From Candidatus Latescibacterota bacterium (GTDB lineage: Bacteria; Latescibacterota; UBA2968; UBA8231): DNA of 64,000 nt. How positions within the stretch are numbered: position 1 is the first letter of the stretch; each line of letters starts with the position of its first letter. Shown here piece after piece: positions 1-64,000 of the stretch. The stretch is taken from assembly GCA_965204725.1 (NCBI GenBank), contig OZ242005.1, forward strand, positions 448,001-512,000, given 5' to 3'. The notes beneath the pieces are model-generated. The model was given only the letters and a program-made list of their open reading frames with translations, searched no databases and had not been told where the DNA came from. Made by a program: the position numbers and the translations under genes.

Positions 1-716
1 TCTTCAAGGATCTCAAAAAGGTTGGTCGCCCCTTCGTGGCACGTAGTCGCCTTTCCCGCAGCCACCGGCTCAACTACGATGGCGATTCGCCCCGGTCCCA
101 CGCGGAAGGCCGGGTCCACATAAGGCACCAAGCCCTCGCCGGAGACAGTCAATCCATAAACAGGGTCATCCGCGGCCCCCGCCGCTCGCATCGGCCCCCC
201 AGCCCCCGCCACAGGCACCCCGGCCTGCCCATCCACCAACACCATCCGCCGCGTCACCGTCGCGCCGCCGCTACTCAACCGATAGAGGTACACGCCCGCC
301 CCCACGGCCCGGCCCGCCGCATCCGTGCCGTCCCATTGCGCTGTATGCGCCCCGCCGACCAGTTCGCCATCAACGACCGTCGCCACCCGCTGCCCCATCA
401 TATTGAACACTTCGAGCCGCACCTCGCCAGACGTCGGCAGATGAAAGGGAATGAGGGTGGAAGGATTGAACGGATTGGGGTAATTCGGCCCCAGCGCAAA
501 GGCCGTACCCGCTGAGAAGGCTTGCAGCACAAAACGCCCAGCCGCGTCCGTCGTCGTGCCGACGAACCGATCCCGATCGGCCAAATCAAACAGCCGCACC
601 TGCACCCCAACCGCCGGCTCCCCAGACGCCAAGCGCACACGCCCTTCGAGCAGCGGCTCCGCCCCAACGCTCACGCTCAACACCAGACCAACGAAACAGC
701 CGATAAACGACGTCAC
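1..716 (-). CDS. Secreted protein with FlgD-Ig/T9SS type A-like domain (partial, runs off the left edge)
   Basis: Not in the ORF track because it has no stop in the window. GTG at 716 with AAGGAG RBS at 724-729; open frame MTSFIGCFVGLVLSVSVGAEPLLEGRVRLASGEPAVGVQVRL...GPNYPNPFNPSTLIPFHL...EVFNMMGQRVATVVDG...WDGTDAAGRAVGAGVYLYRL; N-terminal signal peptide. Confidence 0.85.
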   Translation of the reverse strand, partial: MTSFIGCFVGLVLSVSVGAEPLLEGRVRLASGEPAVGVQVRLFDLADRDRFVGTTTDAAGRFVLQAFSAGTAFALGPNYPNPFNPSTLIPFHLPTSGEVRLEVFNMMGQRVATVVDGELVGGAHTAQWDGTDAAGRAVGAGVYLYRLSSGGATVTRRMVLVDGQAGVPVAGAGGPMRAAGAADDPVYGLTVSGEGLVPYVDPAFRVGPGRIAIVVEPVAAGKATTCHEGATNLFEILE

Positions 717-720
717 GAGT

Positions 721-807
721 CTACTCCTTTAGAAAAGAGAGGGAACTATACAGAAGGTCGCGCTCGGCGGCCTGCAACATCGCCCTTGCACATTTAAGGT
801 CGCTCAT
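721..807 (-). pseudogene. Truncated HEPN toxin remnant (28 aa)
   Basis: ATG overlaps the end of the MNT gene; MSDLKCARAMLQAAERDL resembles a HEPN N-terminal helix, followed by unrelated codons and TAG. Confidence 0.6.
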
Positions 808-1144
808 AAAGCACCTTTCCCTCGCGCAGCGCCCGCGCCAAAACGTGGTTGAGGGAATCGCGCCAGTAGGCGACGTCTGCACGGGAATAGACCAAGACAT
901 CGGCCGGGACGGAAAATCCCGCTAGCGCGTGGTAGAGCCGGACCATCTCTTGGTGGCGACTGCGCCCCGGACCGAACGGCTCGGCTTCCAAGACGATCAG
1001 ATCGACATCCGAGTCTTCCCGCTCGTCGCCCCGGCCACGAGAGCCGAAGAGCATTACCTGCTCGGGATCGACTTCGGCGACGATGGCCTGGACCATCTGC
1101 TCAATGAGGGTGTCGGTGATATATAGCTGTTCTACATCCTTCAT
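794..1144 (-). CDS. Minimal nucleotidyltransferase (MNT/MntA-type antitoxin)
   Basis: LFGSRGRG...SDVDLIV motif and C-terminal REGKVLYE; likely start at ATG 1144, inside a MITE end; the track extension to 1204 is repeat-derived. Confidence 0.88.
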   Translation of the reverse strand: MKDVEQLYITDTLIEQMVQAIVAEVDPEQVMLFGSRGRGDEREDSDVDLIVLEAEPFGPGRSRHQEMVRLYHALAGFSVPADVLVYSRADVAYWRDSLNHVLARALREGKVLYERP

Positions 1145-1281
1145 AAGGGATGGTCTTTGGGTATGAGATACTTCGCTACGCTCAGTATGACAAGTCTGGG
1201 GCACGAGGCTCCCGTCTCTGTGTCATGCTGAGCGTAGCGAAGCATCTCTACATGCTTGCAAGTCATTTAGGACGGCTAATA
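1122..1281. mobile_element. MITE copy A1 (TATAGC-N2-TCCTA terminal repeats, GTCATGCTGAGCG-type palindrome cargo)
   Basis: Near-identical to 27550-27719; ends TATAGCTGTTCTACATC and TCATTTAGGACGGCTA; internal inverted pair GAGATACTTCGCTACGCTCAGTATGACA / TGTCATGCTGAGCGTAGCGAAGCATCTC. Confidence 0.8.
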
Positions 1282-1355
1282 GCTATTTATAGCGATAACC
1301 TATGTCGCGTTGCCTGTCAAGCAGTCCACACCCCCTACAAGCGGCGCATTCAGGG

Positions 1356-3335
1356 TCAATACATGCGGATTACATTGCCCGTCATTCCGGTGAAGCCATC
1401 CACGACCAGCCACGCCCCGCCCGAAGCGAACTGCCCGAGGATCACCCCCAAAAAGAACCAGCGCGTCGAGCGGTAGCCGCCCGGCCCCATGTACTTCAAA
1501 ACGACGGATTTAATCAGCCAAGCGAGAAAGATGCTGAACCAGATATTGCCGAGGATCCAAGTGCCGCTGGTCACGTAGCCTATCGGATGCAAAGGCCACC
1601 ACAACAAATGGTGGCGCGCCCACAGCAACAGCGCCATCACCGCGGCCCCGACTCCGTTCCAGAGCCACCCCAGCCAATAGGGGCCGGTCGGCGTCTCGAT
1701 GAAACGGGCGGCAAAGCGAAAAGGCTCCAAGGCGAAAAGCCCGGAGAAGTACTGCCGGTGCAGGTTGAGCGCCCCGTATTGGTAGCCCAAGTTCAAGGTC
1801 GCATAGATCGAACCCAAGAGGCCGATAGCCAGCGCCGCGGCTAGCATCGCCAAGACGCGCCGCGGCCCGACCTTGAGGCCGTGCAACAGGCGGATGCCGT
1901 TGGCGCAAGGGGCCATCATAAAGACCAGCAGATCGCCCGCCCAAGCGAGGGTAAAGCCCAGCGCCATCATCCCGGTCGCCCCCAGCGCGGTCGAGCCGAC
2001 GCCCGAGACCACAAAGCCCGCGCCCGAAAGCCCCTCCACAGCCGACGAAAGCCCGGCTTCGACTATCACGCGGGTGAGGGCGAAGAAGATGGCGAAGGCC
2101 GCGCCGAGAAACAGCACCACCGCCCACCAAGGCAACCCGGTCTGCCACAGCCACAAGCCCATGACGGCCAAGCCCACGACCAAGCCGCCCACGGCCGTCC
2201 GGTAGGACAACAACTCGCCGGCCGCGCTGCCGCCGGCTCGGGCCTGCTGCCACACGGCCTTTAGGTGCCCGCGCGCCGTCCACAGCCCCAAGACGACCAG
2301 CGCGATCATCGCGCCCATGCTCTGATGGCTCAACATGCCCGTAGTGGGACCAGCATGGCTGAAGGCGTCGAGCTGCTCGGTGGTGAAGACGCCGAGGGTC
2401 GCGCAGGCCCATTCTTGCGCTTTGGCCAGCAGATAGAAAAACCACAAGCTGCCGGAGATGCCTGTGTTGATAAAATAGGCCAAGCCCATCATCAGGTAGT
2501 TGAGTCGGATGCGCAGGACGACCGCGTCGTGCCCCAAAGACAGCGGCAGGTTGAGGTCAACGCGCGGCGCGAACTCGTAGTAGTGGCTAAAGGAATTGAT
2601 CGTATTGAGGATCGCCGGAACCGCAAAGCCAGCCCACATGATTGGATTGCGCAAAAAGGGCTTTAGGCGCGCCGGGCGCGGGCCGTCCTCAATCATCCCC
2701 AAGGGCACCTGCACCAGCGGGTAGAGCAACCGCTCGTGGTCCATCCACTGCCGCCGCATAATCACCATCGCGCATATAAGCACGAGATAAAAAGCGGCCA
2801 TGAAGAACAACCACCACGACAACGGCCCGACCCAAGCACCCCAAGGGATGGATTGGCCGCGCGGCAGCCCTTCGTAAAACTGCTTGATTGCCACCTCGTC
2901 TTGGACGATCAGCGAAGGGGGAATGTGGGGCAGCAGCAGCTCGACCCAGTTGTTTTCTGGCGTCGCGTAGTAGAGCACGCTGGAAATGGCGGGAATGGCG
3001 GCTCCGGTAAAGCCCCTCGACGGGATGGCCGTTGCCAGCATCATCATCGCGGTAATCAGCAGCAACTCGGCGCGGTTGAACGCCCAGTGCCGTCGCACCA
3101 ACCCCAGCAGCGGTTGCACCAGCGCGACCAGCCAGAAGAGCAGGAAAAAGGCGGCTGGTGTCGATGAACTCAACCCCAGCCGAGTGCCCTTGATGACGAA
3201 TTCCCCATAAGGCAGCCCCACCGAGATCAGGGCGCAAAGCCCAAGGCCCGTCAGCATCGCCGGCAGGCGAATTGCGGGGGCAGGTTGGGAGGTTGGGGAC
3301 ATGGGCGGGGGAGGGGGTTGGTGAGCAGTGGCCAC
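1356..3335 (-). CDS. DUF6785/DUF6784-type polytopic membrane protein (putative transporter)
   Basis: 659 aa, many TM helices; motifs YYATPENNW, IPWGAW, QWMDHERLLYP, WWPLHPIG shared with the C-terminal third of the 56829-63089 protein. Confidence 0.8.
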   Translation of the reverse strand: MATAHQPPPPPMSPTSQPAPAIRLPAMLTGLGLCALISVGLPYGEFVIKGTRLGLSSSTPAAFFLLFWLVALVQPLLGLVRRHWAFNRAELLLITAMMMLATAIPSRGFTGAAIPAISSVLYYATPENNWVELLLPHIPPSLIVQDEVAIKQFYEGLPRGQSIPWGAWVGPLSWWLFFMAAFYLVLICAMVIMRRQWMDHERLLYPLVQVPLGMIEDGPRPARLKPFLRNPIMWAGFAVPAILNTINSFSHYYEFAPRVDLNLPLSLGHDAVVLRIRLNYLMMGLAYFINTGISGSLWFFYLLAKAQEWACATLGVFTTEQLDAFSHAGPTTGMLSHQSMGAMIALVVLGLWTARGHLKAVWQQARAGGSAAGELLSYRTAVGGLVVGLAVMGLWLWQTGLPWWAVVLFLGAAFAIFFALTRVIVEAGLSSAVEGLSGAGFVVSGVGSTALGATGMMALGFTLAWAGDLLVFMMAPCANGIRLLHGLKVGPRRVLAMLAAALAIGLLGSIYATLNLGYQYGALNLHRQYFSGLFALEPFRFAARFIETPTGPYWLGWLWNGVGAAVMALLLWARHHLLWWPLHPIGYVTSGTWILGNIWFSIFLAWLIKSVVLKYMGPGGYRSTRWFFLGVILGQFASGGAWLVVDGFTGMTGNVIRMY

Positions 3336-3475
3336 GGACTAGCGGCGAGAAACGTAGCCAAATCCGCCAATACCCGTCAATAAGCGGCCCGGTTACTTAG
3401 TTGCCGTTACTGGCAAAAAGCCGCTAACTATGCTTCATAGCGAACTGCCCCACTAACTACGGAAAGGACGGACCT

Positions 3476-5434
3476 ATGGAGCGCAAAATATACGCCTTTG
3501 GCATGGACGGCTTTATCGTCCCGATGATGAAACGATTCGCCGCCGAAGGGGCCTTGCCCCACTTTGAACGCCTGTTGCGAGAGGGCGCGGTCAACCAGAC
3601 GCTGCCCTCTTTCCCGGTGTGGACCCCGACCAACTGGGCCACGCTTTCGACCGGAGCGCACACGGGTACGCACGGGGTGACGCGCTGGCGGGTGGAAGTC
3701 GCGCCGGGCCAGCGGATCGACAGTTTCGACGGGCGGGCCAACAACGCCGAGCGGATATGGAACGCCTTGGAGCGGGCGGGCATGCAGAGCGTGGCCGTCC
3801 ACTATCCGGCGGCCCATCCTTCCGGGGTGAAAACGGGCTTTGTCGTCGATGGCTTCGGCCATCCCGGCCACCGCAGCACGGATTTTGAAGTCGCCACCTG
3901 CCAAGCCTATACCACAGATGCCTCGCTGGAAGAGGCCATCGAGATGGACCACGATGGCACGGCCGTGCGGCAGGCCCAGCGCAGCGTCGAGCCGATCCCC
4001 CCGCTGAAGCCGGCGCAAGGGTGGCGGAACTTGCCCGCGAGCAAGGCCCCGCCGCTGGCGAGCCGCATTGAGATAGCCGCTCGGTTGGGCGGCGATGTCA
4101 CGGCGTTCCACCTGCTGGCAGTCGCCACGGCCGGACGAGGGTACGACCGAGTGCTGGTGTGTCGCGATCGGGACGGTGCCAGTTGCGTGGCCGTTGCCGA
4201 GAAGGGCGAATGGAGCGAGTGGGCGGTGGAGAACTTTGCCATCAGTGGGAGCAAACGCCCGGCCTCGCTCCGCTTCAAGCTGATGGAACTGGCCGCAGAC
4301 GGCAGCCGCCTCAAGCTCTACCGCACTCAGGCTACCTATACCGATGGCTTCACCCTGCCCGACGAGTTGGCTGGCGAGTTGGTGGAGCGCTTTGGGCCGT
4401 ATCAGGAACACGCCTCCATGCTGCCCTATACCGCTGGGATGGCCGATTTTGACACGGCCTTGGAAGAATGCGAGTACCAAGGAATGTGGTTTGCCGAAGT
4501 CGCCCGCTACATGCTGCGCGAGCGGGGCTGTTCCTTTTTCATCTGCCACTGGCATTTGTTCGACTACCTCAACCACATCCACCTCGGGGACGTGGACCCC
4601 GTGTGCCCGGGGTACGCGGCCGAGCGCGCCGAACAGTACGTAGATTACTTTCGGCGGGCCTATCAGGTGGGGGACCGCATTTTGGGGCGGCTGTGGGAAG
4701 ACGCAGACGAGCATACGTACGTGGGCGTGGTGTCTGACCACGGGTGCTCGCCCGATGTGCGGGTAGCCAATATCCGGCAGTTTTTGCACGAGCAGGGCTT
4801 TCTGGCACTCAAGGATGGGGCAGAGGGACTGGTGCGCGATCAGGTGCGCGAGGAGGATATCGACTGGGCGCGCACCCGGGCCTACCTCAAGGACGACAAG
4901 GGATTCGACATTTTCATCAACGCCGATCCGGGACCCGAATTCGACCGCATTGAGGCCGAGTTGCTGCTGGCCTTGCGCACGTGGGTTGATCAAGAAGTGC
5001 GGCGCAATCCCGTGGCCGTGGCCCTGCCGCGGCGCGACGCGTACCTCCTCGGCCAGTGGGGGGACCAATGCGGCGATGTGGTCTTTGCTTGGGATCACGG
5101 GTACGTCAGCGGGTACTACGGGCAGTGGCGGGGCATTGCCGGCGGGGGCTGTGTTGGAGCACCCAATGAGTACGGAGCGCATCACGGCGGGTTTCTGCCG
5201 ACCCAGAGCCAGACCTCGTCCAGCTTTGGCTCGTGGTTGCTGGCCGGGCCGGGCGTAAAGCGGGGATACGAGCGGCCGGTTGACACTCTGGGGTACATCC
5301 ACGCCGCCGACGTCGTGCCCACCTTCTGCCAGATGCTGGGGGCCGAGCCGCCGCGCCAAGCGCAGGGGACGGTGGCGCGGGATTTGTTTGCGGGGCACGA
5401 AATGGTCCGGGAGCGGGCGGCTAACCCAGCTTGA
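3476..5434 (+). CDS. Alkaline phosphatase superfamily protein (nucleotide pyrophosphatase/phosphodiesterase type)
   Basis: FGMDG, PVWTPTNWATLSTG (Thr nucleophile), DYLNH, VSDHG motifs; AAGGA RBS. Confidence 0.85.
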   Translation: MERKIYAFGMDGFIVPMMKRFAAEGALPHFERLLREGAVNQTLPSFPVWTPTNWATLSTGAHTGTHGVTRWRVEVAPGQRIDSFDGRANNAERIWNALERAGMQSVAVHYPAAHPSGVKTGFVVDGFGHPGHRSTDFEVATCQAYTTDASLEEAIEMDHDGTAVRQAQRSVEPIPPLKPAQGWRNLPASKAPPLASRIEIAARLGGDVTAFHLLAVATAGRGYDRVLVCRDRDGASCVAVAEKGEWSEWAVENFAISGSKRPASLRFKLMELAADGSRLKLYRTQATYTDGFTLPDELAGELVERFGPYQEHASMLPYTAGMADFDTALEECEYQGMWFAEVARYMLRERGCSFFICHWHLFDYLNHIHLGDVDPVCPGYAAERAEQYVDYFRRAYQVGDRILGRLWEDADEHTYVGVVSDHGCSPDVRVANIRQFLHEQGFLALKDGAEGLVRDQVREEDIDWARTRAYLKDDKGFDIFINADPGPEFDRIEAELLLALRTWVDQEVRRNPVAVALPRRDAYLLGQWGDQCGDVVFAWDHGYVSGYYGQWRGIAGGGCVGAPNEYGAHHGGFLPTQSQTSSSFGSWLLAGPGVKRGYERPVDTLGYIHAADVVPTFCQMLGAEPPRQAQGTVARDLFAGHEMVRERAANPA

Positions 5435-5474
5435 GGCGAGTTATCCAACCCACGCACCTACTTGAGGAGCAACC

Positions 5475-6359
5475 ATGAACACTTTGACTAAACGCACCCT
5501 AGGGCGCACCGGCCTCGCGGTCACCCAACTCGGGTTTGGAGCGGCCGAGCGCGGCCTGCCGGATGAAGCAGAGTACGACGCTCAGGCCGGCCGCGTATTG
5601 AATGCGGCCCTCGACGCGGGAATCAACCTCTTTGACACCGCCCCGGATTACGGCGCGAGCGAGGAGCGGATTGGCAAGTTTCTCAGCCATCGCCGCGACG
5701 AGTTTTTCCTCGCGACGAAGTGTGGCTGCAACATCGACGCGGCGGGCCAGCGGCTGGAGCCGAGCCACCTGTGGACGGCCGAGCGCTTGCACACCAACAT
5801 CGACCAGAGCCTGCGCCGCCTAAAAACCGACTGCGTAGATCTGCTCCAGATGCACAATCCCACCGTGGAGGAGGTCGAGCGGGGCGGGCTGATCGAAGCC
5901 CTCGAAGATATTCGCCAAGCCGGAAAGACCCGGTTTATCGGCGTGTCTTCTACGGTGCCGCATTTGGCCGCGTTCATAGCGTCGGAGGCGTTTGACGTGT
6001 TTCAGGTCCCTTACTCCGCCTTGGAGCGCCAGCACGAAAGGATGATTCAGCAAGCGGCCGATGCCGGAGCCGGCATTCTCATTCGCGGCGGCATTAGCTT
6101 GGGCCACCGAGCCAACGAGGAGCGCCAGTCGAAGTGGGAGCGGGCCGAGCTCGACGAGCTCACCGGCGGAATGAGTCGGCACGAGTTTGTCCTGCGCTTC
6201 ACCCTCGCGCACCCAGCGTGTCACACGACGATTGTCGGCACGACGAACCTCGCGCATCTAACGTCCAACGTCGCCGCGGCCTCGGCAGGTCCCCTACCGG
6301 CAGATCGCTACACCGCGGCCAAGGCCAAGCTGGCGCGCATCGGCGAGGGGCCGGAGTAG
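5475..6359 (+). CDS. Aldo/keto reductase
   Basis: RTLGRTG, LGFG, FDTAPDYG, ATK, SLRRLKTDCVDLLQMH; GAGGAG RBS. Confidence 0.92.
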   Translation: MNTLTKRTLGRTGLAVTQLGFGAAERGLPDEAEYDAQAGRVLNAALDAGINLFDTAPDYGASEERIGKFLSHRRDEFFLATKCGCNIDAAGQRLEPSHLWTAERLHTNIDQSLRRLKTDCVDLLQMHNPTVEEVERGGLIEALEDIRQAGKTRFIGVSSTVPHLAAFIASEAFDVFQVPYSALERQHERMIQQAADAGAGILIRGGISLGHRANEERQSKWERAELDELTGGMSRHEFVLRFTLAHPACHTTIVGTTNLAHLTSNVAAASAGPLPADRYTAAKAKLARIGEGPE

Positions 6360-6399
6360 ATCGCCCAAACCCTTACTACCCGACACCCGAGGCCAACCT

Positions 6400-6457
6400 C
6401 CCCGGGATCGAGGGCATCTTGCCCTCGTCGAGGGCGGGACGCCCTCGATCCCAGGGA
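6400..6457. repeat. REP-like palindrome, family C (GATCGAGGGCATCTTGCCCTCG), paired copy
   Basis: Two inverted units between convergent genes; same core at 27725-27754 and 56755-56790. Confidence 0.8.
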
Positions 6458-6490
6458 CGCAGCCGCAACACCAGAAAACTTTGCAGAGAC

Positions 6491-7513
6491 TCAGCGCGAG
6501 TTCGCAGTGTGGCGGGAGCGGTGCTTGCACCATAGCCGGAATGGAATTCCCAACAACGGCAGCGACTGCGCCAAGCCGAAAAAGTGAAAGCGCGCCGGCG
6601 CGAGGGGAGAAAACAAGAGGAACATAGCCAAGAAAACGATGTGATGCGGGAAGAGGACGCCGGTCAGCCAGTAGCTTCCCAAGTGAAATGAGATCAGCAC
6701 CATGCCAAAGGGCCGGTGCAAATGCGGCCTGAACAAAGCAAAGAGCGCGAAAAACTGGGTATAAACGATCCCCAAGAACAGGAGCTGAGTCAGGTATGGC
6801 TGCGACGCGACCAGCGGCAGCAACGGAGGCACGGGAATTGTGTCGGACATCAAGCGCGCCAGCAAAATTCGGACTAGGCTATCCGGCTCTAAAAGGGCTA
6901 GTTTGTTGCCCATTACCTTCCAATAGCCGGCGAGGGAATAGCAGAACAGCACGATGCTCTGGATGAACCAGAAGACCATGATGTAGGTCATGGCGGCTTT
7001 GCGCGACATCCGCTCCGGGTGGGCCGAGGTAGGCGGCAGGAACAGCAGCGCGAAGCTGATGAACAGGTAGAGATGGACCCCGTGATTGATGGAACCATAG
7101 GAATTGTTCACCGCGCCCACGAGGAAGAGATACAGGAAAACGCCGAGCCGCCAGACCAGCGCACCCGGAAAAGTGAACGCCAGCACCGCGACCGACGAAC
7201 CCGCGACCGATATAACGGTTACATGGGCCAGCCATTCGGTGCCGGTCAGATAGTTCAGGAGGCTGATCGGCCACAGCGGGTCCGTGGGCAGATGCCCGCG
7301 GAAGGCTTTACTGTATTCTAGAAAAGATACAGCTATCGTAAAAAACACGAACAGGTAGTAAAACCGGACCAGATAGGCGACTCCGACCGCAGCCCGCGAA
7401 AAATCGGCCGGGGTGCGGCGGTCCCCAGCGTCGAATTGCAGAACATTGCGCCGCAGCCAGCGGCCAGACCCGCGGGTCCTTAGCCTTCGGAGGCCGAGCG
7501 AGGCGTAGCGCAA
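6491..7513 (-). CDS. HTTM-like polytopic membrane protein
   Basis: Multiple TMs; YGSINH and YSLAGYWK motifs typical of HTTM/VKGC-like proteins; likely TTG start at 7513 after AAGGA, just past the upstream stop (track start 7624 overlaps the upstream gene). Confidence 0.6.
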   Translation of the reverse strand: MRYASLGLRRLRTRGSGRWLRRNVLQFDAGDRRTPADFSRAAVGVAYLVRFYYLFVFFTIAVSFLEYSKAFRGHLPTDPLWPISLLNYLTGTEWLAHVTVISVAGSSVAVLAFTFPGALVWRLGVFLYLFLVGAVNNSYGSINHGVHLYLFISFALLFLPPTSAHPERMSRKAAMTYIMVFWFIQSIVLFCYSLAGYWKVMGNKLALLEPDSLVRILLARLMSDTIPVPPLLPLVASQPYLTQLLFLGIVYTQFFALFALFRPHLHRPFGMVLISFHLGSYWLTGVLFPHHIVFLAMFLLFSPLAPARFHFFGLAQSLPLLGIPFRLWCKHRSRHTANSR

Positions 7514-7514
7514 G

Positions 7515-8408
7515 TTACTCGTCCTTTCCCGCAGCCGGGGCGAGCTCAATATCGACTTCCCAGAGATGGCGATATTGACCTTGCTCGCTTGTGAACTGGC
7601 CGGTTTGAATGCGACGGATTGCATAGGCCGGGACAGGCCGCACCGTTATACATTCCTCGTCCAACCGGAATTGATAATCGCCGAAATTAAAGTCGAGGTT
7701 GTCCGTAGCGTATTTTTTGCGATGGCTGGGCAGGTCGTTTTCATCCGCCGGATATAGGTGTAGAAAGAAGCGCGCGTCCAAGTCCGCTTCGTCGCAGGAG
7801 TCCCTGACGTAAATCAGGTCGTTCTCGTAGAGGAAAACGTCAAAATGGGAGCGGGCCAGCAATTTTGCGGCCTCGTAACTGCCGTCCCAATTTCCGGTCT
7901 GGCTCCGGCCCCCACCCGTGGTCCAGCGGCCTATTGTGTTTTCCGGTCGGAGCTGAAAAAAGTCGGTGCGTTTCGCTTCGCCTTTGGCCAAGCCGTAGAT
8001 GCCGCGTTGCACCTCGCGCAGGTCAATGCGAGCCTCGATGATGCTGAACTCAACGTCGTTTCCCTCGGCTAGCCTGTTCACAATCGGGTAAAGCCTTTGT
8101 TTTACGGCGTCATTACAGGCCGCTAAGCGGACGCAGTCGTTGACAGTGGTCCCTAGGGCTTTCTGGTCTCTTATATTTCCTGTGGGGATCAAGTAGCGCG
8201 TGCCGGAAACCGGCTCACCGTCTATCGAGTGGACGACGAGGGCATTTTCCGTAACGTACCACTCAGGGATGACATCAAATAGCGTCCAAGCAAAAAACGG
8301 GAATACCTCATCGTGAGTGACCCCAATAACGGGCTTCAGCCAGATCACGATCACGTAGAACCCGAGGAAAAACGGAATCAGAAACTTCAACAGCCGATAG
8401 CGGCTCAT
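7515..8408 (-). CDS. Membrane-anchored hypothetical protein
   Basis: 297 aa; N-terminal TM followed by EVFPFFAWTLF; C-terminal soluble domain with ARFFLHLYP...DNLDFNF...IQTGQF. Confidence 0.7.
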   Translation of the reverse strand: MSRYRLLKFLIPFFLGFYVIVIWLKPVIGVTHDEVFPFFAWTLFDVIPEWYVTENALVVHSIDGEPVSGTRYLIPTGNIRDQKALGTTVNDCVRLAACNDAVKQRLYPIVNRLAEGNDVEFSIIEARIDLREVQRGIYGLAKGEAKRTDFFQLRPENTIGRWTTGGGRSQTGNWDGSYEAAKLLARSHFDVFLYENDLIYVRDSCDEADLDARFFLHLYPADENDLPSHRKKYATDNLDFNFGDYQFRLDEECITVRPVPAYAIRRIQTGQFTSEQGQYRHLWEVDIELAPAAGKDE

Positions 8409-8416
8409 CGAGATAC

Positions 8417-8440
8417 CTTGAATGATGTAGGACGGCTATA
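8417..8440. repeat. Solo MITE terminal repeat
   Basis: CTTGAATGATGTAGGACGGCTATA matches the end of the B-type MITE at 27528-27551. Confidence 0.7.
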
Positions 8441-8540
8441 GAAGCAGGCGATCAGTCCGTTGTGTCGAAAGCGGACAATCATTCGTGCAATGTAACCTAT
8501 CACTTCCCAGCTTGCCATTCTTCTTGGCGGCCTAACCACA

Positions 8541-9224
8541 ATGAAACTAATCGTCACCAACGACGACGGCATTGAAGCAGAGGGCCTACAGACCTTAGTC
8601 GGTCTGGCGTCGCGGTGGGGCGAGGTCGTCGTTGTCGCACCGGCCGAGCCTCAGTCCGGTGTTGGCCATCAGTTGACGACCGATAAGGCTATTCGCGTGG
8701 ACAAACTGGCGGAAGACCGCTACCGGATATGGGGCACCCCGGCTGACTGTACCCGTCTGGCATTGAGCACGCTAGCACCCGACGGCGACTGGGTGCTCTC
8801 CGGGATCAATCACGGCGGCAACCTTGGGGTGGATGTGTACGAATCCGGCACGGTAGCGGCCGCTAGGGAGGCGGCTATTCACGGGTGTAAGGCCATCGCC
8901 CTGTCCCACTATACAGTAAAAGGCCGGTCCATCGACTGGCCGCTGGCCGCGGCACGGCTTAGGCCGGTGTTGGATACCGTGCTGAACGAGACGCTCGAAG
9001 CCGGGTGTTTTCTAAACGTGAACCTGCCTCATCCCAACCACGACGAGACCCACTTGAAAACCAAACAGGCCCCGGTGGACCCAAGCCCCCACAAAACCAC
9101 CTTCGCGCAAACCGGCGACGGCTTTCTATACACCGGCGTCTATCAGGAACGCGGGCGCCTACCCGGCAGTGACATAGACCACTGCTTCAAGGGGCGTATC
9201 TCGCTGTCGAAAATCGCCGTTTGA
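8541..9224 (+). CDS. surE: 5'/3'-nucleotidase SurE
   Basis: TNDDGI, GTPADC, SGINHGGNLG, SGTVAAA, LNVNLP. Confidence 0.95.
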   Translation: MKLIVTNDDGIEAEGLQTLVGLASRWGEVVVVAPAEPQSGVGHQLTTDKAIRVDKLAEDRYRIWGTPADCTRLALSTLAPDGDWVLSGINHGGNLGVDVYESGTVAAAREAAIHGCKAIALSHYTVKGRSIDWPLAAARLRPVLDTVLNETLEAGCFLNVNLPHPNHDETHLKTKQAPVDPSPHKTTFAQTGDGFLYTGVYQERGRLPGSDIDHCFKGRISLSKIAV

Positions 9225-9328
9225 ATGGGCCGCATCGCCAGCCCAGTTCCTCAGCGGGTGGCGGATAGTGCGGTATATACATTTATTCCATCCCCGTCGT
9301 CTATTGACAAACAGGACGGAGCAAACCA

Positions 9329-10465
9329 ATGAAAATTGCCGATGTCAGAGCGTTCCCATTGCGGATCGGTGAGAAGCCCGACGAGGCCGGCGGCGATTAC
9401 CACGTGGATCGCTCGGCATTCACCACGATCTACTCGCGCCATCACGAGACCACAGTCATCCGCGTTGAAACGGACAACGGAATTGTCGGATGGGGTGAGG
9501 CGCAGTCGCCGGTGTCGCCGAACACGACTGCGACGATAGTGCGCGAATTGGTGCGGCCGCTGGTCATGGGGTGCGACCCGTTCGACATCGAGGCGATTTG
9601 GACGCGCAACTATGCGGCGATGCGGGAGCGCGGCCATCCAACGGGTTTCTACATCGACGCGCTCGGAGGGACTGACATCGCGTTGTGGGACATCGTGGGA
9701 AAGGCCGTTGGGAAGCCGGTACACAAAATTGCGGGAGGGCGGTATCGAGACGCGATCTTGCTCTACGCAGGAATTGGCGGCACCGACCCGGGGCAGGTTG
9801 CGGATGCGGCTGAGGAGCATCTAAGCTACGGGTACAAGGCGTTGAAGTTGCACTTGCTGCTCGATGGGGAGGGCGTCGCCGAGATTTGCCGCGCCGTGCG
9901 CCAGCGCGTCGGCCCGAGCATCATGCTCATGGTCGATACGCATACGCGGCAAACGGTCGCGAGCGCCATATTGCTCGGTCGCGAGCTTGAGAAGCTAGGT
10001 TGCACTTGGCTGGAGGCGCCGATCATGCCGGAGGATATCCCCGGGCAGGCCGAGATAACCCGGGCATTGGATATGGCGGTGGCGATAGGGGAGTGGTCGC
10101 GCACTCGGTACGAGATGCGCGAGCAGTTCGAGCGCCGGGCCTACGACATCTTAATGCACGACATCGCTCGGACGGGGATTACCGAGGGGCATCGGATTGC
10201 GACGCTAGCCGACACCTACAACATTCCGGTCGCCCCGCATATCGGCGGGGGTGGAATCTTGGCGACTGCGGCGACCGTCGAGTGGTCGGCGTCGTGCCCG
10301 AACTTCATGATCATGGAGCACGCCCACCACGCCAACGCGATCAAGAGTCGGATCCTCAAGGAGCCGTACGAACCCGAAAGCGGCTACTACAAAGTTACCG
10401 ATCGGCCGGGTTTGGGTGTTGAGGTGGATGAGGCCGCGTTGGAGATATATAGCCGTCCTAAATGA
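9329..10465 (+). CDS. Mandelate racemase/muconate lactonizing enzyme family protein
   Basis: GIVGWGE, DIALWDIVGK, KLH, MVD, WLEAP, GE, PGLGVE; last codons come from a MITE end. Confidence 0.9.
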   Translation: MKIADVRAFPLRIGEKPDEAGGDYHVDRSAFTTIYSRHHETTVIRVETDNGIVGWGEAQSPVSPNTTATIVRELVRPLVMGCDPFDIEAIWTRNYAAMRERGHPTGFYIDALGGTDIALWDIVGKAVGKPVHKIAGGRYRDAILLYAGIGGTDPGQVADAAEEHLSYGYKALKLHLLLDGEGVAEICRAVRQRVGPSIMLMVDTHTRQTVASAILLGRELEKLGCTWLEAPIMPEDIPGQAEITRALDMAVAIGEWSRTRYEMREQFERRAYDILMHDIARTGITEGHRIATLADTYNIPVAPHIGGGGILATAATVEWSASCPNFMIMEHAHHANAIKSRILKEPYEPESGYYKVTDRPGLGVEVDEAALEIYSRPK

Positions 10466-10553
10466 CTCGAAAGCATGGAATGTTGATAGGCACGGTCTTT
10501 TTGCTTATAAGGCGTCATTCCCGCGAACGCGGGAATCCAGTCTTGAACGATGT
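10448..10553. mobile_element. MITE copy B1 (GTCATTCCCGCG-N-GCGGGAATCCAG cargo)
   Basis: Left end TATAGCCGTCCTAAATGA; matches the reverse complement of 37112-37230 and 27472-27551; right end decayed. Confidence 0.75.
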
Positions 10554-10612
10554 TCGGAAACAGGGCAAAACACAAATTGGACCGACGGAGCAACCAACAA
10601 AGGAGGATACGC

Positions 10613-11377
10613 ATGCAGAATTCAAAAGTGAACGTTGCAGCCGTCTTAATGGCTGCGGCGTTATGCCTTACTCATGCCGTCCCCGGGCGGTCGGAGCCGG
10701 TCGAGAACAAAAGAAAGGTGTACGTCGGCACCATGGTCGCCGTCTCCCTCGCCCAAGATCTGCACCACCAAACCTCTTTTACCGTCTTGGACAACGAGCT
10801 GACAGCTTCGGGCGACCTCGCCATTGGCTACGGCTACGGCTTCGCGGCTGTTGTGGGAAGGGGGATTTCCGATTACGCGGCCCTTGAACTGACCGGCTCT
10901 TGGTCGAAACAGTCATCTGTCCTCGGGGTTTCCCTGCCCGCCGTCTTGCAGGAATTTTCTAGCGGCGATTTTGAGCTGCCTGCTGGTTTTAGCTACGACG
11001 GGAAATTAGTATCACTCCAGTCGAAAATCGATCTGCTGGTCTATCCGACAAAAATGGCCATGACGCCCGGAGACGGCGTGAAGCCGTACCTCGGCGGCGG
11101 CGTGGGCATCGTGCGCCCAAACATGGACATGGATATTGAGCGGGATGAGCCAACGCAGGCATTTATCGAGACTTTGGAGGAGCTCGGTTTTGCAGAACTG
11201 CTTCCCGAGAAGATAGACGACCGTGGAACCGACTTGCAGTTGACCTTGCGCGCCGGCGTAAACGTGCCTTTCAACGAAATGGATTTGGACTTGGGATGGC
11301 AGTTCTACAGAACGTATATCGAAGGGGAAAACAACAGTTCCCACATAGCGAGCGGCAGCCTGAAGTACGCGTTTTGA
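10613..11377 (+). CDS. Outer-membrane beta-barrel protein (OmpA/OmpW-like)
   Basis: AGGAGG RBS before ATG 10613; signal peptide; KPYLGGGVG strand; C-terminal LKYAF. Confidence 0.8.
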   Translation: MQNSKVNVAAVLMAAALCLTHAVPGRSEPVENKRKVYVGTMVAVSLAQDLHHQTSFTVLDNELTASGDLAIGYGYGFAAVVGRGISDYAALELTGSWSKQSSVLGVSLPAVLQEFSSGDFELPAGFSYDGKLVSLQSKIDLLVYPTKMAMTPGDGVKPYLGGGVGIVRPNMDMDIERDEPTQAFIETLEELGFAELLPEKIDDRGTDLQLTLRAGVNVPFNEMDLDLGWQFYRTYIEGENNSSHIASGSLKYAF

Positions 11378-11388
11378 GTCGCCGCGCA

Positions 11389-11417
11389 TTGCCCCGAGTG
11401 AGGGCTTGGCCTATATT
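11389..11417 (+). promoter_or_regulatory. Putative sigma70 promoter of the thiamine operon
   Basis: TTGCCC-17 nt-TATATT about 20 nt upstream of the riboswitch. Confidence 0.5.
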
Positions 11418-11437
11418 GTAAAACCTTGAGAATAGCT

Positions 11438-11519
11438 TCCGTTGGGGGTGGCCCGGTCGCGGGCCTGAGATCAAAACCCTTTGAACCTGAACTGGATCGT
11501 GCCAGCGTAGGGAAACGGA
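11438..11519 (+). ncRNA. TPP (THI-box) riboswitch
   Basis: GGGG...CTGAGA...ACCCTTTGAACCTGA-ACTGGATCGTGCCAGCGTAGGGAA; P1 TCCGTT/AACGGA; thiN lies downstream. Confidence 0.95.
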
Positions 11520-11540
11520 TGTCGTACGCACCGCGTACGC

Positions 11541-11573
11541 ACCGCTGGCCCATCCGGGGCGAGCGGTTTTTTT
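11541..11573 (+). terminator. Intrinsic terminator (riboswitch expression platform)
   Basis: ACCGCT-GGCCC...GGGC-GAGCGGT stem followed by a T run, between aptamer and start codon. Confidence 0.75.
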
Positions 11574-11649
11574 ATGCGCCCTCAACGGAATTTTCCGCAA
11601 GAGCGACCCCAAATCGCCCTTGCCCATGCGAAACGAGGGAGCATACCTA

Positions 11650-14001
11650 ATGAGAATTCCACTGCCGTCGGCCAGCTTGCTGGCCGGTTTATTGACGCTG
11701 GCGACGCTATCTTGGGCGCGGGCCGAAGAGGTGCCCGGCCAAGTGTTGGACGCGGCCACCGGGCACCCCTTGGCCGGGGCCAATGTGCAGGCCGGGAACC
11801 GAGCCACCACCACCGACGCCGAGGGCCGCTTCAAGGTGGAGGCGGCCCCGGGCGACTCCCTCGACATTTCCTTTATCGGCTACCAGAGCGTGCGGGTAGC
11901 GGCCATCGCGCCGCTGATCGTGGCCTTGGAGCGCCATATTTTGCAAGCACCCGAAGTGGTGGTGGAAGGCGGCCTAACGCGCCAGCGGCTCGACCGCTTG
12001 GCCGCCAGCGTCACGGTGGTCGAGGGCGACCGTTCCCAAGCCAGCGGGGCCGGGCACTTGCAGGACGCGACCCATGCTGTGCCCAATTTGAATTGGGCCG
12101 GTGGATCGTCCCGGCCGCGCTATTTCCAGATCCGCGGCATTGGCGAGCGCAGCCATTACGCCGGCGAAGGGCCGCCCAGTTTTTCAGTGGGATTCGTCCT
12201 GGACGATATCGACTTGAGCGGCATGGGCACGGCCGGTTTGCTCTTTGACCTCGATCAGGTCGAAGTCTTCAAAGGCCCCCAGTCAACCATTTTTGGCCCC
12301 AACGCCTTGGCCGGTCTAATCAATTTGCGCTCGGCCAACCCTCAGCCGGGGCTTGCCGGGATGGGTCGCGCCGAAGTGGGCAGCGATGGTTTAGGGCGGT
12401 TTTCCGGAGCGGTGAATGTGCCGGTAGGGACCGATCTAGCCCTGCGCGTGGGGTACGAGAACGGCCGCGCCAATGGCTTTCGCGCCAACGCCTTTCTCAA
12501 CGCCGACGATACCAATCACCGGCGCGAGCAGTTGCTGCGCGTCAAGCTAGGCTGGACGCCAGCGGCCGGCCCCGAGGTGTTGGGCACCTTCTTTTGGGCC
12601 GATATGGACAATGGGTACGACGCTTGGGCACCCGACAACAACGAGGGGCTGACCACCTATTCCGACAAGCCGGGCAAGGACCGCCAGCAGACGACCGGGG
12701 CCTCGCTCAAAAGCACTTGGGGGCTGGCCGGAAGCGACGCCGAATTGGTGGCGATTACCGCGTTTTCGCGCAGCGAACTGGAGCACAGCTTTGACGGCGA
12801 TTGGGGCAACGACGCGTACTGGCTGCAAGAACACGGCTTCGACCCAGAGGCCGAGGGATGGAGCTACGACTTTTTCGATCGCAACGTGCGCGATCGCACG
12901 GTTTTGAGCCAAGAGGCCCGGCTCTTGGTCGAGGAGCTGGTAGTGGGAGCCTATTGGAAGCGGCTCGAAGAGGAAGACCATGCAGCGGGCTATTTGTTCG
13001 GCGGCGACGCCACAGACCTGAACGGGCGCTACGAAATCGATAATTTGGCCTTTTACGGCCAGTACGGGCTGGTCTTGGGTGCAGGGTTGCGGCTCGAAGT
13101 CAATGCGCGGCTCGACCGCAACGATACGGCCTATAACGGGACGACGACGAACTACGGGGCCGATAGCACGCGCACCGCGTTTGCCGTCGATCAATGGCTG
13201 GGCGGTGGCAAAGCCTCCCTGAGTTACAACTGGCGTCCGGGCCAAACCCTGTACGCTTCGGCCTCGCGTGGCTACCGCTCGGGCGGGGTCAACCAGCACC
13301 CGTACTTGGCTGCGGAGAACCGCCCCTACGACCCCGAATACCTAGTCAACCTCGAACTCGGCTGGCGCGCCAGCGGGCCGCGTTATTCCACCAGTCTGAC
13401 CCTGTTCCACGCCCTGCGCTCGGCCCAGCAGGTCGAGTTGTCGAGCCAGCAGGACCCGGGCGACCCCAACAGCTTTTTCTACTTCACGGCCAATGCCGTC
13501 ACAGGCCGCAACAGCGGCTTGGAATGGGAGCAGACCTTCCGCCCTCTGCCCTCAGTTGAAGTCTTCGGGTCGCTGGGCTTGCTGACCACCCACATTGATA
13601 CGTACACCTTCCCCATCGCAGCAGGTGAGGAAGCGACCTTGGGCGACCGGGCCGCCGCCCACGCCCCCAACTACACCTTTAGCTTGGGCGGCGAATACCG
13701 CCATCGGTCGGGCTTGGAAGCGCGGCTGGCCCTGACCGGCATGGACCAATTCTTCTATTCTGATAGCCACGACCAAGTCTCCGAGCCGTACCAATTAGTC
13801 AACGCCCACCTCGCCTACGAGCGAGAAGCATGGTCCGTGCAGCTTTGGGGCCGCAACCTGCTCGACGAGCGCTATGGGGTGCGCGGCTTCTACTTTGGCT
13901 TGGAGCCGCCGGATTACGCCGATAAGCTGTACAAAACCTACGGCGACCCGCGCCAAGTCGGCGTGCGGCTGACGACGCGGTTCTCCTCCTTGGGCAACTG
14001 A
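11650..14001 (+). CDS. TonB-dependent receptor, probably for thiamine
   Basis: Signal peptide, N-terminal carboxypeptidase-regulatory-like domain, plug IRGIG and EVFKGPQSTIFG, C-terminal WGRNLLD; under TPP riboswitch control. Confidence 0.92.
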   Translation: MRIPLPSASLLAGLLTLATLSWARAEEVPGQVLDAATGHPLAGANVQAGNRATTTDAEGRFKVEAAPGDSLDISFIGYQSVRVAAIAPLIVALERHILQAPEVVVEGGLTRQRLDRLAASVTVVEGDRSQASGAGHLQDATHAVPNLNWAGGSSRPRYFQIRGIGERSHYAGEGPPSFSVGFVLDDIDLSGMGTAGLLFDLDQVEVFKGPQSTIFGPNALAGLINLRSANPQPGLAGMGRAEVGSDGLGRFSGAVNVPVGTDLALRVGYENGRANGFRANAFLNADDTNHRREQLLRVKLGWTPAAGPEVLGTFFWADMDNGYDAWAPDNNEGLTTYSDKPGKDRQQTTGASLKSTWGLAGSDAELVAITAFSRSELEHSFDGDWGNDAYWLQEHGFDPEAEGWSYDFFDRNVRDRTVLSQEARLLVEELVVGAYWKRLEEEDHAAGYLFGGDATDLNGRYEIDNLAFYGQYGLVLGAGLRLEVNARLDRNDTAYNGTTTNYGADSTRTAFAVDQWLGGGKASLSYNWRPGQTLYASASRGYRSGGVNQHPYLAAENRPYDPEYLVNLELGWRASGPRYSTSLTLFHALRSAQQVELSSQQDPGDPNSFFYFTANAVTGRNSGLEWEQTFRPLPSVEVFGSLGLLTTHIDTYTFPIAAGEEATLGDRAAAHAPNYTFSLGGEYRHRSGLEARLALTGMDQFFYSDSHDQVSEPYQLVNAHLAYEREAWSVQLWGRNLLDERYGVRGFYFGLEPPDYADKLYKTYGDPRQVGVRLTTRFSSLGN

Positions 14002-14005
14002 AACC

Positions 14006-14659
14006 ATGCGCGGTCGGTCTGCTCTAATCGTCGGCAATGGGGAGCCGCCCAAGCGAGAATTATTCGCCGCTTGCGCCCAAGAAGCCGAGCTTATTCTGTG
14101 CGCCGATGGCGGGGCCAATACCGCCCGGCGCTATGGGTACGCGCCCGATTACACCGTCGGGGATCTCGACTCGATTACCCACCCGCTCGCCGCCGACCGC
14201 CTCGTCCTCGTCGATCCCTCCGGCCATCTGGGCACGGACGGCCAAAAGGTCCTCAACCACGCGGTCACCTTGGGCGTTACGCACGCCGTCCTCCTCGGTT
14301 TTACCGGGCGGCGCACCGATCACCTGCTGGGCAATTTGAGCCTGCTCAAGACCTTTGCTGACCGCCTCGCCTTGCGAATGGTTGACGACTACTGCGACAT
14401 CCGCCTCATCCATCGCGGCATCCGCTTTCGCGCTGCTATAGGCCAGAAAATTTCCCTGTGCCCACTCAACGGCGCGGCGACCGGCATCACCACCGAGGGG
14501 CTGAAATGGCCCTTGCAGTCCGAGAGCCTCATCCCAGGCGTCCGCGAAGGCATCTCCAACGAGGTGGTGGCTAGTCCGGTTGAAATTCGGGTGGAGGGCG
14601 GCGATCTGCTGTTGTGCGTACAGCGGGAGGAGGGTTGCGGCGCGATTATCTTGGAGTGA
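14006..14659 (+). CDS. thiN: Thiamine diphosphokinase
   Basis: CADGGAN, GDLDS, TD, GRRTDH, EGLKWPL, GISN. Confidence 0.93.
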   Translation: MRGRSALIVGNGEPPKRELFAACAQEAELILCADGGANTARRYGYAPDYTVGDLDSITHPLAADRLVLVDPSGHLGTDGQKVLNHAVTLGVTHAVLLGFTGRRTDHLLGNLSLLKTFADRLALRMVDDYCDIRLIHRGIRFRAAIGQKISLCPLNGAATGITTEGLKWPLQSESLIPGVREGISNEVVASPVEIRVEGGDLLLCVQREEGCGAIILE

Positions 14660-14691
14660 TTATATTCGTAAAAGCATTAGGACAGATAGCG

Positions 14692-15549
14692 ATGACCGAT
14701 ACATGCAAGAGCCGTAAAATGACAGGGAGACATAAGCCGCTACCAGAGTTTGCAAGCCCACCCGTCGTCGAAGTCGCTGTCTCGGTGCGGTTTGACGCGC
14801 CGGTCCTCGATGGTCCACTGATCGCGCTTAGATGGGGGCAGGTTCGAGATCGGTTCCCACTGCGTGAAGAGGCTTCTCCCCTAACCTCAACAATCGAGAC
14901 GTTCGGGGGGCCACAAGAGCCTCGGATCGAAATTCAGTTTAGTGGTATTTCTCCTACCCAACGGCTTTTGATGCTGAGCAGTTCTAAAACGAAACTATTG
15001 CAGATCCAAAAAGATCTATTCGGGTACAGTTGGCGAAAGCTCCAACCACAACATGAGTATCCGCGCTATGAGAAAATACGGAACGACTTCGAGTGCGAAC
15101 TCGCCAACTTCCAAACTTTTCTCTCGGCAGAAAGGCTCGAACATCTATCCTCGGTCCAATGTGAAATAACCTACGTCAACCTCATCTTGCCCGAAAAAAA
15201 TGTCTGGAGCAACCATTCGGAGTTGGGAAAAGTGATTCCTTCGGCGGAATCCCGCCTCACCGAAGGCTTTCTGCCACCGCCCGAGCAGACGAGATACGTT
15301 TCTCAATATGTCATTTCCGGCGAGGATGATATTCCTCAAGGCAGACTATATGTAAGCGTCGAACCAACTTACCACATGCCGGACAAGACGCCGATGTACC
15401 TGATGAAACTCACATTTCGAGGGGATCCCCAAGGCGATGGCCCGGATGGTATCATCAAGGCTATGGACCTTGGGCATGAGTGGATAGTCCAAGGGTTTGC
15501 CACGCTAACTTCGAGTAAGATGCACCGCGTTTGGAGGAGGACGAATTGA
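14692..15549 (+). CDS. TIGR04255-like family protein
   Basis: PLPEFASPPVVEVAVSVRF N-terminus, LLQIQ...YPRY, ITYVNLI, C-terminal HEWIVQGFATLT...W; start 14692 or 14719; AT-richer than flanks. Confidence 0.8.
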   Translation: MTDTCKSRKMTGRHKPLPEFASPPVVEVAVSVRFDAPVLDGPLIALRWGQVRDRFPLREEASPLTSTIETFGGPQEPRIEIQFSGISPTQRLLMLSSSKTKLLQIQKDLFGYSWRKLQPQHEYPRYEKIRNDFECELANFQTFLSAERLEHLSSVQCEITYVNLILPEKNVWSNHSELGKVIPSAESRLTEGFLPPPEQTRYVSQYVISGEDDIPQGRLYVSVEPTYHMPDKTPMYLMKLTFRGDPQGDGPDGIIKAMDLGHEWIVQGFATLTSSKMHRVWRRTN

Positions 15550-16073
15550 CAATTATCGCACCTAGCCCCACCCCGGAGGTACGGGAATGGTCCTTCTCAG
15601 ACAGTGCTACTTTCGATGATTTTCTAGGGGCTCCCTCTTTAGTGCCTACGAGTGAAACAATCTCCCCGCCCACCATTGAAATGGTAAGTGTTGAGGTGCG
15701 GCATAGTAGGAAACAAGAACCACACGCGATGGAATGGCTCTATCCCACGCTTCGTGCAATGGCCGCTCTGCCGTGGTGGACGGACAATTGGGGTTCCGGT
15801 GCTACGCGTACTCAAATTAGGGCGATGGCCGGTATGTTGGAGATATTGGTTGCGATTCTCGATAGCCAAGCTCCGCCTCCCGCTGTCGTGCCCACTTGGA
15901 ATGGAGGAGTACAAGTTGAGTGGCATCGCAGTGGCATTGACCTTGAGATCGAAGTGGATCCAGCGGGAAATATAGAGTACTTCTTTAAGAGTCCTGACGA
16001 AGAATGCGAAGGGCGAAGCAACGGCGATTTTAGTCAGTTGTCTGAGTATGCTCGGGCAGTGATTGAACGCTAG
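15531..16073 (+). CDS. Conserved hypothetical protein (DNW...PTWNGGVQVEW...LEIE motif), candidate antitoxin
   Basis: 180 aa, overlaps the upstream stop; acidic S/T/P-rich N-terminus and folded C-terminal domain; start uncertain. Confidence 0.7.
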   Translation: MEEDELTIIAPSPTPEVREWSFSDSATFDDFLGAPSLVPTSETISPPTIEMVSVEVRHSRKQEPHAMEWLYPTLRAMAALPWWTDNWGSGATRTQIRAMAGMLEILVAILDSQAPPPAVVPTWNGGVQVEWHRSGIDLEIEVDPAGNIEYFFKSPDEECEGRSNGDFSQLSEYARAVIER

Positions 16074-16094
16074 AAATCACTGCCCGAGTGAACG

Positions 16095-16469
16095 ATGGAA
16101 CTCGACGACGCCAGCATCAGCGACGATGAAGTCGTGCTCCGCCGCATCGCTGAGGATTTCGTTACTGACGATCAAAACCTCCAAAGGCTTCGGCCTTCAA
16201 CCCAAGCGTTCAAACAGGACGGCCCTGATGGACTCGTTTCCGTGTATCTGATTTCGGAGACCGAGCCAGCTACGGTTGCGGATGAGGGCCCAGAGAAATT
16301 CCTAGCCTCTATAAGAGTGGGTGTATTACGCGAGTTGGGATTAGGGGTAGTGCGCGATCCCTCGTCGGGTGGCCTTGGGCACTGCGTTATCACGGGCAGA
16401 AAGACTAAGGGAACGCTAAACCAGATCGTTCGCAAGGCCAAGTGGATCGACGGATACGCGCCGGCATAA
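16095..16469 (+). CDS. Small hypothetical protein, candidate ADP-ribosyltransferase-like (RES/Tse2-type) toxin
   Basis: 124 aa; VLRR...RPSTQAF...VSVY...VVRDP...GHCVI pattern. Confidence 0.6.
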   Translation: MELDDASISDDEVVLRRIAEDFVTDDQNLQRLRPSTQAFKQDGPDGLVSVYLISETEPATVADEGPEKFLASIRVGVLRELGLGVVRDPSSGGLGHCVITGRKTKGTLNQIVRKAKWIDGYAPA

Positions 16470-16564
16470 GCGAATTAGTGCATCCCGCCCCAGCTCCTGC
16501 TTTCCCCTCAACCCAAGCCAGCAAGAGCCTCATCCCGGGCGTACGCGACGGCATTTCCAACGAG

Positions 16565-17515
16565 TCAGGCTGAGCAGCGAGCACCCCCGAGGACGCAAAA
16601 TTGGGCGCAGTGCGGATGGTTGAGCTTGACCGGGTCCCAGGCTTCGGCTAGGGTCTGGCCCATCTCAAAGGCCGCGTCATAAGGCAGCAAGGTGCAGGCG
16701 AGCACGACCGGAGAATCCGCGCCCTTGCGCCGTACTACCATGCGCGACGAGGCGCACATGATGTCGTCGGGCGACCGGCCGAGGAGGGCCCAGCAGCCGG
16801 TGGTAATCTCGGGCACGTCAACCGAGGGGTCCATCTCTGGGAACAGCAGGAGTTGGCTGGGGTCGGTCGCGTCAATGCGGACGCCGAGCTCGGCGAAGAG
16901 CCGGGCGAAGCCAGCGCGCAGCTCGCCTTCTTCGCCGCCCCAGCGCGTGCGGCTGGCGACCGCTAGGCAAAAGCCGCAATCGGCGAGCCAGCGCAAGCCC
17001 TCAATCATCGGCGTCCAAGAGCGGTCGCCGCGCTCGGCCTCGTGCAGCACCGGATCGTAGTGGTCAATGGAGACGCGAATCGCCAGCCGGTCACCGTGCG
17101 CTTGGCGCAACCGCAGCAGGCCATCGGCGCACTTCATCATCGGCCGCATGGCGTTGGTCAGCACCAAGCTCTCAAAGCCTCGCTCCAGCACGGCCGCGAG
17201 CATGTCGAGCATCTCGGGATTCATAAAAGGCTCGCCGCCGGTGAAGCCAATCTGGCGAGTGCCCAGCCCGTTGCGCTCAATCTCGTCGAGGTACGCGGCG
17301 ACCTCCGCTGTCGTGAGGTACACCAAGCGGTCGTTGCGCGGGCTCGATTCGATGTAGCAGTTGGCACACGCTAGATTGCAGAGGGTGCCGGTGTTAAACC
17401 ACAAGGTTTCTAGCCGCGTCAACGCGACGCGAGCACGCTCCTCCCCGTCGGCGGTGACGTCCGGGTCTTGGAACTTGAGTGGGTCTAGGCCGGGCCGAGC
17501 TTGCACTTGCGTCAT
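16565..17515 (-). CDS. Radical SAM protein
   Basis: CNLACANC (CxxxCxxC), FTGGEPF, LTNA; Cys-rich C-terminus; GGAG RBS. Confidence 0.9.
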   Translation of the reverse strand: MTQVQARPGLDPLKFQDPDVTADGEERARVALTRLETLWFNTGTLCNLACANCYIESSPRNDRLVYLTTAEVAAYLDEIERNGLGTRQIGFTGGEPFMNPEMLDMLAAVLERGFESLVLTNAMRPMMKCADGLLRLRQAHGDRLAIRVSIDHYDPVLHEAERGDRSWTPMIEGLRWLADCGFCLAVASRTRWGGEEGELRAGFARLFAELGVRIDATDPSQLLLFPEMDPSVDVPEITTGCWALLGRSPDDIMCASSRMVVRRKGADSPVVLACTLLPYDAAFEMGQTLAEAWDPVKLNHPHCAQFCVLGGARCSA

Positions 17516-17669
17516 GGTGTCTCCGGTCTGGGCTGGTCCCCAAGGGGACGGGGAGGCGTCGTGCGGCTGTACAAAGAGTCAATAGCTCAATAGACTGTCA
17601 AGGCGGGCGGCTCTGGCGAAATTGGGGTGGGATGAGTAGGTTGTCTGCTATCTAGAAAGGAGAACCACC

Positions 17670-18746
17670 ATGGAGAAGCACACCGTAGCGATCATCGGCC
17701 TCGGGCGCATGGGCAGCACCATCGACGACGAGGGACACGGCGACGTACCCTATTCGGTAGCGGCCGCGACTAGGGCGAGCGAGCGGCTCGAACTCGTGGC
17801 CGGCGCAGACCTCTTGCCGGACAAGCGCGCTGCGTTCCAAAGCCGCTGGGGCGCGGCCGTGTACGAGGACTTCCGCGACATGATCCACCGCGAAAAGCCC
17901 GATCTCGTCGCCATCTGCACAGCGGCCTGTTTGCCCAAGCCCGCCCGAGAAGCCCCGGACGCGCACTTCCGCGGCGACTCGCACGCCGATCTAGCAGTCG
18001 CTGTGGCCGATATGGGCGTACCGATGATATACCTCGAAAAGGCCATGGCCAGCTCAATGGAGCGCGCCGACGAAATCCGCGCGGCCGTACAGCGCAATAA
18101 TGCGCTCTTCAACACGGGCGTCCTGCGCCGCTTTGACAACCGCTACGAGGCGGTCAAGGACGCGGTCGCCGCAGGTCGGGTCGGCGAGGTCCGGGCCGTG
18201 ATTCACTACGCCAGTTCCAGCTTGATGCACGGGCACATCCACTCCATTGACACCGTATCCTATCTCATCGGCGACCCGGCGATTGCGGCCGTCCGCGGCG
18301 AGCTTTTGCCCCCCGGCTTGCAAGTCGAGGGCAATCACATTCCGTCCGATCCGTTGGCAACCTATCAACTGCGCTTTGCCAACGGCGTGGAGGCGTGGTC
18401 CATTCCAGCGGCCCCGTGGGAATTTGAGGTCATCGGCTCGGAGGGCGCGATTCGCTCGTGCAACAACGGGGCCGACGTTTTGCTGCGCCGGCCCGGCGTC
18501 CCCCAAGGGCGGCGCGTGTCGTGGGAGGAGGAGCTCGTAGAGCCTGTGACGCCGCGCAGTACGACCCAGTGCTGCTTAGAGGATTTGGTTGCGGCCCGCG
18601 AATCCGGCCAACCCACGCGCGGCCATATTGACGTGACCCACCACATCACAGAAGCCACCATCGCCGTCGCCGAGAGCCACCGCCAAGGCGGCGCTTGGGT
18701 CGAGTTGCCGCTGCCTTCCCGCGACCTATACATTTTTCACGTCTAG
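17670..18746 (+). CDS. Gfo/Idh/MocA family oxidoreductase
   Basis: IIGLGRMG Rossmann motif, LEKAM, HSID. Confidence 0.88.
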   Translation: MEKHTVAIIGLGRMGSTIDDEGHGDVPYSVAAATRASERLELVAGADLLPDKRAAFQSRWGAAVYEDFRDMIHREKPDLVAICTAACLPKPAREAPDAHFRGDSHADLAVAVADMGVPMIYLEKAMASSMERADEIRAAVQRNNALFNTGVLRRFDNRYEAVKDAVAAGRVGEVRAVIHYASSSLMHGHIHSIDTVSYLIGDPAIAAVRGELLPPGLQVEGNHIPSDPLATYQLRFANGVEAWSIPAAPWEFEVIGSEGAIRSCNNGADVLLRRPGVPQGRRVSWEEELVEPVTPRSTTQCCLEDLVAARESGQPTRGHIDVTHHITEATIAVAESHRQGGAWVELPLPSRDLYIFHV

Positions 18747-18781
18747 GAGGCCCCTTAACACTTACCACGAAAAGGATATAC

Positions 18782-19567
18782 ATGTTAAAAGCAGGCATAT
18801 TTCTCGATATGGAAAATCTCAACCGCTGCGGCGGCTACGCCATCCGCTTTCGCCAGATCAAGGCCCTAGTGGAGGCGCAGCAGGCGGTTGTAGTGCGAGC
18901 CAACGCCTATATGGCCGTTGACCGCGAGCGCGAAGGTATGGACGCCGAGTACCGCCAAAAAAGGGAAACGTATCGCAATCGAGCGCGGCGGGAGGGCTAC
19001 CATCTAATTCTCAAGGAAGTGCGGCGCTATCTCACTTCGGAGGGCGAGACCGTCGTCAAGGCCGACGCCGACCTAGAGTTGGCTGTTGATGCCCTGTTGC
19101 AGTCGGAAAATCTGGACTACGTGCTGTTGGGCAGCGGCGACGGCGATTTCGTGCGCTTGGTGCGCGCCCTGCAAAACCGGGGCAAGCGGGTTGATCTGCT
19201 CTCTTTTATGAACACTAGCACCGAACTGCGCCAAGAGGTAGATTACCACTTTTCCGGGTACTTGGTGCCCGACATTTTGTTCTCGGACCGCGGCCCAAAC
19301 CACCGCCTGCGCGGCATCCTACACGCGGTCAACGAGGAGAAGGGCTACGGGTTTTTGACCGTGCAGACCGGCTTGGGCGTAGATACGATATGCGAGGATA
19401 TTTTTCTGCACATTACCGACCTGCGCACGGCCCGCGGCGGGGTGGTGTCCAACTCGGACTTTGCCCACTTGAGGATGCGCGGCGCGATCATTGAGTTTGA
19501 GGTAGAAAACGACAGTGACCGGAAAAAGGCCGTCAACGCCGTGGAGTTTCAGCCCGAACTGTTGTGA
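18782..19567 (+). CDS. NYN (LabA/PIN-like) nuclease with C-terminal cold-shock domain
   Basis: FLDMEN, KADADLELAVD, SGDGDF; C-terminal KGYGFL (RNP1) and DIFLH (RNP2); AAGGA RBS before ATG 18782. Confidence 0.85.
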   Translation: MLKAGIFLDMENLNRCGGYAIRFRQIKALVEAQQAVVVRANAYMAVDREREGMDAEYRQKRETYRNRARREGYHLILKEVRRYLTSEGETVVKADADLELAVDALLQSENLDYVLLGSGDGDFVRLVRALQNRGKRVDLLSFMNTSTELRQEVDYHFSGYLVPDILFSDRGPNHRLRGILHAVNEEKGYGFLTVQTGLGVDTICEDIFLHITDLRTARGGVVSNSDFAHLRMRGAIIEFEVENDSDRKKAVNAVEFQPELL

Positions 19568-19583
19568 TCGGTTGACCCCTAAT

Positions 19584-20003
19584 TTACTCGCAGTACACCC
19601 GGACCTTGTCGTCCCCGTCGTGGATGTTCACCTCGATCTCGCTTAGTGCGTCTATGAGCGGGTCGAGCTCCTCGGTTCGCAGGTTGTGAATGTCGAGGTC
19701 AATGCCGTTTCTCTTCAGTGTCTTGTTGATGCCCTGCGCCGCCTGCTCTGGAAGCAAGGTGTGCAGCCGGACGCCGGCCTTGATCAGCGCCAGCGGCACC
19801 CGGACATCGACGTGCTCCTCCCCGTCCGAGTCAATGGCTACCCTCAGATACCGGGCCGTTCCCGTGCGAGTAGGCACTATTGGCTGCACCGCTGCGGTCG
19901 CCTCTGGCCCCTCATCGACGAGGGAAATCAGGCGCTCGGCCTCATCGACCGACACCTTGCCCTCCGCTAGCATCTCTAGTACGCGTCTGCTGTTTTCGTT
20001 CAT
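19584..20003 (-). CDS. SHOCT-like domain protein (DUF2089 operon)
   Basis: RVLEMLAEGKVSVDEAERL, VDVRVPL, KVRVYCE; AGGAGG RBS. Confidence 0.8.
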   Translation of the reverse strand: MNENSRRVLEMLAEGKVSVDEAERLISLVDEGPEATAAVQPIVPTRTGTARYLRVAIDSDGEEHVDVRVPLALIKAGVRLHTLLPEQAAQGINKTLKRNGIDLDIHNLRTEELDPLIDALSEIEVNIHDGDDKVRVYCE

Positions 20004-20020
20004 GGCTATCCTCCTGTTTT

Positions 20021-20944
20021 CTACTGAATTGCTATAGAGCCGTTCACGGTCTTGGCGATCAACTCGGCCTCGCCTGCGCCCACTGTCCCTTCGAGCTTGT
20101 CGCGCTTATTGACCGCGGCGACAAAGCCCGGCACCTCGCAACGGACGCGCCCGTTGAGCGTCTCAGCCGCCAGCTTGAGGCTCGGCTCGGCGTCCAGAGC
20201 CACCTTGATGTTGGTGTTTAAGGTGGATAGCCTGTTGTGGCTTTTGGGCGCAATGCTGCCCTGAAACTTTATCGTCCCGTTGACGGTCCGCACATCGAAG
20301 CGGCCGTGGGCGTCCTCAACGGACACGCGGCTGTTCACGTTGGAAAGCGTTGCCGAGCCTTGGAAGGTCTTAACCGCAATTGGGGCGTTCTTGGTCGTCG
20401 CGTTTAGGTCGCCCTTGAATTGTTCGACCCTTACGCGCCCGTTCTTGGTCTGCACCGTTCCACCGCCCTCCGTTCCTTGGACCTCCACCGGCCCGTTGCT
20501 AGTCGCCAAGTCAACGCTCGTTGGGACGGGCACGACCACCTCTATGTTTGCTCCGGCGGATTGGCGGGAAAATCCGGGCAGCGATCCCTCGGCTCGCCGG
20601 TCCGACTTGGCCTTGACCTCGACGAGGTCGCCTTCTTGCACGGCGCTGTACTCGATGCGGTGGGGGTTTTTTAGCTTCGCACGCACGCGAATCGACCCGG
20701 GGCGGCCGGCATGGACCCGGACGCGGCCGTTGAAGCCGCGGACCACGAGGCGCGGGCTGGTTCCCACGGCAAAAGTGTCGTCGCGCATGGCCCTCTTGGG
20801 TTCCTCCTCGGGCGCATCAAAGGATTCAGCGGTGCGCTTGGGCTCCTTGACTCGCAACGCCTCCAACAGACGCTCGGCCTCCTCAACGGTTATCTTGCCC
20901 TCCGAGAGCATGTCGAGAACTCTTCGTCGCTCCTGAGTCATCAC
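20021..20944 (-). CDS. DUF4097 beta-strand repeat protein with N-terminal SHOCT-like domain
   Basis: ERRRVLDMLSEGKITVEEAERLL plus repeated TSNG/TKNG/TVNG/TLNG units. Confidence 0.85.
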   Translation of the reverse strand: MMTQERRRVLDMLSEGKITVEEAERLLEALRVKEPKRTAESFDAPEEEPKRAMRDDTFAVGTSPRLVVRGFNGRVRVHAGRPGSIRVRAKLKNPHRIEYSAVQEGDLVEVKAKSDRRAEGSLPGFSRQSAGANIEVVVPVPTSVDLATSNGPVEVQGTEGGGTVQTKNGRVRVEQFKGDLNATTKNAPIAVKTFQGSATLSNVNSRVSVEDAHGRFDVRTVNGTIKFQGSIAPKSHNRLSTLNTNIKVALDAEPSLKLAAETLNGRVRCEVPGFVAAVNKRDKLEGTVGAGEAELIAKTVNGSIAIQ

Positions 20945-20950
20945 AACCTC

Positions 20951-21226
20951 CTAGTCGATTGAAACGAACACGCGCTCCGCGCCGGAGACTACGTTGCAGC
21001 GCAGGCCGCGCAACGAGGCCAGCGCGTATAGCAGCAAGGGGGCAGTCCGCAGGATGGGGCGTCCGCAGCCTCGATGCCAGTACAAGGCCGCGGTCAGAAC
21101 CACAACAGGCGTCCCCAGCAGCACCGCGACGACAACGGCCGGCCACAGCACGACGAGCGGGAGCCACAGCCGAATGCGGCGCTTGCCACCCTCGATTCGC
21201 ACTCGCAGTAACACCGGCGGCAGCAT
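20951..21226 (-). CDS. Small membrane protein of the DUF2089 operon
   Basis: MLPP...IRLWLPLVVLWP hydrophobic segment; TGATG coupling to the upstream gene. Confidence 0.7.
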   Translation of the reverse strand: MLPPVLLRVRIEGGKRRIRLWLPLVVLWPAVVVAVLLGTPVVVLTAALYWHRGCGRPILRTAPLLLYALASLRGLRCNVVSGAERVFVSID

Positions 21227-21615
21227 CAGGAGAGCCTCCGCAGCGCCTCTTCGATGTCGATCTCGCCGCGTTCGAGGCTGTCGAGAACGGCCGCCGATTG
21301 AGGATTCGAGCGCGGGGTGCCAGCCGCTTCCGCAGTTTGCGACACCGCCTCGACGAACTGCAACTGCTCTGCAATGGCATTCAGCCGGTTCTTGACCGTT
21401 GGGTAGCTGATGCCAAAGACGCGCTCCATCTCCTTGATCGAGCCGTGGACATGGACGAAGGCCATTACGAATACTTGGTCCTCAGCGGAAAGACGCGCTA
21501 GAGCCGGCGGCTCAAATCGCCCTTCAATCGCGATTTCGCTATCCGGCAGATAAACCCGCTCCACCACGATGCGCGCCCCCTTCGTCAGGTCGGTTAGCTC
21601 TTTCCAGTCCTTGAT
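21226..21615 (-). CDS. DUF2089 family HTH regulator (probable ATC start at 21615)
   Basis: GSIKEMERVFGISYPTVKNRL HTH and C-terminal LERGEIDIEEAL; frame extends 16 codons upstream of the track GTG (21567) to ATC, 6 nt after GGAGGT. Confidence 0.85.
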   Translation of the reverse strand: MKDWKELTDLTKGARIVVERVYLPDSEIAIEGRFEPPALARLSAEDQVFVMAFVHVHGSIKEMERVFGISYPTVKNRLNAIAEQLQFVEAVSQTAEAAGTPRSNPQSAAVLDSLERGEIDIEEALRRLS

Positions 21616-21648
21616 AACTACACCTCCAAATAATTGGATTTAGCCATT

Positions 21649-21700
21649 ATTATAGAGATATAATCAAAAAAGTCAATTACTAAATTAACAAAGTTAATTT
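21649..21700 (-). promoter_or_regulatory. sigma70 promoter and palindromic operator of the DUF2089 operon
   Basis: TTGACT-16 nt-TATAAT on the minus strand (21676-21649); inverted repeat AAATTAAC-AAA-GTTAATTT at 21682-21700. Confidence 0.7.
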
Positions 21701-21727
21701 TTGGCGGTCTGCTGAATTGACTCTGGA

Positions 21728-22840
21728 CTAGTCCGTCTCCACGGCAGCGGACACCGCATTGGAAACCCGCCGCAGCAGGCTCCCGTTGGCGACCATCTGG
21801 TTGGTCAGCACCACGCAACTTAGCTGGCGGTCTGCGTCCGCCCACGCCACCGTGCCGGTGGACCCGGTGTGGCCGAAGGTGTGCGGCGACACCAGATCGC
21901 CCCAAAAGGCCCACACCCGCGCCCCGCACACGCCCCACCCCAAGCCCCATGGCGCGTCGAGCGCACCGTTTTGGTCCCGCGTCATCGCCGCGACCACAGC
22001 GCGGCTGAAGATGCGCTGGCCGCCGTACGCGCCGCCGTTGAGCATGGTTTGCAGCAAGATCGCCAAGTCGCGTCCGGTGCTGTGCATGCCGCCCCACGGT
22101 GCCCCAAAATCGCGCCAGTACCGAGAATTCCATCCCCAGCTCCGCCGCTCTTCGTCCTCTTCGGCGTCCGTCCCGCACCACACGGTATCTGCAAGCGACC
22201 AATCGCCCAGGCCCAACGCGCTGCGCTCCATGCCCAACGGCGCGAAAATTTCCTCGCGTTCAAAGTCGCGCAACCGCTGGCCGCTGACGCGCTCGACAAT
22301 CGCGGCCGCCAGCAGGATGCCCTTGCTCTGGTAGCGGAAATCGGTCGCAGGTTTGTAGAGCAGGGGCGTTTGCAGGGCGCGCTCGACAAAGACCTCGACC
22401 GGCTCGTGCGCCCGCCGCAGGCTGACATTCTCCGGCAGCATATCGGGCATACCCGATACGTGCGACAGCAGGTGGCGGACCTTAATGGCAGGCCGGTGGT
22501 CGCCCGTAAACTCGGGCAGGTAGTACGCGGCCGGGTCGTCGAGCGAAATCAGCCCGCGATCGACGAGGATCATCAGCGCACAAGCGGTGACCGGCTTGGT
22601 GATCGACGCGAGGAGAAAGATCGAATCCGCATCAACCGGCCGGCCGGTGCCGGGTTTTTGCTGGCCCGCCCCTCGGGCGAAGACCGCTTTGCCGCGCCGC
22701 GCTACTGTCAGCGAGGCCGCGCTGATCTGGCCCGCTTCAATAGCAGCCGTGAGCAAGCCGAAGGCCCGCTCAAGTTGTGCCGCCGACATGCCGACGACCG
22801 CTGGGTCGCCCGTTTGCAGAATCGTTCCGTCCGTTTCCAT
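21728..22840 (-). CDS. Serine hydrolase, beta-lactamase class C-like family
   Basis: ASITK (SxxK), LLSHVSG, FRYQS, FGHTG. Confidence 0.9.
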   Translation of the reverse strand: METDGTILQTGDPAVVGMSAAQLERAFGLLTAAIEAGQISAASLTVARRGKAVFARGAGQQKPGTGRPVDADSIFLLASITKPVTACALMILVDRGLISLDDPAAYYLPEFTGDHRPAIKVRHLLSHVSGMPDMLPENVSLRRAHEPVEVFVERALQTPLLYKPATDFRYQSKGILLAAAIVERVSGQRLRDFEREEIFAPLGMERSALGLGDWSLADTVWCGTDAEEDEERRSWGWNSRYWRDFGAPWGGMHSTGRDLAILLQTMLNGGAYGGQRIFSRAVVAAMTRDQNGALDAPWGLGWGVCGARVWAFWGDLVSPHTFGHTGSTGTVAWADADRQLSCVVLTNQMVANGSLLRRVSNAVSAAVETD

Positions 22841-23085
22841 CGCGTTCCCTTTCTTTTAATTTTCGGGTTAGGTACTTGTTATCGCCCCGCGCCTCGTCGA
22901 GTTGCTTTTGGCTCTCAATCAGCAATTCCCGCGATTTATCCCGCTGCTTATGCGCCTCTTGTATCTCAGCCCGCACCGCTTCGGGTGTGTTCGCCAGCAG
23001 CCGCTTGATCGTTTCAGCTAAAAACGAGCGGCCCCAAGCCGCAAAGTGAAGAACCGTTGAGCCATTCAAACCTCCTATCTTAGTC

Positions 23086-23673
23086 TTATAAATCATAGGT
23101 CGGACTCCGCCAACTCGAACTAATGGACCATTGAGAAAATGTCCCATCACTAAATACCTGCCGAACTGCCACATACGAAGTATTGTATGAGTTACCCGTA
23201 GCCCTAGGCCGAGTATAATTGGCCCGACCATCCGAATAACTCGCTGTCGTATAAGTTGATCGCGAAGAGACAACACTATTAACGTATCGCACCAGTTGAT
23301 AGGTTTCCCCTGCCGATGCGGCCCAACTTACTCGTATTTCAGGGATCGCACCCGGCAAGTTTGTAAAACTCAAACCCGGCCCCGAAGGTTGATAAACCGC
23401 TTGCTCCGTCGTATCCGTGACCGTAGCAGTCGTGCTGTCCGAAGGAGCCGCCACCGTCTCCGTTGTATCCGTGACCGCGGCGTCCGTACTGTCCGCCAGC
23501 GTCTCTGTCTCTGTCTCGGTACTATCCACGCCCACACCCACAATCGCGCTGCCACCCGCCTTGAACAAGTCAAACAGACCGCCGCCCGCCACCTTACCCG
23601 CCGGCCCCGCCGGCGTCTCCCGATCCCCGCAGCCCAAAACCAACCCAACCAAGACCACCATCAACAAGCGCAT
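23086..23673 (-). CDS. Lipoprotein with D/S/T-rich linker
   Basis: MRLLMVVLVGLVLG-C lipobox; imperfect repeats DSTETETE, DSTDAAVTDTTE, DSTTATVTDTTE; beta-rich C-terminal domain. Confidence 0.7.
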   Translation of the reverse strand: MRLLMVVLVGLVLGCGDRETPAGPAGKVAGGGLFDLFKAGGSAIVGVGVDSTETETETLADSTDAAVTDTTETVAAPSDSTTATVTDTTEQAVYQPSGPGLSFTNLPGAIPEIRVSWAASAGETYQLVRYVNSVVSSRSTYTTASYSDGRANYTRPRATGNSYNTSYVAVRQVFSDGTFSQWSISSSWRSPTYDL

Positions 23674-23916
23674 CCTATCCCCCTACGTGAATAAATGAGT
23701 GATCAGTTACCCAAACGCCAAATTCGCACAAAAAGCACAATTCGCCTAGTCGAGCACCTGATAAACCACCGCCAGAGATCAAAATCGAACCGCGCCCTGC
23801 ATCCAAGGATTTTGACGCTCACAGCACGCAAAACAAAAGGCCGACACCCGATCCAATCAAGTGACGACCTCTTGCGATTCAAGCTGAGAAAAGTCAACTA
23901 AATAAAGAGGGCCTTT

Positions 23917-24151
23917 TTAGAAAGACAACCATGCTTTAAGGTGCTCTTTTGCAGCACCGTTTACATGTGGGGAACGACTTAATTGTTCACGGAGTTTACG
24001 AAGTATATGCCCGTCAAGATTTCCAACGATGCTAAGTCGATTAAAAAGTCTTGGGTTAATCTGATCCTTGATTAGGAGCAGAGAGTACAAGAAAAAACAA
24101 ATCAGGCACATCTCTAGCAGAGAGAACTAATCCATCCCAATTCCAATTCAT
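23917..24151 (-). pseudogene. Internally deleted or frameshifted toxin remnant downstream of Panacea antitoxin
   Basis: ATGA-coupled 31-aa ORF MNWNWDGLVLSARDVPDLFFLVLSAPNQGSD (24151-24056) and an out-of-frame C-terminal piece ...LDGHILRKLREQLSRSPHVNGAAKEHLKAWLSF ending at 23917. Confidence 0.45.
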
Positions 24152-24741
24152 CTGAAACTGTCCAAAAAAGCCTGCCCTTCAAGAGCAAGACGGGCATATT
24201 CTTTTTCTTCTGATGACTTATTCATACCATCAAGGATTTGATCAATGGATAGACGAGATCGACGTTCTCCAAGTTGATCAATAGTCGGGTCACTATACTC
24301 TGGCAATTCGTGACTCTCATCCCTAAGTTGAGTCCACTTCTTCTTACCATGCTCAGAGAAAACCTCACCAATTAAATCAATCTCAAATTCAGATAATTCA
24401 TCGGTGTCAATCTCTCTATCAACAATAAGTTCAACAAAGTATTTACCTTTCCGCCTTATATGCTGAGACCAAAAACCTTCCTCCATCGAACATCTATCCT
24501 TAGCTAAATCAAGAATTTCGCTTACAATAGGCCCATAGGGCAAACAAAAATATGTACCAGTCGAAACCGCGAATCCTCTGCGATCAAGTGCGGCCCTATC
24601 AATAAAATAAATCAGTTTAACAAGTGAAATATAGGGATACGAACCACCTGCATGACGGAGCACTTCAGCCGCAAGTTGAGTCGCTTTCTTCTCATTAAAA
24701 CGCGGCTTGAGAGGTCCTAAATAAGATATGGATGGGCGCAT
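24148..24741 (-). CDS. Panacea (DUF4065/SocA/GepA) domain antitoxin
   Basis: FNEKKATQ, LVKLIYFIDR, LPYGPI, ELSEFE, LRDESHELPEY; AT-rich. Confidence 0.88.
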   Translation of the reverse strand: MRPSISYLGPLKPRFNEKKATQLAAEVLRHAGGSYPYISLVKLIYFIDRAALDRRGFAVSTGTYFCLPYGPIVSEILDLAKDRCSMEEGFWSQHIRRKGKYFVELIVDREIDTDELSEFEIDLIGEVFSEHGKKKWTQLRDESHELPEYSDPTIDQLGERRSRLSIDQILDGMNKSSEEKEYARLALEGQAFLDSFR

Positions 24742-24888
24742 GAGTTAGGCTTTCCTCTGTTAGTCCTTCATGTTTATAGAAAGATTATAATTCCCGACGC
24801 AAAGGGAGGAGGCTTAACAGCAACCTCTTCACCAAGTGATGTATATCCAAAGTATATCCGGTCAGAAACCCAAGGGCAACGCGCCCCG

Positions 24889-25692
24889 TCAGCTTCCCGT
24901 AGATCGGTAATGCCGTACGCCCACCTGCCAGACGCGCAGACAGATCGCAAAAAAGAGCAGGCCAATGGTTGGGGCCAGCCATTGGAATAACGGGCCTGAG
25001 CCTAAAGGGTCGGGGCGCTCCAAAATCCCCAACGCCGGGTAGTAGCTAACGCAGGCGAGGGGGATGACATAGGTGAAAAAGCGGCGGAACCACTCGCGGT
25101 AAATCGCCAGCGGGTACTGAGCCGTCTCCACGCCGCCATACGTTACGGCATTGACGATTTCCAAGCTCTCGGTAGTCCAAAAGGCCAGCGTCGCTTGCAG
25201 GACTAGCAGGCCGTAAAACAGGCAAGCACCGCCGAGGATGGTAAACAAGACGAGGAGCAGCTTGTCCGGCGTCCAAGCCAGTTCTAGAGCATTGGCAGCC
25301 CACAGCAGGACGACCAAGCCTTGGGCGATGCGGCCGATGCGCTTGAGGGTAAGCTCTTGCCCGGCCAACTGCAAAGCCGTGCTGCGGGGGCGCAGTAGCA
25401 GGCGGTCGAAGTCGCCGCTTTTTACGGTGGCGGCGAAGGCGTCAAACCCGCGCGAGCAGGCGTCGCACAGGGCAAAGGCGATGTTGATTAGGCCGTAAAA
25501 GAAGGCCACTTCGGGCAGGCTCCACGTGTCGAGGGCGGCGAAGCGGTCAAAGAGCGCCCAGATGCCCAAAAATTCCAAGCCGGTCATCAGGCCGTGCCCC
25601 ACAGACAGCATGACAAAAGAGGCCCGGTACTGCATTTGGCTGCGGAAGGAAATGTCGATATAGCGGCCATACAGGCGCAGTCCATCGAGCAC
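24889..25692 (-). CDS. ABC-2 family transporter permease
   Basis: MQYRASF, GDFDRLLLRP, YPLAIY, YRSTGS. Confidence 0.92.
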   Translation of the reverse strand: MLDGLRLYGRYIDISFRSQMQYRASFVMLSVGHGLMTGLEFLGIWALFDRFAALDTWSLPEVAFFYGLINIAFALCDACSRGFDAFAATVKSGDFDRLLLRPRSTALQLAGQELTLKRIGRIAQGLVVLLWAANALELAWTPDKLLLVLFTILGGACLFYGLLVLQATLAFWTTESLEIVNAVTYGGVETAQYPLAIYREWFRRFFTYVIPLACVSYYPALGILERPDPLGSGPLFQWLAPTIGLLFFAICLRVWQVGVRHYRSTGS

Positions 25693-25696
25693 GGCT

Positions 25697-26491
25697 TCAG
25701 CCTCCTTGGACGACCAAGCGGCGCGTGCCGCGGTAGAGGAGGAAGCGGCCCAGCCCCACCAGCGCGAGCGTCCACGCGAGCTGATGCCCGACTACCGACC
25801 AGACTTGAGACGCGGGAATGTGCCCCATGTAGAGGCGGAAAGGGGTGTCGGCCAAGCCGCGGAAAGGCATGAAGTCAAGTATGGGCTGCATCGCGTCGGG
25901 AAACAGCGGCAAGGGGATCACCATGCCGGAAAAGACGTAGATGCAGATCCCCAGTATCTGAATGGAACCTTCTCCGGCAATGGTCCACAGCAAAGAGATG
26001 TTGACCAAGTTGGACAACGCCCCGCCCAAGAGGACTGCACCCACCGTAGCCAAGGCCCAAGCCGCCGCCGCCGCCGGGGACGCCGGAGCTTGCAGGCCCA
26101 AGAAGAGGAAGGCCAAGCAGAACAGCGGCACCGAGCGCAGCAGGGTGGGGGCGATGCGATTGGCGAGGGAGCGGCTGTACCAAAAGGCGTACAAATCAAC
26201 CGGGCGCACCAATTCGTATGCTACCGTGCCCGTGCGGACCATGGTGCGCACGTCGTTGTCGGGCAGCCACGGCAAGAGGGCGAACAGGGCTTGGCCGAGC
26301 CAGACATAATTGACGACCTCGGCGTAGGTCATAGGTTGCGCTTGGGTGGCCGTGCGATAGAACGCTTCAAAGACCATCACCCGAATGAGTCCCCAAAACA
26401 ACTGAGTGCCCATGCCGGCGAGGGCCGCGGCCCGGTACTGCAACAACATGCGGAGACGGGCGCTGAGGACGGACCAATAGGGCCGCATCAA
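25697..26491 (-). CDS. ABC-2 family transporter permease
   Basis: LQYR, YVWLGQ, GTVAYELVRP, SGMVIPL, VVQGG. Confidence 0.92.
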   Translation of the reverse strand: MMRPYWSVLSARLRMLLQYRAAALAGMGTQLFWGLIRVMVFEAFYRTATQAQPMTYAEVVNYVWLGQALFALLPWLPDNDVRTMVRTGTVAYELVRPVDLYAFWYSRSLANRIAPTLLRSVPLFCLAFLFLGLQAPASPAAAAAWALATVGAVLLGGALSNLVNISLLWTIAGEGSIQILGICIYVFSGMVIPLPLFPDAMQPILDFMPFRGLADTPFRLYMGHIPASQVWSVVGHQLAWTLALVGLGRFLLYRGTRRLVVQGG

Positions 26492-27468
26492 GGGCGATCC
26501 CGGTAGAGTTGGGCGATGACTTCCTCGATCGGCGGGTTTTCCACAAAGAGGTCGCGCACTTCGTGGCGGGCGGTGATGCGGCTGATGAGGGCCGGCGCTG
26601 AAATGCGTTCGGGCGCGAAGCTGAGATGGACCCGGGGGCCATCGCGCTGCACGACGCGAGCGGCCTCGTCTTCGATGGTCGCTGTGGCATCGACTAAATC
26701 GACGATGAGGCGGCGCTCGGACGAGACGCGGGCGCGCAAGTCAGCGAGGCTGCCGTCGGAGAGGATGACGCCGTCGCCGATGACCATGACCCGGTTGCAC
26801 AGGGCTTCAATATCGTCCATGTCGTGGGTGGTCAGGATGACGGTGGTGCCCTCTTGGCGGTTGAGTTCTTTGATGAAATCGCGCATAGCCAGTTTGGAAA
26901 CGGCGTCGAGGCCAATGGTCGGCTCGTCCAAAAAGAGCAGGCCCGGGCCGTGGAGCAGAGCCGCGACTAGATCGCAGCGCATGCGCTGGCCCAAGCTAAG
27001 CTGGCGCACGGGCACGTCGAGGAAGGAATCGAGTTCCAACATGGCGATGAGCGCGTCGCGCCGGCGACCGTAGGCCGCGTGAGGCACTTTGTAGATGTCG
27101 CGCAGCAGATCAAAGGACTCAATCACCGGCAAGTCCCACCACAGTTGGGTGCGCTGGCCAAAGACCACGCCAATGCGGCGGACGTGGCTAATCCGGTCCG
27201 CCCAAGGGACGCGGCCTTGGACCTCGCAGCACCCCGAATCGGGCACGACGATGCCGGAGAGGATTTTGACCGTAGTGGATTTGCCAGCGCCATTGGGGCC
27301 AATATAGCCGACGAGTTCGCCAGCTTCGAGCGAGAAAGAGAGGCCGTCTAAAGCCCGAATGGTGCGGTGCGAGCGCTGCACAACACCGCGAAAGGCTCCC
27401 CAAAGGCCGGGACGGCGCTCGGCAATGCGATAGGTTTTGACTAGATTTTCGACGACGATTTGGGGCAC
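26488..27468 (-). CDS. ABC exporter ATP-binding protein
   Basis: GPNGAGKST, LSLGQ, LFLDEP, TTH; GTG at 27468 is the likely start, and the track extension to 27504 lies inside a MITE. Confidence 0.93.
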   Translation of the reverse strand: MPQIVVENLVKTYRIAERRPGLWGAFRGVVQRSHRTIRALDGLSFSLEAGELVGYIGPNGAGKSTTVKILSGIVVPDSGCCEVQGRVPWADRISHVRRIGVVFGQRTQLWWDLPVIESFDLLRDIYKVPHAAYGRRRDALIAMLELDSFLDVPVRQLSLGQRMRCDLVAALLHGPGLLFLDEPTIGLDAVSKLAMRDFIKELNRQEGTTVILTTHDMDDIEALCNRVMVIGDGVILSDGSLADLRARVSSERRLIVDLVDATATIEDEAARVVQRDGPRVHLSFAPERISAPALISRITARHEVRDLFVENPPIEEVIAQLYRDRP

Positions 27469-27471
27469 GGG

Positions 27472-27551
27472 TTGGCACCATCTTTTTTGCTTATGAGGCG
27501 TCATTCCCGCGAAAGCGGGAATCCAGTCTTGAATGATGTAGGATTGCTATA
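27472..27551. mobile_element. MITE copy B2 (left end missing)
   Basis: GTCATTCCCGCGAAAGCGGGAATCCAGTCTTGAATGATGTAGGATTGCTATA; shares its TA with copy A2. Confidence 0.78.
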
Positions 27552-27719
27552 TAGCCGTCCTACATCCTTCATACGAGATGTTCTGCATGGCGTTTTGGGT
27601 ATGAGATACTTCGCTGCGCTCAGTATGACAAGGGCTGGGGCACGAAGCTGCCGTCTCGGTGTCATGCTGAGCGAAGCGAAGCATCTTTACATGCTTGCAA
27701 GTCATTTAGGATTGCTATA
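27550..27719. mobile_element. MITE copy A2 (complete)
   Basis: Terminal repeats TATAGCCGTCCTACAT / ATTTAGGATTGCTATA; internal inverted GTCATGCTGAGCGAAGCGAAGCATCT pair. Confidence 0.82.
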
Positions 27720-27724
27720 CTCGG

Positions 27725-27754
27725 CGAGGGCAAGATGCCCTCGATCTTTGGAAG
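27725..27754. repeat. REP-like palindrome, family C
   Basis: CGAGGGCAAGATGCCCTCGATCTTTGGAAG, reverse complement of 56755-56784 with one mismatch. Confidence 0.78.
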
Positions 27755-27863
27755 GCTGGCGGCGTGTAGTAAAATAACGAATACTAGTTTAACAGGAGCC
27801 ATAGCCGCGTCAAAAAAGGGGCGCGACAACGCGCCGCCTAGACCAAAAAAAGGAGCCGCTTCC

Positions 27864-28757
27864 ATGTCCGTCCGCTTTGCCTTCCTCACCGACACCCACC
27901 ACTACCCCGACGCCCCCAAAGACTACGGCGCGCCCAAAATGCTCACCCGCAGCCAAGAGGTGCTCGACGCGATCCCCCCGGCCCTCAATGCACAGGCTAT
28001 CGACTTCGTCGTCCACGGCGGCGACTTCCTCTGCGGCGGGTCGTCCTTCGACCTGCCCACCGCGACCTACCTGCGCTCAATTGACGAGGCCGCGGCGGCC
28101 TTCGCCCGGATCGAAGCCCCTTTCTACGCAGTCCCCGGCAACCACGACTGCGACGCCCAGAGCGGGTCTTTCGCCGGTTTCGCCGCCCGCTTCTCCTATC
28201 CCGAGCCGTTGACGGTCATCGAGGCCGCTCCGCGCTTGCGCTTGGCTCTGGCTAACGTCTTCCACGACTGCGATGTCTTTGAGCAAGGATCGGGCGTCTG
28301 GACCGACGCGCTCGACGGGGCACTGCGCGCGACCGCGGCTCAAGCACTGGCCGACGGCTGCGCCCTGCTGCTCGTTATCCATCCTTGGATTCTGCCGGAT
28401 TTCGACGGGGACCGCGGCGTAGTTGCCGGCGCACCGCGGCTGGTCAAAACGCTCAACGAAAGCCCGGCCATCGTCGCCGCTTTCACCGGCCACCGCCACA
28501 TCAACCGCATCACCGCCTACCGCGACTATCTGGTCGTCGATACGGCCTGTCTGATTGGCTTTCCCTTGGGCTATCGCCGCGTCGTGCTCTCGACCGATGG
28601 CTTTTTTAAGACGCGCTTCCACACCCTAAACCTGCCGGACTTGCGGCAAACTTCCTACGACCGCTCAACGCCCGAGGAAAATCAGGTCTGGGAAGGCCAC
28701 ATCCCCGACCGCGACGCGGAGATCCTGCTGCCGCGGCTGCGGGCGCTGTGGAGCTAA
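27864..28757 (+). CDS. Calcineurin-like metallophosphoesterase
   Basis: TDTH, GGD, GNHD, GHRH motifs; AAGGAG RBS before ATG 27864. Confidence 0.88.
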   Translation: MSVRFAFLTDTHHYPDAPKDYGAPKMLTRSQEVLDAIPPALNAQAIDFVVHGGDFLCGGSSFDLPTATYLRSIDEAAAAFARIEAPFYAVPGNHDCDAQSGSFAGFAARFSYPEPLTVIEAAPRLRLALANVFHDCDVFEQGSGVWTDALDGALRATAAQALADGCALLLVIHPWILPDFDGDRGVVAGAPRLVKTLNESPAIVAAFTGHRHINRITAYRDYLVVDTACLIGFPLGYRRVVLSTDGFFKTRFHTLNLPDLRQTSYDRSTPEENQVWEGHIPDRDAEILLPRLRALWS

Positions 28758-29777
28758 TCACCGCGGCCCGACCGCGCCCTCTTTGAGCATGGTAATCAGG
28801 GCCGAGTCCTCCGCGTCTAGCGGGAACACCACCCGCCCGCGGCGGCGGCTCGATTCGTAAGTAGCAAAAATCAATTCGGTCGCTTGCAGGGCCTTGCGCG
28901 CCGACAAACGCGGCTCCGCGCCGCTTTCGAGACAGGCGATCAGATCGAGCACCGACAGCACGGTGTCGCCACCCGGCGGGACGACCCCGGCGAGCTCTTC
29001 CTCGGCAAAGTCCTGCCACGCCGCACCCGCGCGCAACAGCCGCAACGGTGCGCGGCCCGCGCCCCCGACTTCGATGACGCCCTCGCTGCCAATGAGGCGG
29101 TTGCGCGGGCCTTGCATGTGCGCGGCCCCCGTGCCGAGCAGGCCCTCAACGCCATTTTGCCAGCGAATCCACGACAGGCCGCTGGTCTCTAAGGGCACGC
29201 CAAAGATCGCGCGCTCGGACTCGACGGCAATCTGGCCCATGACCCATTCGGCCGGCACTTCGTCGTTGTAAAAGAAGAACATGTCAAACCAATGCGTACC
29301 CCAATCAAACAGGTTGGCGCACGCGCCTTCGAGCCGCTGGAGTGCGCCGATGGCCCCTTCGTCGAGCAACTGTTTGGCCTTGACAAACGCAGCACCAAAG
29401 CGGCGTTGGTGGCAAAAGGTGAGGAGTACGCCGCGCTCGGCGCAGGCTTGGCACAGCGCCTTGGCGTCGCCCCACGTGCTAGCCACGGGCTTTTCGCAGT
29501 GGATGGCGCGGACGCCGGCCGTGGCCGCGGCTTCGACCATCTCGCGGTGCAGGCCGGTCCAAGTGCAGACGCTCACCACATCGAGGGCTTCGCACGCTAG
29601 CATGGCGCGGTAATTTCCGTAGGGGGCCGCAACCGCAAAGTCCGCGGCAAAAGACGCCCGGGCCGCTTCCACCGGGTCGGCACAGGCCGCGATTGCGACT
29701 TGGGCGGCTTGATAGCCCTCGGCGTGGGCGCGACCGCGCTGGCCGCAGCCGATTACACCCGCTCTGTACGTAGTCAT
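28758..29777 (-). CDS. Gfo/Idh/MocA family oxidoreductase
   Basis: VIGCG, CEKP, HQRRF, DWGTHWFD. Confidence 0.9.
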   Translation of the reverse strand: MTTYRAGVIGCGQRGRAHAEGYQAAQVAIAACADPVEAARASFAADFAVAAPYGNYRAMLACEALDVVSVCTWTGLHREMVEAAATAGVRAIHCEKPVASTWGDAKALCQACAERGVLLTFCHQRRFGAAFVKAKQLLDEGAIGALQRLEGACANLFDWGTHWFDMFFFYNDEVPAEWVMGQIAVESERAIFGVPLETSGLSWIRWQNGVEGLLGTGAAHMQGPRNRLIGSEGVIEVGGAGRAPLRLLRAGAAWQDFAEEELAGVVPPGGDTVLSVLDLIACLESGAEPRLSARKALQATELIFATYESSRRRGRVVFPLDAEDSALITMLKEGAVGPR

Positions 29778-29869
29778 ATTCTCATCGCGCTCCTCAGCTT
29801 TGGGGCTTTACGGCCTGAAGGCCGAGCGGTAAAATAAAAAATCAACCTTACTATCAACAGGAGAACGCC

Positions 29870-30700
29870 ATGCCCATCACCGATGCCCTCCCCGACATGG
29901 AGCGCGAGCTCAAGTTTTTCAGCGCGACCAACGACCATCCCCAAAAGCTCACCCACGCCCAGATCCGCCAGTTTAACGAGCGGGGTTATATCTGTCCTTT
30001 GGACGTGTTCACGCCCGAGGAAGCCGCGGCCAATCGCCGCTATTTCGACGCGCTCATGGCCCGCGCCCAAGCGAGCGGGCACAACAGTTATTCGATCAAT
30101 GGCTGGCATCGCCACTGCCGGGGCATCTACGACTTGTTGCACGAGCCGCGCATTCTCGATTACGTCGAAGACCTCCTCGGCCCCAATCTCGTCAGCGTTA
30201 TGACCCACTACTTTTGCAAGGAGCCGGGCGACCAAAAGCAGGTCGTCTGGCACCAAGACGCCTCGTACTGGCCGCTGACCCCGAGCAAGGTGGTGACCGC
30301 TTGGCTGGCCATCGACGATGTGGATGAGGAAAACGGGCCGATGACCGTCGTCCCAAGCTCGCATTTGCACGGGCAGATTCCCTTTGAGCACAGCACCGCC
30401 GAGGAGCAAAATGTCTTGGGGCAGAGCGTGCGCGATCCGCTCCGGTGGGGCGGCGAGCCGGTGGCCTTTACCATGCGCGCTGGCCAAATGTCCCTGCATA
30501 CCGACCTGCTCTTGCACGGCTCGGCCCCCAACCGCTCCACGCGCCGCCGCTGCGGGCTGACGCTGCGCTACATGCCGCCCGAGGTCCGCACCCGCGAAGA
30601 GCGGCGCGCCAATGGCTATATCTGCCGCGGCACCGACCCGAGCGGCTACTGGATTGACCTCCCCGCGCCGACCGACGACGCGGTGCCGCCGAGGCCCTAG
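29870..30700 (+). CDS. Phytanoyl-CoA dioxygenase (PhyH) family 2OG-Fe(II) oxygenase
   Basis: WHQD, AWLAIDD...ENG, LHGSAPN...RR. Confidence 0.9.
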   Translation: MPITDALPDMERELKFFSATNDHPQKLTHAQIRQFNERGYICPLDVFTPEEAAANRRYFDALMARAQASGHNSYSINGWHRHCRGIYDLLHEPRILDYVEDLLGPNLVSVMTHYFCKEPGDQKQVVWHQDASYWPLTPSKVVTAWLAIDDVDEENGPMTVVPSSHLHGQIPFEHSTAEEQNVLGQSVRDPLRWGGEPVAFTMRAGQMSLHTDLLLHGSAPNRSTRRRCGLTLRYMPPEVRTREERRANGYICRGTDPSGYWIDLPAPTDDAVPPRP

Positions 30701-30705
30701 CGACC

Positions 30706-31653
30706 GTGTCTTTACCGGAAGCCTTTCGCGCCCGCTTGCAGGCCGTGCTCCCGGCCGAGCACTTTGCCGCCTGCTGGCAGAGCTTGGCCGCCGAGCAACC
30801 TACGGCTTTCCGCGCCAACGCGCTCAAGGGCGCACCGGACGCGCTCCCCGCCGAGCTAGCGGCCGCGGGCTTTGCCCTGACGCCGCTGGGCTGGAAGGCC
30901 GACGCCTTTGTCGTCCCGGCTGATCAACGCCGCGCCCTCACCGAGTGTGCGGCCTGTCGCGAAGGCCGGCTCTACATCCAAAACCCCTCCAGCATGGTGC
31001 CGCCGATCCTCTTGGCACCGCAAAGCGGGGAGTCCATTCTCGACCTCGGGGCCGCCCCGGGCAGCAAGACCTTGCAACTCGCCGAACTCATGGGCAATCA
31101 AGGGCGTATATGGGCTGTGGAGTCCGTGCGCGGTCGCTTCTTTCGCCTGCGGGACAATTTGGCGCGGCACGGGGCCGAAAACGTGCAAGTCCTGCTCGCC
31201 GACGGAACCCGCATCTGGCGTCGCCATCTGGAGCGATTCGACCGCGTCCTCCTCGACGCGCCGTGCTCGTCCGAAGGGCGGTTCCGCGCCCACGCGCCCA
31301 AGACTTATGCCTATTGGAGCGAGAAGAAAATTGCCGAGGCCAGCCGCAAGCAGCGGCGGCTGTGCTACTCGGCCGTACAATGCCTCAAGCCGGGCGGGGT
31401 GTTGATCTACTCGACCTGCACCTTCGCGCCCGAAGAAAACGAGGCCATCATCAGCCGGATGCTGCGGCAGTTTGCCGGTGCTTTAACCGTAGAGGACATC
31501 GCGCTGCCTTTTGACAATGTGGCGTCGGGCTTGAGCCAGTGGCGGGGAAAGGCGTTTGACGCTCAGGTGCAGCGGGCCAAGCGGATTTTGCCGCTGGGAG
31601 GGATGGAGGGGTTTTTCGTGTGCCGCTTGCGGAAGACGGAGAGGACGAGGTAG
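30706..31653 (+). CDS. RsmB/RsmF (NOL1/NOP2) family RNA m5C methyltransferase
   Basis: LDLGAAPGSKT, LLDAPCS, YSTCT...ENE, GFF. Confidence 0.92.
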   Translation: MSLPEAFRARLQAVLPAEHFAACWQSLAAEQPTAFRANALKGAPDALPAELAAAGFALTPLGWKADAFVVPADQRRALTECAACREGRLYIQNPSSMVPPILLAPQSGESILDLGAAPGSKTLQLAELMGNQGRIWAVESVRGRFFRLRDNLARHGAENVQVLLADGTRIWRRHLERFDRVLLDAPCSSEGRFRAHAPKTYAYWSEKKIAEASRKQRRLCYSAVQCLKPGGVLIYSTCTFAPEENEAIISRMLRQFAGALTVEDIALPFDNVASGLSQWRGKAFDAQVQRAKRILPLGGMEGFFVCRLRKTERTR

Positions 31654-31825
31654 GGGGGCGGAGTTCGGGGCGTCGTAGGATGACTTAGACCAATGCTACT
31701 GACTCAGTGTTTCCTCTAATCCGTAAAAAACTCGTGGCCGTCCTGCGGCCGTTTCGTACCGTCGTGAAACAGCGATCGATACAGCCTTCAAATCAAAAAA
31801 GTTACCTCGACGGAACTCTTCTGAA

Positions 31826-32119
31826 TCAAAATAGAGTTGGTCTGTCGTCACTTGGTCTCTCCAAAACTAGCCAGTCAGCTTGATCCCCAACGCAAGAGCG
31901 ATGAATCCACACTGCATTGGTGATCTGATTCACAGCCACAGATCGGCTCCAAGCCAATAGTTGATCCGCAGAGTCACGCGCAATTTTCTTACCACAAACC
32001 TCGCACTCAAAATCATCCTTGCTCAAACCTTCTTTTAGCCCATAAAATACTCGGGAACCATCGCTATCCGGCATCCCGCCGACATACGTTCCTGCCAGTA
32101 TCGGCCTTAGAAGCCTTTT
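31826..32119 (-). CDS. Hypothetical CxxC...HxxC protein, 5' end abutting or interrupted by IS630
   Basis: CEVC...HRSC; the track ATG at 32134 lies inside the IS terminal repeat, so the true start is uncertain. Confidence 0.35.
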   Translation of the reverse strand, partial: KRLLRPILAGTYVGGMPDSDGSRVFYGLKEGLSKDDFECEVCGKKIARDSADQLLAWSRSVAVNQITNAVWIHRSCVGDQADWLVLERPSDDRPTLF

Positions 32120-33209
32120 TATTGACCTCTGCATTTTTAATGGAATAGTTTATATTTATTTATATGCGACCTAAAGGTAGTGCCGATCGGCTAGAATATC
32201 GCCGTCAATGGGCGGCTCAGTTGCTGGATGAAGGGCGAGGCGTCAACGAAGTAGCTCGTCTGGTTCGAGCGTCTCCCTCCTCGGTGTCTCGCTGGAAGGC
32301 GATGAAAGCGCACGCCGGCGAGGAGGGGCTCAAAGCCAAACCGCATCCGGGGCGGGGCTGTCGGTTGAGTGGCCCAGATAAGGAGCAGTTGAAGCAGCTT
32401 CTGCTGGCGGGTCCCCAGGCGGCGGGCTTTGATACCGCGCTGTGGACGTGTCGGCGAGTCGCGCAGGTGATTGCCCACACGTTTGGGGTGTCCTATCATC
32501 CCGATCACGTGGGTCGTCTGCTGCATGGGTTGGGTTTTTCGTGCCCGTATCCCCAGCACCAAGCGCGGGAACGCGATGAGGAGGCCATCCGCCAATGGCG
32601 CTTAGTGGAATGGCCACGGATTAAAAAAAAGCCCGGCACCAAGGGATGACCCTCGTCTGGATCGATCCGAGTGGCTTCCTGCTGCAACCCACCCGGCGTA
32701 GGACATGGGCTTTGGCGGGGCACACGCCGATACACAAGGTGTGGAGCCGCCACGATCACGTGTCGGTTCAAGCCGCCGTTACCCTGCCACCTCGACGCCA
32801 GCGGTTGGGCGTTTATTTCCGGGTGTATGAGCAGAATATCCATACGCAGGATGTGGTCTCCTTTGTCGGGTATATGATGAACATGATACGACGTAAAATC
32901 GTGCTCATTTTGGATCGATGGAGTGTGCATCGTGCGGCGGTGGCGATCCTACAGAAACGGTACGCCGATCGACTCACCATCGAATGGTTACCCGCCTATG
33001 CACCCGAATTGAATCCGGTCGAACAGGTCTGGAATCATACCAAGTACGGGGACTTGGCCAACTTCAGGCCAGAACACATCGACCACCTCGCAGACGCGGT
33101 TACGATGTCGATGACCGCCCAGCATCACGATACCCCCCTGATCCGAGGCTTCTTCAAGTATGCACAACGTACCCTGTAAAGAAGTCCTTTAGTTTTGCAG
33201 AAGTCAATA
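32120..33209 (+). mobile_element. IS630 family insertion sequence
   Basis: Imperfect IRs TATTGACCTCTGCATTTTTAATGGA and reverse-complement TATTGACTTCTGCAAAACTAAAGGA; TA at both ends. Confidence 0.92.
32164..33179 (+). CDS. IS630 transposase (two ORFs joined by a -1 frameshift)
   Basis: HTH ORF 32164-32649; DDE ORF 32646-33179 (WID, ILDRW, PELNPVEQVW); slippery A8G at 32623-32631. Confidence 0.9.
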
Positions 33210-33345
33210 AGCATCCCATACTGGATTTATCCAATAGTCAGAGCTTGACATATATTAGGGAAGAAATGAAGAAGGTTAATCTGCGGGAATTTATGTGATC
33301 TGTTCACGGATATTCCTCTTCTTGATGGTGGATGTGAAAATTCTT

Positions 33346-34182
33346 TTACCGCAGAATGGCATTTGGTGGAAGTGCGACTATATCTGTTGCGCCAAGTGTT
33401 CGGAGATCCTGCAAACGACTCCAAAACTCTTTCGCTTCTACGACGATATGGACGGCCACTATATCTTCACGAGCCGCAAGCGGTAGAACGGTGGGAGCAG
33501 TGAGTCCGAGAAATAACTCGGCCAGTTGGCCCACGAGCGTCGGATCTAAATGCAGCATCAAATAGTAGTGTTTCCTCGCGTCGAGTACCGCCCGAATCCG
33601 CAGTTCAAGATTCTCAAGACCTTCATTAGATCGGTACACGAAAAGCCCTTGGCAGGGCATGATCTCCTTTAGGATACGGAGTCCGTTTTTCGCCAAGCTG
33701 TTGCCCGTTTCTCGTATATCGACAATTGCATCCGCGAGGCCAGCCGAACACACCCCTTCGAGAGCACCACCCATAGTCACTACCGTTACTTTGATCCGTT
33801 GTTCATTGAACCAACGTGTTGTAGCCTTTGGGAGGTGGGTCGCAACGATTGCTCCGGTTAAGTCGGCCACCGAAGTTCGCCCGTCACCTTCTCGGCTTGC
33901 AATAACCAAATCGGATTGAGCAGATCCCAGTGGAAGGGCGGCAAGATGACCGAGGTCTTCTTCAAGGACGAGGTCGGTAGAGATGAAAGCACCATTGATC
34001 CGACCTGTACCAAGCCAAGCGGCCGCATCTCGTGGCCGCATCTCGATAAACTCGAGCTCGTTGACTATTGCCCTTGATCCATTGCCGTCGAAGAACGATG
34101 TGGTGAAACCCGCCTGATTCAGAAGTTCTAAAGCGAAACCACGAAGACGCCCTCTTGAGGGGATGGCAACGCGAGCGATCAT
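33346..34182 (-). CDS. hisG: ATP phosphoribosyltransferase (long form)
   Basis: AIPSRGRL, RPRD, ADAIVDIRETGNSLAKNGL, C-terminal GLTAPTVLPL regulatory domain. Confidence 0.9.
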   Translation of the reverse strand: MIARVAIPSRGRLRGFALELLNQAGFTTSFFDGNGSRAIVNELEFIEMRPRDAAAWLGTGRINGAFISTDLVLEEDLGHLAALPLGSAQSDLVIASREGDGRTSVADLTGAIVATHLPKATTRWFNEQRIKVTVVTMGGALEGVCSAGLADAIVDIRETGNSLAKNGLRILKEIMPCQGLFVYRSNEGLENLELRIRAVLDARKHYYLMLHLDPTLVGQLAELFLGLTAPTVLPLAAREDIVAVHIVVEAKEFWSRLQDLRTLGATDIVALPPNAILR

Positions 34183-34490
34183 CTTCTGCGTTCTCCTAGC
34201 TCGTTTATGACATCCTCAAAGGAAACATCTACCCCTACGAGCCCAACAAGCAAATGGAACAGGAGGTCAGCGGCTTCTGAGGTGATGCGCTGCCGATCTA
34301 CTACTGGCCGCCCAAGTTCAAGACAGATCTCGAACGCCTCCTCCATCAACTTGCGTTGAAGCAGCTCTTTGTCTGAAAACAGCTTGGTGGAGTAAGACCC
34401 CTCTGGTCGCGTCCTGCATCGTTCCCGTAGGATGCTTTCTAGTTCGTGGATGATTTCTGACCTCTCGAAATTTTTGGTGGGTTGAGCCAC
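34179..34490 (-). CDS. hisE: Phosphoribosyl-ATP pyrophosphatase
   Basis: PEGSYSTKLF, KLMEEAFE, EAADLLFH; ATGA overlap with hisG. Confidence 0.92.
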   Translation of the reverse strand: MAQPTKNFERSEIIHELESILRERCRTRPEGSYSTKLFSDKELLQRKLMEEAFEICLELGRPVVDRQRITSEAADLLFHLLVGLVGVDVSFEDVINELGERRR

Positions 34491-34511
34491 GTATTATCTC
34501 CTCTCTCGCCG

Positions 34512-35540
34512 TTATCCTTCTAAGCCCTGTAGCTGCGTTGGTTCTTCAAGGGGGACCACGGGATTTTCCAAAACTCCGATCCCGCCGGAAAAGGTCAACT
34601 GCATCACGTCCCCGTCCAAAAGCCCCGCCGCCAAGTCCGCCTCGGCAAAGACGATGGGCGTCCCCCAATAAAAGGCCAGCAGGGTGCGCGGTGCTAGGGG
34701 CAGCCGCCGGAAAAGGTGGTGCTCTAGATGCAGGAGTTGCCCGGGCATGTTCAGGTTGTTCTGGCCGGTCGCGCCCTTCTTGTATGCTATGGATTGTCCG
34801 CCGCGCAGGATGCGGCACGAGACCTCGACCTCGGCGTCGTCGTACTCGTCGGCCGTAACCAACATCGGCCCTAGAGAAGCGCAGCCGCCGGCCCAGTTTT
34901 TGGCTTGGGGCAAGTTGAGGGGATTGGCGGCCTCAATACCGTTGTCGGTGGCGTCGTTGCCGCCGGTATAGCCCAGCCGCTCTAAGCGGCCTTGGCGCGT
35001 CAGGCCATAGACCGACACCAGCTCGGTCTCGGGCACTAAGCGCTGGGTGTCGCCGGGCCGGGTGATGGGCTGGCCGTGCCCGACGACGGCGTCTGGCTCG
35101 CCCTTGGCGAACAGCTCGGGGCGGCCACCGCCGGACACTTCGCGGTATTTCTGGTCGTACACGTTGACCACCTCGCCGGTGGCCTGCTGGGCCTCGATTT
35201 CGCGCAGCTTAGCGCTGACTTGGTGGGTCACGCCAGCCAGCCACACGCGCAGGGCGTGGGGATCGCCGGGCGGGCCGCTGACCGGCTTCGTCAGGTACGG
35301 GGTGCGGGTGCTGCGGTTGGCCAACAGCGCGTCTAGCGGCAAGCGGCGCGTAGCCCGGTTTTGCAAGTTCTGAGCGGCGACCGCCAACCCAATCTCGTCG
35401 CCACCGCCGTCGTAGTAAAGCTGATGCACGGTACGCAGCTTCGGTGCCGCGCCGGTCAGGTCTAAGACTTCGTCGCCGGCGACGAGGCCCAAGCGCATAC
35501 CGTCCTCCGGCTCGATAAATTGCACTAGTTTCATACGCAT
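34512..35540 (-). CDS. Fumarylacetoacetate hydrolase family protein (keto-deoxy sugar-acid dehydratase-like)
   Basis: WLAGVT, RPELFAK, VPETEL, GYTGGND, NPLNLPQAK, IGVLENPV. Confidence 0.8.
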   Translation of the reverse strand: MRMKLVQFIEPEDGMRLGLVAGDEVLDLTGAAPKLRTVHQLYYDGGGDEIGLAVAAQNLQNRATRRLPLDALLANRSTRTPYLTKPVSGPPGDPHALRVWLAGVTHQVSAKLREIEAQQATGEVVNVYDQKYREVSGGGRPELFAKGEPDAVVGHGQPITRPGDTQRLVPETELVSVYGLTRQGRLERLGYTGGNDATDNGIEAANPLNLPQAKNWAGGCASLGPMLVTADEYDDAEVEVSCRILRGGQSIAYKKGATGQNNLNMPGQLLHLEHHLFRRLPLAPRTLLAFYWGTPIVFAEADLAAGLLDGDVMQLTFSGGIGVLENPVVPLEEPTQLQGLEG

Positions 35541-35558
35541 TGCTCCCTAAGTGATCGT

Positions 35559-36386
35559 TTAAGAGATAAAGAGCGGCGCGTCCGACTTGGGCGCGATGCC
35601 GGCCCGCTCGGCCCGCTCGATCAGGTCGAATATGGCGGCTTCGCCGTCCGCTCCGTAATCGAGCGTGTGCCGATTGACGTACAGGTCGATATGCGCCTGC
35701 ACGACGCCTTCGTCCATTTCTTGGGCGTACTGGCGGATGTAGCCCCGCACCGCGTCTGGGTGGGCGTAGGCGTACTCTACGCTCTGCACGAGCGCCCGGT
35801 CGAGCTGGCCGATGAAGTCGGCCCCGAGGCTGCGCCGTGCGAGGATGCCGCCGAGGGGAATGGGATGCCCGGTGCTTTCCTCCCACCACTGGCCTAGATC
35901 GACGACCGCTTCCAGCCCGTGTTGGGCATAAGTGAAGCGGCTCTCGTGGATGATGACGCCCGCATCAACTAAGCCTTGTGCGGTCGCTTCTACGATCTGG
36001 TCGAAAGGCATGACCGCTAGCTGCTCAATGCTGGGGTCAAACAGCCTCAGCAGCAGGGCCGCGGTGGTCAGCCGCCCAGGAATAGCGACCCGCTTGTGCT
36101 TGAGGTCTTCCCGCGCCAACCGCTCCCGCGCTACCAAAAGCGGCCCGCACCCCCGCCCCAAGGCACCGCCGGCGTGTAGGAGGCAGTACTGCTGCCGCAA
36201 GTGCGCCAGCGCGTGGAAGGATATTTTGGTCGCGTCGAGCTGCCCTTGCAGCGCTTGCGCGTTGAGCGTTTCGATGTCGGCCAGCACGGGCGTGCATTCG
36301 GGCGCACCGGCGATCTGCCCGTGGACCAAGCCGCAAAAGACAAACGTATCGTTGGGACAGGGCGAATAGCCCAAGGTCACGCGCAT
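35559..36386 (-). CDS. mqnD: 1,4-dihydroxy-6-naphthoate synthase
   Basis: GYSPCPNDTF, ADIETLN, GALGRGCGP, IIHESRFTY, PIPLGG. Confidence 0.95.
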   Translation of the reverse strand: MRVTLGYSPCPNDTFVFCGLVHGQIAGAPECTPVLADIETLNAQALQGQLDATKISFHALAHLRQQYCLLHAGGALGRGCGPLLVARERLAREDLKHKRVAIPGRLTTAALLLRLFDPSIEQLAVMPFDQIVEATAQGLVDAGVIIHESRFTYAQHGLEAVVDLGQWWEESTGHPIPLGGILARRSLGADFIGQLDRALVQSVEYAYAHPDAVRGYIRQYAQEMDEGVVQAHIDLYVNRHTLDYGADGEAAIFDLIERAERAGIAPKSDAPLFIS

Positions 36387-37099
36387 ACTCCCTCCTCCAA
36401 GAGCTTCTCAACGGCGGCCTGCGCCCTAGCGGCGGCCCGCGGCACATCCCATTGCTCCCGCGTACGCTGCTCGACGATGTTGCTCATGGCGCGCAGTTCG
36501 GCAAAAGGCACCCCGTACAGGGTGCATAGGTGCGCGACCGCCGCTCCCTCCATGTTTTCGCACAAGGCCCCAAAGCGCCGTCCCCGTTCCACCCCCAACT
36601 CGTCGGTGCCCGCGCATTCCTGCACGGTGACGAAGGGGCCGATATAGGCTTCCGGCAACGCGACCGCCGCCCGCCGTACCCACTGCTCGTCGGTGGGGAA
36701 GCAATTGTAATAGGAGCGCCCTTTCTCCAGCACCGGAATGCCAATCAGTTCGCTGGCCTGCCAGCCGTCTGGCGTCCGCACCCCCAGATCCCCGTAGTAT
36801 TCCTCGCTGGCCAAGGCCAGATCCCCGACACTTGCCCCGCTCTCTGGATAAGCCCCACCCACGCCGACTTGGACGACCCGCAGCGGCCGCTGCCCCTGCA
36901 AGTAGCAGGTGAGCGCGTGGGCCGCATTCACCGCGCCGATTCCGGTTGTGACCAAGGTCACCGGCTGGGCGCCAATTTTCCCGCTCATCCATTCGCGCCC
37001 GGCGACTTTGCGCTGTACGCGCTCGGCCACGGCCTCTCTTAGGGCAAGCTGCTCAAAAGCCGTCGCACTCAGGACGAGGATTTCTTCGGTGCCCGTCAT
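36377..37099 (-). CDS. mqnB: Futalosine hydrolase
   Basis: PNP/MTAN fold: GIGAVNAA, ENMEGAA, ELRAMSN; adjacent to mqnD. Confidence 0.9.
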   Translation of the reverse strand: MTGTEEILVLSATAFEQLALREAVAERVQRKVAGREWMSGKIGAQPVTLVTTGIGAVNAAHALTCYLQGQRPLRVVQVGVGGAYPESGASVGDLALASEEYYGDLGVRTPDGWQASELIGIPVLEKGRSYYNCFPTDEQWVRRAAVALPEAYIGPFVTVQECAGTDELGVERGRRFGALCENMEGAAVAHLCTLYGVPFAELRAMSNIVEQRTREQWDVPRAAARAQAAVEKLLEEGVCA

Positions 37100-37111
37100 G
37101 GAGGACTCCTA

Positions 37112-37230
37112 TATGGCAATCCTACATCCTTCAAGACTGGATTCCCGCTTGCGCGGGAATGACGACTCGTAGGCAAAAAAGACTGGGCCGATGAACATTC
37201 CATGCCTTCAGATTATTTAGGACTGCTATA
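37112..37230. mobile_element. MITE copy B3 (complete, inverted relative to B1)
   Basis: TATGGCAATCCTACATC...CTGGATTCCCGCTTGCGCGGGAATGAC...ATTTAGGACTGCTATA. Confidence 0.8.
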
Positions 37231-37251
37231 TGAATGTTGGATAATATACGG

Positions 37252-37280
37252 TTGACTCGGCCGAGAGCCAGCCTTACAAT
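37252..37280 (+). promoter_or_regulatory. sigma70 promoter of purM
   Basis: TTGACT-17 nt-TACAAT, 25 nt upstream of the ATG. Confidence 0.65.
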
Positions 37281-37305
37281 CCGGCCTAGAACAGAAAGGA
37301 ATTAG

Positions 37306-38343
37306 ATGAGCCAACGCCTCTCATATACCAGCGCGGGCGTCGATATTGACCAGACCGATGCCGCCAAGCGCGCCATGGCCGCGAGCATGGAAACCGCCGA
37401 TCCGCGCGTGCTCAACCGGATTGGCGCGTTTGCCACTCTGCTCGACGCTCGCTTTCCCGGATACGCGCACCCGGTGCTGGTACACAAGAGCGAAGAGCCC
37501 GGATCCAAGCAAAAGTTGGCTTTTGCGCACGGCCGCCATCGCGGGGTTTGCTACGACATGGTCAACCACCTCATCGACGATATCATCGTCATGGGTGCCG
37601 AGCCGATTTCGGTCCAAGACGTCATCGTATGCGGGACTATGGAGGGTGCTATCGTCAACGACCTCGTCGAAGCCTTGGCCGACGCCTGCCGCCAACAGGG
37701 CTGCACCCTAACTGGCGGCGAGACCTCGGTGCAGCCCGGCGTGGTCCCCAACGGCCTCTACGTGCTGACCGCCAGCGTCATCGGCGTCGTCGATAAGGAC
37801 GCCATCATCAACGGTCGCGCCATTGAGGCCGGCGATCAGGTGTTGGCACTCGCTTCCAACGGCCTGCACACCAACGGCTACACGCTGGTCCGCGCCCTGT
37901 TAGACCGGCAACCTGAGCTGCTCGCGGCCGACGTGGCCGGCGAACCCTTCCTTGAAGCGGTGCTCAAGCCCCATACCTGCTACTTGCAAGCCGTGCGCGG
38001 CCTTTTCGCCGACCCCGGCCTGCACGGCATGGCCCACATTACCGGCGGCGGTCTCCGCGACAACCTCAGCCGCATCTTGCCGCCGGGCCTCAACGCCCAG
38101 CTTGACTTGGCGGCCCTACAGATCCCACCGATTTTCCGCACCTTGCACGCCGCCGGCGATCTAGACGACGCGGACATGCTCCGCACGTTCAATATGGGCG
38201 TGGGTATGGTGCTGGTGATCGCGCCCGAGGCCGAGGAACAGGTGCTGGCCCACTTAGTCGCTCAAGCCTGCCGGGCCTATCCGCTCGGGGAAATCGTCGC
38301 TGGCGAGCAAGAGGTCGCGTTGCAGGGGACGCTTGCTTGGTAG
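37306..38343 (+). CDS. purM: Phosphoribosylformylglycinamidine cyclo-ligase (AIR synthase)
   Basis: YTSAGVDID, GGET, SNGLHTNGYTLVR, AHITGGG, RTFNMGVG. Confidence 0.95.
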   Translation: MSQRLSYTSAGVDIDQTDAAKRAMAASMETADPRVLNRIGAFATLLDARFPGYAHPVLVHKSEEPGSKQKLAFAHGRHRGVCYDMVNHLIDDIIVMGAEPISVQDVIVCGTMEGAIVNDLVEALADACRQQGCTLTGGETSVQPGVVPNGLYVLTASVIGVVDKDAIINGRAIEAGDQVLALASNGLHTNGYTLVRALLDRQPELLAADVAGEPFLEAVLKPHTCYLQAVRGLFADPGLHGMAHITGGGLRDNLSRILPPGLNAQLDLAALQIPPIFRTLHAAGDLDDADMLRTFNMGVGMVLVIAPEAEEQVLAHLVAQACRAYPLGEIVAGEQEVALQGTLAW

Positions 38344-38357
38344 GATTGCCGCCGATG

Positions 38358-38522
38358 CTACTGGTTGCCCTGTTGGCGATGTTGGCTACCAGCGTCAGAC
38401 CGCCGGTTTACAAGCCACCACGTCAGGACGACGAAGAGGAGGCCCGCCGCCACCCCAAGGCCCCAAAGGAGGCTCGGCGGCACGGGGTGGCAGAGGCCGT
38501 TTTTGCGGCACTTCATCTTCAT
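38358..38522 (-). CDS. Small single-pass membrane protein (54 aa)
   Basis: ATGA overlap with the ThuA gene stop; [41 protein letters not shown]... Confidence 0.45.
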
Positions 38523-39172
38523 AAGCGGCTGGCCCAGAGCATGCCGCGCCGCTGGATTTCGCGCGCTTGGGGCACGTCGAAGTCCCGCGCCACATGGCCC
38601 AGCGACGAGTAGAACACCCGACCCGCTCCCCACGTGCGCTTCCACACCACCGGCATGACCGTCCCGTTGACCCAAGGTGCGCTTTGACGGCCCTCCAGCG
38701 TGGTCGTGGCCAGCACTTGATTGCCGGGGTCGGTGTGCATGTAGTACTGCTCGGAGTGCATCTGAAAGTCGTCTAGCCCGGCGACGATCGGGTCGTTTGG
38801 GGCCGCGATGTTCACTGTGTAGTCGATGATGCCGTCTGGGTGGGCGACAAACTGGCCGCCGACCATGAACTGATAGGTGGTATTGTTGCGGAACGAATCG
38901 GCCATGCAGCCGTGCCAACCCGCCACGCCGGCCCCGCGCTCAACGGCCGATAGCAGCCCTTGTTCCTGCTCGCCTTCGATCTGGCCCATCGTCCACGCCG
39001 GCACCACGAGATCTTGCTCGGCCATTAGGTCGCGGTCTTTGTACGCGTCGAGGGTGTCCGAAATGGTCACCGCGAACCCTTCTTCCTCTAGAATGGGCGC
39101 GAAAACATCGACGCACTGCTTGGGCTCGTGCCCCTCCCAGCCGCCCCACACCATGATTGCTTTCTTGGCCAT
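38519..39172 (-). CDS. ThuA-like domain protein
   Basis: [37 protein letters not shown]. Confidence 0.9.
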
Positions 39173-39186
39173 GACGCTCCTTTGCG

Positions 39187-39942
39187 TTATCTGGCGCCGC
39201 GCGCCAGTTCGTTGTCAACGAGGTATTGATAGCTTTTTTCCACGGCTTCCATCATGTCGGTCGCACAGCGGTCCAACTCGACGATTAGCCAGTCGCAGGT
39301 GCCGTGGCTGGCCTCGATAATGGGCGGGAAATCCATGGTCCCCTCCCCGACGGCGAGCATGTCCTGCTCCGGGTCGCACGGGCCGTCCTTGATGTGCAAA
39401 AGCGGCGCGCGCTCGCCCAGCTCCTCTACGACCTGCACCGAGTCGCCGCCGCCGGTATTGACCCAATAGGTATCGACCTGAAAGAAGATGGACTCGTCGA
39501 GTGCGTCGACTAGGTGCTCAAAACCCGGACGCCCTTCTACTGGCTGGAACTCCCACCAGTGGTTGTGAAGGCCCAGCTCCAATCCGTTCTCAGCGGCGAT
39601 CTCGGCGGCTTGGTTCCAGCGGTCGCAAAGGGCTGTGAGCGCGTCCGCGCTTGCGAAGGCATCGCGCGGTGTGGAACTCACCACGCGGCTGGCCTCCAAC
39701 TCGTGGGCCAACTCGATGACTTGGTTTTTTTGCTTGCCCAAGGGCAATTGCGTATGTACGCTGCATACGTCTAATCCCAGCTCGGCAAATAGGTCGCTGG
39801 CTTCATCTACTGCGATGCCGGGAAATCCGGCCGTCTCGACTCCCACGTACCCTATCTCGGCAATCCGGGTAACCACGGATTTGAAGTTGTGCGCGAGGGC
39901 GTCGCGGACCGTGTAGAGCTGAAGTGCTATGGGGGCAGCCAT
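39187..39942 (-). CDS. Sugar phosphate isomerase/epimerase (TIM barrel)
   Basis: LQLYTVR, HNHWWEF, DTYW, HIKD, IVELD. Confidence 0.9.
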
Positions 39943-40220
39943 TTCTTCCTTCCTTGTATGAGAGATATAATAGGGATATGAAGGTCAAAGCGATAGCTAA
40001 GGGAGGCTTGCAAATTGTCAGGCGTCGATAGTCGATAAGGGAGCGGTGCATAACGGCAGTAATTAAATGAAAAAAAATGGGCCGGTGGGCAAATAATTTC
40101 TGACGCGCCCAGCGCACGTCTCCTGTCCGGCAGGCCCGCTGGGTGCATTGGTAATGCCATCGCCCTTGCTCGGCCGATCCCTCGCTCCTACATTAGCCGC
40201 TCCAACCAAGGAGCAATCAG

Positions 40221-41294
40221 ATGAGCACCCAAGACAAAGCGCGCCTCGGGTTTATCGGCGCCGGCTGGTGGGCCACCAGCAACCACATTCCCGTTTTTGC
40301 CGCCCGCGACGACGTCGAACTGACGGCCGTGTGCCGCTTAGGCCAAGCCGAGCTAGAGCAGGTGCGGGACCACTTTGGATTCGCGTTTGCCACCCAAGAC
40401 TATCGAGAGTTATTGACTGATTGCGAACTCGACGGAGTCGTAGTGGCCTCGCCGCACACCCTGCACCACGAACACGCCCTCGCGGCCTTAGAGGCCGGCC
40501 TGCACGTGATGTGCGAAAAACCCCTGACCACCCGCGCGGCCCACGCGCGCCAGTTGGTGCGCGTCGCGGCCGAGCGCGGCCGGCACTTGCTCGTGCCCTA
40601 CGGCTGGCACCACAAGCCCTTTATCCAGCGGGCCAAAGCGCTAATGGACGACCGCGCTATCGGCGAGATCGAATTCGCGCTCTGCCACATGGCCTCGCCG
40701 ATTCGCGCCTTGCTTGCGGGCGAGGAGGTGGATGTCTCCGACATTTCCGGGCAAGACGCGGCTAGCCTCTTCGGCCCTACGCCCTCTACGTGGGCCGATC
40801 CGGCCGTGGCCGAGGGCGGCTACGCCCACGCGCAAATATCGCACTCCTCGGGGTTGCTATTTTGGTTGTCCGGGCTGCGCGCCGAGCGCGTCTTTGCCGC
40901 CATGAGCGCGCCCGGGGCCAAGGTCGAGCTGTACGACGCGCTCGCGGTGCGCTTTACTTCGGGGGCCATCGGCACCGTCAGCGGCGCCGGGACCGTGCCC
41001 ACGGACCAGCCCTTTCAGGTTGACCTGCGCCTCTTCGGCTCGGAGGGCATGCTGCTCGTCGATTGCGAGCGCGCCCGCATGCACTTGCGCCGCCACGATG
41101 GCCAACACGTCGTCGAGGAGGTCGCCGCGGACGCAGGGGCCTACGAATGCGATGGTCCGCCCAACAACTTCGCCGACTTGATCTTGGGCAAAACCGACGT
41201 CAACTGGACCCCGGGCGACGCCGCCATGCGCGGGGTAGAAATGCTCGATGCCGCGTACCGGTCGGCCGCTTCGGGCCGGGAAGAGCCGGTGTAA
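40221..41294 (+). CDS. Gfo/Idh/MocA family oxidoreductase
   Basis: FIGAGWW, CEKP; AAGGAG RBS. Confidence 0.9.
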   Translation: MSTQDKARLGFIGAGWWATSNHIPVFAARDDVELTAVCRLGQAELEQVRDHFGFAFATQDYRELLTDCELDGVVVASPHTLHHEHALAALEAGLHVMCEKPLTTRAAHARQLVRVAAERGRHLLVPYGWHHKPFIQRAKALMDDRAIGEIEFALCHMASPIRALLAGEEVDVSDISGQDAASLFGPTPSTWADPAVAEGGYAHAQISHSSGLLFWLSGLRAERVFAAMSAPGAKVELYDALAVRFTSGAIGTVSGAGTVPTDQPFQVDLRLFGSEGMLLVDCERARMHLRRHDGQHVVEEVAADAGAYECDGPPNNFADLILGKTDVNWTPGDAAMRGVEMLDAAYRSAASGREEPV

Positions 41295-41483
41295 CATCGT
41301 CACTCGCGGCTAATTGGCCCAGAAAATTCGTTGACATTGTTTAGCCTCCCCGATTGCTTCTGATATAGGAAGCGATTGGGGAGGCTTTTGTGGTTTTTGG
41401 GGGTCGCTCTTGACATTGTATTACCCCTCCTCGTTGCATTGTATAAACGCAGAAGATCGGCCCCAAATTTTTGGAGTATTAAA

Positions 41484-41642
41484 ATGTTCATCGTGAATCG
41501 CTCGGCTAGGCAAATGCCCCTAGCCACCGGAAAAAGCCTCTCCAGCCGGAGGGCTTGTCTCGCAGCCGACATAGCAGTCGGCGGTACGCAGCTCCTACAG
41601 ACCTTATTCGCGCCGAGAGGAAGGGATGCCCAACCGGACTGA
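41484..41642 (+). other. Possible 52-aa small ORF or structured sRNA
   Basis: GGAG-7 nt-ATG, three internal hairpins, strong terminator downstream. Confidence 0.3.
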
Positions 41643-41672
41643 GGCACCTCGTTCCGAAGGACTAGATGGCCC

Positions 41673-41717
41673 AGAGGCCGTGGCGCGAAAGGACGACGCG
41701 CTACGGCCTCTTTTTTT
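41673..41717 (+). terminator. Intrinsic terminator
   Basis: AGAGGCCGTGGCGCG / CGCGCTACGGCCTCT stem followed by a T run. Confidence 0.85.
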
Positions 41718-41828
41718 GTGAAAAATGGGTGAAATCACTTGACATTGTTTTATCGGTTTTATTGAATAATTAGTGAACATTTGTTCAGCTAAACGAGCAC
41801 TTAAAAAGCGGCGCGACGGAAGCAAAAA

Positions 41829-42161
41829 ATGAAAACCAACGAACAACCACAGCACCTCAACACCGCCCCCCGAGCCTTTGCTCACGGCGGTGCCAAAAGG
41901 CGCGTTGAGACCCGGGCCGGCCGGGTCATCGATGCGCGACAGCGCTTCGCCGCTTTGCGGCGCGGCTTAGACAGCGGGGCGTTGCCGCCCACCCCGGGCG
42001 AGCGGCAACGGGTCTGCGCGACATTCACCAAGCCAACCAAGGACCTCATCGCAAGGAGCAAGAATAGTATGCGACGCGAGATCATCAACCAAGGACTGAT
42101 GTACGCAATCATCAGCCTCTTTGTATTCGCGATGATGCCGCTCCTGCGCTTCCTCAGCTAA
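41829..42161 (+). CDS. Hypothetical protein with C-terminal TM helix
   Basis: 110 aa, basic N-terminus, hydrophobic tail GLMYAIISLFVFAMMPLL. Confidence 0.55.
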   Translation: MKTNEQPQHLNTAPRAFAHGGAKRRVETRAGRVIDARQRFAALRRGLDSGALPPTPGERQRVCATFTKPTKDLIARSKNSMRREIINQGLMYAIISLFVFAMMPLLRFLS

Positions 42162-42196
42162 TGGCTCTTTGACGCGCAGCGGCATTGCAAAACCGT

Positions 42197-42228
42197 CCTA
42201 GGGCAGCAGCGGCAACCGCTGCCCTAGG
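42197..42228. other. Intergenic 11-bp stem-loop
   Basis: CCTAGGGCAGC-10 nt-GCTGCCCTAGG, no T tail. Confidence 0.5.
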
Positions 42229-42262
42229 GCATCAACCCTTTCGACCTTAGGACAGAAAAAAC

Positions 42263-44704
42263 ATGCAAAATCGCAAGACCGATCTGTGCTCGCGGCTGGC
42301 CCACTGGCTGTATTGCTTGGGGTCGGTGGCCTGTGCGGTCCTCGGCCCCCGCGTCCTGCACGCCCACCAAGCACCCGACCGTGCGCTCAACGCCGTGCGT
42401 CTAGAAGGCGTCCGGCCGCAGATCGACGGCGTGCTCGACGACCCGGTGTGGCAGCAGGCCCCGGTCTTTACGGGCTTTGTCCAGCGCGAGCCCGAAGAGG
42501 GGCAGCCGGCGAGCGAACAGACCACCGTGCAGGTCGCGTACGACGACGAGATGCTCTACGTGGGGGTCATGGCCTACGATTCCGACCCCGAGGGCATTGT
42601 CTCGCGCTTGGTGCGCCGCGACCAGTGGGCCGAAGCCGATTGGATCCAAGTCAGCTTAGACACGCATCACGACCACCAGACGGGCTACGCCTTCTCGGTG
42701 TATGCCGGCGGGTCAATCTACGACTCTGTAATCCGGGATTACGGCTGGGACAACGACGCTTGGAACGGCGTGTGGGAATCCGCGCATCGCATCGGTACAG
42801 AGGGCTGGAGCGTGGAGTTCGCCATCCCGTTCCACAACCTCCGCTTTAGCAGCGGGGGGGACTGGGGCATCAACATCGCCCGCTACATCAGCCGCAAGAA
42901 GGAACAAGTTTTCTGGGTTATGATCCCGCGCAAGGAGAGCGGTTGGGTCTCGCGCTTTGCCCACTTAGAGGGCTTGGCAGACATCCAATCTAGGCGGACG
43001 CTGGAGCTTTTGCCCTACTCGGTGGGCCGCTCCACCTTTGCGGCTGGGCGCGAGTTATTCGGCAATGCCGGCGCAGACTTGCGCTATGGGCTGTCGTCGA
43101 ATGTGTCGCTCAACGCCACGATCAACCCGGATTTCGGCCAAGTAGAGGCCGACCCGGCCGAGCTCAACCTCTCGGTCTTTGAGTCGTTCCAAGAAGAGCG
43201 CCGCCCCTTCTTCGTGGCGGACAGCGAGGCTTTCGACACGCCAATTGACTTGTTCTACTCGCGGCGCATCGGTCGCCAGCCGAGCTTTCACGCCCTGCCC
43301 GACGGGCACAATGCCCTCGACGAGAGCGAATCCACCACCATTCTGGGCGCGGCCAAGCTGACCGGCAAGACTGCGGCCAAGACCACCTTTGGCCTGCTGA
43401 CGGCCCTTGCTGCCAGAGAGTACGTCCGCATTGAAACAACCTTGGTGCGCGAGGAGGCTCCAAAGCATCGCGACTTCCTCGTCGAGCCGCGGACCCACTT
43501 CCTCGTCGGCCGCGTCAAGCAGGACCTATTTGCGGGCAACTCGCATGTCGGGCTTCTGGGTACGGCCGTGCAGCGCGACCGAGCACACGACGCCTATACC
43601 GGCGGTGTGGATTGGACGCTCAAGTGGCGCGACAACGGATACACCTTTTGGGGTCAGCTCGCTGGCAGCCTCGCCACGGTAGATGACCGGCGTCGTGGCG
43701 GTTTGGGCAATATGGCGGTCTTGAGCAAGAACAGCGGCTGGTTGCGCGGCGAGCTGTGGTGGGAGGCCTATTCGCGGCATTTCGAGATCAACGACCTTGG
43801 CTTTCAGTGGCGCAACGACTTCTACACCCCTTGGCTCTGGATACAGCTGCGCAAGGAAGAGGACTGGGCCATCTTTCGCCGCAATTTCTACAACTTCAAT
43901 CGCTGGGGGACGTGGAATTTCGACCGCACCAACCTGCAAAACGGCTTCGACTTCAACACGCACCACCAGCTCAAAAACTACTGGTGGATCCACTTCGATT
44001 ACTACCATACATGGCGGTCCTTCGACGACCTCGACACCCGCGGTGGCCCCCTGATTGTGAGGCCGGCAAACGACGGCTTTGAGATTGAGTTGGAAAGCGA
44101 CGACCGCTTCATGGTCAGCGGCTGGGTCGAGTTTGAATGGGAGAACAACTCGGTTGGCAGCACCCACCGCGAGGTCTCTGGCAGCATCCGCATCCGGCCG
44201 ACTTCGCGGTTCGAGATCAGCCTGCGGCCGCGCTATAGCTGGGATTTCAACGATGCCCAATGGGTCGAAAACCTTGATGCGAACGCCGACGGGGAAGACG
44301 ATCTATTCCTGTACGGGGCGCTCGACAGCCAAACCCTCGACCTGACGACGCGGGCCAACATCCTCTTCAGCCGCGACCTAAGCGTGGAGGTCTATGTCCA
44401 GCCTTTTATTAGCGCGGGCCGCTACGCCCACTTCAAGGCACTGGCGAAGCCGCGCTCCTACTCGTTTGTCGATCATCCCGGCCCCGATAAAAGCCCTGAT
44501 TTCCGCAACCGCTCGCTGCACAGCAACGCCGTCCTGCGCTGGGAGTACAAGCCGGGCAGCACCCTTTTCATCGTCTGGTCGCAGTTCCGCGACGACGAAG
44601 CCGAGGTGGGGGCGTTTCGCCCCGGGCACAACCTGCGGCGCAGCTTTATAGACGAGGGGACCAATATTTTCTTGGTAAAGCTCAACTATTGGCTACACAT
44701 CTAG
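42263..44704 (+). CDS. Outer-membrane protein with CBM9-like and DUF5916 domains
   Basis: IDGVLDDPVW, GWSVEFAIPF, TINPDFGQVEAD, ERRPFF, LFYSRRIG, RWEYKPGS, KLNYW. Confidence 0.85.
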   Translation: MQNRKTDLCSRLAHWLYCLGSVACAVLGPRVLHAHQAPDRALNAVRLEGVRPQIDGVLDDPVWQQAPVFTGFVQREPEEGQPASEQTTVQVAYDDEMLYVGVMAYDSDPEGIVSRLVRRDQWAEADWIQVSLDTHHDHQTGYAFSVYAGGSIYDSVIRDYGWDNDAWNGVWESAHRIGTEGWSVEFAIPFHNLRFSSGGDWGINIARYISRKKEQVFWVMIPRKESGWVSRFAHLEGLADIQSRRTLELLPYSVGRSTFAAGRELFGNAGADLRYGLSSNVSLNATINPDFGQVEADPAELNLSVFESFQEERRPFFVADSEAFDTPIDLFYSRRIGRQPSFHALPDGHNALDESESTTILGAAKLTGKTAAKTTFGLLTALAAREYVRIETTLVREEAPKHRDFLVEPRTHFLVGRVKQDLFAGNSHVGLLGTAVQRDRAHDAYTGGVDWTLKWRDNGYTFWGQLAGSLATVDDRRRGGLGNMAVLSKNSGWLRGELWWEAYSRHFEINDLGFQWRNDFYTPWLWIQLRKEEDWAIFRRNFYNFNRWGTWNFDRTNLQNGFDFNTHHQLKNYWWIHFDYYHTWRSFDDLDTRGGPLIVRPANDGFEIELESDDRFMVSGWVEFEWENNSVGSTHREVSGSIRIRPTSRFEISLRPRYSWDFNDAQWVENLDANADGEDDLFLYGALDSQTLDLTTRANILFSRDLSVEVYVQPFISAGRYAHFKALAKPRSYSFVDHPGPDKSPDFRNRSLHSNAVLRWEYKPGSTLFIVWSQFRDDEAEVGAFRPGHNLRRSFIDEGTNIFLVKLNYWLHI

Positions 44705-44830
44705 GGCGGGGATTTCGCTCTGCATTCGGCCCTTGCCGCGAAAGCTGCGGTGAGGGCTAAACGGGCGGCGGGCTTCGGCGGCAGCACCCGCTCTACGCGC
44801 AGAGCTACGAGTTTGAGCGGGCGATGCTCG

Positions 44831-45634
44831 TCAGTTGTTTATGCCCGAAGTTCGGACGGATGCGCGGACTTGGCCCCCGTGTTCGGCGAGCCAAGAGCGG
44901 AAAAATTGCAACACGGCTTCGCCGTCTCCCTGCTGTCGTTGCTTCCGCTGAATGAGCCATAGCTCAATCTCGACGTCGCGCAGGTCCGGGTTGAGCCCGC
45001 GGGCTTGGGGGCTGCCGCGGAAGCGCTCAAAATTCGGCTGAGCCTTGTAGAACGAAATCGCGTCGCTGTTCTGGAGGAGATCGGAAACGATGATGAGACG
45101 CCGCGGCACATTGCGCCGTTTGGTACTCTGAAAATGCTTGATGGCAACCGACTGCACCGACTCCATGATCGGCGACGACTTCGCCTCTTTGTTCGTGAGT
45201 AGCTTTTTAAGCTCCTCTTCTAAAGGCGCGCGAAATTTCTGCTGCCAGTTGCGCCGCATGATCGCTTCGGATTGCGTGAGGTGATCGACGTTGTCCGGGT
45301 CGCCGGGACTACAGACCTCGATAATCGGGTCGAGGCTCCCGCCATGCGTGGGATCCATGGCAAAAAGACTGATCTCGTGGTTTTCCTCGATCTCGTCGAG
45401 CAAGTTCCAGATCCGCTGCTCTAGATCGGACTTGGTGGTGGGCAAGAACGAATCCGTGCGGTCGAGCAGAATCGCCGTAATCGCCGAAGGCCCCTCCGAC
45501 CGGCACAGGGTCTTTGGATCGCGCTCGACCGCCGAGGGCTTTAGCCACACGACAACGAGCAAGACAACGATGACCCCCGCGATCATCGAACCGCCTACTA
45601 TCTTTTTTTTCGATAGCTTGCTTTTACTCATCAA
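44831..45634 (-). CDS. Membrane-anchored VWA-like domain protein
   Basis: N-terminal TM; LLDRTDS (MIDAS-like DxTxS), SPIMES, LIIVSDLLQNS. Confidence 0.7.
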   Translation of the reverse strand: MMSKSKLSKKKIVGGSMIAGVIVVLLVVVWLKPSAVERDPKTLCRSEGPSAITAILLDRTDSFLPTTKSDLEQRIWNLLDEIEENHEISLFAMDPTHGGSLDPIIEVCSPGDPDNVDHLTQSEAIMRRNWQQKFRAPLEEELKKLLTNKEAKSSPIMESVQSVAIKHFQSTKRRNVPRRLIIVSDLLQNSDAISFYKAQPNFERFRGSPQARGLNPDLRDVEIELWLIQRKQRQQGDGEAVLQFFRSWLAEHGGQVRASVRTSGINN

Positions 45635-47040
45635 CTTTCGTCCTGATCGTCCCTCGCGCTATCCGGCTGCCGCCGATGCGGAGCCAAAGGCCGCAATTCC
45701 TCGCTACCCATATCGTACTGGTAGTGTAGTTCCTTCACGCCGTTGTCAATTTTTACCTCCGCGGCACCGGTGATCTTCAAGATCTCCTCGCGCGTCAGCA
45801 TGGCCTTGGGCAAGCTGGTGTCTATTGGCGTTTTTATTATTCGCCAAGGCTTCTTAAAGCGCTCGGGGGCTTCTCCGTCTCGCATCGCCCGGTTGGTATC
45901 CCGGTAGAGCTTGAGCAAGTGGTTGCCCGCGTGCTCCAAGTGCTCTAGATGGTCGTCGAACGATTTGATGAGGCGTCGATGGTCGTCGATGATGGAGTCG
46001 TGTCGTCGCCCCGCGAGCAAAATGTTTTGCTTGATGTCCTCCAACGCCTGCACCGCCTCATCCGACGTTTTCTTTAATCCCTTTAGGTTGTCCTGATAGA
46101 GCGCGTTGTACGCTTCGTCGGCCTCCGCAAATACGCGCGCACACTTTGCGAACCCCGGATAGCGGTCATCCCACAGGATTCCATCAATAAAGCTAATAAT
46201 CGCAAAGAGGAAGCCCATAAAGAACAAGATCCACGATTGGAAGTCCGCTAGGTTCAATGGATTCTCGCCAAAAGCGGCGATGGCGAGTTTCCCCCCTTGG
46301 TCGAGCACCGTGCCCGTTGTTTCTCGATAGTGCGCTACCATCAGGTTGAAAAACAACGCAAAGCCGATAAACACCACGACGCCGATAATGCCCACGGACC
46401 GTCGGCCCCAGTGGATGTGGTTGAAATTGGTGACGAGGATGCCGAGCAAGAAGGCAATACCTAAATTGACAAACGAGATGACAACCGCCTCGGTGTACGC
46501 GCCGAACAGCCCGAACTCATTGCCCTTTGCCAGAAAGGAGGCATTGCCAAAGGTCTCAATGAGAAAGAGCACGGCGATGATGCCTATGTTAAATATCTTG
46601 TCGTCCCAACTGCGGGGCTGCGGCTCGCGGCTGAGGCCATTTTGTTCCTTAAATTGCTGCAAGTCTTCTTTTTTTCGCCGCAGGTCCTGTTGCTCCCTAC
46701 TCAACTCCACGATGGCCTTATCGACGTGCTGATCAAACTCGGCGCGTTGCTTGGCCGTTTCGAGATCAATGGAACTTAGCTGCTCGCGGAAATCTAGCGC
46801 GACGAGACGCTCTCTGTATGCCTTTAGCGTGCTCTCACACACCTTTTGCGCCTGTGCTTGCGCGCTTTCAATTAGCCCGATGACCTTGCGTTCGGTGGGG
46901 TCGAGGTCGTCTTCTGCACTGTCTAATGCGGGCCTCCCCCGCCTCGCGTTTCTTTGGCTATCCTCTACGATATGCAGATCTTCCGCGACCTTATTGGTGT
47001 CGATCTTCTCAAACAGGTCGGTGTGAAGTTCGTCCGTCAT
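45631..47040 (-). CDS. Coiled-coil / 4-TM / coiled-coil membrane protein
   Basis: GAGGAG RBS before ATG 47040; ETFGNASFLAKG, FNLMVAHYRE, DRYPGF, YRDTNR; ATGA overlap with the VWA gene. Confidence 0.75.
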   Translation of the reverse strand: MTDELHTDLFEKIDTNKVAEDLHIVEDSQRNARRGRPALDSAEDDLDPTERKVIGLIESAQAQAQKVCESTLKAYRERLVALDFREQLSSIDLETAKQRAEFDQHVDKAIVELSREQQDLRRKKEDLQQFKEQNGLSREPQPRSWDDKIFNIGIIAVLFLIETFGNASFLAKGNEFGLFGAYTEAVVISFVNLGIAFLLGILVTNFNHIHWGRRSVGIIGVVVFIGFALFFNLMVAHYRETTGTVLDQGGKLAIAAFGENPLNLADFQSWILFFMGFLFAIISFIDGILWDDRYPGFAKCARVFAEADEAYNALYQDNLKGLKKTSDEAVQALEDIKQNILLAGRRHDSIIDDHRRLIKSFDDHLEHLEHAGNHLLKLYRDTNRAMRDGEAPERFKKPWRIIKTPIDTSLPKAMLTREEILKITGAAEVKIDNGVKELHYQYDMGSEELRPLAPHRRQPDSARDDQDES

Positions 47041-47156
47041 CGCATACTTCTCCTCATTTGCAGCGTATTTGGGGCTGAAAGGATGGGGATTGGGGGGATA
47101 TATTAAAGATAGACATAACTGCGATTTTCGCATCCCTATTCTTTAATGCCCAACCC

Positions 47157-48290
47157 TCAGAGCACCACCCTAAACCCCTCTCGGTCCTCCATGCCCTGTG
47201 CGAAGATGCGCGGGTCGATGTCGAGGCCCGCGCCGAGCGTGTCGGGGACGTGCAGGATGGAAGCGTCCAGCCGCCAGCCGTCCGTGATTAGCCCGGGCAT
47301 GGTAGCCGGCGCGGCTTCAAGCAGGCAGAAGTTCGGGATGGAAGCGGCGAAATGGGCGTGGTGAAAGCGCTCGACATAAGACCCCCAGCAGTGGGGGGCG
47401 CACAGCGCGTTCCACTGCTCTAGACGCGCCGCAGTGCTCCGCCACCACGTCAGGCCGAGGGCGCGAAAATCGTGCTGCACCACGTCGATAAATCCCTTTT
47501 CTACCAAGTCAAAAAAGTACGGCGGCGGTGAAAACTCCCCGTCGGCAACGAGCGTATCCCAGCCGTTTTCGACGATGTGCTCCTTAAGCGCTTGGTTGAG
47601 CGGGGGGTCTTCGGCAAAAGGCTCCTCAAACCAATAGATGCCCACGTCCGCGCAAGCGTCCAACAGGGCTATAGCCGTATTGAGCGTATTGCCCATGTTG
47701 GCGTCAATGAGCACCTTGGCCTGCGGACCGGCGGCTTCGCGCACCGTGCGAATGACCAGCTCGTCGCGCTTGAGGCCCGCGCCGGTGGGCATCCAGCGTG
47801 CGCCGCGGCCAACCTTGATCTTGAAATGCAAATAGCCGTGCTCGTGGCCGGTGGCGACTTCGCGGCGGAAGATGTCTTGGACCTGTTCCTCATCGGTGGC
47901 CTCCAAATCGTCGATATAGATCGAGCCATCGTACACTTCGACCTCGCGTTTGCCGCGGGCGCCGAGCAGGCGGTACAGCGGCAGAGCCATCATCCGTGCC
48001 ACCAAATCCCACAGCGGCAGGTCGAGGGGGCGGCCCGCGGGCAGGCAGCCGTCGGGGAGCTGGAAGAGATCGCCGATCTCCTTGCCGAGGAGTGCCTGCG
48101 CTGTGGCCTCGTCAATGCTGGACCAACCCAAGCCCCAAGCCCCGCCATCCGTGCGGACCCGGACGACTGGATCTGCGATCTGCTCGCCGTGAGCGGGAAC
48201 GCGGGCGTTGAAACCGCTGTGGCGCGGCCGGGTGCCGCGCAGAACGCATTTTTCAATACAAGTAATTTTCCCTTTGGGGATTTCGTGCAT
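47157..48290 (-). CDS. Enolase superfamily (mandelate racemase-like) enzyme
   Basis: DLPLWDL, FKIKVG, IDAN, WFEEPF, ADGE; start at ATG 48290. Confidence 0.88.
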   Translation of the reverse strand: MHEIPKGKITCIEKCVLRGTRPRHSGFNARVPAHGEQIADPVVRVRTDGGAWGLGWSSIDEATAQALLGKEIGDLFQLPDGCLPAGRPLDLPLWDLVARMMALPLYRLLGARGKREVEVYDGSIYIDDLEATDEEQVQDIFRREVATGHEHGYLHFKIKVGRGARWMPTGAGLKRDELVIRTVREAAGPQAKVLIDANMGNTLNTAIALLDACADVGIYWFEEPFAEDPPLNQALKEHIVENGWDTLVADGEFSPPPYFFDLVEKGFIDVVQHDFRALGLTWWRSTAARLEQWNALCAPHCWGSYVERFHHAHFAASIPNFCLLEAAPATMPGLITDGWRLDASILHVPDTLGAGLDIDPRIFAQGMEDREGFRVVL

Positions 48291-48538
48291 GGTCAAGCTC
48301 CTTGTCAGGGTGCCGGTGCGGCTAAGTATGCGAAAGGTCAAACTGGCCGCGGACGACGCGGCTGTAGGGCGTTGGGCACTGGGTAAGCGATGGTGGAGGC
48401 TCAATAATACAAGGGAGTTGTTGGATGTCAAACGGCGCTCCCGGGCTACGTAGGTCGCTGTTGACCCGCTACAGGAGCGGGCGTACTATTCCGCACGATC
48501 CGCACCAATGAGCAATTATGCCGAGGAAGGGAAGCACT

Positions 48539-49060
48539 GTGTTTGAGCGACCCGATTGGAACGAGTACTACATGCGCATCGCCATGGCGGTCCGGGCGCG
48601 CGCCAACTGCACGGGCAACCGCGTTGGGGCCATCTTGGTACAGAACGACCGGATTATTTCGACTGGCTACAACGGCACCCCACACAACATGGTCAACTGC
48701 CTCGACGGCGGGTGTGCCCGCTGTGCCCGCCGCGACCAACACGCTTCGGGCAAGGATTACGATTTGTGCATCTGCGTCCACGCCGAGCAAAACGCCCTGC
48801 TGTCGGCGGCCCGCTTTGGCATCGCCACCGAAGGAGCGGTGCTGTATTCGACGATGCGCCCTTGTTTTGGCTGTGCCAAAGAAATTCTCCAAGCCAAGAT
48901 ACACGCGGTGTATTACCTACACGATTGGATTTATCCCGATGTCGAGCGGCAGGCCAGCTACGAGGAGTTGTTGTCGTTTATACCCGGGGGGGTGCGGCCC
49001 GTAGCGATGGACGACTCGGACGCGGTTTGGGCCGTCTCCAACTTGCGCCAAGACGAGTGA
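48539..49060 (+). CDS. dCMP deaminase family protein (ComEB-like)
   Basis: RPDWNEYYM, STGYNG, VHAEQNA, PCFGC. Confidence 0.92.
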   Translation: MFERPDWNEYYMRIAMAVRARANCTGNRVGAILVQNDRIISTGYNGTPHNMVNCLDGGCARCARRDQHASGKDYDLCICVHAEQNALLSAARFGIATEGAVLYSTMRPCFGCAKEILQAKIHAVYYLHDWIYPDVERQASYEELLSFIPGGVRPVAMDDSDAVWAVSNLRQDE

Positions 49061-49062
49061 GG

Positions 49063-50496
49063 ATGAGGCTCGTTGCGTGGGCTGCGTGGGCGAGCCTGCT
49101 AGCCGTGCGGCCCGGCGGTGCCGAGCCGGTCGCCGTGGTTCCGGCGGCTTCCAAGCCAACGCTCGACGGCATCTTGGTCGAGTGGGGAGCACCCGAGCGC
49201 ATCGGCCTAGTCCCCGGCGGGGAGCGAGTGGGCGTACGGGGGGCCTTTACCGGCGCGGCCGATCACGAGGCCGACCTCTACCTGATGTGGGATGCCGACT
49301 GCGTGTACGTGGCGGCCGCGGTGGTTGACGATACTGTGGATGCCCAACAGATTCCCCCGGACCAAAACGAATGGCGCGGCCCATCCGGGGAGCGCAGAGA
49401 CGCGATGTTTTACTACGATCACCTGAAAATTTTCTTGCGCGGCCCCAAGCAGCCTTTGGGGCACACCATCTGGCTGAGTCCAGCCGACGGCGCGCCCTAT
49501 TTGTGGGGAGGCATGCAGCGCGAGCAGCCCACAGAGCGCGTACCCGTAGAAGCCGGAGGGGCACGGCGCGAGCAACTCTACACCTTTGAAGTGGGCATTC
49601 CTTGGCGTTGGTTGGGTTTCTATCCTCAGCCCGATATGGTGCTTGACGCCCTCTTCCTGCTGCCGGATTCCGACCAGCCCGCCGAGGAACTTCGCGATAA
49701 GGTGCGGCAGAGCAACAAGTGGATCTGGTGGCAGGGCAAGGTGCAACTCAAGGGGCGGCCACCCGGGTTGCGCCAACCGCCCAAGGCGCAGGTCGTCGCG
49801 GAGATTGCGAAGAAGACGCGGGAGATTACCGTGCCCAAGGTGCCCCGAGCGGAACAAGAGACAAAGAAGGAGTGGGACGAGCGGGACTCGGTGGCAACGG
49901 GGGAACGTCGAGTCGCCCAGCGGGAAATTCCGGCGGCGGCGGACCGTGGCGGTTCTGGCAGCGCAACGGTCCAAGAGGTCGTGCCGACTGCGTCGTTGCG
50001 TGTGCTTAGATCGCGGCTGCTAGCGCGAAAAAAATCAGCACCGGATTGGGTGCGGGTGCTCAATGACGACGAGAGCGTGTCGCTGGGTCAAGTCGATTCC
50101 CTCTATTATAGATTGACTCATTCGCTGGTGCGCCTGAGCGCGGACCGCATTAACGCCCGCACTGACGGGCTCGTCATGGACATGGCCGAGTACGCCGGGA
50201 CTTGGCGGGCGCAGGCGCGGCACTTCTTGCAAAAACTGCTGGCCCAGACGCTCGCCGATCTAGCACAGGGGCGGCTGCATCCGCCGATCGTCGGCGCGGC
50301 CGCCGAGGTTGGCGTGGACAGCGATAAGGCCGTCCGCTTGGTGCAATCGCTCTGCCGCGAGGCTCTCAAGATATACACCGAGGGCAAGGTCGCTAATTCC
50401 GAAACCCTAATCGACAAAGCACGGCGGCGAGCCAAGCTCTCCGCGGCGCAGGCGCACGACCTGCTCGCAGTGCTGGCCGCGGCCATACCCCGATAA
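49063..50496 (+). CDS. Secreted protein with CBM9/DOMON-like domain and helical C-terminal domain
   Basis: Signal peptide, LDGILVEW, LMWD...YVAAAVVD, YTFEVGIPW; ATG 49063 just after the deaminase stop. Confidence 0.7.
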   Translation: MRLVAWAAWASLLAVRPGGAEPVAVVPAASKPTLDGILVEWGAPERIGLVPGGERVGVRGAFTGAADHEADLYLMWDADCVYVAAAVVDDTVDAQQIPPDQNEWRGPSGERRDAMFYYDHLKIFLRGPKQPLGHTIWLSPADGAPYLWGGMQREQPTERVPVEAGGARREQLYTFEVGIPWRWLGFYPQPDMVLDALFLLPDSDQPAEELRDKVRQSNKWIWWQGKVQLKGRPPGLRQPPKAQVVAEIAKKTREITVPKVPRAEQETKKEWDERDSVATGERRVAQREIPAAADRGGSGSATVQEVVPTASLRVLRSRLLARKKSAPDWVRVLNDDESVSLGQVDSLYYRLTHSLVRLSADRINARTDGLVMDMAEYAGTWRAQARHFLQKLLAQTLADLAQGRLHPPIVGAAAEVGVDSDKAVRLVQSLCREALKIYTEGKVANSETLIDKARRRAKLSAAQAHDLLAVLAAAIPR

Positions 50497-50570
50497 ATTC
50501 CGTGAATCTCCGTCGCGGTTACTTGACCCTCGAAATCCGCTCTCCGAGAGAGGTTTTAAGAGATGACTAA
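50496..50570 (+). pseudogene. C-terminal remnant of a PIN-domain toxin
   Basis: NSVNLRRGYLTLEIRSPREVLRDD* resembles the N-xx-N...GY..L-I-SP-E tail of PIN toxins and overlaps the start of the 65-aa gene. Confidence 0.6.
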
Positions 50571-50760
50571 CGAAAAGAAAAAGTTCGATTCCATTGAGAT
50601 GATGCGCTCGATTCGCGCCAAACTTTCGGTTCAGATCGAAGGGATGACACGCGAAGAGGAGCTCAATTGGCTCGCATCGCAGGAACTCAAAGATCCATTC
50701 TTGGAACGTCTCCGCAGGAAGGCGGCCAACAAGACCGCACAAACGAGACGTGCGACGTAG
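50563..50760 (+). CDS. Small putative antitoxin (PIN-associated)
   Basis: KKFDSIEMMRSIRAKLS...MTREEE pattern of small proteins encoded downstream of PIN toxins. Confidence 0.65.
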   Translation: MTNEKKKFDSIEMMRSIRAKLSVQIEGMTREEELNWLASQELKDPFLERLRRKAANKTAQTRRAT

Positions 50761-50771
50761 GCAATCTCTGA

Positions 50772-51700
50772 GAGGCTGTCTGAAAACCCATTATGTAGTC
50801 GTATTTGAATCGGCGTACTCATCAGGCCATATTCAGGTTTCACCACAAAATCTGAACAGAAAGGCTCGTATGATGAGTACGCCCAGTGGCCAATATGCAA
50901 CCGATGTAACCGATGTGCAATGGCAGCAGATCGAACCGTTGCTGCCGGCTCCGCGGTGGCGCCCCAACGGTCCGGGTCGGCCGCCGCGGGATCGGCGTCC
51001 GATCGTCAACGGGCTTTTGTATCTGAACAAGACGGGGTGTCCTTGGGCGTTGTTACCGGCTTGTTTTGGCCCGTGGAAAACGGTGTATGATTACTTCCGT
51101 CGCTGGAGCCGGCACGGGGTCTGGCCGCGGGTGTTGGAACGGCTCACCCAGCAGGAACGCCGCCGCAACGGCCGGCCGGCCACGCCCTCGGCGGGCTGTA
51201 TCGATAGTCAGACCATCAAAACGGCAACCCATGGTAAAACAACCGGTTACGACGCGGGCAAGAAGGTTCAAGGCCGAAAACGGCATCTGCTGGTCGACGC
51301 CTCAGGCTTGCTTCGACAGGTGGTGGTCACCGCCGCCGATGTATCCGATCGAGACGGCTTGCAGCAGGTGTTGACCCGCTTGGGGACGTCCGGCGTAGCC
51401 CGGTTACGCAAACTGTGGGGCGATGGCGGCTATCGAGGCGAGGCGATCCGAACATGGGTGGCCAACCTAAAAAAGACGCACAAGATTGACTTGGAAGTCG
51501 TCGCCAAACAAGGCCCCGGATTTACCGTACTCAAACGCCGTTGGGTCGTCGAGCGTACCTTGGCATGGGTGATGAACTCGCGCCGTCATGCCCGAGATTA
51601 TGAGGTGTTGACCCGCCATAGCGAAGCCTTGATCCAGATTGCTATGATCCACCTGTTACTCAAAAGAATCAAATAGAAAATGGAGTTTTCAGACAGCCTC
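50772..51700 (+). mobile_element. IS5 family insertion sequence
   Basis: Perfect 16-bp IRs GAGGCTGTCTGAAAAC / GTTTTCAGACAGCCTC; flanks TGA and TAA do not match. Confidence 0.92.
50870..51676 (+). CDS. IS5 family transposase
   Basis: YATDVTDVQW, CIDSQTIK, GRKRHLLVD, GDGGY, KRRWVVERT. Confidence 0.93.
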   Translation: MMSTPSGQYATDVTDVQWQQIEPLLPAPRWRPNGPGRPPRDRRPIVNGLLYLNKTGCPWALLPACFGPWKTVYDYFRRWSRHGVWPRVLERLTQQERRRNGRPATPSAGCIDSQTIKTATHGKTTGYDAGKKVQGRKRHLLVDASGLLRQVVVTAADVSDRDGLQQVLTRLGTSGVARLRKLWGDGGYRGEAIRTWVANLKKTHKIDLEVVAKQGPGFTVLKRRWVVERTLAWVMNSRRHARDYEVLTRHSEALIQIAMIHLLLKRIK

Positions 51701-51707
51701 TAAGTCC

Positions 51708-52820
51708 TTGAGGTTCCCGGATATTTATGGTTATGTAGTCATGCAGTCACATCGGATTACAAGTCAACACGGACGGTGCGGGTTTATTGTTCCTCTTTCA
51801 GTAACCTTCAGCTTTGAATTTTCTGATCTCCGGGGATTGCTAGCTAGCAGTGGGACCCATTGGTTTTCTTCATTCGACAACATTCCGGCAGCACTCTTTT
51901 CCGGTGTAAGCCAGCGATGCACAATCTGGATTAGTTCCTCGGCGGGAGGTGATTCGTTCGCTACTCGTCTTTTCAGATGGCGCTCGGCATATAGGACTTT
52001 TCTGTTAAATAATATAACCTACAACAAGGCAGATAATGGTGTTCCCACCACAAGTTTTGGTATTCCTCGCCTGACGAATTTTTTCGGTGCAAAATTGTTA
52101 GCACTGCACATTAAGTCATCTTCTTCAAAGTTAATCTCATCCCATGATACAGGCAGAACAACAGTCAGATTAGGATTCTCACCAACGGCGCGAAACTTCA
52201 TCTCCACATATATCGAGCCGCCGCCGGTATTGCATGAGGGTAATGGGAGTGTACTCGGTTCCACTCAATGCGGTTGGATGACTCTACCCTCTGATGAGAA
52301 AGCGTTTGCTGCTCTCGCGATCACAGCAGGCGATGCCTGTTTCTGGTATTGGCTGACGCGAGGCGATGGATTCCATGTTACAAACTGGTTACTCATTGAC
52401 CTTCTGGCTCCCATCGATTCGTTTCCAACAGATCATTTGTGCAGACTGGCTACCATCGGAGAATTATTACACCAGTACAGATATTCTGCGCTTGTCTTCA
52501 AGAAAAACGCAGGTAAATATGTCGGGAATTTTAACTATCAAAAGCTACTCTCACTGACGAGAAAAGCTGACATCGTGTTTCTATCTGGACTAGGTGCCAG
52601 TTGGGATGATTTGAGAGAATTATTCTCTTTCACTTCCTTGGTGCGGGGTATTAACCAAGAAGCCGGTGAGAAGAATATACCCATGTCAGTAAGAAAACTT
52701 TTCGTGCAGCCGGATTCCATTGACTTCTACAATGATCATCGTCTGCACGAGATTGACGAGTGGATATCAACAACGTACTCGATTGAATCTAGGCTAGTTA
52801 ATAGGATTTCTTCGGTATGA
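51708..52820 (+). pseudogene. 5'-truncated adenine methyltransferase / type IIG restriction-modification protein (C-terminal part)
   Basis: Begins 7 nt after the IS at PDIYGYVV...GRCGFIVPLS...FDNIPAALFSGV (motifs that follow NPPY); no SAM-binding or NPPY motif; FWYW in a TRD-like region; AT-rich. Confidence 0.7.
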
Positions 52821-52851
52821 ATATTGAGGAGGATTTGAAATGGCCATACTA

Positions 52852-53695
52852 GAAGCTATCTCATAAATAGTCTGGCTGTGCTACGTTAGTGGTATTCCCT
52901 TTCGGAGGTATCTCTTATGGATCTTACAGACGAACAGTGGTCGATAGTGTCCCCACTGCTGCCGGCGTGTCCCAAACGCCGCGATGGCCGGGGTCGTCCG
53001 TGGCGTTGTAACCGAGCGGTGCTCAATGGTATTCTGTGGATTCTCCGCACCGGGGCGCCTGGGCATGACCTGCCTGCTCGCTATCCGTCCTACCAGACCT
53101 GCCATCGTCGATTCCAACAGTGGTCGTCTGATGGCACCTTTGAACATATTCTGCGCACCCTCGCGCACGACTTGCATGAGCGCGGGGGCCTTGATGTGAG
53201 CGAATGCTTCATCGATGGCCTGTTTGTCGCGGCGAAAAAAGGGGGGACCAAGTGGGTCCGACCAAGCGGGGCAAAGGTACGAAGCTCATGGCAGTGGCAG
53301 ACCGCGCTGGTCTTCCTATCGCCGTACTCATCCAAAGTGCTTCGCCGCACGAAGTCACCCTCGTAGAAGCCACCCTGGAAAACCGATGGGTCCAGCCCCG
53401 ACCGCAACGACTCATCGGGGACCGAGCCTACGACTCGGATCGATTGGATGCGAGCCTGGCCGACCAAGGCATTGAGATGATCGCGCCGCATCGCCGCAAT
53501 CGTACGCAGGCCAAAACCCAGGACGGGCGGCGGTTGCGGGGCTACAAAAGACGCTGGAAAATAGAAAGACTGTTTGCTTGGTTGCATAACTTCCGCCGCA
53601 TCGTGGTTCGATACGAATACTATGCTGAAAACTACCTCGGCTTTGTACAACTCGGATGCATCCTCATACTGCTACGGTATTTATGAGATAGCTTC
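52852..53695 (+). mobile_element. IS5 family (IS427-like) insertion sequence
   Basis: Perfect 18-bp IRs GAAGCTATCTCATAAATA / TATTTATGAGATAGCTTC; TA duplication. Confidence 0.93.
52917..53686 (+). CDS. IS5 family transposase (two ORFs joined by a -1 frameshift)
   Basis: MDLTDEQW...GILWILRTG...FIDG; slippery A6G6 at 53235-53246; [15 protein letters not shown]. Confidence 0.9.
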
Positions 53696-54685
53696 TAAAC
53701 AAAACAGATTTATTCCATTCACTGTTCGACGCTTTTCGCCAGAACACAGACTCTGTCTATTTTGTATGTGGAAACAATCCGTACCGATTCTCTTTCAAAG
53801 GCAAATTCGTTACTGTTTTCGTTGGTAACATTCACTTTGCTGGGCGCACTGATGATGAATATCGAATCCAATGCCCAGGAGGTTTGCCGGAGACACTGCG
53901 CAACAGCAAGCGAAGGGGAGATACGGTACTCATCTTAGGATTTTCTGCAAAGGTGCAGGTCTTCAATGCATGGGATCCGGATAAATTCTTGGCTCGGCAC
54001 TCGGGAGTCCAGCAGTTTTCTGTCTATACTCGATTATCACGCATGCAAGAGGCTGCCGCACAGGGCTTCTCAACTCATACCGATACAGCTAAACAAGTCG
54101 TGGTCATGTTTCGCCCCGATCTCATCGGTTTGTATTTGGAAAACTCAACAGTGCTCCACCAAGCTACTGATCAGAAGTTGCGAAGAATAGCCGAAATTTA
54201 TAGTAACATCCAATCAGGTCAACTTCCTGTGCGACCAATCATGGTTAAAAGACAGAGGATTCAGATAACTAGTACTGAGTATCCTCGAAGTCCAAAGTTT
54301 AGGCAAGAAGTGTTAGGAGCGTACTGCTACAGATGTGCAATGTGCGGGCTTCAATTAGGCCTTGTAGAAGCCGCTCATATTGTGCCACATGCTCATCCAA
54401 AGGGACTTGATATAGTGAGTAATGGCTTGGCCCTTTGCGCTCTACATCATCGGTCTTTCGACACAGGGCTACTCTATGTTCGGGACGACTATTCAATTCA
54501 TATAAACTCTAATAGGGTCAGACACTTGAGAAAGATGGGTAGGTCTGATGGACTGAAGAGTTACAAACGGAAACTCAGGCGTGAACTGTTCCTGCCCGCC
54601 GAGAGTGTTTTTCTTCCCTCACCGGAAAACCTTACTCTCGGGAATGCTCTTCGGGGAGTTGAGTTGGCCTGAGAGGTCGACCATA

Positions 54686-55288
54686 ATGCAAGACATGCAG
54701 TCGTTCCCAACTCCTACACTAGCGGTCCAACCTCTGCCCTCAAGGTTCAAGCCTCGCTTGCTGGCAATCGGTGCTCCCGAAATTCTCAACTCGGAACACA
54801 CCGCGCTCTTCTGCTCCGTCCGTTGCCCCGGCGACCTAATCCTCAAGACCTACGACTTGGCGAGGGCCATGCGCGAGGCCGGAACACCCGTGATAGGCGG
54901 CTTCCAGACGCCGATGGAGAAGGAGTGCCTGCGCCTGCTGCTGCGAGGCAACCAGCCCGTCGTGGTATGCCCCGCTCGCAGCATTGACAACATGCGGGTT
55001 CCCCGCGACTGGCGTCCGGCCATCGCCGAGCGAAGGCTGCTGATCATATCTCCTTTCCCGCCATCGCAGCACCGTCCAACAATGAAGCTGGCAGCCCAAC
55101 GAAACGACATGGTAGTTACGCTCGCTAGCCGGGTTTTCATCGCCTATGCCGCCCGTGCTGGCAAGACGGAAAAGTTAGCCCGCAAGGTCGCCGAGTCCGG
55201 CAAACCCCTCCTCACCCTCGATAGTCCCGCCAATGCGAACCTGCTGGAACTCGGAGCTCGTGTGCTTGGGGTGGATGGTCGGATCTAG
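54686..55288 (+). CDS. Short DprA/Smf-like (SLOG Rossmann) protein
   Basis: ALFCSVRCPG, IGGFQTPMEKECL, LIISPF, AAQRN. Confidence 0.75.
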   Translation: MQDMQSFPTPTLAVQPLPSRFKPRLLAIGAPEILNSEHTALFCSVRCPGDLILKTYDLARAMREAGTPVIGGFQTPMEKECLRLLLRGNQPVVVCPARSIDNMRVPRDWRPAIAERRLLIISPFPPSQHRPTMKLAAQRNDMVVTLASRVFIAYAARAGKTEKLARKVAESGKPLLTLDSPANANLLELGARVLGVDGRI

Positions 55289-55341
55289 CGAGCTAGATAG
55301 CCGGATAAGATGAGAACCGAAATAATGAAGCAGTTCGTCGA

Positions 55342-56583
55342 CTAGTCGGATTTCCGAGCCGGCCCCGGCGGCCGGGCAAACGCGGCGGACCAGTCCATCC
55401 GGCCGGTAAACTGCATGGCGGCGAAGAGGGTGGCGATGCAGAGGACGGTGATGGCCAAGCCGGTATAGCCGACAAAGAAGAAGGTGTAGGAGAACAGGAC
55501 CAAGTAAATGAATTGGGCCAAGCCCACCTCCACCAAGGCCAGCCGCAGGCCGACCACCAGCCGCATGTAAGAAACCACCAGAAAAACAGACACGGCCGCA
55601 GCCACCAAAAAGGCGTAGTGGATGAGCAAGTGATCGGCTAGATAGGCCAACAGCAAGTGGAAGCTGAAAAAGGCCGCGCCGATGAAGAAGTAATTCATCG
55701 GGTGGATGTCGATGCCTTTGACCGCGGCGAAGACGAAGAGCAAAAAGAAAAAGAGAAAGAGGGAGATGGGAGCGGCCTCGGTCACGTCTTGCACCCAAGG
55801 GCCTGGGTTGAGGCGGGCGGGCATGACCATGCCGAGAGCGGCCCCGGTGAGTAGCTGGTCGTACTGCCAAGTGAGACGCCAGCCCTCGGCGGTGCGCTCC
55901 TTGTGGGTGGGCGACAGGCTTTGGCCGGGGAAGTCAATGGCGGCGAAATCCGTGAGCATGGTCAACTCGAAGTCGGAAACTTGCTCGACGTGGTCGCCGA
56001 AGCGGTACTCCCACTGTTCGAGTCCCTGCGATTGATAGGCAAGGCGGATTTGGCGGCTCTGGCCCGGCGCTAGGTGCAACGGCTGCCGCAGATGCCCTTC
56101 CGCCAGCGGCAGCGGTGCGATGGGGTGGCCGTTGAGGGACAGGGTGAAATCGTCGTACACGGCTTGGGAAGTCGGCAGGGCCAACTCGAAGGTCAGGTCG
56201 AGGGGTCGGTCGGTCTCGTTAGTCGCGGTATAGGTCGCGTCTAGGGCCACTTGGTAGGTGGGATACCACAGCAGGCCCTTGCGGCGGTGTTCGAGATGGA
56301 GATCAACCTGTAGGCGGCTGGCTTTTAGGGGCAGGAGGTGCCGCCGCTCCCTAACGTGTTCTACCGCTTGGCCATCGGGGGCCTGTTGGACGACGATTTC
56401 CTCGGTGGTCCAGTACAGGAGCGGGGCGGGTTGGGACTGAGGGGTGCCCCACAGTTGACCCACGGCCGCTTTGAGCTTGGTGTCTTGGTGGTGGGTGCGG
56501 TAGGAGACGACCTGCGCCAAGATGAGCCACGCGACGGTCGTGCAGGCAAAAATGAAGCCGATGGCGGCGATGCGGTACAGCAT
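55342..56583 (-). CDS. creD: CreD family inner-membrane protein
   Basis: N-terminal TM, WGTPQ, RRKGLLWYPTY, IHPMNYFFIG, HLLLAYLADH, six C-terminal TMs. Confidence 0.75.
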   Translation of the reverse strand: MLYRIAAIGFIFACTTVAWLILAQVVSYRTHHQDTKLKAAVGQLWGTPQSQPAPLLYWTTEEIVVQQAPDGQAVEHVRERRHLLPLKASRLQVDLHLEHRRKGLLWYPTYQVALDATYTATNETDRPLDLTFELALPTSQAVYDDFTLSLNGHPIAPLPLAEGHLRQPLHLAPGQSRQIRLAYQSQGLEQWEYRFGDHVEQVSDFELTMLTDFAAIDFPGQSLSPTHKERTAEGWRLTWQYDQLLTGAALGMVMPARLNPGPWVQDVTEAAPISLFLFFFLLFVFAAVKGIDIHPMNYFFIGAAFFSFHLLLAYLADHLLIHYAFLVAAAVSVFLVVSYMRLVVGLRLALVEVGLAQFIYLVLFSYTFFFVGYTGLAITVLCIATLFAAMQFTGRMDWSAAFARPPGPARKSD

Positions 56584-56754
56584 GAAGCCCTCCTTTGATT
56601 GCGTTTGAACGCTTCGCCGATAGCTGAAGTTCCACGTTACAGAAGGTGCTCGCCTAGCCGTCGCTGGAAGGAATCGCGTCCGGTGGCTCGCTTGCTAGAC
56701 GAAATGCTCGGGGCCGATATTGGGACCCCTTACTATACGATACTAGCCGCGATT

Positions 56755-56790
56755 CTTCCAAGGATCGAGGGCATCTTGCCCTCGATCCCG
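56755..56790. repeat. REP-like palindrome, family C
   Basis: CTTCCAAGGATCGAGGGCATCTTGCCCTCGATCCCG. Confidence 0.8.
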
Positions 56791-56828
56791 GATGGAAAGG
56801 AAGGGTCGCGTACTGAGTTGGGACCCTT

Positions 56829-59800
56829 ATGATCGCGCTGAATATCGCCTTTTTGCTCGTCTTTGCCATCGGCCCGGTGGCGGCTTCGGCCGGGCCGCGA
56901 GCTGTGGTGGAGCATTTGTCTTCGCTGGGGTCGCGGGTAGCGGGCTATCCGGGGAGCGACCAAGCGGCGGCTTATGTGGAGCGGCGATTGCAGGCGTTGG
57001 GGTTGGCGACGCGACGCGACACCTTTGCGGTGGTGGTGCCGGTGGACCGGGGCGGGCGGCTGGAGTGGGAGGGTGAGTCGGCGGACCTGTACGCGGTGTG
57101 GCCGAATGGGGCGCGGACTTCGACCGTGCCGCCGGAGGGGTTGCGCACCACGGCGATTTGGGGCGGCGATGGGGATTGGGGCGATTTCAATGGGCAAGAG
57201 GTGGCTGGGCGGGTGGTGGTGCTGGACTTTGCGAGTGGCGACGCTTGGCTGAAGGCCGCGTCGTTGGGGGCGCGGGCGGTGGTGTTTGTGGGCGCGGATT
57301 CGGCTACGACTCAGCAGGGGCAAGGCAAGTATGCGCGGGTGCCGTTGGATGTGCCGCGCTTTTGGCTGGAGGGGGCCGCCGGGGAGCGGTTGCGGCGGCG
57401 GTTGGCAGGTGGCGGAGCGGTAGAGGTGGGGTTGTGGGGGCGGATGGATTGGCAGGAGCGACCGGCGTACAATGTGTGGGCGGTGGTGCCGGGGCCGGGA
57501 GCGGGGACGGTTGTCGTCCATGCGTATTACGACGCGCCGTCGGTGGTGCCGGCGCGGGCGCCGGGGGCAGAGGCCGCGGTGAGTGTGGCGACGCTGTTGG
57601 AGGTGGCCGCTCAACTGCAAGCGAACCCGCGGGCGCACACGGTGGTGCTCGCCGCGCTGAGTGCTCACTTCCAAGGGCGGCAGGGCATGGTCGCCTTCCT
57701 CGATAAGCACGCCCGCTCCCACCCGCACTATGCGGCCCGGCTCGCCGAGCCGCTGTCTATTGACCTGTTCATCGGCCTCGATTTGTCCAGCCACGGCGAG
57801 CAGGTGGTGCTGTGGAACAACACGGATAGCTACGCGCTCAAGCGGTTTTTCGTGCCCTTTGGCCGGCGCTTTGCCGAGTACGCAGCGGCCTTGGGGCGCG
57901 CCGAGGCGGTGGCCAATGGCATCAGCCCCATTCGGGGGATGGATTGGGACAGCTATATGCCCGGGGGCTTGGCCGCCGATGGGGAATTGGCACTCGCGGC
58001 CGGGTTCCCATCGCTGACGCTGGCCACGGTGGGCGACGCCCGCTTCGCGCTGGATTTGCCGCTGGACGCGAGTGCGGGGGTGGCGTGGGACCGGGTGGAG
58101 GGGCAGGCGGCGTGGGTGGCCGAGTTGCTAACGCATGCGTTGGCCGATACAGCGCTGTTGGCCGGGCGGGAGCGGCTCGCCGAGGCCCTAAAGGATCGGC
58201 TGCGGGATTTGCGCGTCAAAGCGCGGACGTTCCCCCGGCGCAGTCAGGTGCCGGACCGGCCGGTGCCCGGGGCGTTGGTCGCGGTGCAGGTGGAGCAAGA
58301 AGAGCGCAAGGGGGTGCGCGACACGCGCTACTTTCTCGCGGATGCCGCCGGGGTGGTGCGGGTGCCTGGGTTGGTACAAGGGACGTACCCGCTGGCGATA
58401 GCGGCGTTGGACGCCGAGCGCGGGGCGATTACCCACGTGGTAGATTTGAGCACCCGCGCCCAAGCGCACCACGGCAAGCCGAGGTTGGATGGCCGCTTGG
58501 CCCAGAATGTGCGTTGGCTCCACAACGAGCGGACCGCCGTGCTCTTTCCCGGGGTGGGGCGGCCCTTGTACGGCTTGGTCGAGCCGCGCTTTTTGCATGC
58601 GTTGAACGAAGTGAAGGTGCTGACGGCGGCCGGGAGCGAGCCGCGCCAGTACGGGTACGCGCTGGGGCCGAGCAGCATCGGCTCGGTGGGGGTGATCTAC
58701 GGGCCGGCCGCGGCGGCTGCGACCGACCGCGTCAAAGTGATTTTGGATGGCCAGTTTTTGTTGCTCAACAGCGAGGGCCGCCAAAGCGAGGCCGCCGCAC
58801 GGGGCCGGGGTTTTTTGCTGGCCGAGGAGGGGTTTGGGGCCGCGACCCTACAGGCGGCTCGGGATGTGTGGACCTTGGATGCGGCGCGGCTGGAGGTGCT
58901 CGAAAAGCACGGCATTGAAAACCAGCGGTTGACGCGGCTCCACGCGCAGGCGGCCGGGGCCATCGCCCAAGCGGAAGCAGCGGCCGAGCAACGACGGTGG
59001 GATGAGTACGTGGCGTGGAGCCGCAAGGCACTCGGCTTGGAGACGCGGGCTTACCCGGAGATCTTGGCGACGCTCAACGACGTCCTCAAAGGGGTCATCT
59101 TCTTTATGGTGTTGTTGGTGCCGGCGGCCTTTTTCGGCGAGCGGCTCTTGTTTGCCGCGGCCGATATTCGCCGACAACTCGCGGGCTTTGGGCTGTTGTT
59201 GCTGGCGATTTGGCTGATTTTGGCGCAGGTGCATCCGGCCTTTGAGTTGGCCGAGCCGCTGGTGGTGCTGTTGGCGTTTGCCATCATGGCCATGGCGGCC
59301 TTAGTGCTCTGCATGGTGGTGAGCCGCTTCAACCGCGTCATGGCCCAGCATCAGAGCCAGCAGACGCGGGTCCATGCCCAAGACTTGAGCCGCTTGAGCG
59401 CGAGTTACGCGGCCTTCATGCTCGGGATTTCCAACATGCGGCGGCGACCGTTGCGCACCGGCCTGACCTTGGCGACGCTGACGCTTTTGACGTTTACCCT
59501 GCTCTCTTTTACCTCGTTTGAACAGCAGATCCGCTACGCGAGTTTCCGGCTGCCTCACGCTGGGGCGTATCCTGGGATCCTCATCCGCGACCGCGGCTGG
59601 GAGCGCCTGACGCCGGAGGCCCTTGACTACGCCGAGTCTCATTTTGGCGGTCATGGCTGGCTGGGGCGACGCGGCTGGTACGCGGCCGAAGGCGGTAAGG
59701 GGGGCTGGATTGCGGTGGCCGCGGCGGGGGAGGCGGTGCGGGCCACCGGCTTGTTGGGCCTGACGCCGGCCGAGGCGCGGATCACGCGGGTGGATGAGAG

Positions 59801-62800
59801 CTTGGTGGCCGGGTCGTTTTTTGCCCGCGATGACGAGGCGAGCTGCATCCTGCCGCTGGGCATGGCCGAGGCGCTGGGCGTTGCGGTCGGGGATCGGGTT
59901 GAGGTGTTCGGGCGGGCGCTCACGGTGCGCGGGATTGCCGCCCCCGAGCGGCTGGGTGCGCTGCGCGACCTCGACGGCGAGAGCCTGATGCCGGCCGATT
60001 TTGTCCTGTCGGGCGCGGAAGTGCTCCAGCTCGGGGCCGCACGGGCGGTGGATATTGCCGGCGAGGCGGATCCGCACGCGCTGCGGCCCTTCGTCCACCT
60101 AGAGCCGCACCACGTGGTCCTCGTGCCCTATCAGACGCTGGCCGAGGCCGGGGGTAGCTTGCGCTCGGTGGCCGTGCGCTTTCCGCCGGCGACCGACGGG
60201 CAGGCGCTGGTCGAGGACTATCTGACGCGGGTGGCGGCCACCCTGTTCGTCGGCTCGCCCACAGGAGAGGTGCTGGCCCTAAGCTCGGTGGGCCTGACGA
60301 CCGTGAAGGGGCTGGGGGTGCTGGCGATCCCGACGCTGGTGGCCGCGCTCATTGTGCTCAATGCGATGATGGGGGCGGTGTACGAGCGTCTGCGCGAGAT
60401 CGGCATCTACTCCGCGGTGGGGCTGGCCCCCTTGCACATCGCGTTGCTGTTCGTGGCCGAAGCCTGCGTCTATGCGGTGCTGGGGACGACGCTGGGCTAC
60501 TTGCTCGGCCAAGGGTTGGGGCGGGTGCTGTTGGGGCTGGGGCTGTTGCAGGGCCTGACCGTGAACTACTCGTCCTTGGCGGCCATTGGGGCCGCGCTAG
60601 GGGTGATGGGGGTGGTGTTGCTATCGACGATCTATCCGGCGCGGCAGGCAGCGCGGCAGGCAGTGCCCGACGTGGTGCGGCGCTGGCGGCCAGACCCGCC
60701 GGTCGGCGACGAGTGGCGGTTTGAGTTCCCCTTCATGCTCGGCGCGGGGGAAGTGGAGGGGGTGTGCGGTTTTTTGGCCAACTACTTTGGTGCCTTTGGC
60801 CGGGCGACGCTGGGGGATTTTTACGTCGAGGATATGCAGGTTACGCAGGCCGAGGGCTATCGCCTCGCGTTTGCGCTGTGGCTGGCCCCTTTTGACTTGG
60901 GGGTGAGCCAAGAGGTGGTCGTGGAGTTCGTGCCGGCCGGGGAGCAGGCGCGGGCGATGGAGGTCAGGCTGCGCCGGCGTAGCGGCGAACACCACTATTG
61001 GCAGCGGCTCAATCTGCGGCTGGTGGAGGCCCTGCGGAAGCAGATGTTGATTTGGTACGCGCTCAGGGAGGCCGAGCGCGTCCAGCATGTGGAGTCGGCT
61101 CGGGCGCTGGCGGCCGAGCAGGCCGAGGAGGGCGGGGAGGAACAAGCGGAGGCCGCACCGTCGGCGGCCTTTACTTGGCGGGGGTTTGCGGTGGGGGCGC
61201 TGTTGGCCTTGGGCATCGGCGTAGGGGCGCCCTATGCGGTGATTATGCTGCAAGGGTCGTTCATGGCGCTCAACAGCTCGTCGCCCGGGGCGATCTTCCT
61301 GTTTTTTATCTTGGTGATCGGGGTCAATACCCTGCTGCGGGTCCTCGGCCGCAGCCTCGCCTTGGGGCGGGCCGATTTGGTGCTCATTTACGCGATGATG
61401 CTGTTGGCGTCGGCCGTGCCCACGCAGGCGTTTGTCGGCTACCTGATTCCGATCATCAGCGGGCTGTACTACTACGCGACCCCGGAAAACAACTGGGGCG
61501 AGATTTTCTTTCCGCACGTGACGCCGTGGCTGGTGCCGCAGGACCGGCAGGCGATTGTCGATTTGCACGAGGGGCTGCCGCCCGGGGCGCGCATTCCGTG
61601 GGGGGCTTGGAGCGAGCCGCTGGGCTATTGGTACGCGTTCTTTTTGGCGCTGAGCTTTATGATGCTCTGCATGAGTTCCATCCTGCATCGGCAGTGGTCG
61701 CAGCACGAGCGGTTGGCCTATCCCATGGTGCAACTGCCGCTCAAGATGGTGGAGGAGGGCCGCCCGGGGTTTAAGCTGGCCCCGTTTTTTAAGCAGCGGC
61801 TGTTGTGGATCGGCTTTGCGGTGCCGTTCATTCTGCTGTCGTTCAAGGCGCTGCACTACTACTTCCCGGCGGTGCCAACGCCGCCTCAGTCGGCCGGGCA
61901 GCTCGCGTGGATCGGCGAGGGGACGACGCTAAAATTGGACTGGGTGTACGCGTGGATTGGCTTTTTTTATTTGGTCAACCTAGACATTTCCTTTTCTATA
62001 TGGTTCTTCTACGTCCTCAACAAGGCGCAAGAGGGGATTTTCGCCTCGTTGGGCATTGCCAGCAGCGAAAAGCTCAGTCTCTATTCCTTCTCCCAGACCG
62101 CGGACCTGACCCACGAGGTGATGGGGGCCTGTCTGATTTTCGTCGGCTACACCTTGTGGATGGGGCGGCGGCACTTAGGGGCGGTGTGGCGCAAGGCGTG
62201 GCGCGGCGACCCGGCGATAGATGATTCCGGGGAAATGCTTTCCTACCGGGTGGCGGTCTTTGGTTTTTTGGCCAGCCTGCTCTTCGTGGGCGTCTGGCTG
62301 TGGGCGTCCGGGGTGCCGCTGGCGATTTTGCCGCTGTTTTTGCTGGTGTGCTTGCTATTCTACGTGTTCGTCACGCGGGCGGTGGCCACGGCCGGGCTGG
62401 CGACGGCGCGCTCGCCGATGGTGGCGGCGTTTTTCATCATTTCTGCGGTCGGCGCACCGGCGATTGGGGCCAAGGGGCTGACGGCCCTGACCTTCACGTA
62501 CGTCTGGCAGTCTGAGATGCGGCTCTTTCCGATGATTGCCGCGGCGAATTCGCTCAAGCTGGCCGAAGCGGTGGCTGGGTCCAAAAGGCGGTTGTTTTGG
62601 GGGATGGCGCTGGCGTTGGTGGTGAGTTTGGCCGGGGCGACGTGGATCATTTTACAGGTGTGCTACGAGCATGGCGGGATCAACCTGCATCCGTTCTTTA
62701 TGACCCGTCAGGCCGGGCGCACGTTTGCCGACATGGCGCGGCCGATCGTCGAGCCGTTGCCAGCCGACGGGCGCGGTTGGTTGTTTACTGGCGTCGGCGG

Positions 62801-63089
62801 CCTCCTCGAGGCCGTACTCTTGTGGGGGCACCATCGGTTTTACTGGTGGCCGTTGCACCCGTTGGGGTTTATCGTCAGCGTGGGTTGGCTGGCCGGGCAG
62901 GTGTGGTTTTCGGTGTTTATCGCGTGGGCACTCAAGCTGGGCATTGTCAAATGGGGCGGGATGCCGCTCTACGAGCGGGCCAAGCCGCTTTTTTTAGGGC
63001 TGATTTTGGGCGAGGCGACCGCGGCCGGATTGTGGTTGTGCATCGACGGGGTGCTGGGCGAGACCGGGCATTTTCTGTCGTATATGTGA
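56829..63089 (+). CDS. 2086-aa fusion: M28/PA peptidase-like + FtsX/MacB-like ABC permease + DUF6785-type transporter
   Basis: Signal peptide; SRVAGYPGS...AYYD...APGAE; SNMRRRPLRTGLT and ERLREIGIYSAVG (FtsX); YYATPENNW, HERLAYP, WWPLHPLG; one uninterrupted ORF. Confidence 0.85.
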   Translation: MIALNIAFLLVFAIGPVAASAGPRAVVEHLSSLGSRVAGYPGSDQAAAYVERRLQALGLATRRDTFAVVVPVDRGGRLEWEGESADLYAVWPNGARTSTVPPEGLRTTAIWGGDGDWGDFNGQEVAGRVVVLDFASGDAWLKAASLGARAVVFVGADSATTQQGQGKYARVPLDVPRFWLEGAAGERLRRRLAGGGAVEVGLWGRMDWQERPAYNVWAVVPGPGAGTVVVHAYYDAPSVVPARAPGAEAAVSVATLLEVAAQLQANPRAHTVVLAALSAHFQGRQGMVAFLDKHARSHPHYAARLAEPLSIDLFIGLDLSSHGEQVVLWNNTDSYALKRFFVPFGRRFAEYAAALGRAEAVANGISPIRGMDWDSYMPGGLAADGELALAAGFPSLTLATVGDARFALDLPLDASAGVAWDRVEGQAAWVAELLTHALADTALLAGRERLAEALKDRLRDLRVKARTFPRRSQVPDRPVPGALVAVQVEQEERKGVRDTRYFLADAAGVVRVPGLVQGTYPLAIAALDAERGAITHVVDLSTRAQAHHGKPRLDGRLAQNVRWLHNERTAVLFPGVGRPLYGLVEPRFLHALNEVKVLTAAGSEPRQYGYALGPSSIGSVGVIYGPAAAAATDRVKVILDGQFLLLNSEGRQSEAAARGRGFLLAEEGFGAATLQAARDVWTLDAARLEVLEKHGIENQRLTRLHAQAAGAIAQAEAAAEQRRWDEYVAWSRKALGLETRAYPEILATLNDVLKGVIFFMVLLVPAAFFGERLLFAAADIRRQLAGFGLLLLAIWLILAQVHPAFELAEPLVVLLAFAIMAMAALVLCMVVSRFNRVMAQHQSQQTRVHAQDLSRLSASYAAFMLGISNMRRRPLRTGLTLATLTLLTFTLLSFTSFEQQIRYASFRLPHAGAYPGILIRDRGWERLTPEALDYAESHFGGHGWLGRRGWYAAEGGKGGWIAVAAAGEAVRATGLLGLTPAEARITRVDESLVAGSFFARDDEASCILPLGMAEALGVAVGDRVEVFGRALTVRGIAAPERLGALRDLDGESLMPADFVLSGAEVLQLGAARAVDIAGEADPHALRPFVHLEPHHVVLVPYQTLAEAGGSLRSVAVRFPPATDGQALVEDYLTRVAATLFVGSPTGEVLALSSVGLTTVKGLGVLAIPTLVAALIVLNAMMGAVYERLREIGIYSAVGLAPLHIALLFVAEACVYAVLGTTLGYLLGQGLGRVLLGLGLLQGLTVNYSSLAAIGAALGVMGVVLLSTIYPARQAARQAVPDVVRRWRPDPPVGDEWRFEFPFMLGAGEVEGVCGFLANYFGAFGRATLGDFYVEDMQVTQAEGYRLAFALWLAPFDLGVSQEVVVEFVPAGEQARAMEVRLRRRSGEHHYWQRLNLRLVEALRKQMLIWYALREAERVQHVESARALAAEQAEEGGEEQAEAAPSAAFTWRGFAVGALLALGIGVGAPYAVIMLQGSFMALNSSSPGAIFLFFILVIGVNTLLRVLGRSLALGRADLVLIYAMMLLASAVPTQAFVGYLIPIISGLYYYATPENNWGEIFFPHVTPWLVPQDRQAIVDLHEGLPPGARIPWGAWSEPLGYWYAFFLALSFMMLCMSSILHRQWSQHERLAYPMVQLPLKMVEEGRPGFKLAPFFKQRLLWIGFAVPFILLSFKALHYYFPAVPTPPQSAGQLAWIGEGTTLKLDWVYAWIGFFYLVNLDISFSIWFFYVLNKAQEGIFASLGIASSEKLSLYSFSQTADLTHEVMGACLIFVGYTLWMGRRHLGAVWRKAWRGDPAIDDSGEMLSYRVAVFGFLASLLFVGVWLWASGVPLAILPLFLLVCLLFYVFVTRAVATAGLATARSPMVAAFFIISAVGAPAIGAKGLTALTFTYVWQSEMRLFPMIAAANSLKLAEAVAGSKRRLFWGMALALVVSLAGATWIILQVCYEHGGINLHPFFMTRQAGRTFADMARPIVEPLPADGRGWLFTGVGGLLEAVLLWGHHRFYWWPLHPLGFIVSVGWLAGQVWFSVFIAWALKLGIVKWGGMPLYERAKPLFLGLILGEATAAGLWLCIDGVLGETGHFLSYM

Positions 63090-63193
63090 GATTGAATAGG
63101 CGGAACGAACCCCGGCGGGTTGAACTGCCCGCCGTTTGCGGCGTATTCTATAGTATAGCGGTGCGTTATCATACATCGAGGATTCAACAGTCC

Positions 63194-64000
63194 ATGTTCG
63201 ACTCAAAGCGCGTGCGAGCGGTGCAAAGCCCGGTGATCCCGCATCTGGCCGCCCTCATCCGCGCCAACGAGGGCACCATTTCCCTCGGCCAAGGCGTGGT
63301 TCACTACCCGCCGCCGCCCCAAGCCATGCAGGCGATTGCCCAGTTTGGCGGCGCGATGGCCGAACACCACTATCAGGCCGCCCGCGGCCTGCCCGAACTC
63401 CGAGAAGGATTGCGCCAAAAGCTCGCGGCCGAGAATCAAATTGAGGTGGCCGACGACCAAGTTTTAATGGTCACGGCCGGTTCCAACATGGGCTTTTACC
63501 ACGCGTTGCTCGCCGTGGCCGACCCGGGCGACGAAATTGTCGTGATGGCGCCTTTTTACTTCAACCACGAAATGGCCGTCGCCCTAGCCAATTGCCGGGC
63601 CGTCGTCGTGCCTACGGACGATGCCTATCAGCTCGACCTCGGCGCGATTGAGGCCGCGATTACCGCGCGCACCCGCGCCGTAGTCACGATCTCGCCCAAC
63701 AACCCAACGGGCGCGGTGTATCGGCCCGAGGATTTGGCCGCGGTCAATCGGCTCTGCCGCGAGCGAGGCTGCTACCACTTTGCCGACGAGGCGTACGAGT
63801 ACTTCACCTATGGCGCGGCCCGGCACTTTTCGCCCGGCTCCCTGCCCCACAGCGCAGAGCACACGATCTCGCTCTTTTCCTTTTCTAAGGGCTATGGCCT
63901 CGCCAGTTGGCGGGTCGGCTACCTCGTGGCCCCGCGGCACCTGCTCAGTGCGCTGGAAAAGATCCAAGACACCGTGCTCATCTGCCCGCCGGTCATCTCG
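63194..64000 (+). CDS. PLP-dependent class I/II aminotransferase (partial, runs off the right edge)
   Basis: Not in the ORF track. MFDSKRVRAVQSPVIP...ISLGQG...VTAGSN...SPNNPTG...DEAYE...SFSKGYGLASWRVGY. Confidence 0.92.
   Translation, partial: MFDSKRVRAVQSPVIPHLAALIRANEGTISLGQGVVHYPPPPQAMQAIAQFGGAMAEHHYQAARGLPELREGLRQKLAAENQIEVADDQVLMVTAGSNMGFYHALLAVADPGDEIVVMAPFYFNHEMAVALANCRAVVVPTDDAYQLDLGAIEAAITARTRAVVTISPNNPTGAVYRPEDLAAVNRLCRERGCYHFADEAYEYFTYGAARHFSPGSLPHSAEHTISLFSFSKGYGLASWRVGYLVAPRHLLSALEKIQDTVLICPPVIS

Follow-up and report, generated by a model that had tools for sequence, protein, structure and literature searches.

The closest described relative of the locus analyzed here is PDC-M32, a two-gene "phage defence candidate" of PADLOC-DB in which a partner protein of ~375 amino acids (PDC-M32A) comes first and an ADP-ribosyltransferase (ART)-like protein (PDC-M32B) follows at close spacing. 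Such candidates are defined by their embedding in R-M, BREX or DISARM loci, in a preprint whose main text never names PDC-M32 and whose supplementary tables may describe it (Payne et al. 2024, bioRxiv 10.1101/2024.01.29.577857); in the literature searched, PDC-M32 appears in a single paper, and there only as a PADLOC match in Sinorhizobium prophages. A second point of reference is provided by the toxin–antitoxin–chaperone (TAC) systems HigBAC and CmdTAC, which likewise have three parts and of which CmdTAC has an ART-type toxin. The chaperones of these systems are SecB-like and serve several toxin–antitoxin (TA) families. What they recognize in the ChAD element of the antitoxin are patterns of aromatic residues (bioRxiv 10.1101/2024.02.24.581848). 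In addition, the DarT–DarG, RES–Xre (MbcT–MbcA) and Tse2–Tsi2 pairs each place a small cytoplasmic ART-fold protein beside a neutralizing partner, and the Tpt1/KptA proteins form part of the H-H-h clade of ARTs. Finally, TIGR04255 is labeled in NCBIfam as "sporadically distributed" and of unknown function, and no mention of this family or its aliases was found in the literature searched.

Our window, the whole stretch of 64,000 nucleotides from a Candidatus Latescibacterota bacterium that was analyzed, contains a low-GC islet of ~1.93 kb (14630–16562) that holds three intact co-oriented genes. Gene 1 (14692–15549, plus strand) encodes 285 amino acids from its ATG, with the longest open reading frame starting earlier, at a GTG at 14614; gene 2 (15531–16073, plus strand) was called as an open reading frame of 180 amino acids with a TTG start; and gene 3 (16095–16469, plus strand) encodes 124 amino acids. 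These coordinates give a 19-nt overlap between genes 1 and 2 and a 21-nt gap between genes 2 and 3, in agreement with the compact arrangement given in a preliminary description of this DNA. We consider the cassette most likely to be a candidate toxin–antitoxin or anti-phage module; the more specific reading, that the islet carries a putative three-gene conflict cassette with gene 3 as toxin, gene 2 as neutralizer and gene 1 as an add-on, has in our judgment about an even chance of being correct.

The GC content is 0.49–0.55 over 14600–16199, as compared to 0.62–0.68 in the flanks (400-nt windows). The upstream flank is a thiamin pyrophosphokinase gene (thiN, 14006–14659; PF04263 E 2.3e-18, PF04265 E 8.1e-12), with the insertion point at its 3′ end, and the downstream flank is a convergent radical SAM gene (16565–17515, minus strand; PF04055 E 1.1e-16). 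Within the genus, 18 sites lack the islet and 6 are occupied, and in 11 relatives with an empty site the nucleotide corresponding to window position 14629 is joined straight to 16563. In genomes without the trio, the match to the 654-nt thiamin pyrophosphokinase gene stops near nt 624 (window position 14629), whereas in trio-bearing genomes it covers nt 1–654; genome comparison thus marks the last 30 nt of this gene, including its stop codon (14630–14659, plus strand), as a replacement 3′ end supplied by the islet and as the left limit of the insertion. Repeat search and alignment further revealed a 41-nt direct repeat that brackets the islet, in two copies that are 90% identical and 2001 nt apart: the att-like left copy (14523–14563, plus strand) lies inside the thiamin pyrophosphokinase gene (codons ~173–186) at the left islet edge, and the right copy (16524–16564, plus strand), at the right edge, is the remnant of a duplicated fragment of the same gene and extends to the stop codon of the convergent radical SAM gene. 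In island-bearing relatives (L100), as much as 109 nt of the duplicated sequence is retained. A promoter and terminator scan of the locus stayed at chance level, with two promoter-like sites as compared to 1.4 expected, and one terminator-like site as compared to 2.4. In the tree, the Latescibacterota cassette clade is nested among Dehalococcoidia which, together with the GC dip, the empty and occupied sites and the direct repeat at the edges, indicates that the islet is mobile and sporadic. The islet is horizontally acquired, and the discrete AT-richer insertion between thiN and a radical SAM gene that had been described earlier is borne out by both the GC dip and the direct junctions in relatives without the islet.

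The predicted structure of gene 3 is confident (pLDDT 91.9, pTM 0.85), and ~45 of the best 50 VIA matches listed are, as judged from their titles, ART-superfamily proteins. The top matches are to KptA (9ld3, Z 7.4, rmsd 3.2, 89 residues), AvrPphF/HopF (Z 7.1), Tpt1 (7yw2, Z 6.0; 7kw9, Z 5.4) and Tse2 (Z 5.1), such that every match has Z ≤ 7.4, where a best Z of 7–8 is typical even of unrelated models. Further matches include DarT and RES/MbcT (which, with Tse2, span Z 5.1–3.2), Arr, and diphtheria-, pertussis- and cholera-type toxins. The top two Foldseek matches are from the same families as the VIA top (KptA and AvrPphF/HopF), with no Foldseek match at E ≤ 0.001. Taken with its weak matches (every Z < 8), the model suggests that gene 3 has a split β-sheet ART fold, and the structure check proposed in the preliminary description therefore came out in favor of the ART-like protein suggested there.

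The R…S…H pattern noted in the same description is also real and goes beyond chance: R16, S49 and H96 are the sole invariant columns in an alignment of 35 diverse members of the gene 3 superfamily, which comprises 983 clusters at 50% identity. These residues lie on strands 13–18, 48–52 and 96–100 of the model. ART triads sit on strands 1, 2 and 5, as stated in bioRxiv 10.1101/2020.07.21.169896, and R16, S49 and H96 follow the strand order of such triads (H-Y-[EDQ], R-S-E, H-H-h), a placement that is taken from strand order only and that has His as third residue, as compared to the catalytic Glu, Asp or Gln of classical ARTs. In the model, the three residues may be placed as an NAD+-binding triad, and gene 3 would be an NAD+-using, toxic protein. 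By sequence, gene 3 is not in the DarT, RES, MbcT or Tse2 families (the highest identity is to Tse2, 19% over 102 aligned residues), its R-S-H triad differs from the H-Y-E or R-E-S of DarT/RES/Tse2-type toxins, and its partner gene 2 is neither a macrodomain nor Xre- or Tsi2-like. Likewise, CmdT has no sequence relation to gene 3, and there is no Cmd match in PADLOC. The gene 3 family has no Pfam, NCBIfam or PDB entry; no sequence profile was found that links it to Pfam ART families or PDB sequences, Pfam and NCBIfam searches with distant superfamily members gave no useful match, and a PHROGs search with the cassette proteins returned nothing better than E 0.084. Gene 3 is acidic (pI 4.84, with family medians of 5.4–6.0), and thus the complementarity of a basic toxin and an acidic antitoxin is absent.

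The fact that the best fold matches are the NAD+-binding lobes of KptA/Tpt1 also fits a different reading, in which gene 3 is not a toxin but a Tpt1/KptA-like NAD+-dependent phosphotransferase or nucleic-acid end-modifier with a benign role in repair or modification, and gene 2 is its specificity or regulatory subunit. Tpt1, like gene 3, has no catalytic Glu, the acidic (rather than basic) character of gene 3 is consistent with such a role, and the top match in a viral structure library, in which nothing reached E ≤ 0.001, is a weak one to a putative RNA 2′-phosphotransferase (E 0.13). However, only the C-terminal lobe of Tpt1/KptA aligns (chain residues ~86–180), gene 3 has no counterpart of the N-terminal RNA-binding lobe that Tpt1 carries, gives no match to PF01885, and has conserved residues that differ from those of Tpt1/KptA. 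In addition, its family is sporadic, mobile and decaying, its tight coupling to a small partner is TA-like, and it is related to the defence candidate PDC-M32, all of which make a benign enzyme quite improbable.

The relationship to PDC-M32 is seen for gene 2 as well as for gene 3. In gene 2, it is the C-terminal domain that matches the PADLOC profile for PDC-M32A (PDLC04576) with E 1.2e-12 over profile positions 265–366 of 375, and in hhalign with 88.4% and E 2.8e-6 over 67 columns. Correspondingly, hhalign aligns the gene 3 superfamily with PDC-M32B (96.3%, E 1.6e-9) over 98 columns, the R, S and H motifs among them, and the distant members P0120 and P0169 match PDC-M32B with E 0.001 and E 0.006, respectively; gene 3 itself gave no match at E ≤ 1 in PADLOC, including the PDC-M32B model. 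These profile comparisons make the gene 2 C-terminal domain and gene 3 a distant relative of PDC-M32 (of the C-terminal domain of A, plus B), with the same gene order. The earlier characterization of the cassette as undescribed is thus accurate only in part: the pair has a relative in PADLOC, but PDC-M32 is itself only a prediction. The match of gene 2 to PDC-M32A is, moreover, not full-length. Gene 1 has no match to PDC-M32A, whose 260-residue N-terminal region is missing from this cassette and shows no relation to TIGR04255. The cassette, in turn, adds a separate TIGR04255 gene and a putative docking arm that PDC-M32 does not have, and its flanks are the thiamin pyrophosphokinase and radical SAM genes as compared to the R-M, BREX or DISARM setting on which the candidate status of PDC-M32 is based. 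We also considered whether genes 1 and 2 are a split PDC-M32A, and rejected this, as PDC-M32A proteins have no TIGR04255 match and hhalign of TIGR04255 with PDC-M32A gave only 0.2%.

Gene 2 consists of an acidic arm followed by a conserved domain, as had been noted before. The arm (residues 1–66; 15531–15728, plus strand), delimited by alignment and composition, is rich in Pro, Ser and Thr, carries the motif "EEDxxTTIxIxP...DSxTF", keeps conserved aromatic residues, and contains 13 D+E, 4 K+R, 8 P and 15 S+T, with a pI of 4.28. The C-terminal domain (residues ~67–180; 15729–16073, plus strand), delimited by the PADLOC profile and a survey of loci, is the universal partner of gene 3 and presumably an antitoxin or immunity domain; its "DNW...GGVQVEW" signature is conserved in 25 sequences. 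No enzymatic family was recognizable for this domain in Pfam, NCBIfam, PADLOC, PDB sequences or the ESM Atlas, the last of which returned unnamed clusters only, some with phage members. No longer, fused form of gene 2 was found among 989 candidates, which is weak evidence. A repeat search identified a perfect 14-bp inverted repeat (I3) with a 10-nt loop that covers the final part of the gene 2 coding sequence, stop codon included (16051–16088, plus strand), and ends 6 nt before the ATG of gene 3. The corresponding hairpin (−30.6 kcal/mol) has a z of −5.8 in the window as compared to 0.0 to −1.4 in the five closest relatives, and is missing from the Dehalococcoidia loci. It is lineage-specific and may be a coupling or occlusion hairpin; not being conserved outside the genus, it lies outside the design of the family.

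In a set of 26 loci from two phyla, which leaves out two partial Pseudanabaena matches (L027 and L028), the gene 2 C-terminal domain lies directly upstream of gene 3 in every case, with the two genes overlapping by at most 13 nt or lying at most 22 nt apart, whereas gene 1 is present in only 11 loci and absent from the other 15. For more distant members of the gene 3 superfamily, the same domain was found again by HMM at 17 of 28 distinct places in the phylum, where the two genes usually overlap by 7–13 nt, and its motif was recognized by eye at four further places. The conserved unit is therefore the pair of genes 2 and 3 and not the trio, contrary to the preliminary description, which had expected all three genes to be conserved together. 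As two small, adjacent, co-oriented genes that form a conserved pair, genes 2 and 3 have the generic layout of a type II toxin–antitoxin system. In three-chain complex predictions with gene 2 as the scored partner, we obtained scores of 0.79, 0.80 and 0.79, compared to 0.00 and 0.00 when this partner was replaced, and 0.80 when an unrelated protein took the place of gene 1; by the rule of the prediction tool, such a pattern speaks neither for nor against binding of any of the proteins.

Gene 3 is split across reading frames in three of the 26 loci, in which gene 2 (and gene 1, where present) gives a single full-length match, as well as at two of the places with distant members (G123 and G136), although such frameshifts could be assembly errors in metagenome-assembled genomes. 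A broken gene 3 beside an intact gene 2 would be tolerable if gene 3 is the toxin. It would be lethal were gene 3 the antidote, which bears on the opposite assignment, in which the ART-like gene 3 would be an enzymatic antitoxin and would modify either the effector, gene 2, or whatever that effector targets. Enzymatic antitoxins occur in other TA types, and gene 2 is both larger and more variable than gene 3; however, the downstream and smaller gene occupies the usual toxin slot, and the gene 2 C-terminal domain, as described above, belongs to no recognizable enzymatic family, such that we consider this reversal highly improbable.

Gene 1 was correctly assigned to TIGR04255 in the preliminary description: it gives a full-length match to the NCBIfam HMM (E 8.1e-18, 65.1 bits with a curated cut-off of 30, residues 20–281 against profile positions 2–251/252), a profile search of the genome returned the same match, and its ESM Atlas matches are only to TIGR04255 or unnamed clusters. 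Its model (pLDDT 86.3, pTM 0.85) is a two-repeat α+β saddle (a β-saddle, TBP/McsB-like), with fold matches to TBP, AdoMetDC, RepDE and the McsB/arginine-kinase catalytic domain, every one with Z < 8. The SecB-like chaperone that had been proposed for gene 1 is not supported: a Pfam search at E ≤ 1 assigned no family to any of the three proteins, and hence no SecB domain was found by sequence, and no SecB chain is among the Foldseek or VIA matches listed for the fold, an absence that does not exclude the SecB family. At 20 of 29 loci elsewhere, the TIGR04255 gene overlaps the gene that follows it, and the genes downstream belong to at least 12 BLAST-distinct, unrelated "middle" families.

The gene 2 arm occurs at all 11 loci that carry gene 1 and is lacking at all 15 that do not. 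On the tree, the distribution of gene 1 and the arm needs four changes, with at least two gains or losses forced by well-supported branches; the association is drawn from one gene family, in which independent events are few. This strict coupling would be unexpected of a passenger gene. It is also what would be expected if gene 1 were a dedicated chaperone that holds the arm of an aggregation-prone or protease-sensitive gene 2 antitoxin until a phage competitor frees gene 3, that is, if the SecB-TAC logic of HigBAC and CmdTAC had been built from unrelated parts. In both cases, an accessory protein tracks an extension on the middle protein and is common to unrelated downstream modules, and the acidic, Pro/Ser/Thr-rich arm with its conserved aromatic residues recalls the patterns read by TAC chaperones. 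We note, however, that a 285-residue two-repeat saddle takes the place of the SecB-like protein, that the arm is N-terminal whereas the ChAD is C-terminal, and that the gene order (accessory–antitoxin–toxin) differs from that of TAC systems. Furthermore, pairs without gene 1 are common (15 of 26 loci), and thus the antitoxin domain needs no chaperone. Overall, we regard a dedicated chaperone as unlikely.

The same observations bear on the possibility that the pair is a plain addiction or selfish module that stabilizes only the islet, with no role in phage defence and with gene 1 as a passenger or regulator. This would account for the small size of the islet, its lack of an integrase, its att-like repeats and its position at a hotspot, for the decaying copies of gene 3, and for the lack of any tblastn match to gene 3 in the phage and plasmid collections searched, and the neighbors of the cassette, both here and in the Dehalococcoidia loci, are housekeeping genes rather than a defence island. 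In contrast, the pair is homologous to PDC-M32, which is defined by its embedding in R-M, BREX or DISARM loci and whose canonical pairs adjoin type I R-M methylase-like genes in this phylum, and the coupling of gene 1 to the arm speaks against a passenger; we consider a purely selfish module unlikely.

In our preferred reading of the islet as a conflict cassette, the core would be the translationally linked pair of genes 2 and 3. Gene 3 would be a minimal ART-fold protein with Arg16, Ser49 and His96 placed, by sequence order, on the triad-bearing strands, and the C-terminal domain of gene 2 would be its obligate partner, most likely a neutralizer (antitoxin or immunity protein). Gene 1 is optional and, on the basis of its co-occurrence with the acidic arm, may dock there and either stabilize gene 2 or act as a trigger sensor. 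Loss or displacement of gene 2, upon infection or loss of the islet, would release gene 3, which could carry out an NAD+-dependent modification of a phosphate-bearing target, for example RNA or DNA ends, by analogy to Tpt1/KptA, or could alternatively consume NAD+; growth would stop in either case. The cassette may have a role in phage defence.

More broadly, it is possible, although in our view doubtful, that TIGR04255 is a new class of exchangeable β-saddle sensors or adaptors that steer many unrelated effector modules by way of a short docking arm at the N-terminus of a variable middle protein, giving a tripartite immunity analogous to SecB-TAC but made from unrelated parts, and that the gene 3 superfamily is a new clade of minimal Arg-Ser-His ART-fold toxins, whose chemistry possibly differs from that of Glu-dependent ARTs. 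As to the trigger in such a scheme, we can only speculate that the acidic arm, mimicking nucleic acid, fills the concave face of the saddle until phage nucleic acid or protein displaces it. The two-gene and three-gene forms, and the islet-bearing and empty sites within one genus, provide natural controls for such ideas. For PDC-M32, the comparison offers a concrete mechanistic hypothesis, that of an ART-like toxin with a partner domain, and for TIGR04255, a first structural and genomic hypothesis, that of a saddle-shaped accessory that an arm links to 12 or more different downstream modules. An arm-coupled TIGR04255 would extend the toxin–antitoxin–chaperone idea beyond SecB, and, if gene 3 is active, it and its relatives would make up a large family in which effectors with an ART fold reach their smallest size (~125 amino acids), with an Arg-Ser-His site that lacks the usual catalytic acid.

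The three open reading frames were recovered by an ORF scan as the preliminary description had given them. Gene 1 (285 aa) spans 14692-15549, gene 2 (180 aa, beginning with a TTG) 15531-16073 and gene 3 (124 aa) 16095-16469, such that genes 1 and 2 overlap by 19 nt and genes 2 and 3 are separated by 21 nt. The cassette has a GC content of 0.49-0.55, compared to 0.62-0.68 in its flanks, and lies between a thiamin pyrophosphokinase gene on its 5′ side and a convergent radical SAM gene on its 3′ side. A Pfam search returned no family for any of the three proteins. The longest ORF for gene 1 begins with a GTG at 14614, within the final 46 nt of the kinase gene; the ATG at 14692 is the likelier start, as the alignments of close relatives begin there. 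We also note a perfect 14-bp hairpin at 16051-16088 (-30.6 kcal/mol, z -5.8), which spans the stop codon of gene 2, reaches to 6 nt short of the start of gene 3, and could couple translation of gene 3 to that of gene 2. It is partly kept in the five closest relatives, and absent in Dehalococcoidia.

The cassette is a discrete insertion. The kinase gene is present in 29 of the 31 genomes of the genus, and sorting their loci by the state of the site yields six with the trio at the same position (the window's own genome, G000, and G123, G125, G130, G136 and G140), 11 with a clean empty site, where window nucleotides up to 14629 are joined directly to those from 16563 onward, two (G141 and G146) with a second copy of kinase nt ~518-624 3′ of the radical SAM gene, five from which the radical SAM gene is also missing, such that the kinase gene abuts window nt ~17602, and five too divergent to sort. 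The kinase gene match spans nt 1-654 in island-bearing genomes and extends only to ~nt 624 in the others, with the island-bearing genomes retaining a duplicate of kinase nt ~516-624 downstream. Taken together, the site comparison and these match lengths place the inserted DNA at ~14630-16562, which provides the kinase gene with a new 30-nt end and in which no integrase was found. A 41-nt direct repeat, with copies 90% identical, has its left copy inside the kinase gene (14523-14563) and its right copy running up to the stop codon of the radical SAM gene (16524-16564). The 3′ end of the kinase gene looks like an integration hotspot (window 14523-17603; loci L083, L085, L086, L088 and L091-L093).

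What is conserved as a unit is the pair of genes 2 and 3, not the trio. Gene 3 has 72 close relatives, and a scan of species-representative genomes gave 28 loci, of which two partial Pseudanabaena matches (38% identity, 56 residues) were dropped, leaving 5 from Latescibacterota and 21 from Dehalococcoidia. A gene 2-like C-domain is found directly upstream of gene 3 in all 26 loci, and gene 1 in only 11, with the pair standing alone in the other 15, flanked by varied housekeeping genes. Across the phylum, 28 distinct places carry a gene 3 superfamily member; at 17 an upstream gene 2-like domain is detected by HMM, mostly overlapping by 7-13 nt, while four more show the motif by eye, six have a different, longer architecture, and one is without a called ORF. 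Gene 3 is split between frames in three of the 26 loci (L008, L016 and L026), in which the neighboring genes are single full-length matches, and likewise in G123 and G136. This fits decay of a toxin gene, with assembly error a possible alternative. Separately, G123 has a stand-alone protein of 123 aa with a gene 2-like domain (L040:1483-1854), encoded next to a 489-aa type I R-M methylase-like gene on one side and a 233-aa gene downstream, with no gene 3-like partner seen within this 3-kb locus.

The AlphaFold2 model of gene 3 is confident (pLDDT 91.9, pTM 0.85). Foldseek returned no match to it at E 0.001 or better, its top two hits being AvrPphF/HopF (E 7.3e-3) and KptA. An independent all-against-all search (VIA) ranked KptA (Z 7.4), AvrPphF (7.1), Tpt1 (6.0/5.4) and Tse2 (5.1, 19% identity) highly, followed by CopC, Rhs ART tips, Scabin, SidE mART, DarT, NarE, RES, Arr, MbcT, and the pertussis and diphtheria toxins, such that about 45 of the 50 rows listed belong, judged by title, to the ART superfamily. 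As a VIA Z of 7-8 is a common best score, no single value is decisive, and it is the coherence of the match list that argues for a probable ART fold, in line with the initial assignment. Searching 1.84 billion representatives with a profile gave 983 clusters at E ≤0.001 (217 at ≤1e-10), nearly all of 120-145 aa, and ten distant members matched no Pfam or NCBIfam family. Across an alignment of 35 diverse superfamily members, just three residues never vary, R16, S49 and H96, the same three singled out in the preliminary description. In the model, they fall on strands 13-18, 48-52 and 96-100, in the order in which the ART triad is presented, from strands 1, 2 and 5 according to bioRxiv 10.1101/2020.07.21.169896. 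In space, they may be arranged like this triad.

Gene 2 residues 74-177 match the C-terminal part of PDC-M32A, the first gene of a PADLOC phage defence candidate (E 1.2e-12, positions 265-366 of 375). Full-length PDC-M32A genes (~375 aa), followed by a gene for a ~140-aa protein, also occur in the phylum, often adjoining type I R-M methylase-like genes. Profile-profile comparison links the gene 3 superfamily to the PDC-M32 B proteins of the phylum (96.3% probability, E 1.6e-9, 98 columns) and the gene 2 family to PDC-M32A (88.4%, E 2.8e-6, 67 columns). Gene 3 itself does not match the PADLOC PDC-M32B model; two of its distant relatives do (E 0.001 and 0.006). According to the source preprint (bioRxiv 10.1101/2024.01.29.577857), whose main text does not mention PDC-M32 by name, the PDC set comprises 145 candidate systems, inferred from their position inside BREX, DISARM or type I R-M loci. 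Several variants were also seen. At L039 (G108:C1:3011058-3012016), PDC-M32A is seemingly split into two ORFs, which cover profile positions 5-153 and 262-355 and belong to different frames or genes; a methylase-like gene precedes them and an intact B-like gene follows. The ORF that takes the place of PDC-M32B in G130 (L033:1004-1462, minus strand) begins B-like but then runs on as a DUF433 domain (E 1.6e-13), so that the partner gene here is either a chimera or a replacement. Outside the window, the window's own genome gives a second, weak PDC-M32A C-terminal match at G000:C1:52065-52208 (E 2.8e-4), in a 144-aa ORF, with similar weak matches in G082, G085 and G092.

Gene 1 is a TIGR04255 member, as first assigned (65.1 bits against a cut-off of 30). 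Its model (pLDDT 86.3) is a two-repeat alpha+beta saddle, for which Foldseek returned TBP, AdoMetDC, RepDE and McsB with high probability and TM-scores of only 0.24-0.30, and VIA the guanidino-kinase/McsB catalytic domain (Z 7.8-7.2), TBP (6.3) and RepDE (6.2). So few residues are conserved in the family (P24, E27, Y123, Y161 and F269) that a binding protein seems likelier than an enzyme. Gene 2 carries its acidic arm (pI 4.28, motif EEDxxTTIxIxP...DSxTF) at every one of the 11 loci that have gene 1, whereas the 15 loci lacking gene 1 all lack the arm. On the gene 2 C-domain tree, the gene 1 label needs four changes, at least two of them forced by well-supported branches (for example L004/L006, support 97/93); as kin share labels, this association is suggestive and does not amount to proof in the statistical sense.

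TIGR04255 occurs in 45 of the 168 genomes of the phylum, at 57 places, only eight of which adjoin a gene 2-like domain (by coordinates, one match being weak). In 20 of the best 29 loci where an ORF could be called, a gene on the same strand starts between 91 nt before and 3 nt after the TIGR04255 stop, and these downstream genes form 12 BLAST-distinct families. A variable third gene often follows, encoding a ~190-aa family, a DUF7689 protein (L061:2573-3151, E 8.9e-41), or weakly gene 3-like proteins. The ~190-aa family (185-193 aa; six loci, L041-L044, L048 and L053, and also L057/L058 and L065) shares a QG[DE][IV][LF]...C[DS][LI] look, matches no Pfam family, and may represent a further kind of effector in TIGR04255 cassettes.

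Of the toxin-antitoxin-chaperone cassette originally proposed, the ART call and the R/S/H residues stand, the trio is not the unit that is conserved, and a SecB-type chaperone is unsupported by sequence (no Pfam family for gene 1). The best-supported reading is of a mobile pair that resembles a toxin-antitoxin system, possibly one of abortive defence, and has a predicted ART-fold effector; modest fold scores, a His in place of the catalytic acid, an acidic gene 3 product and a housekeeping context count against it. In one lineage, this pair would have gained a TIGR04255 protein as an accessory, tethered via the gene 2 arm.
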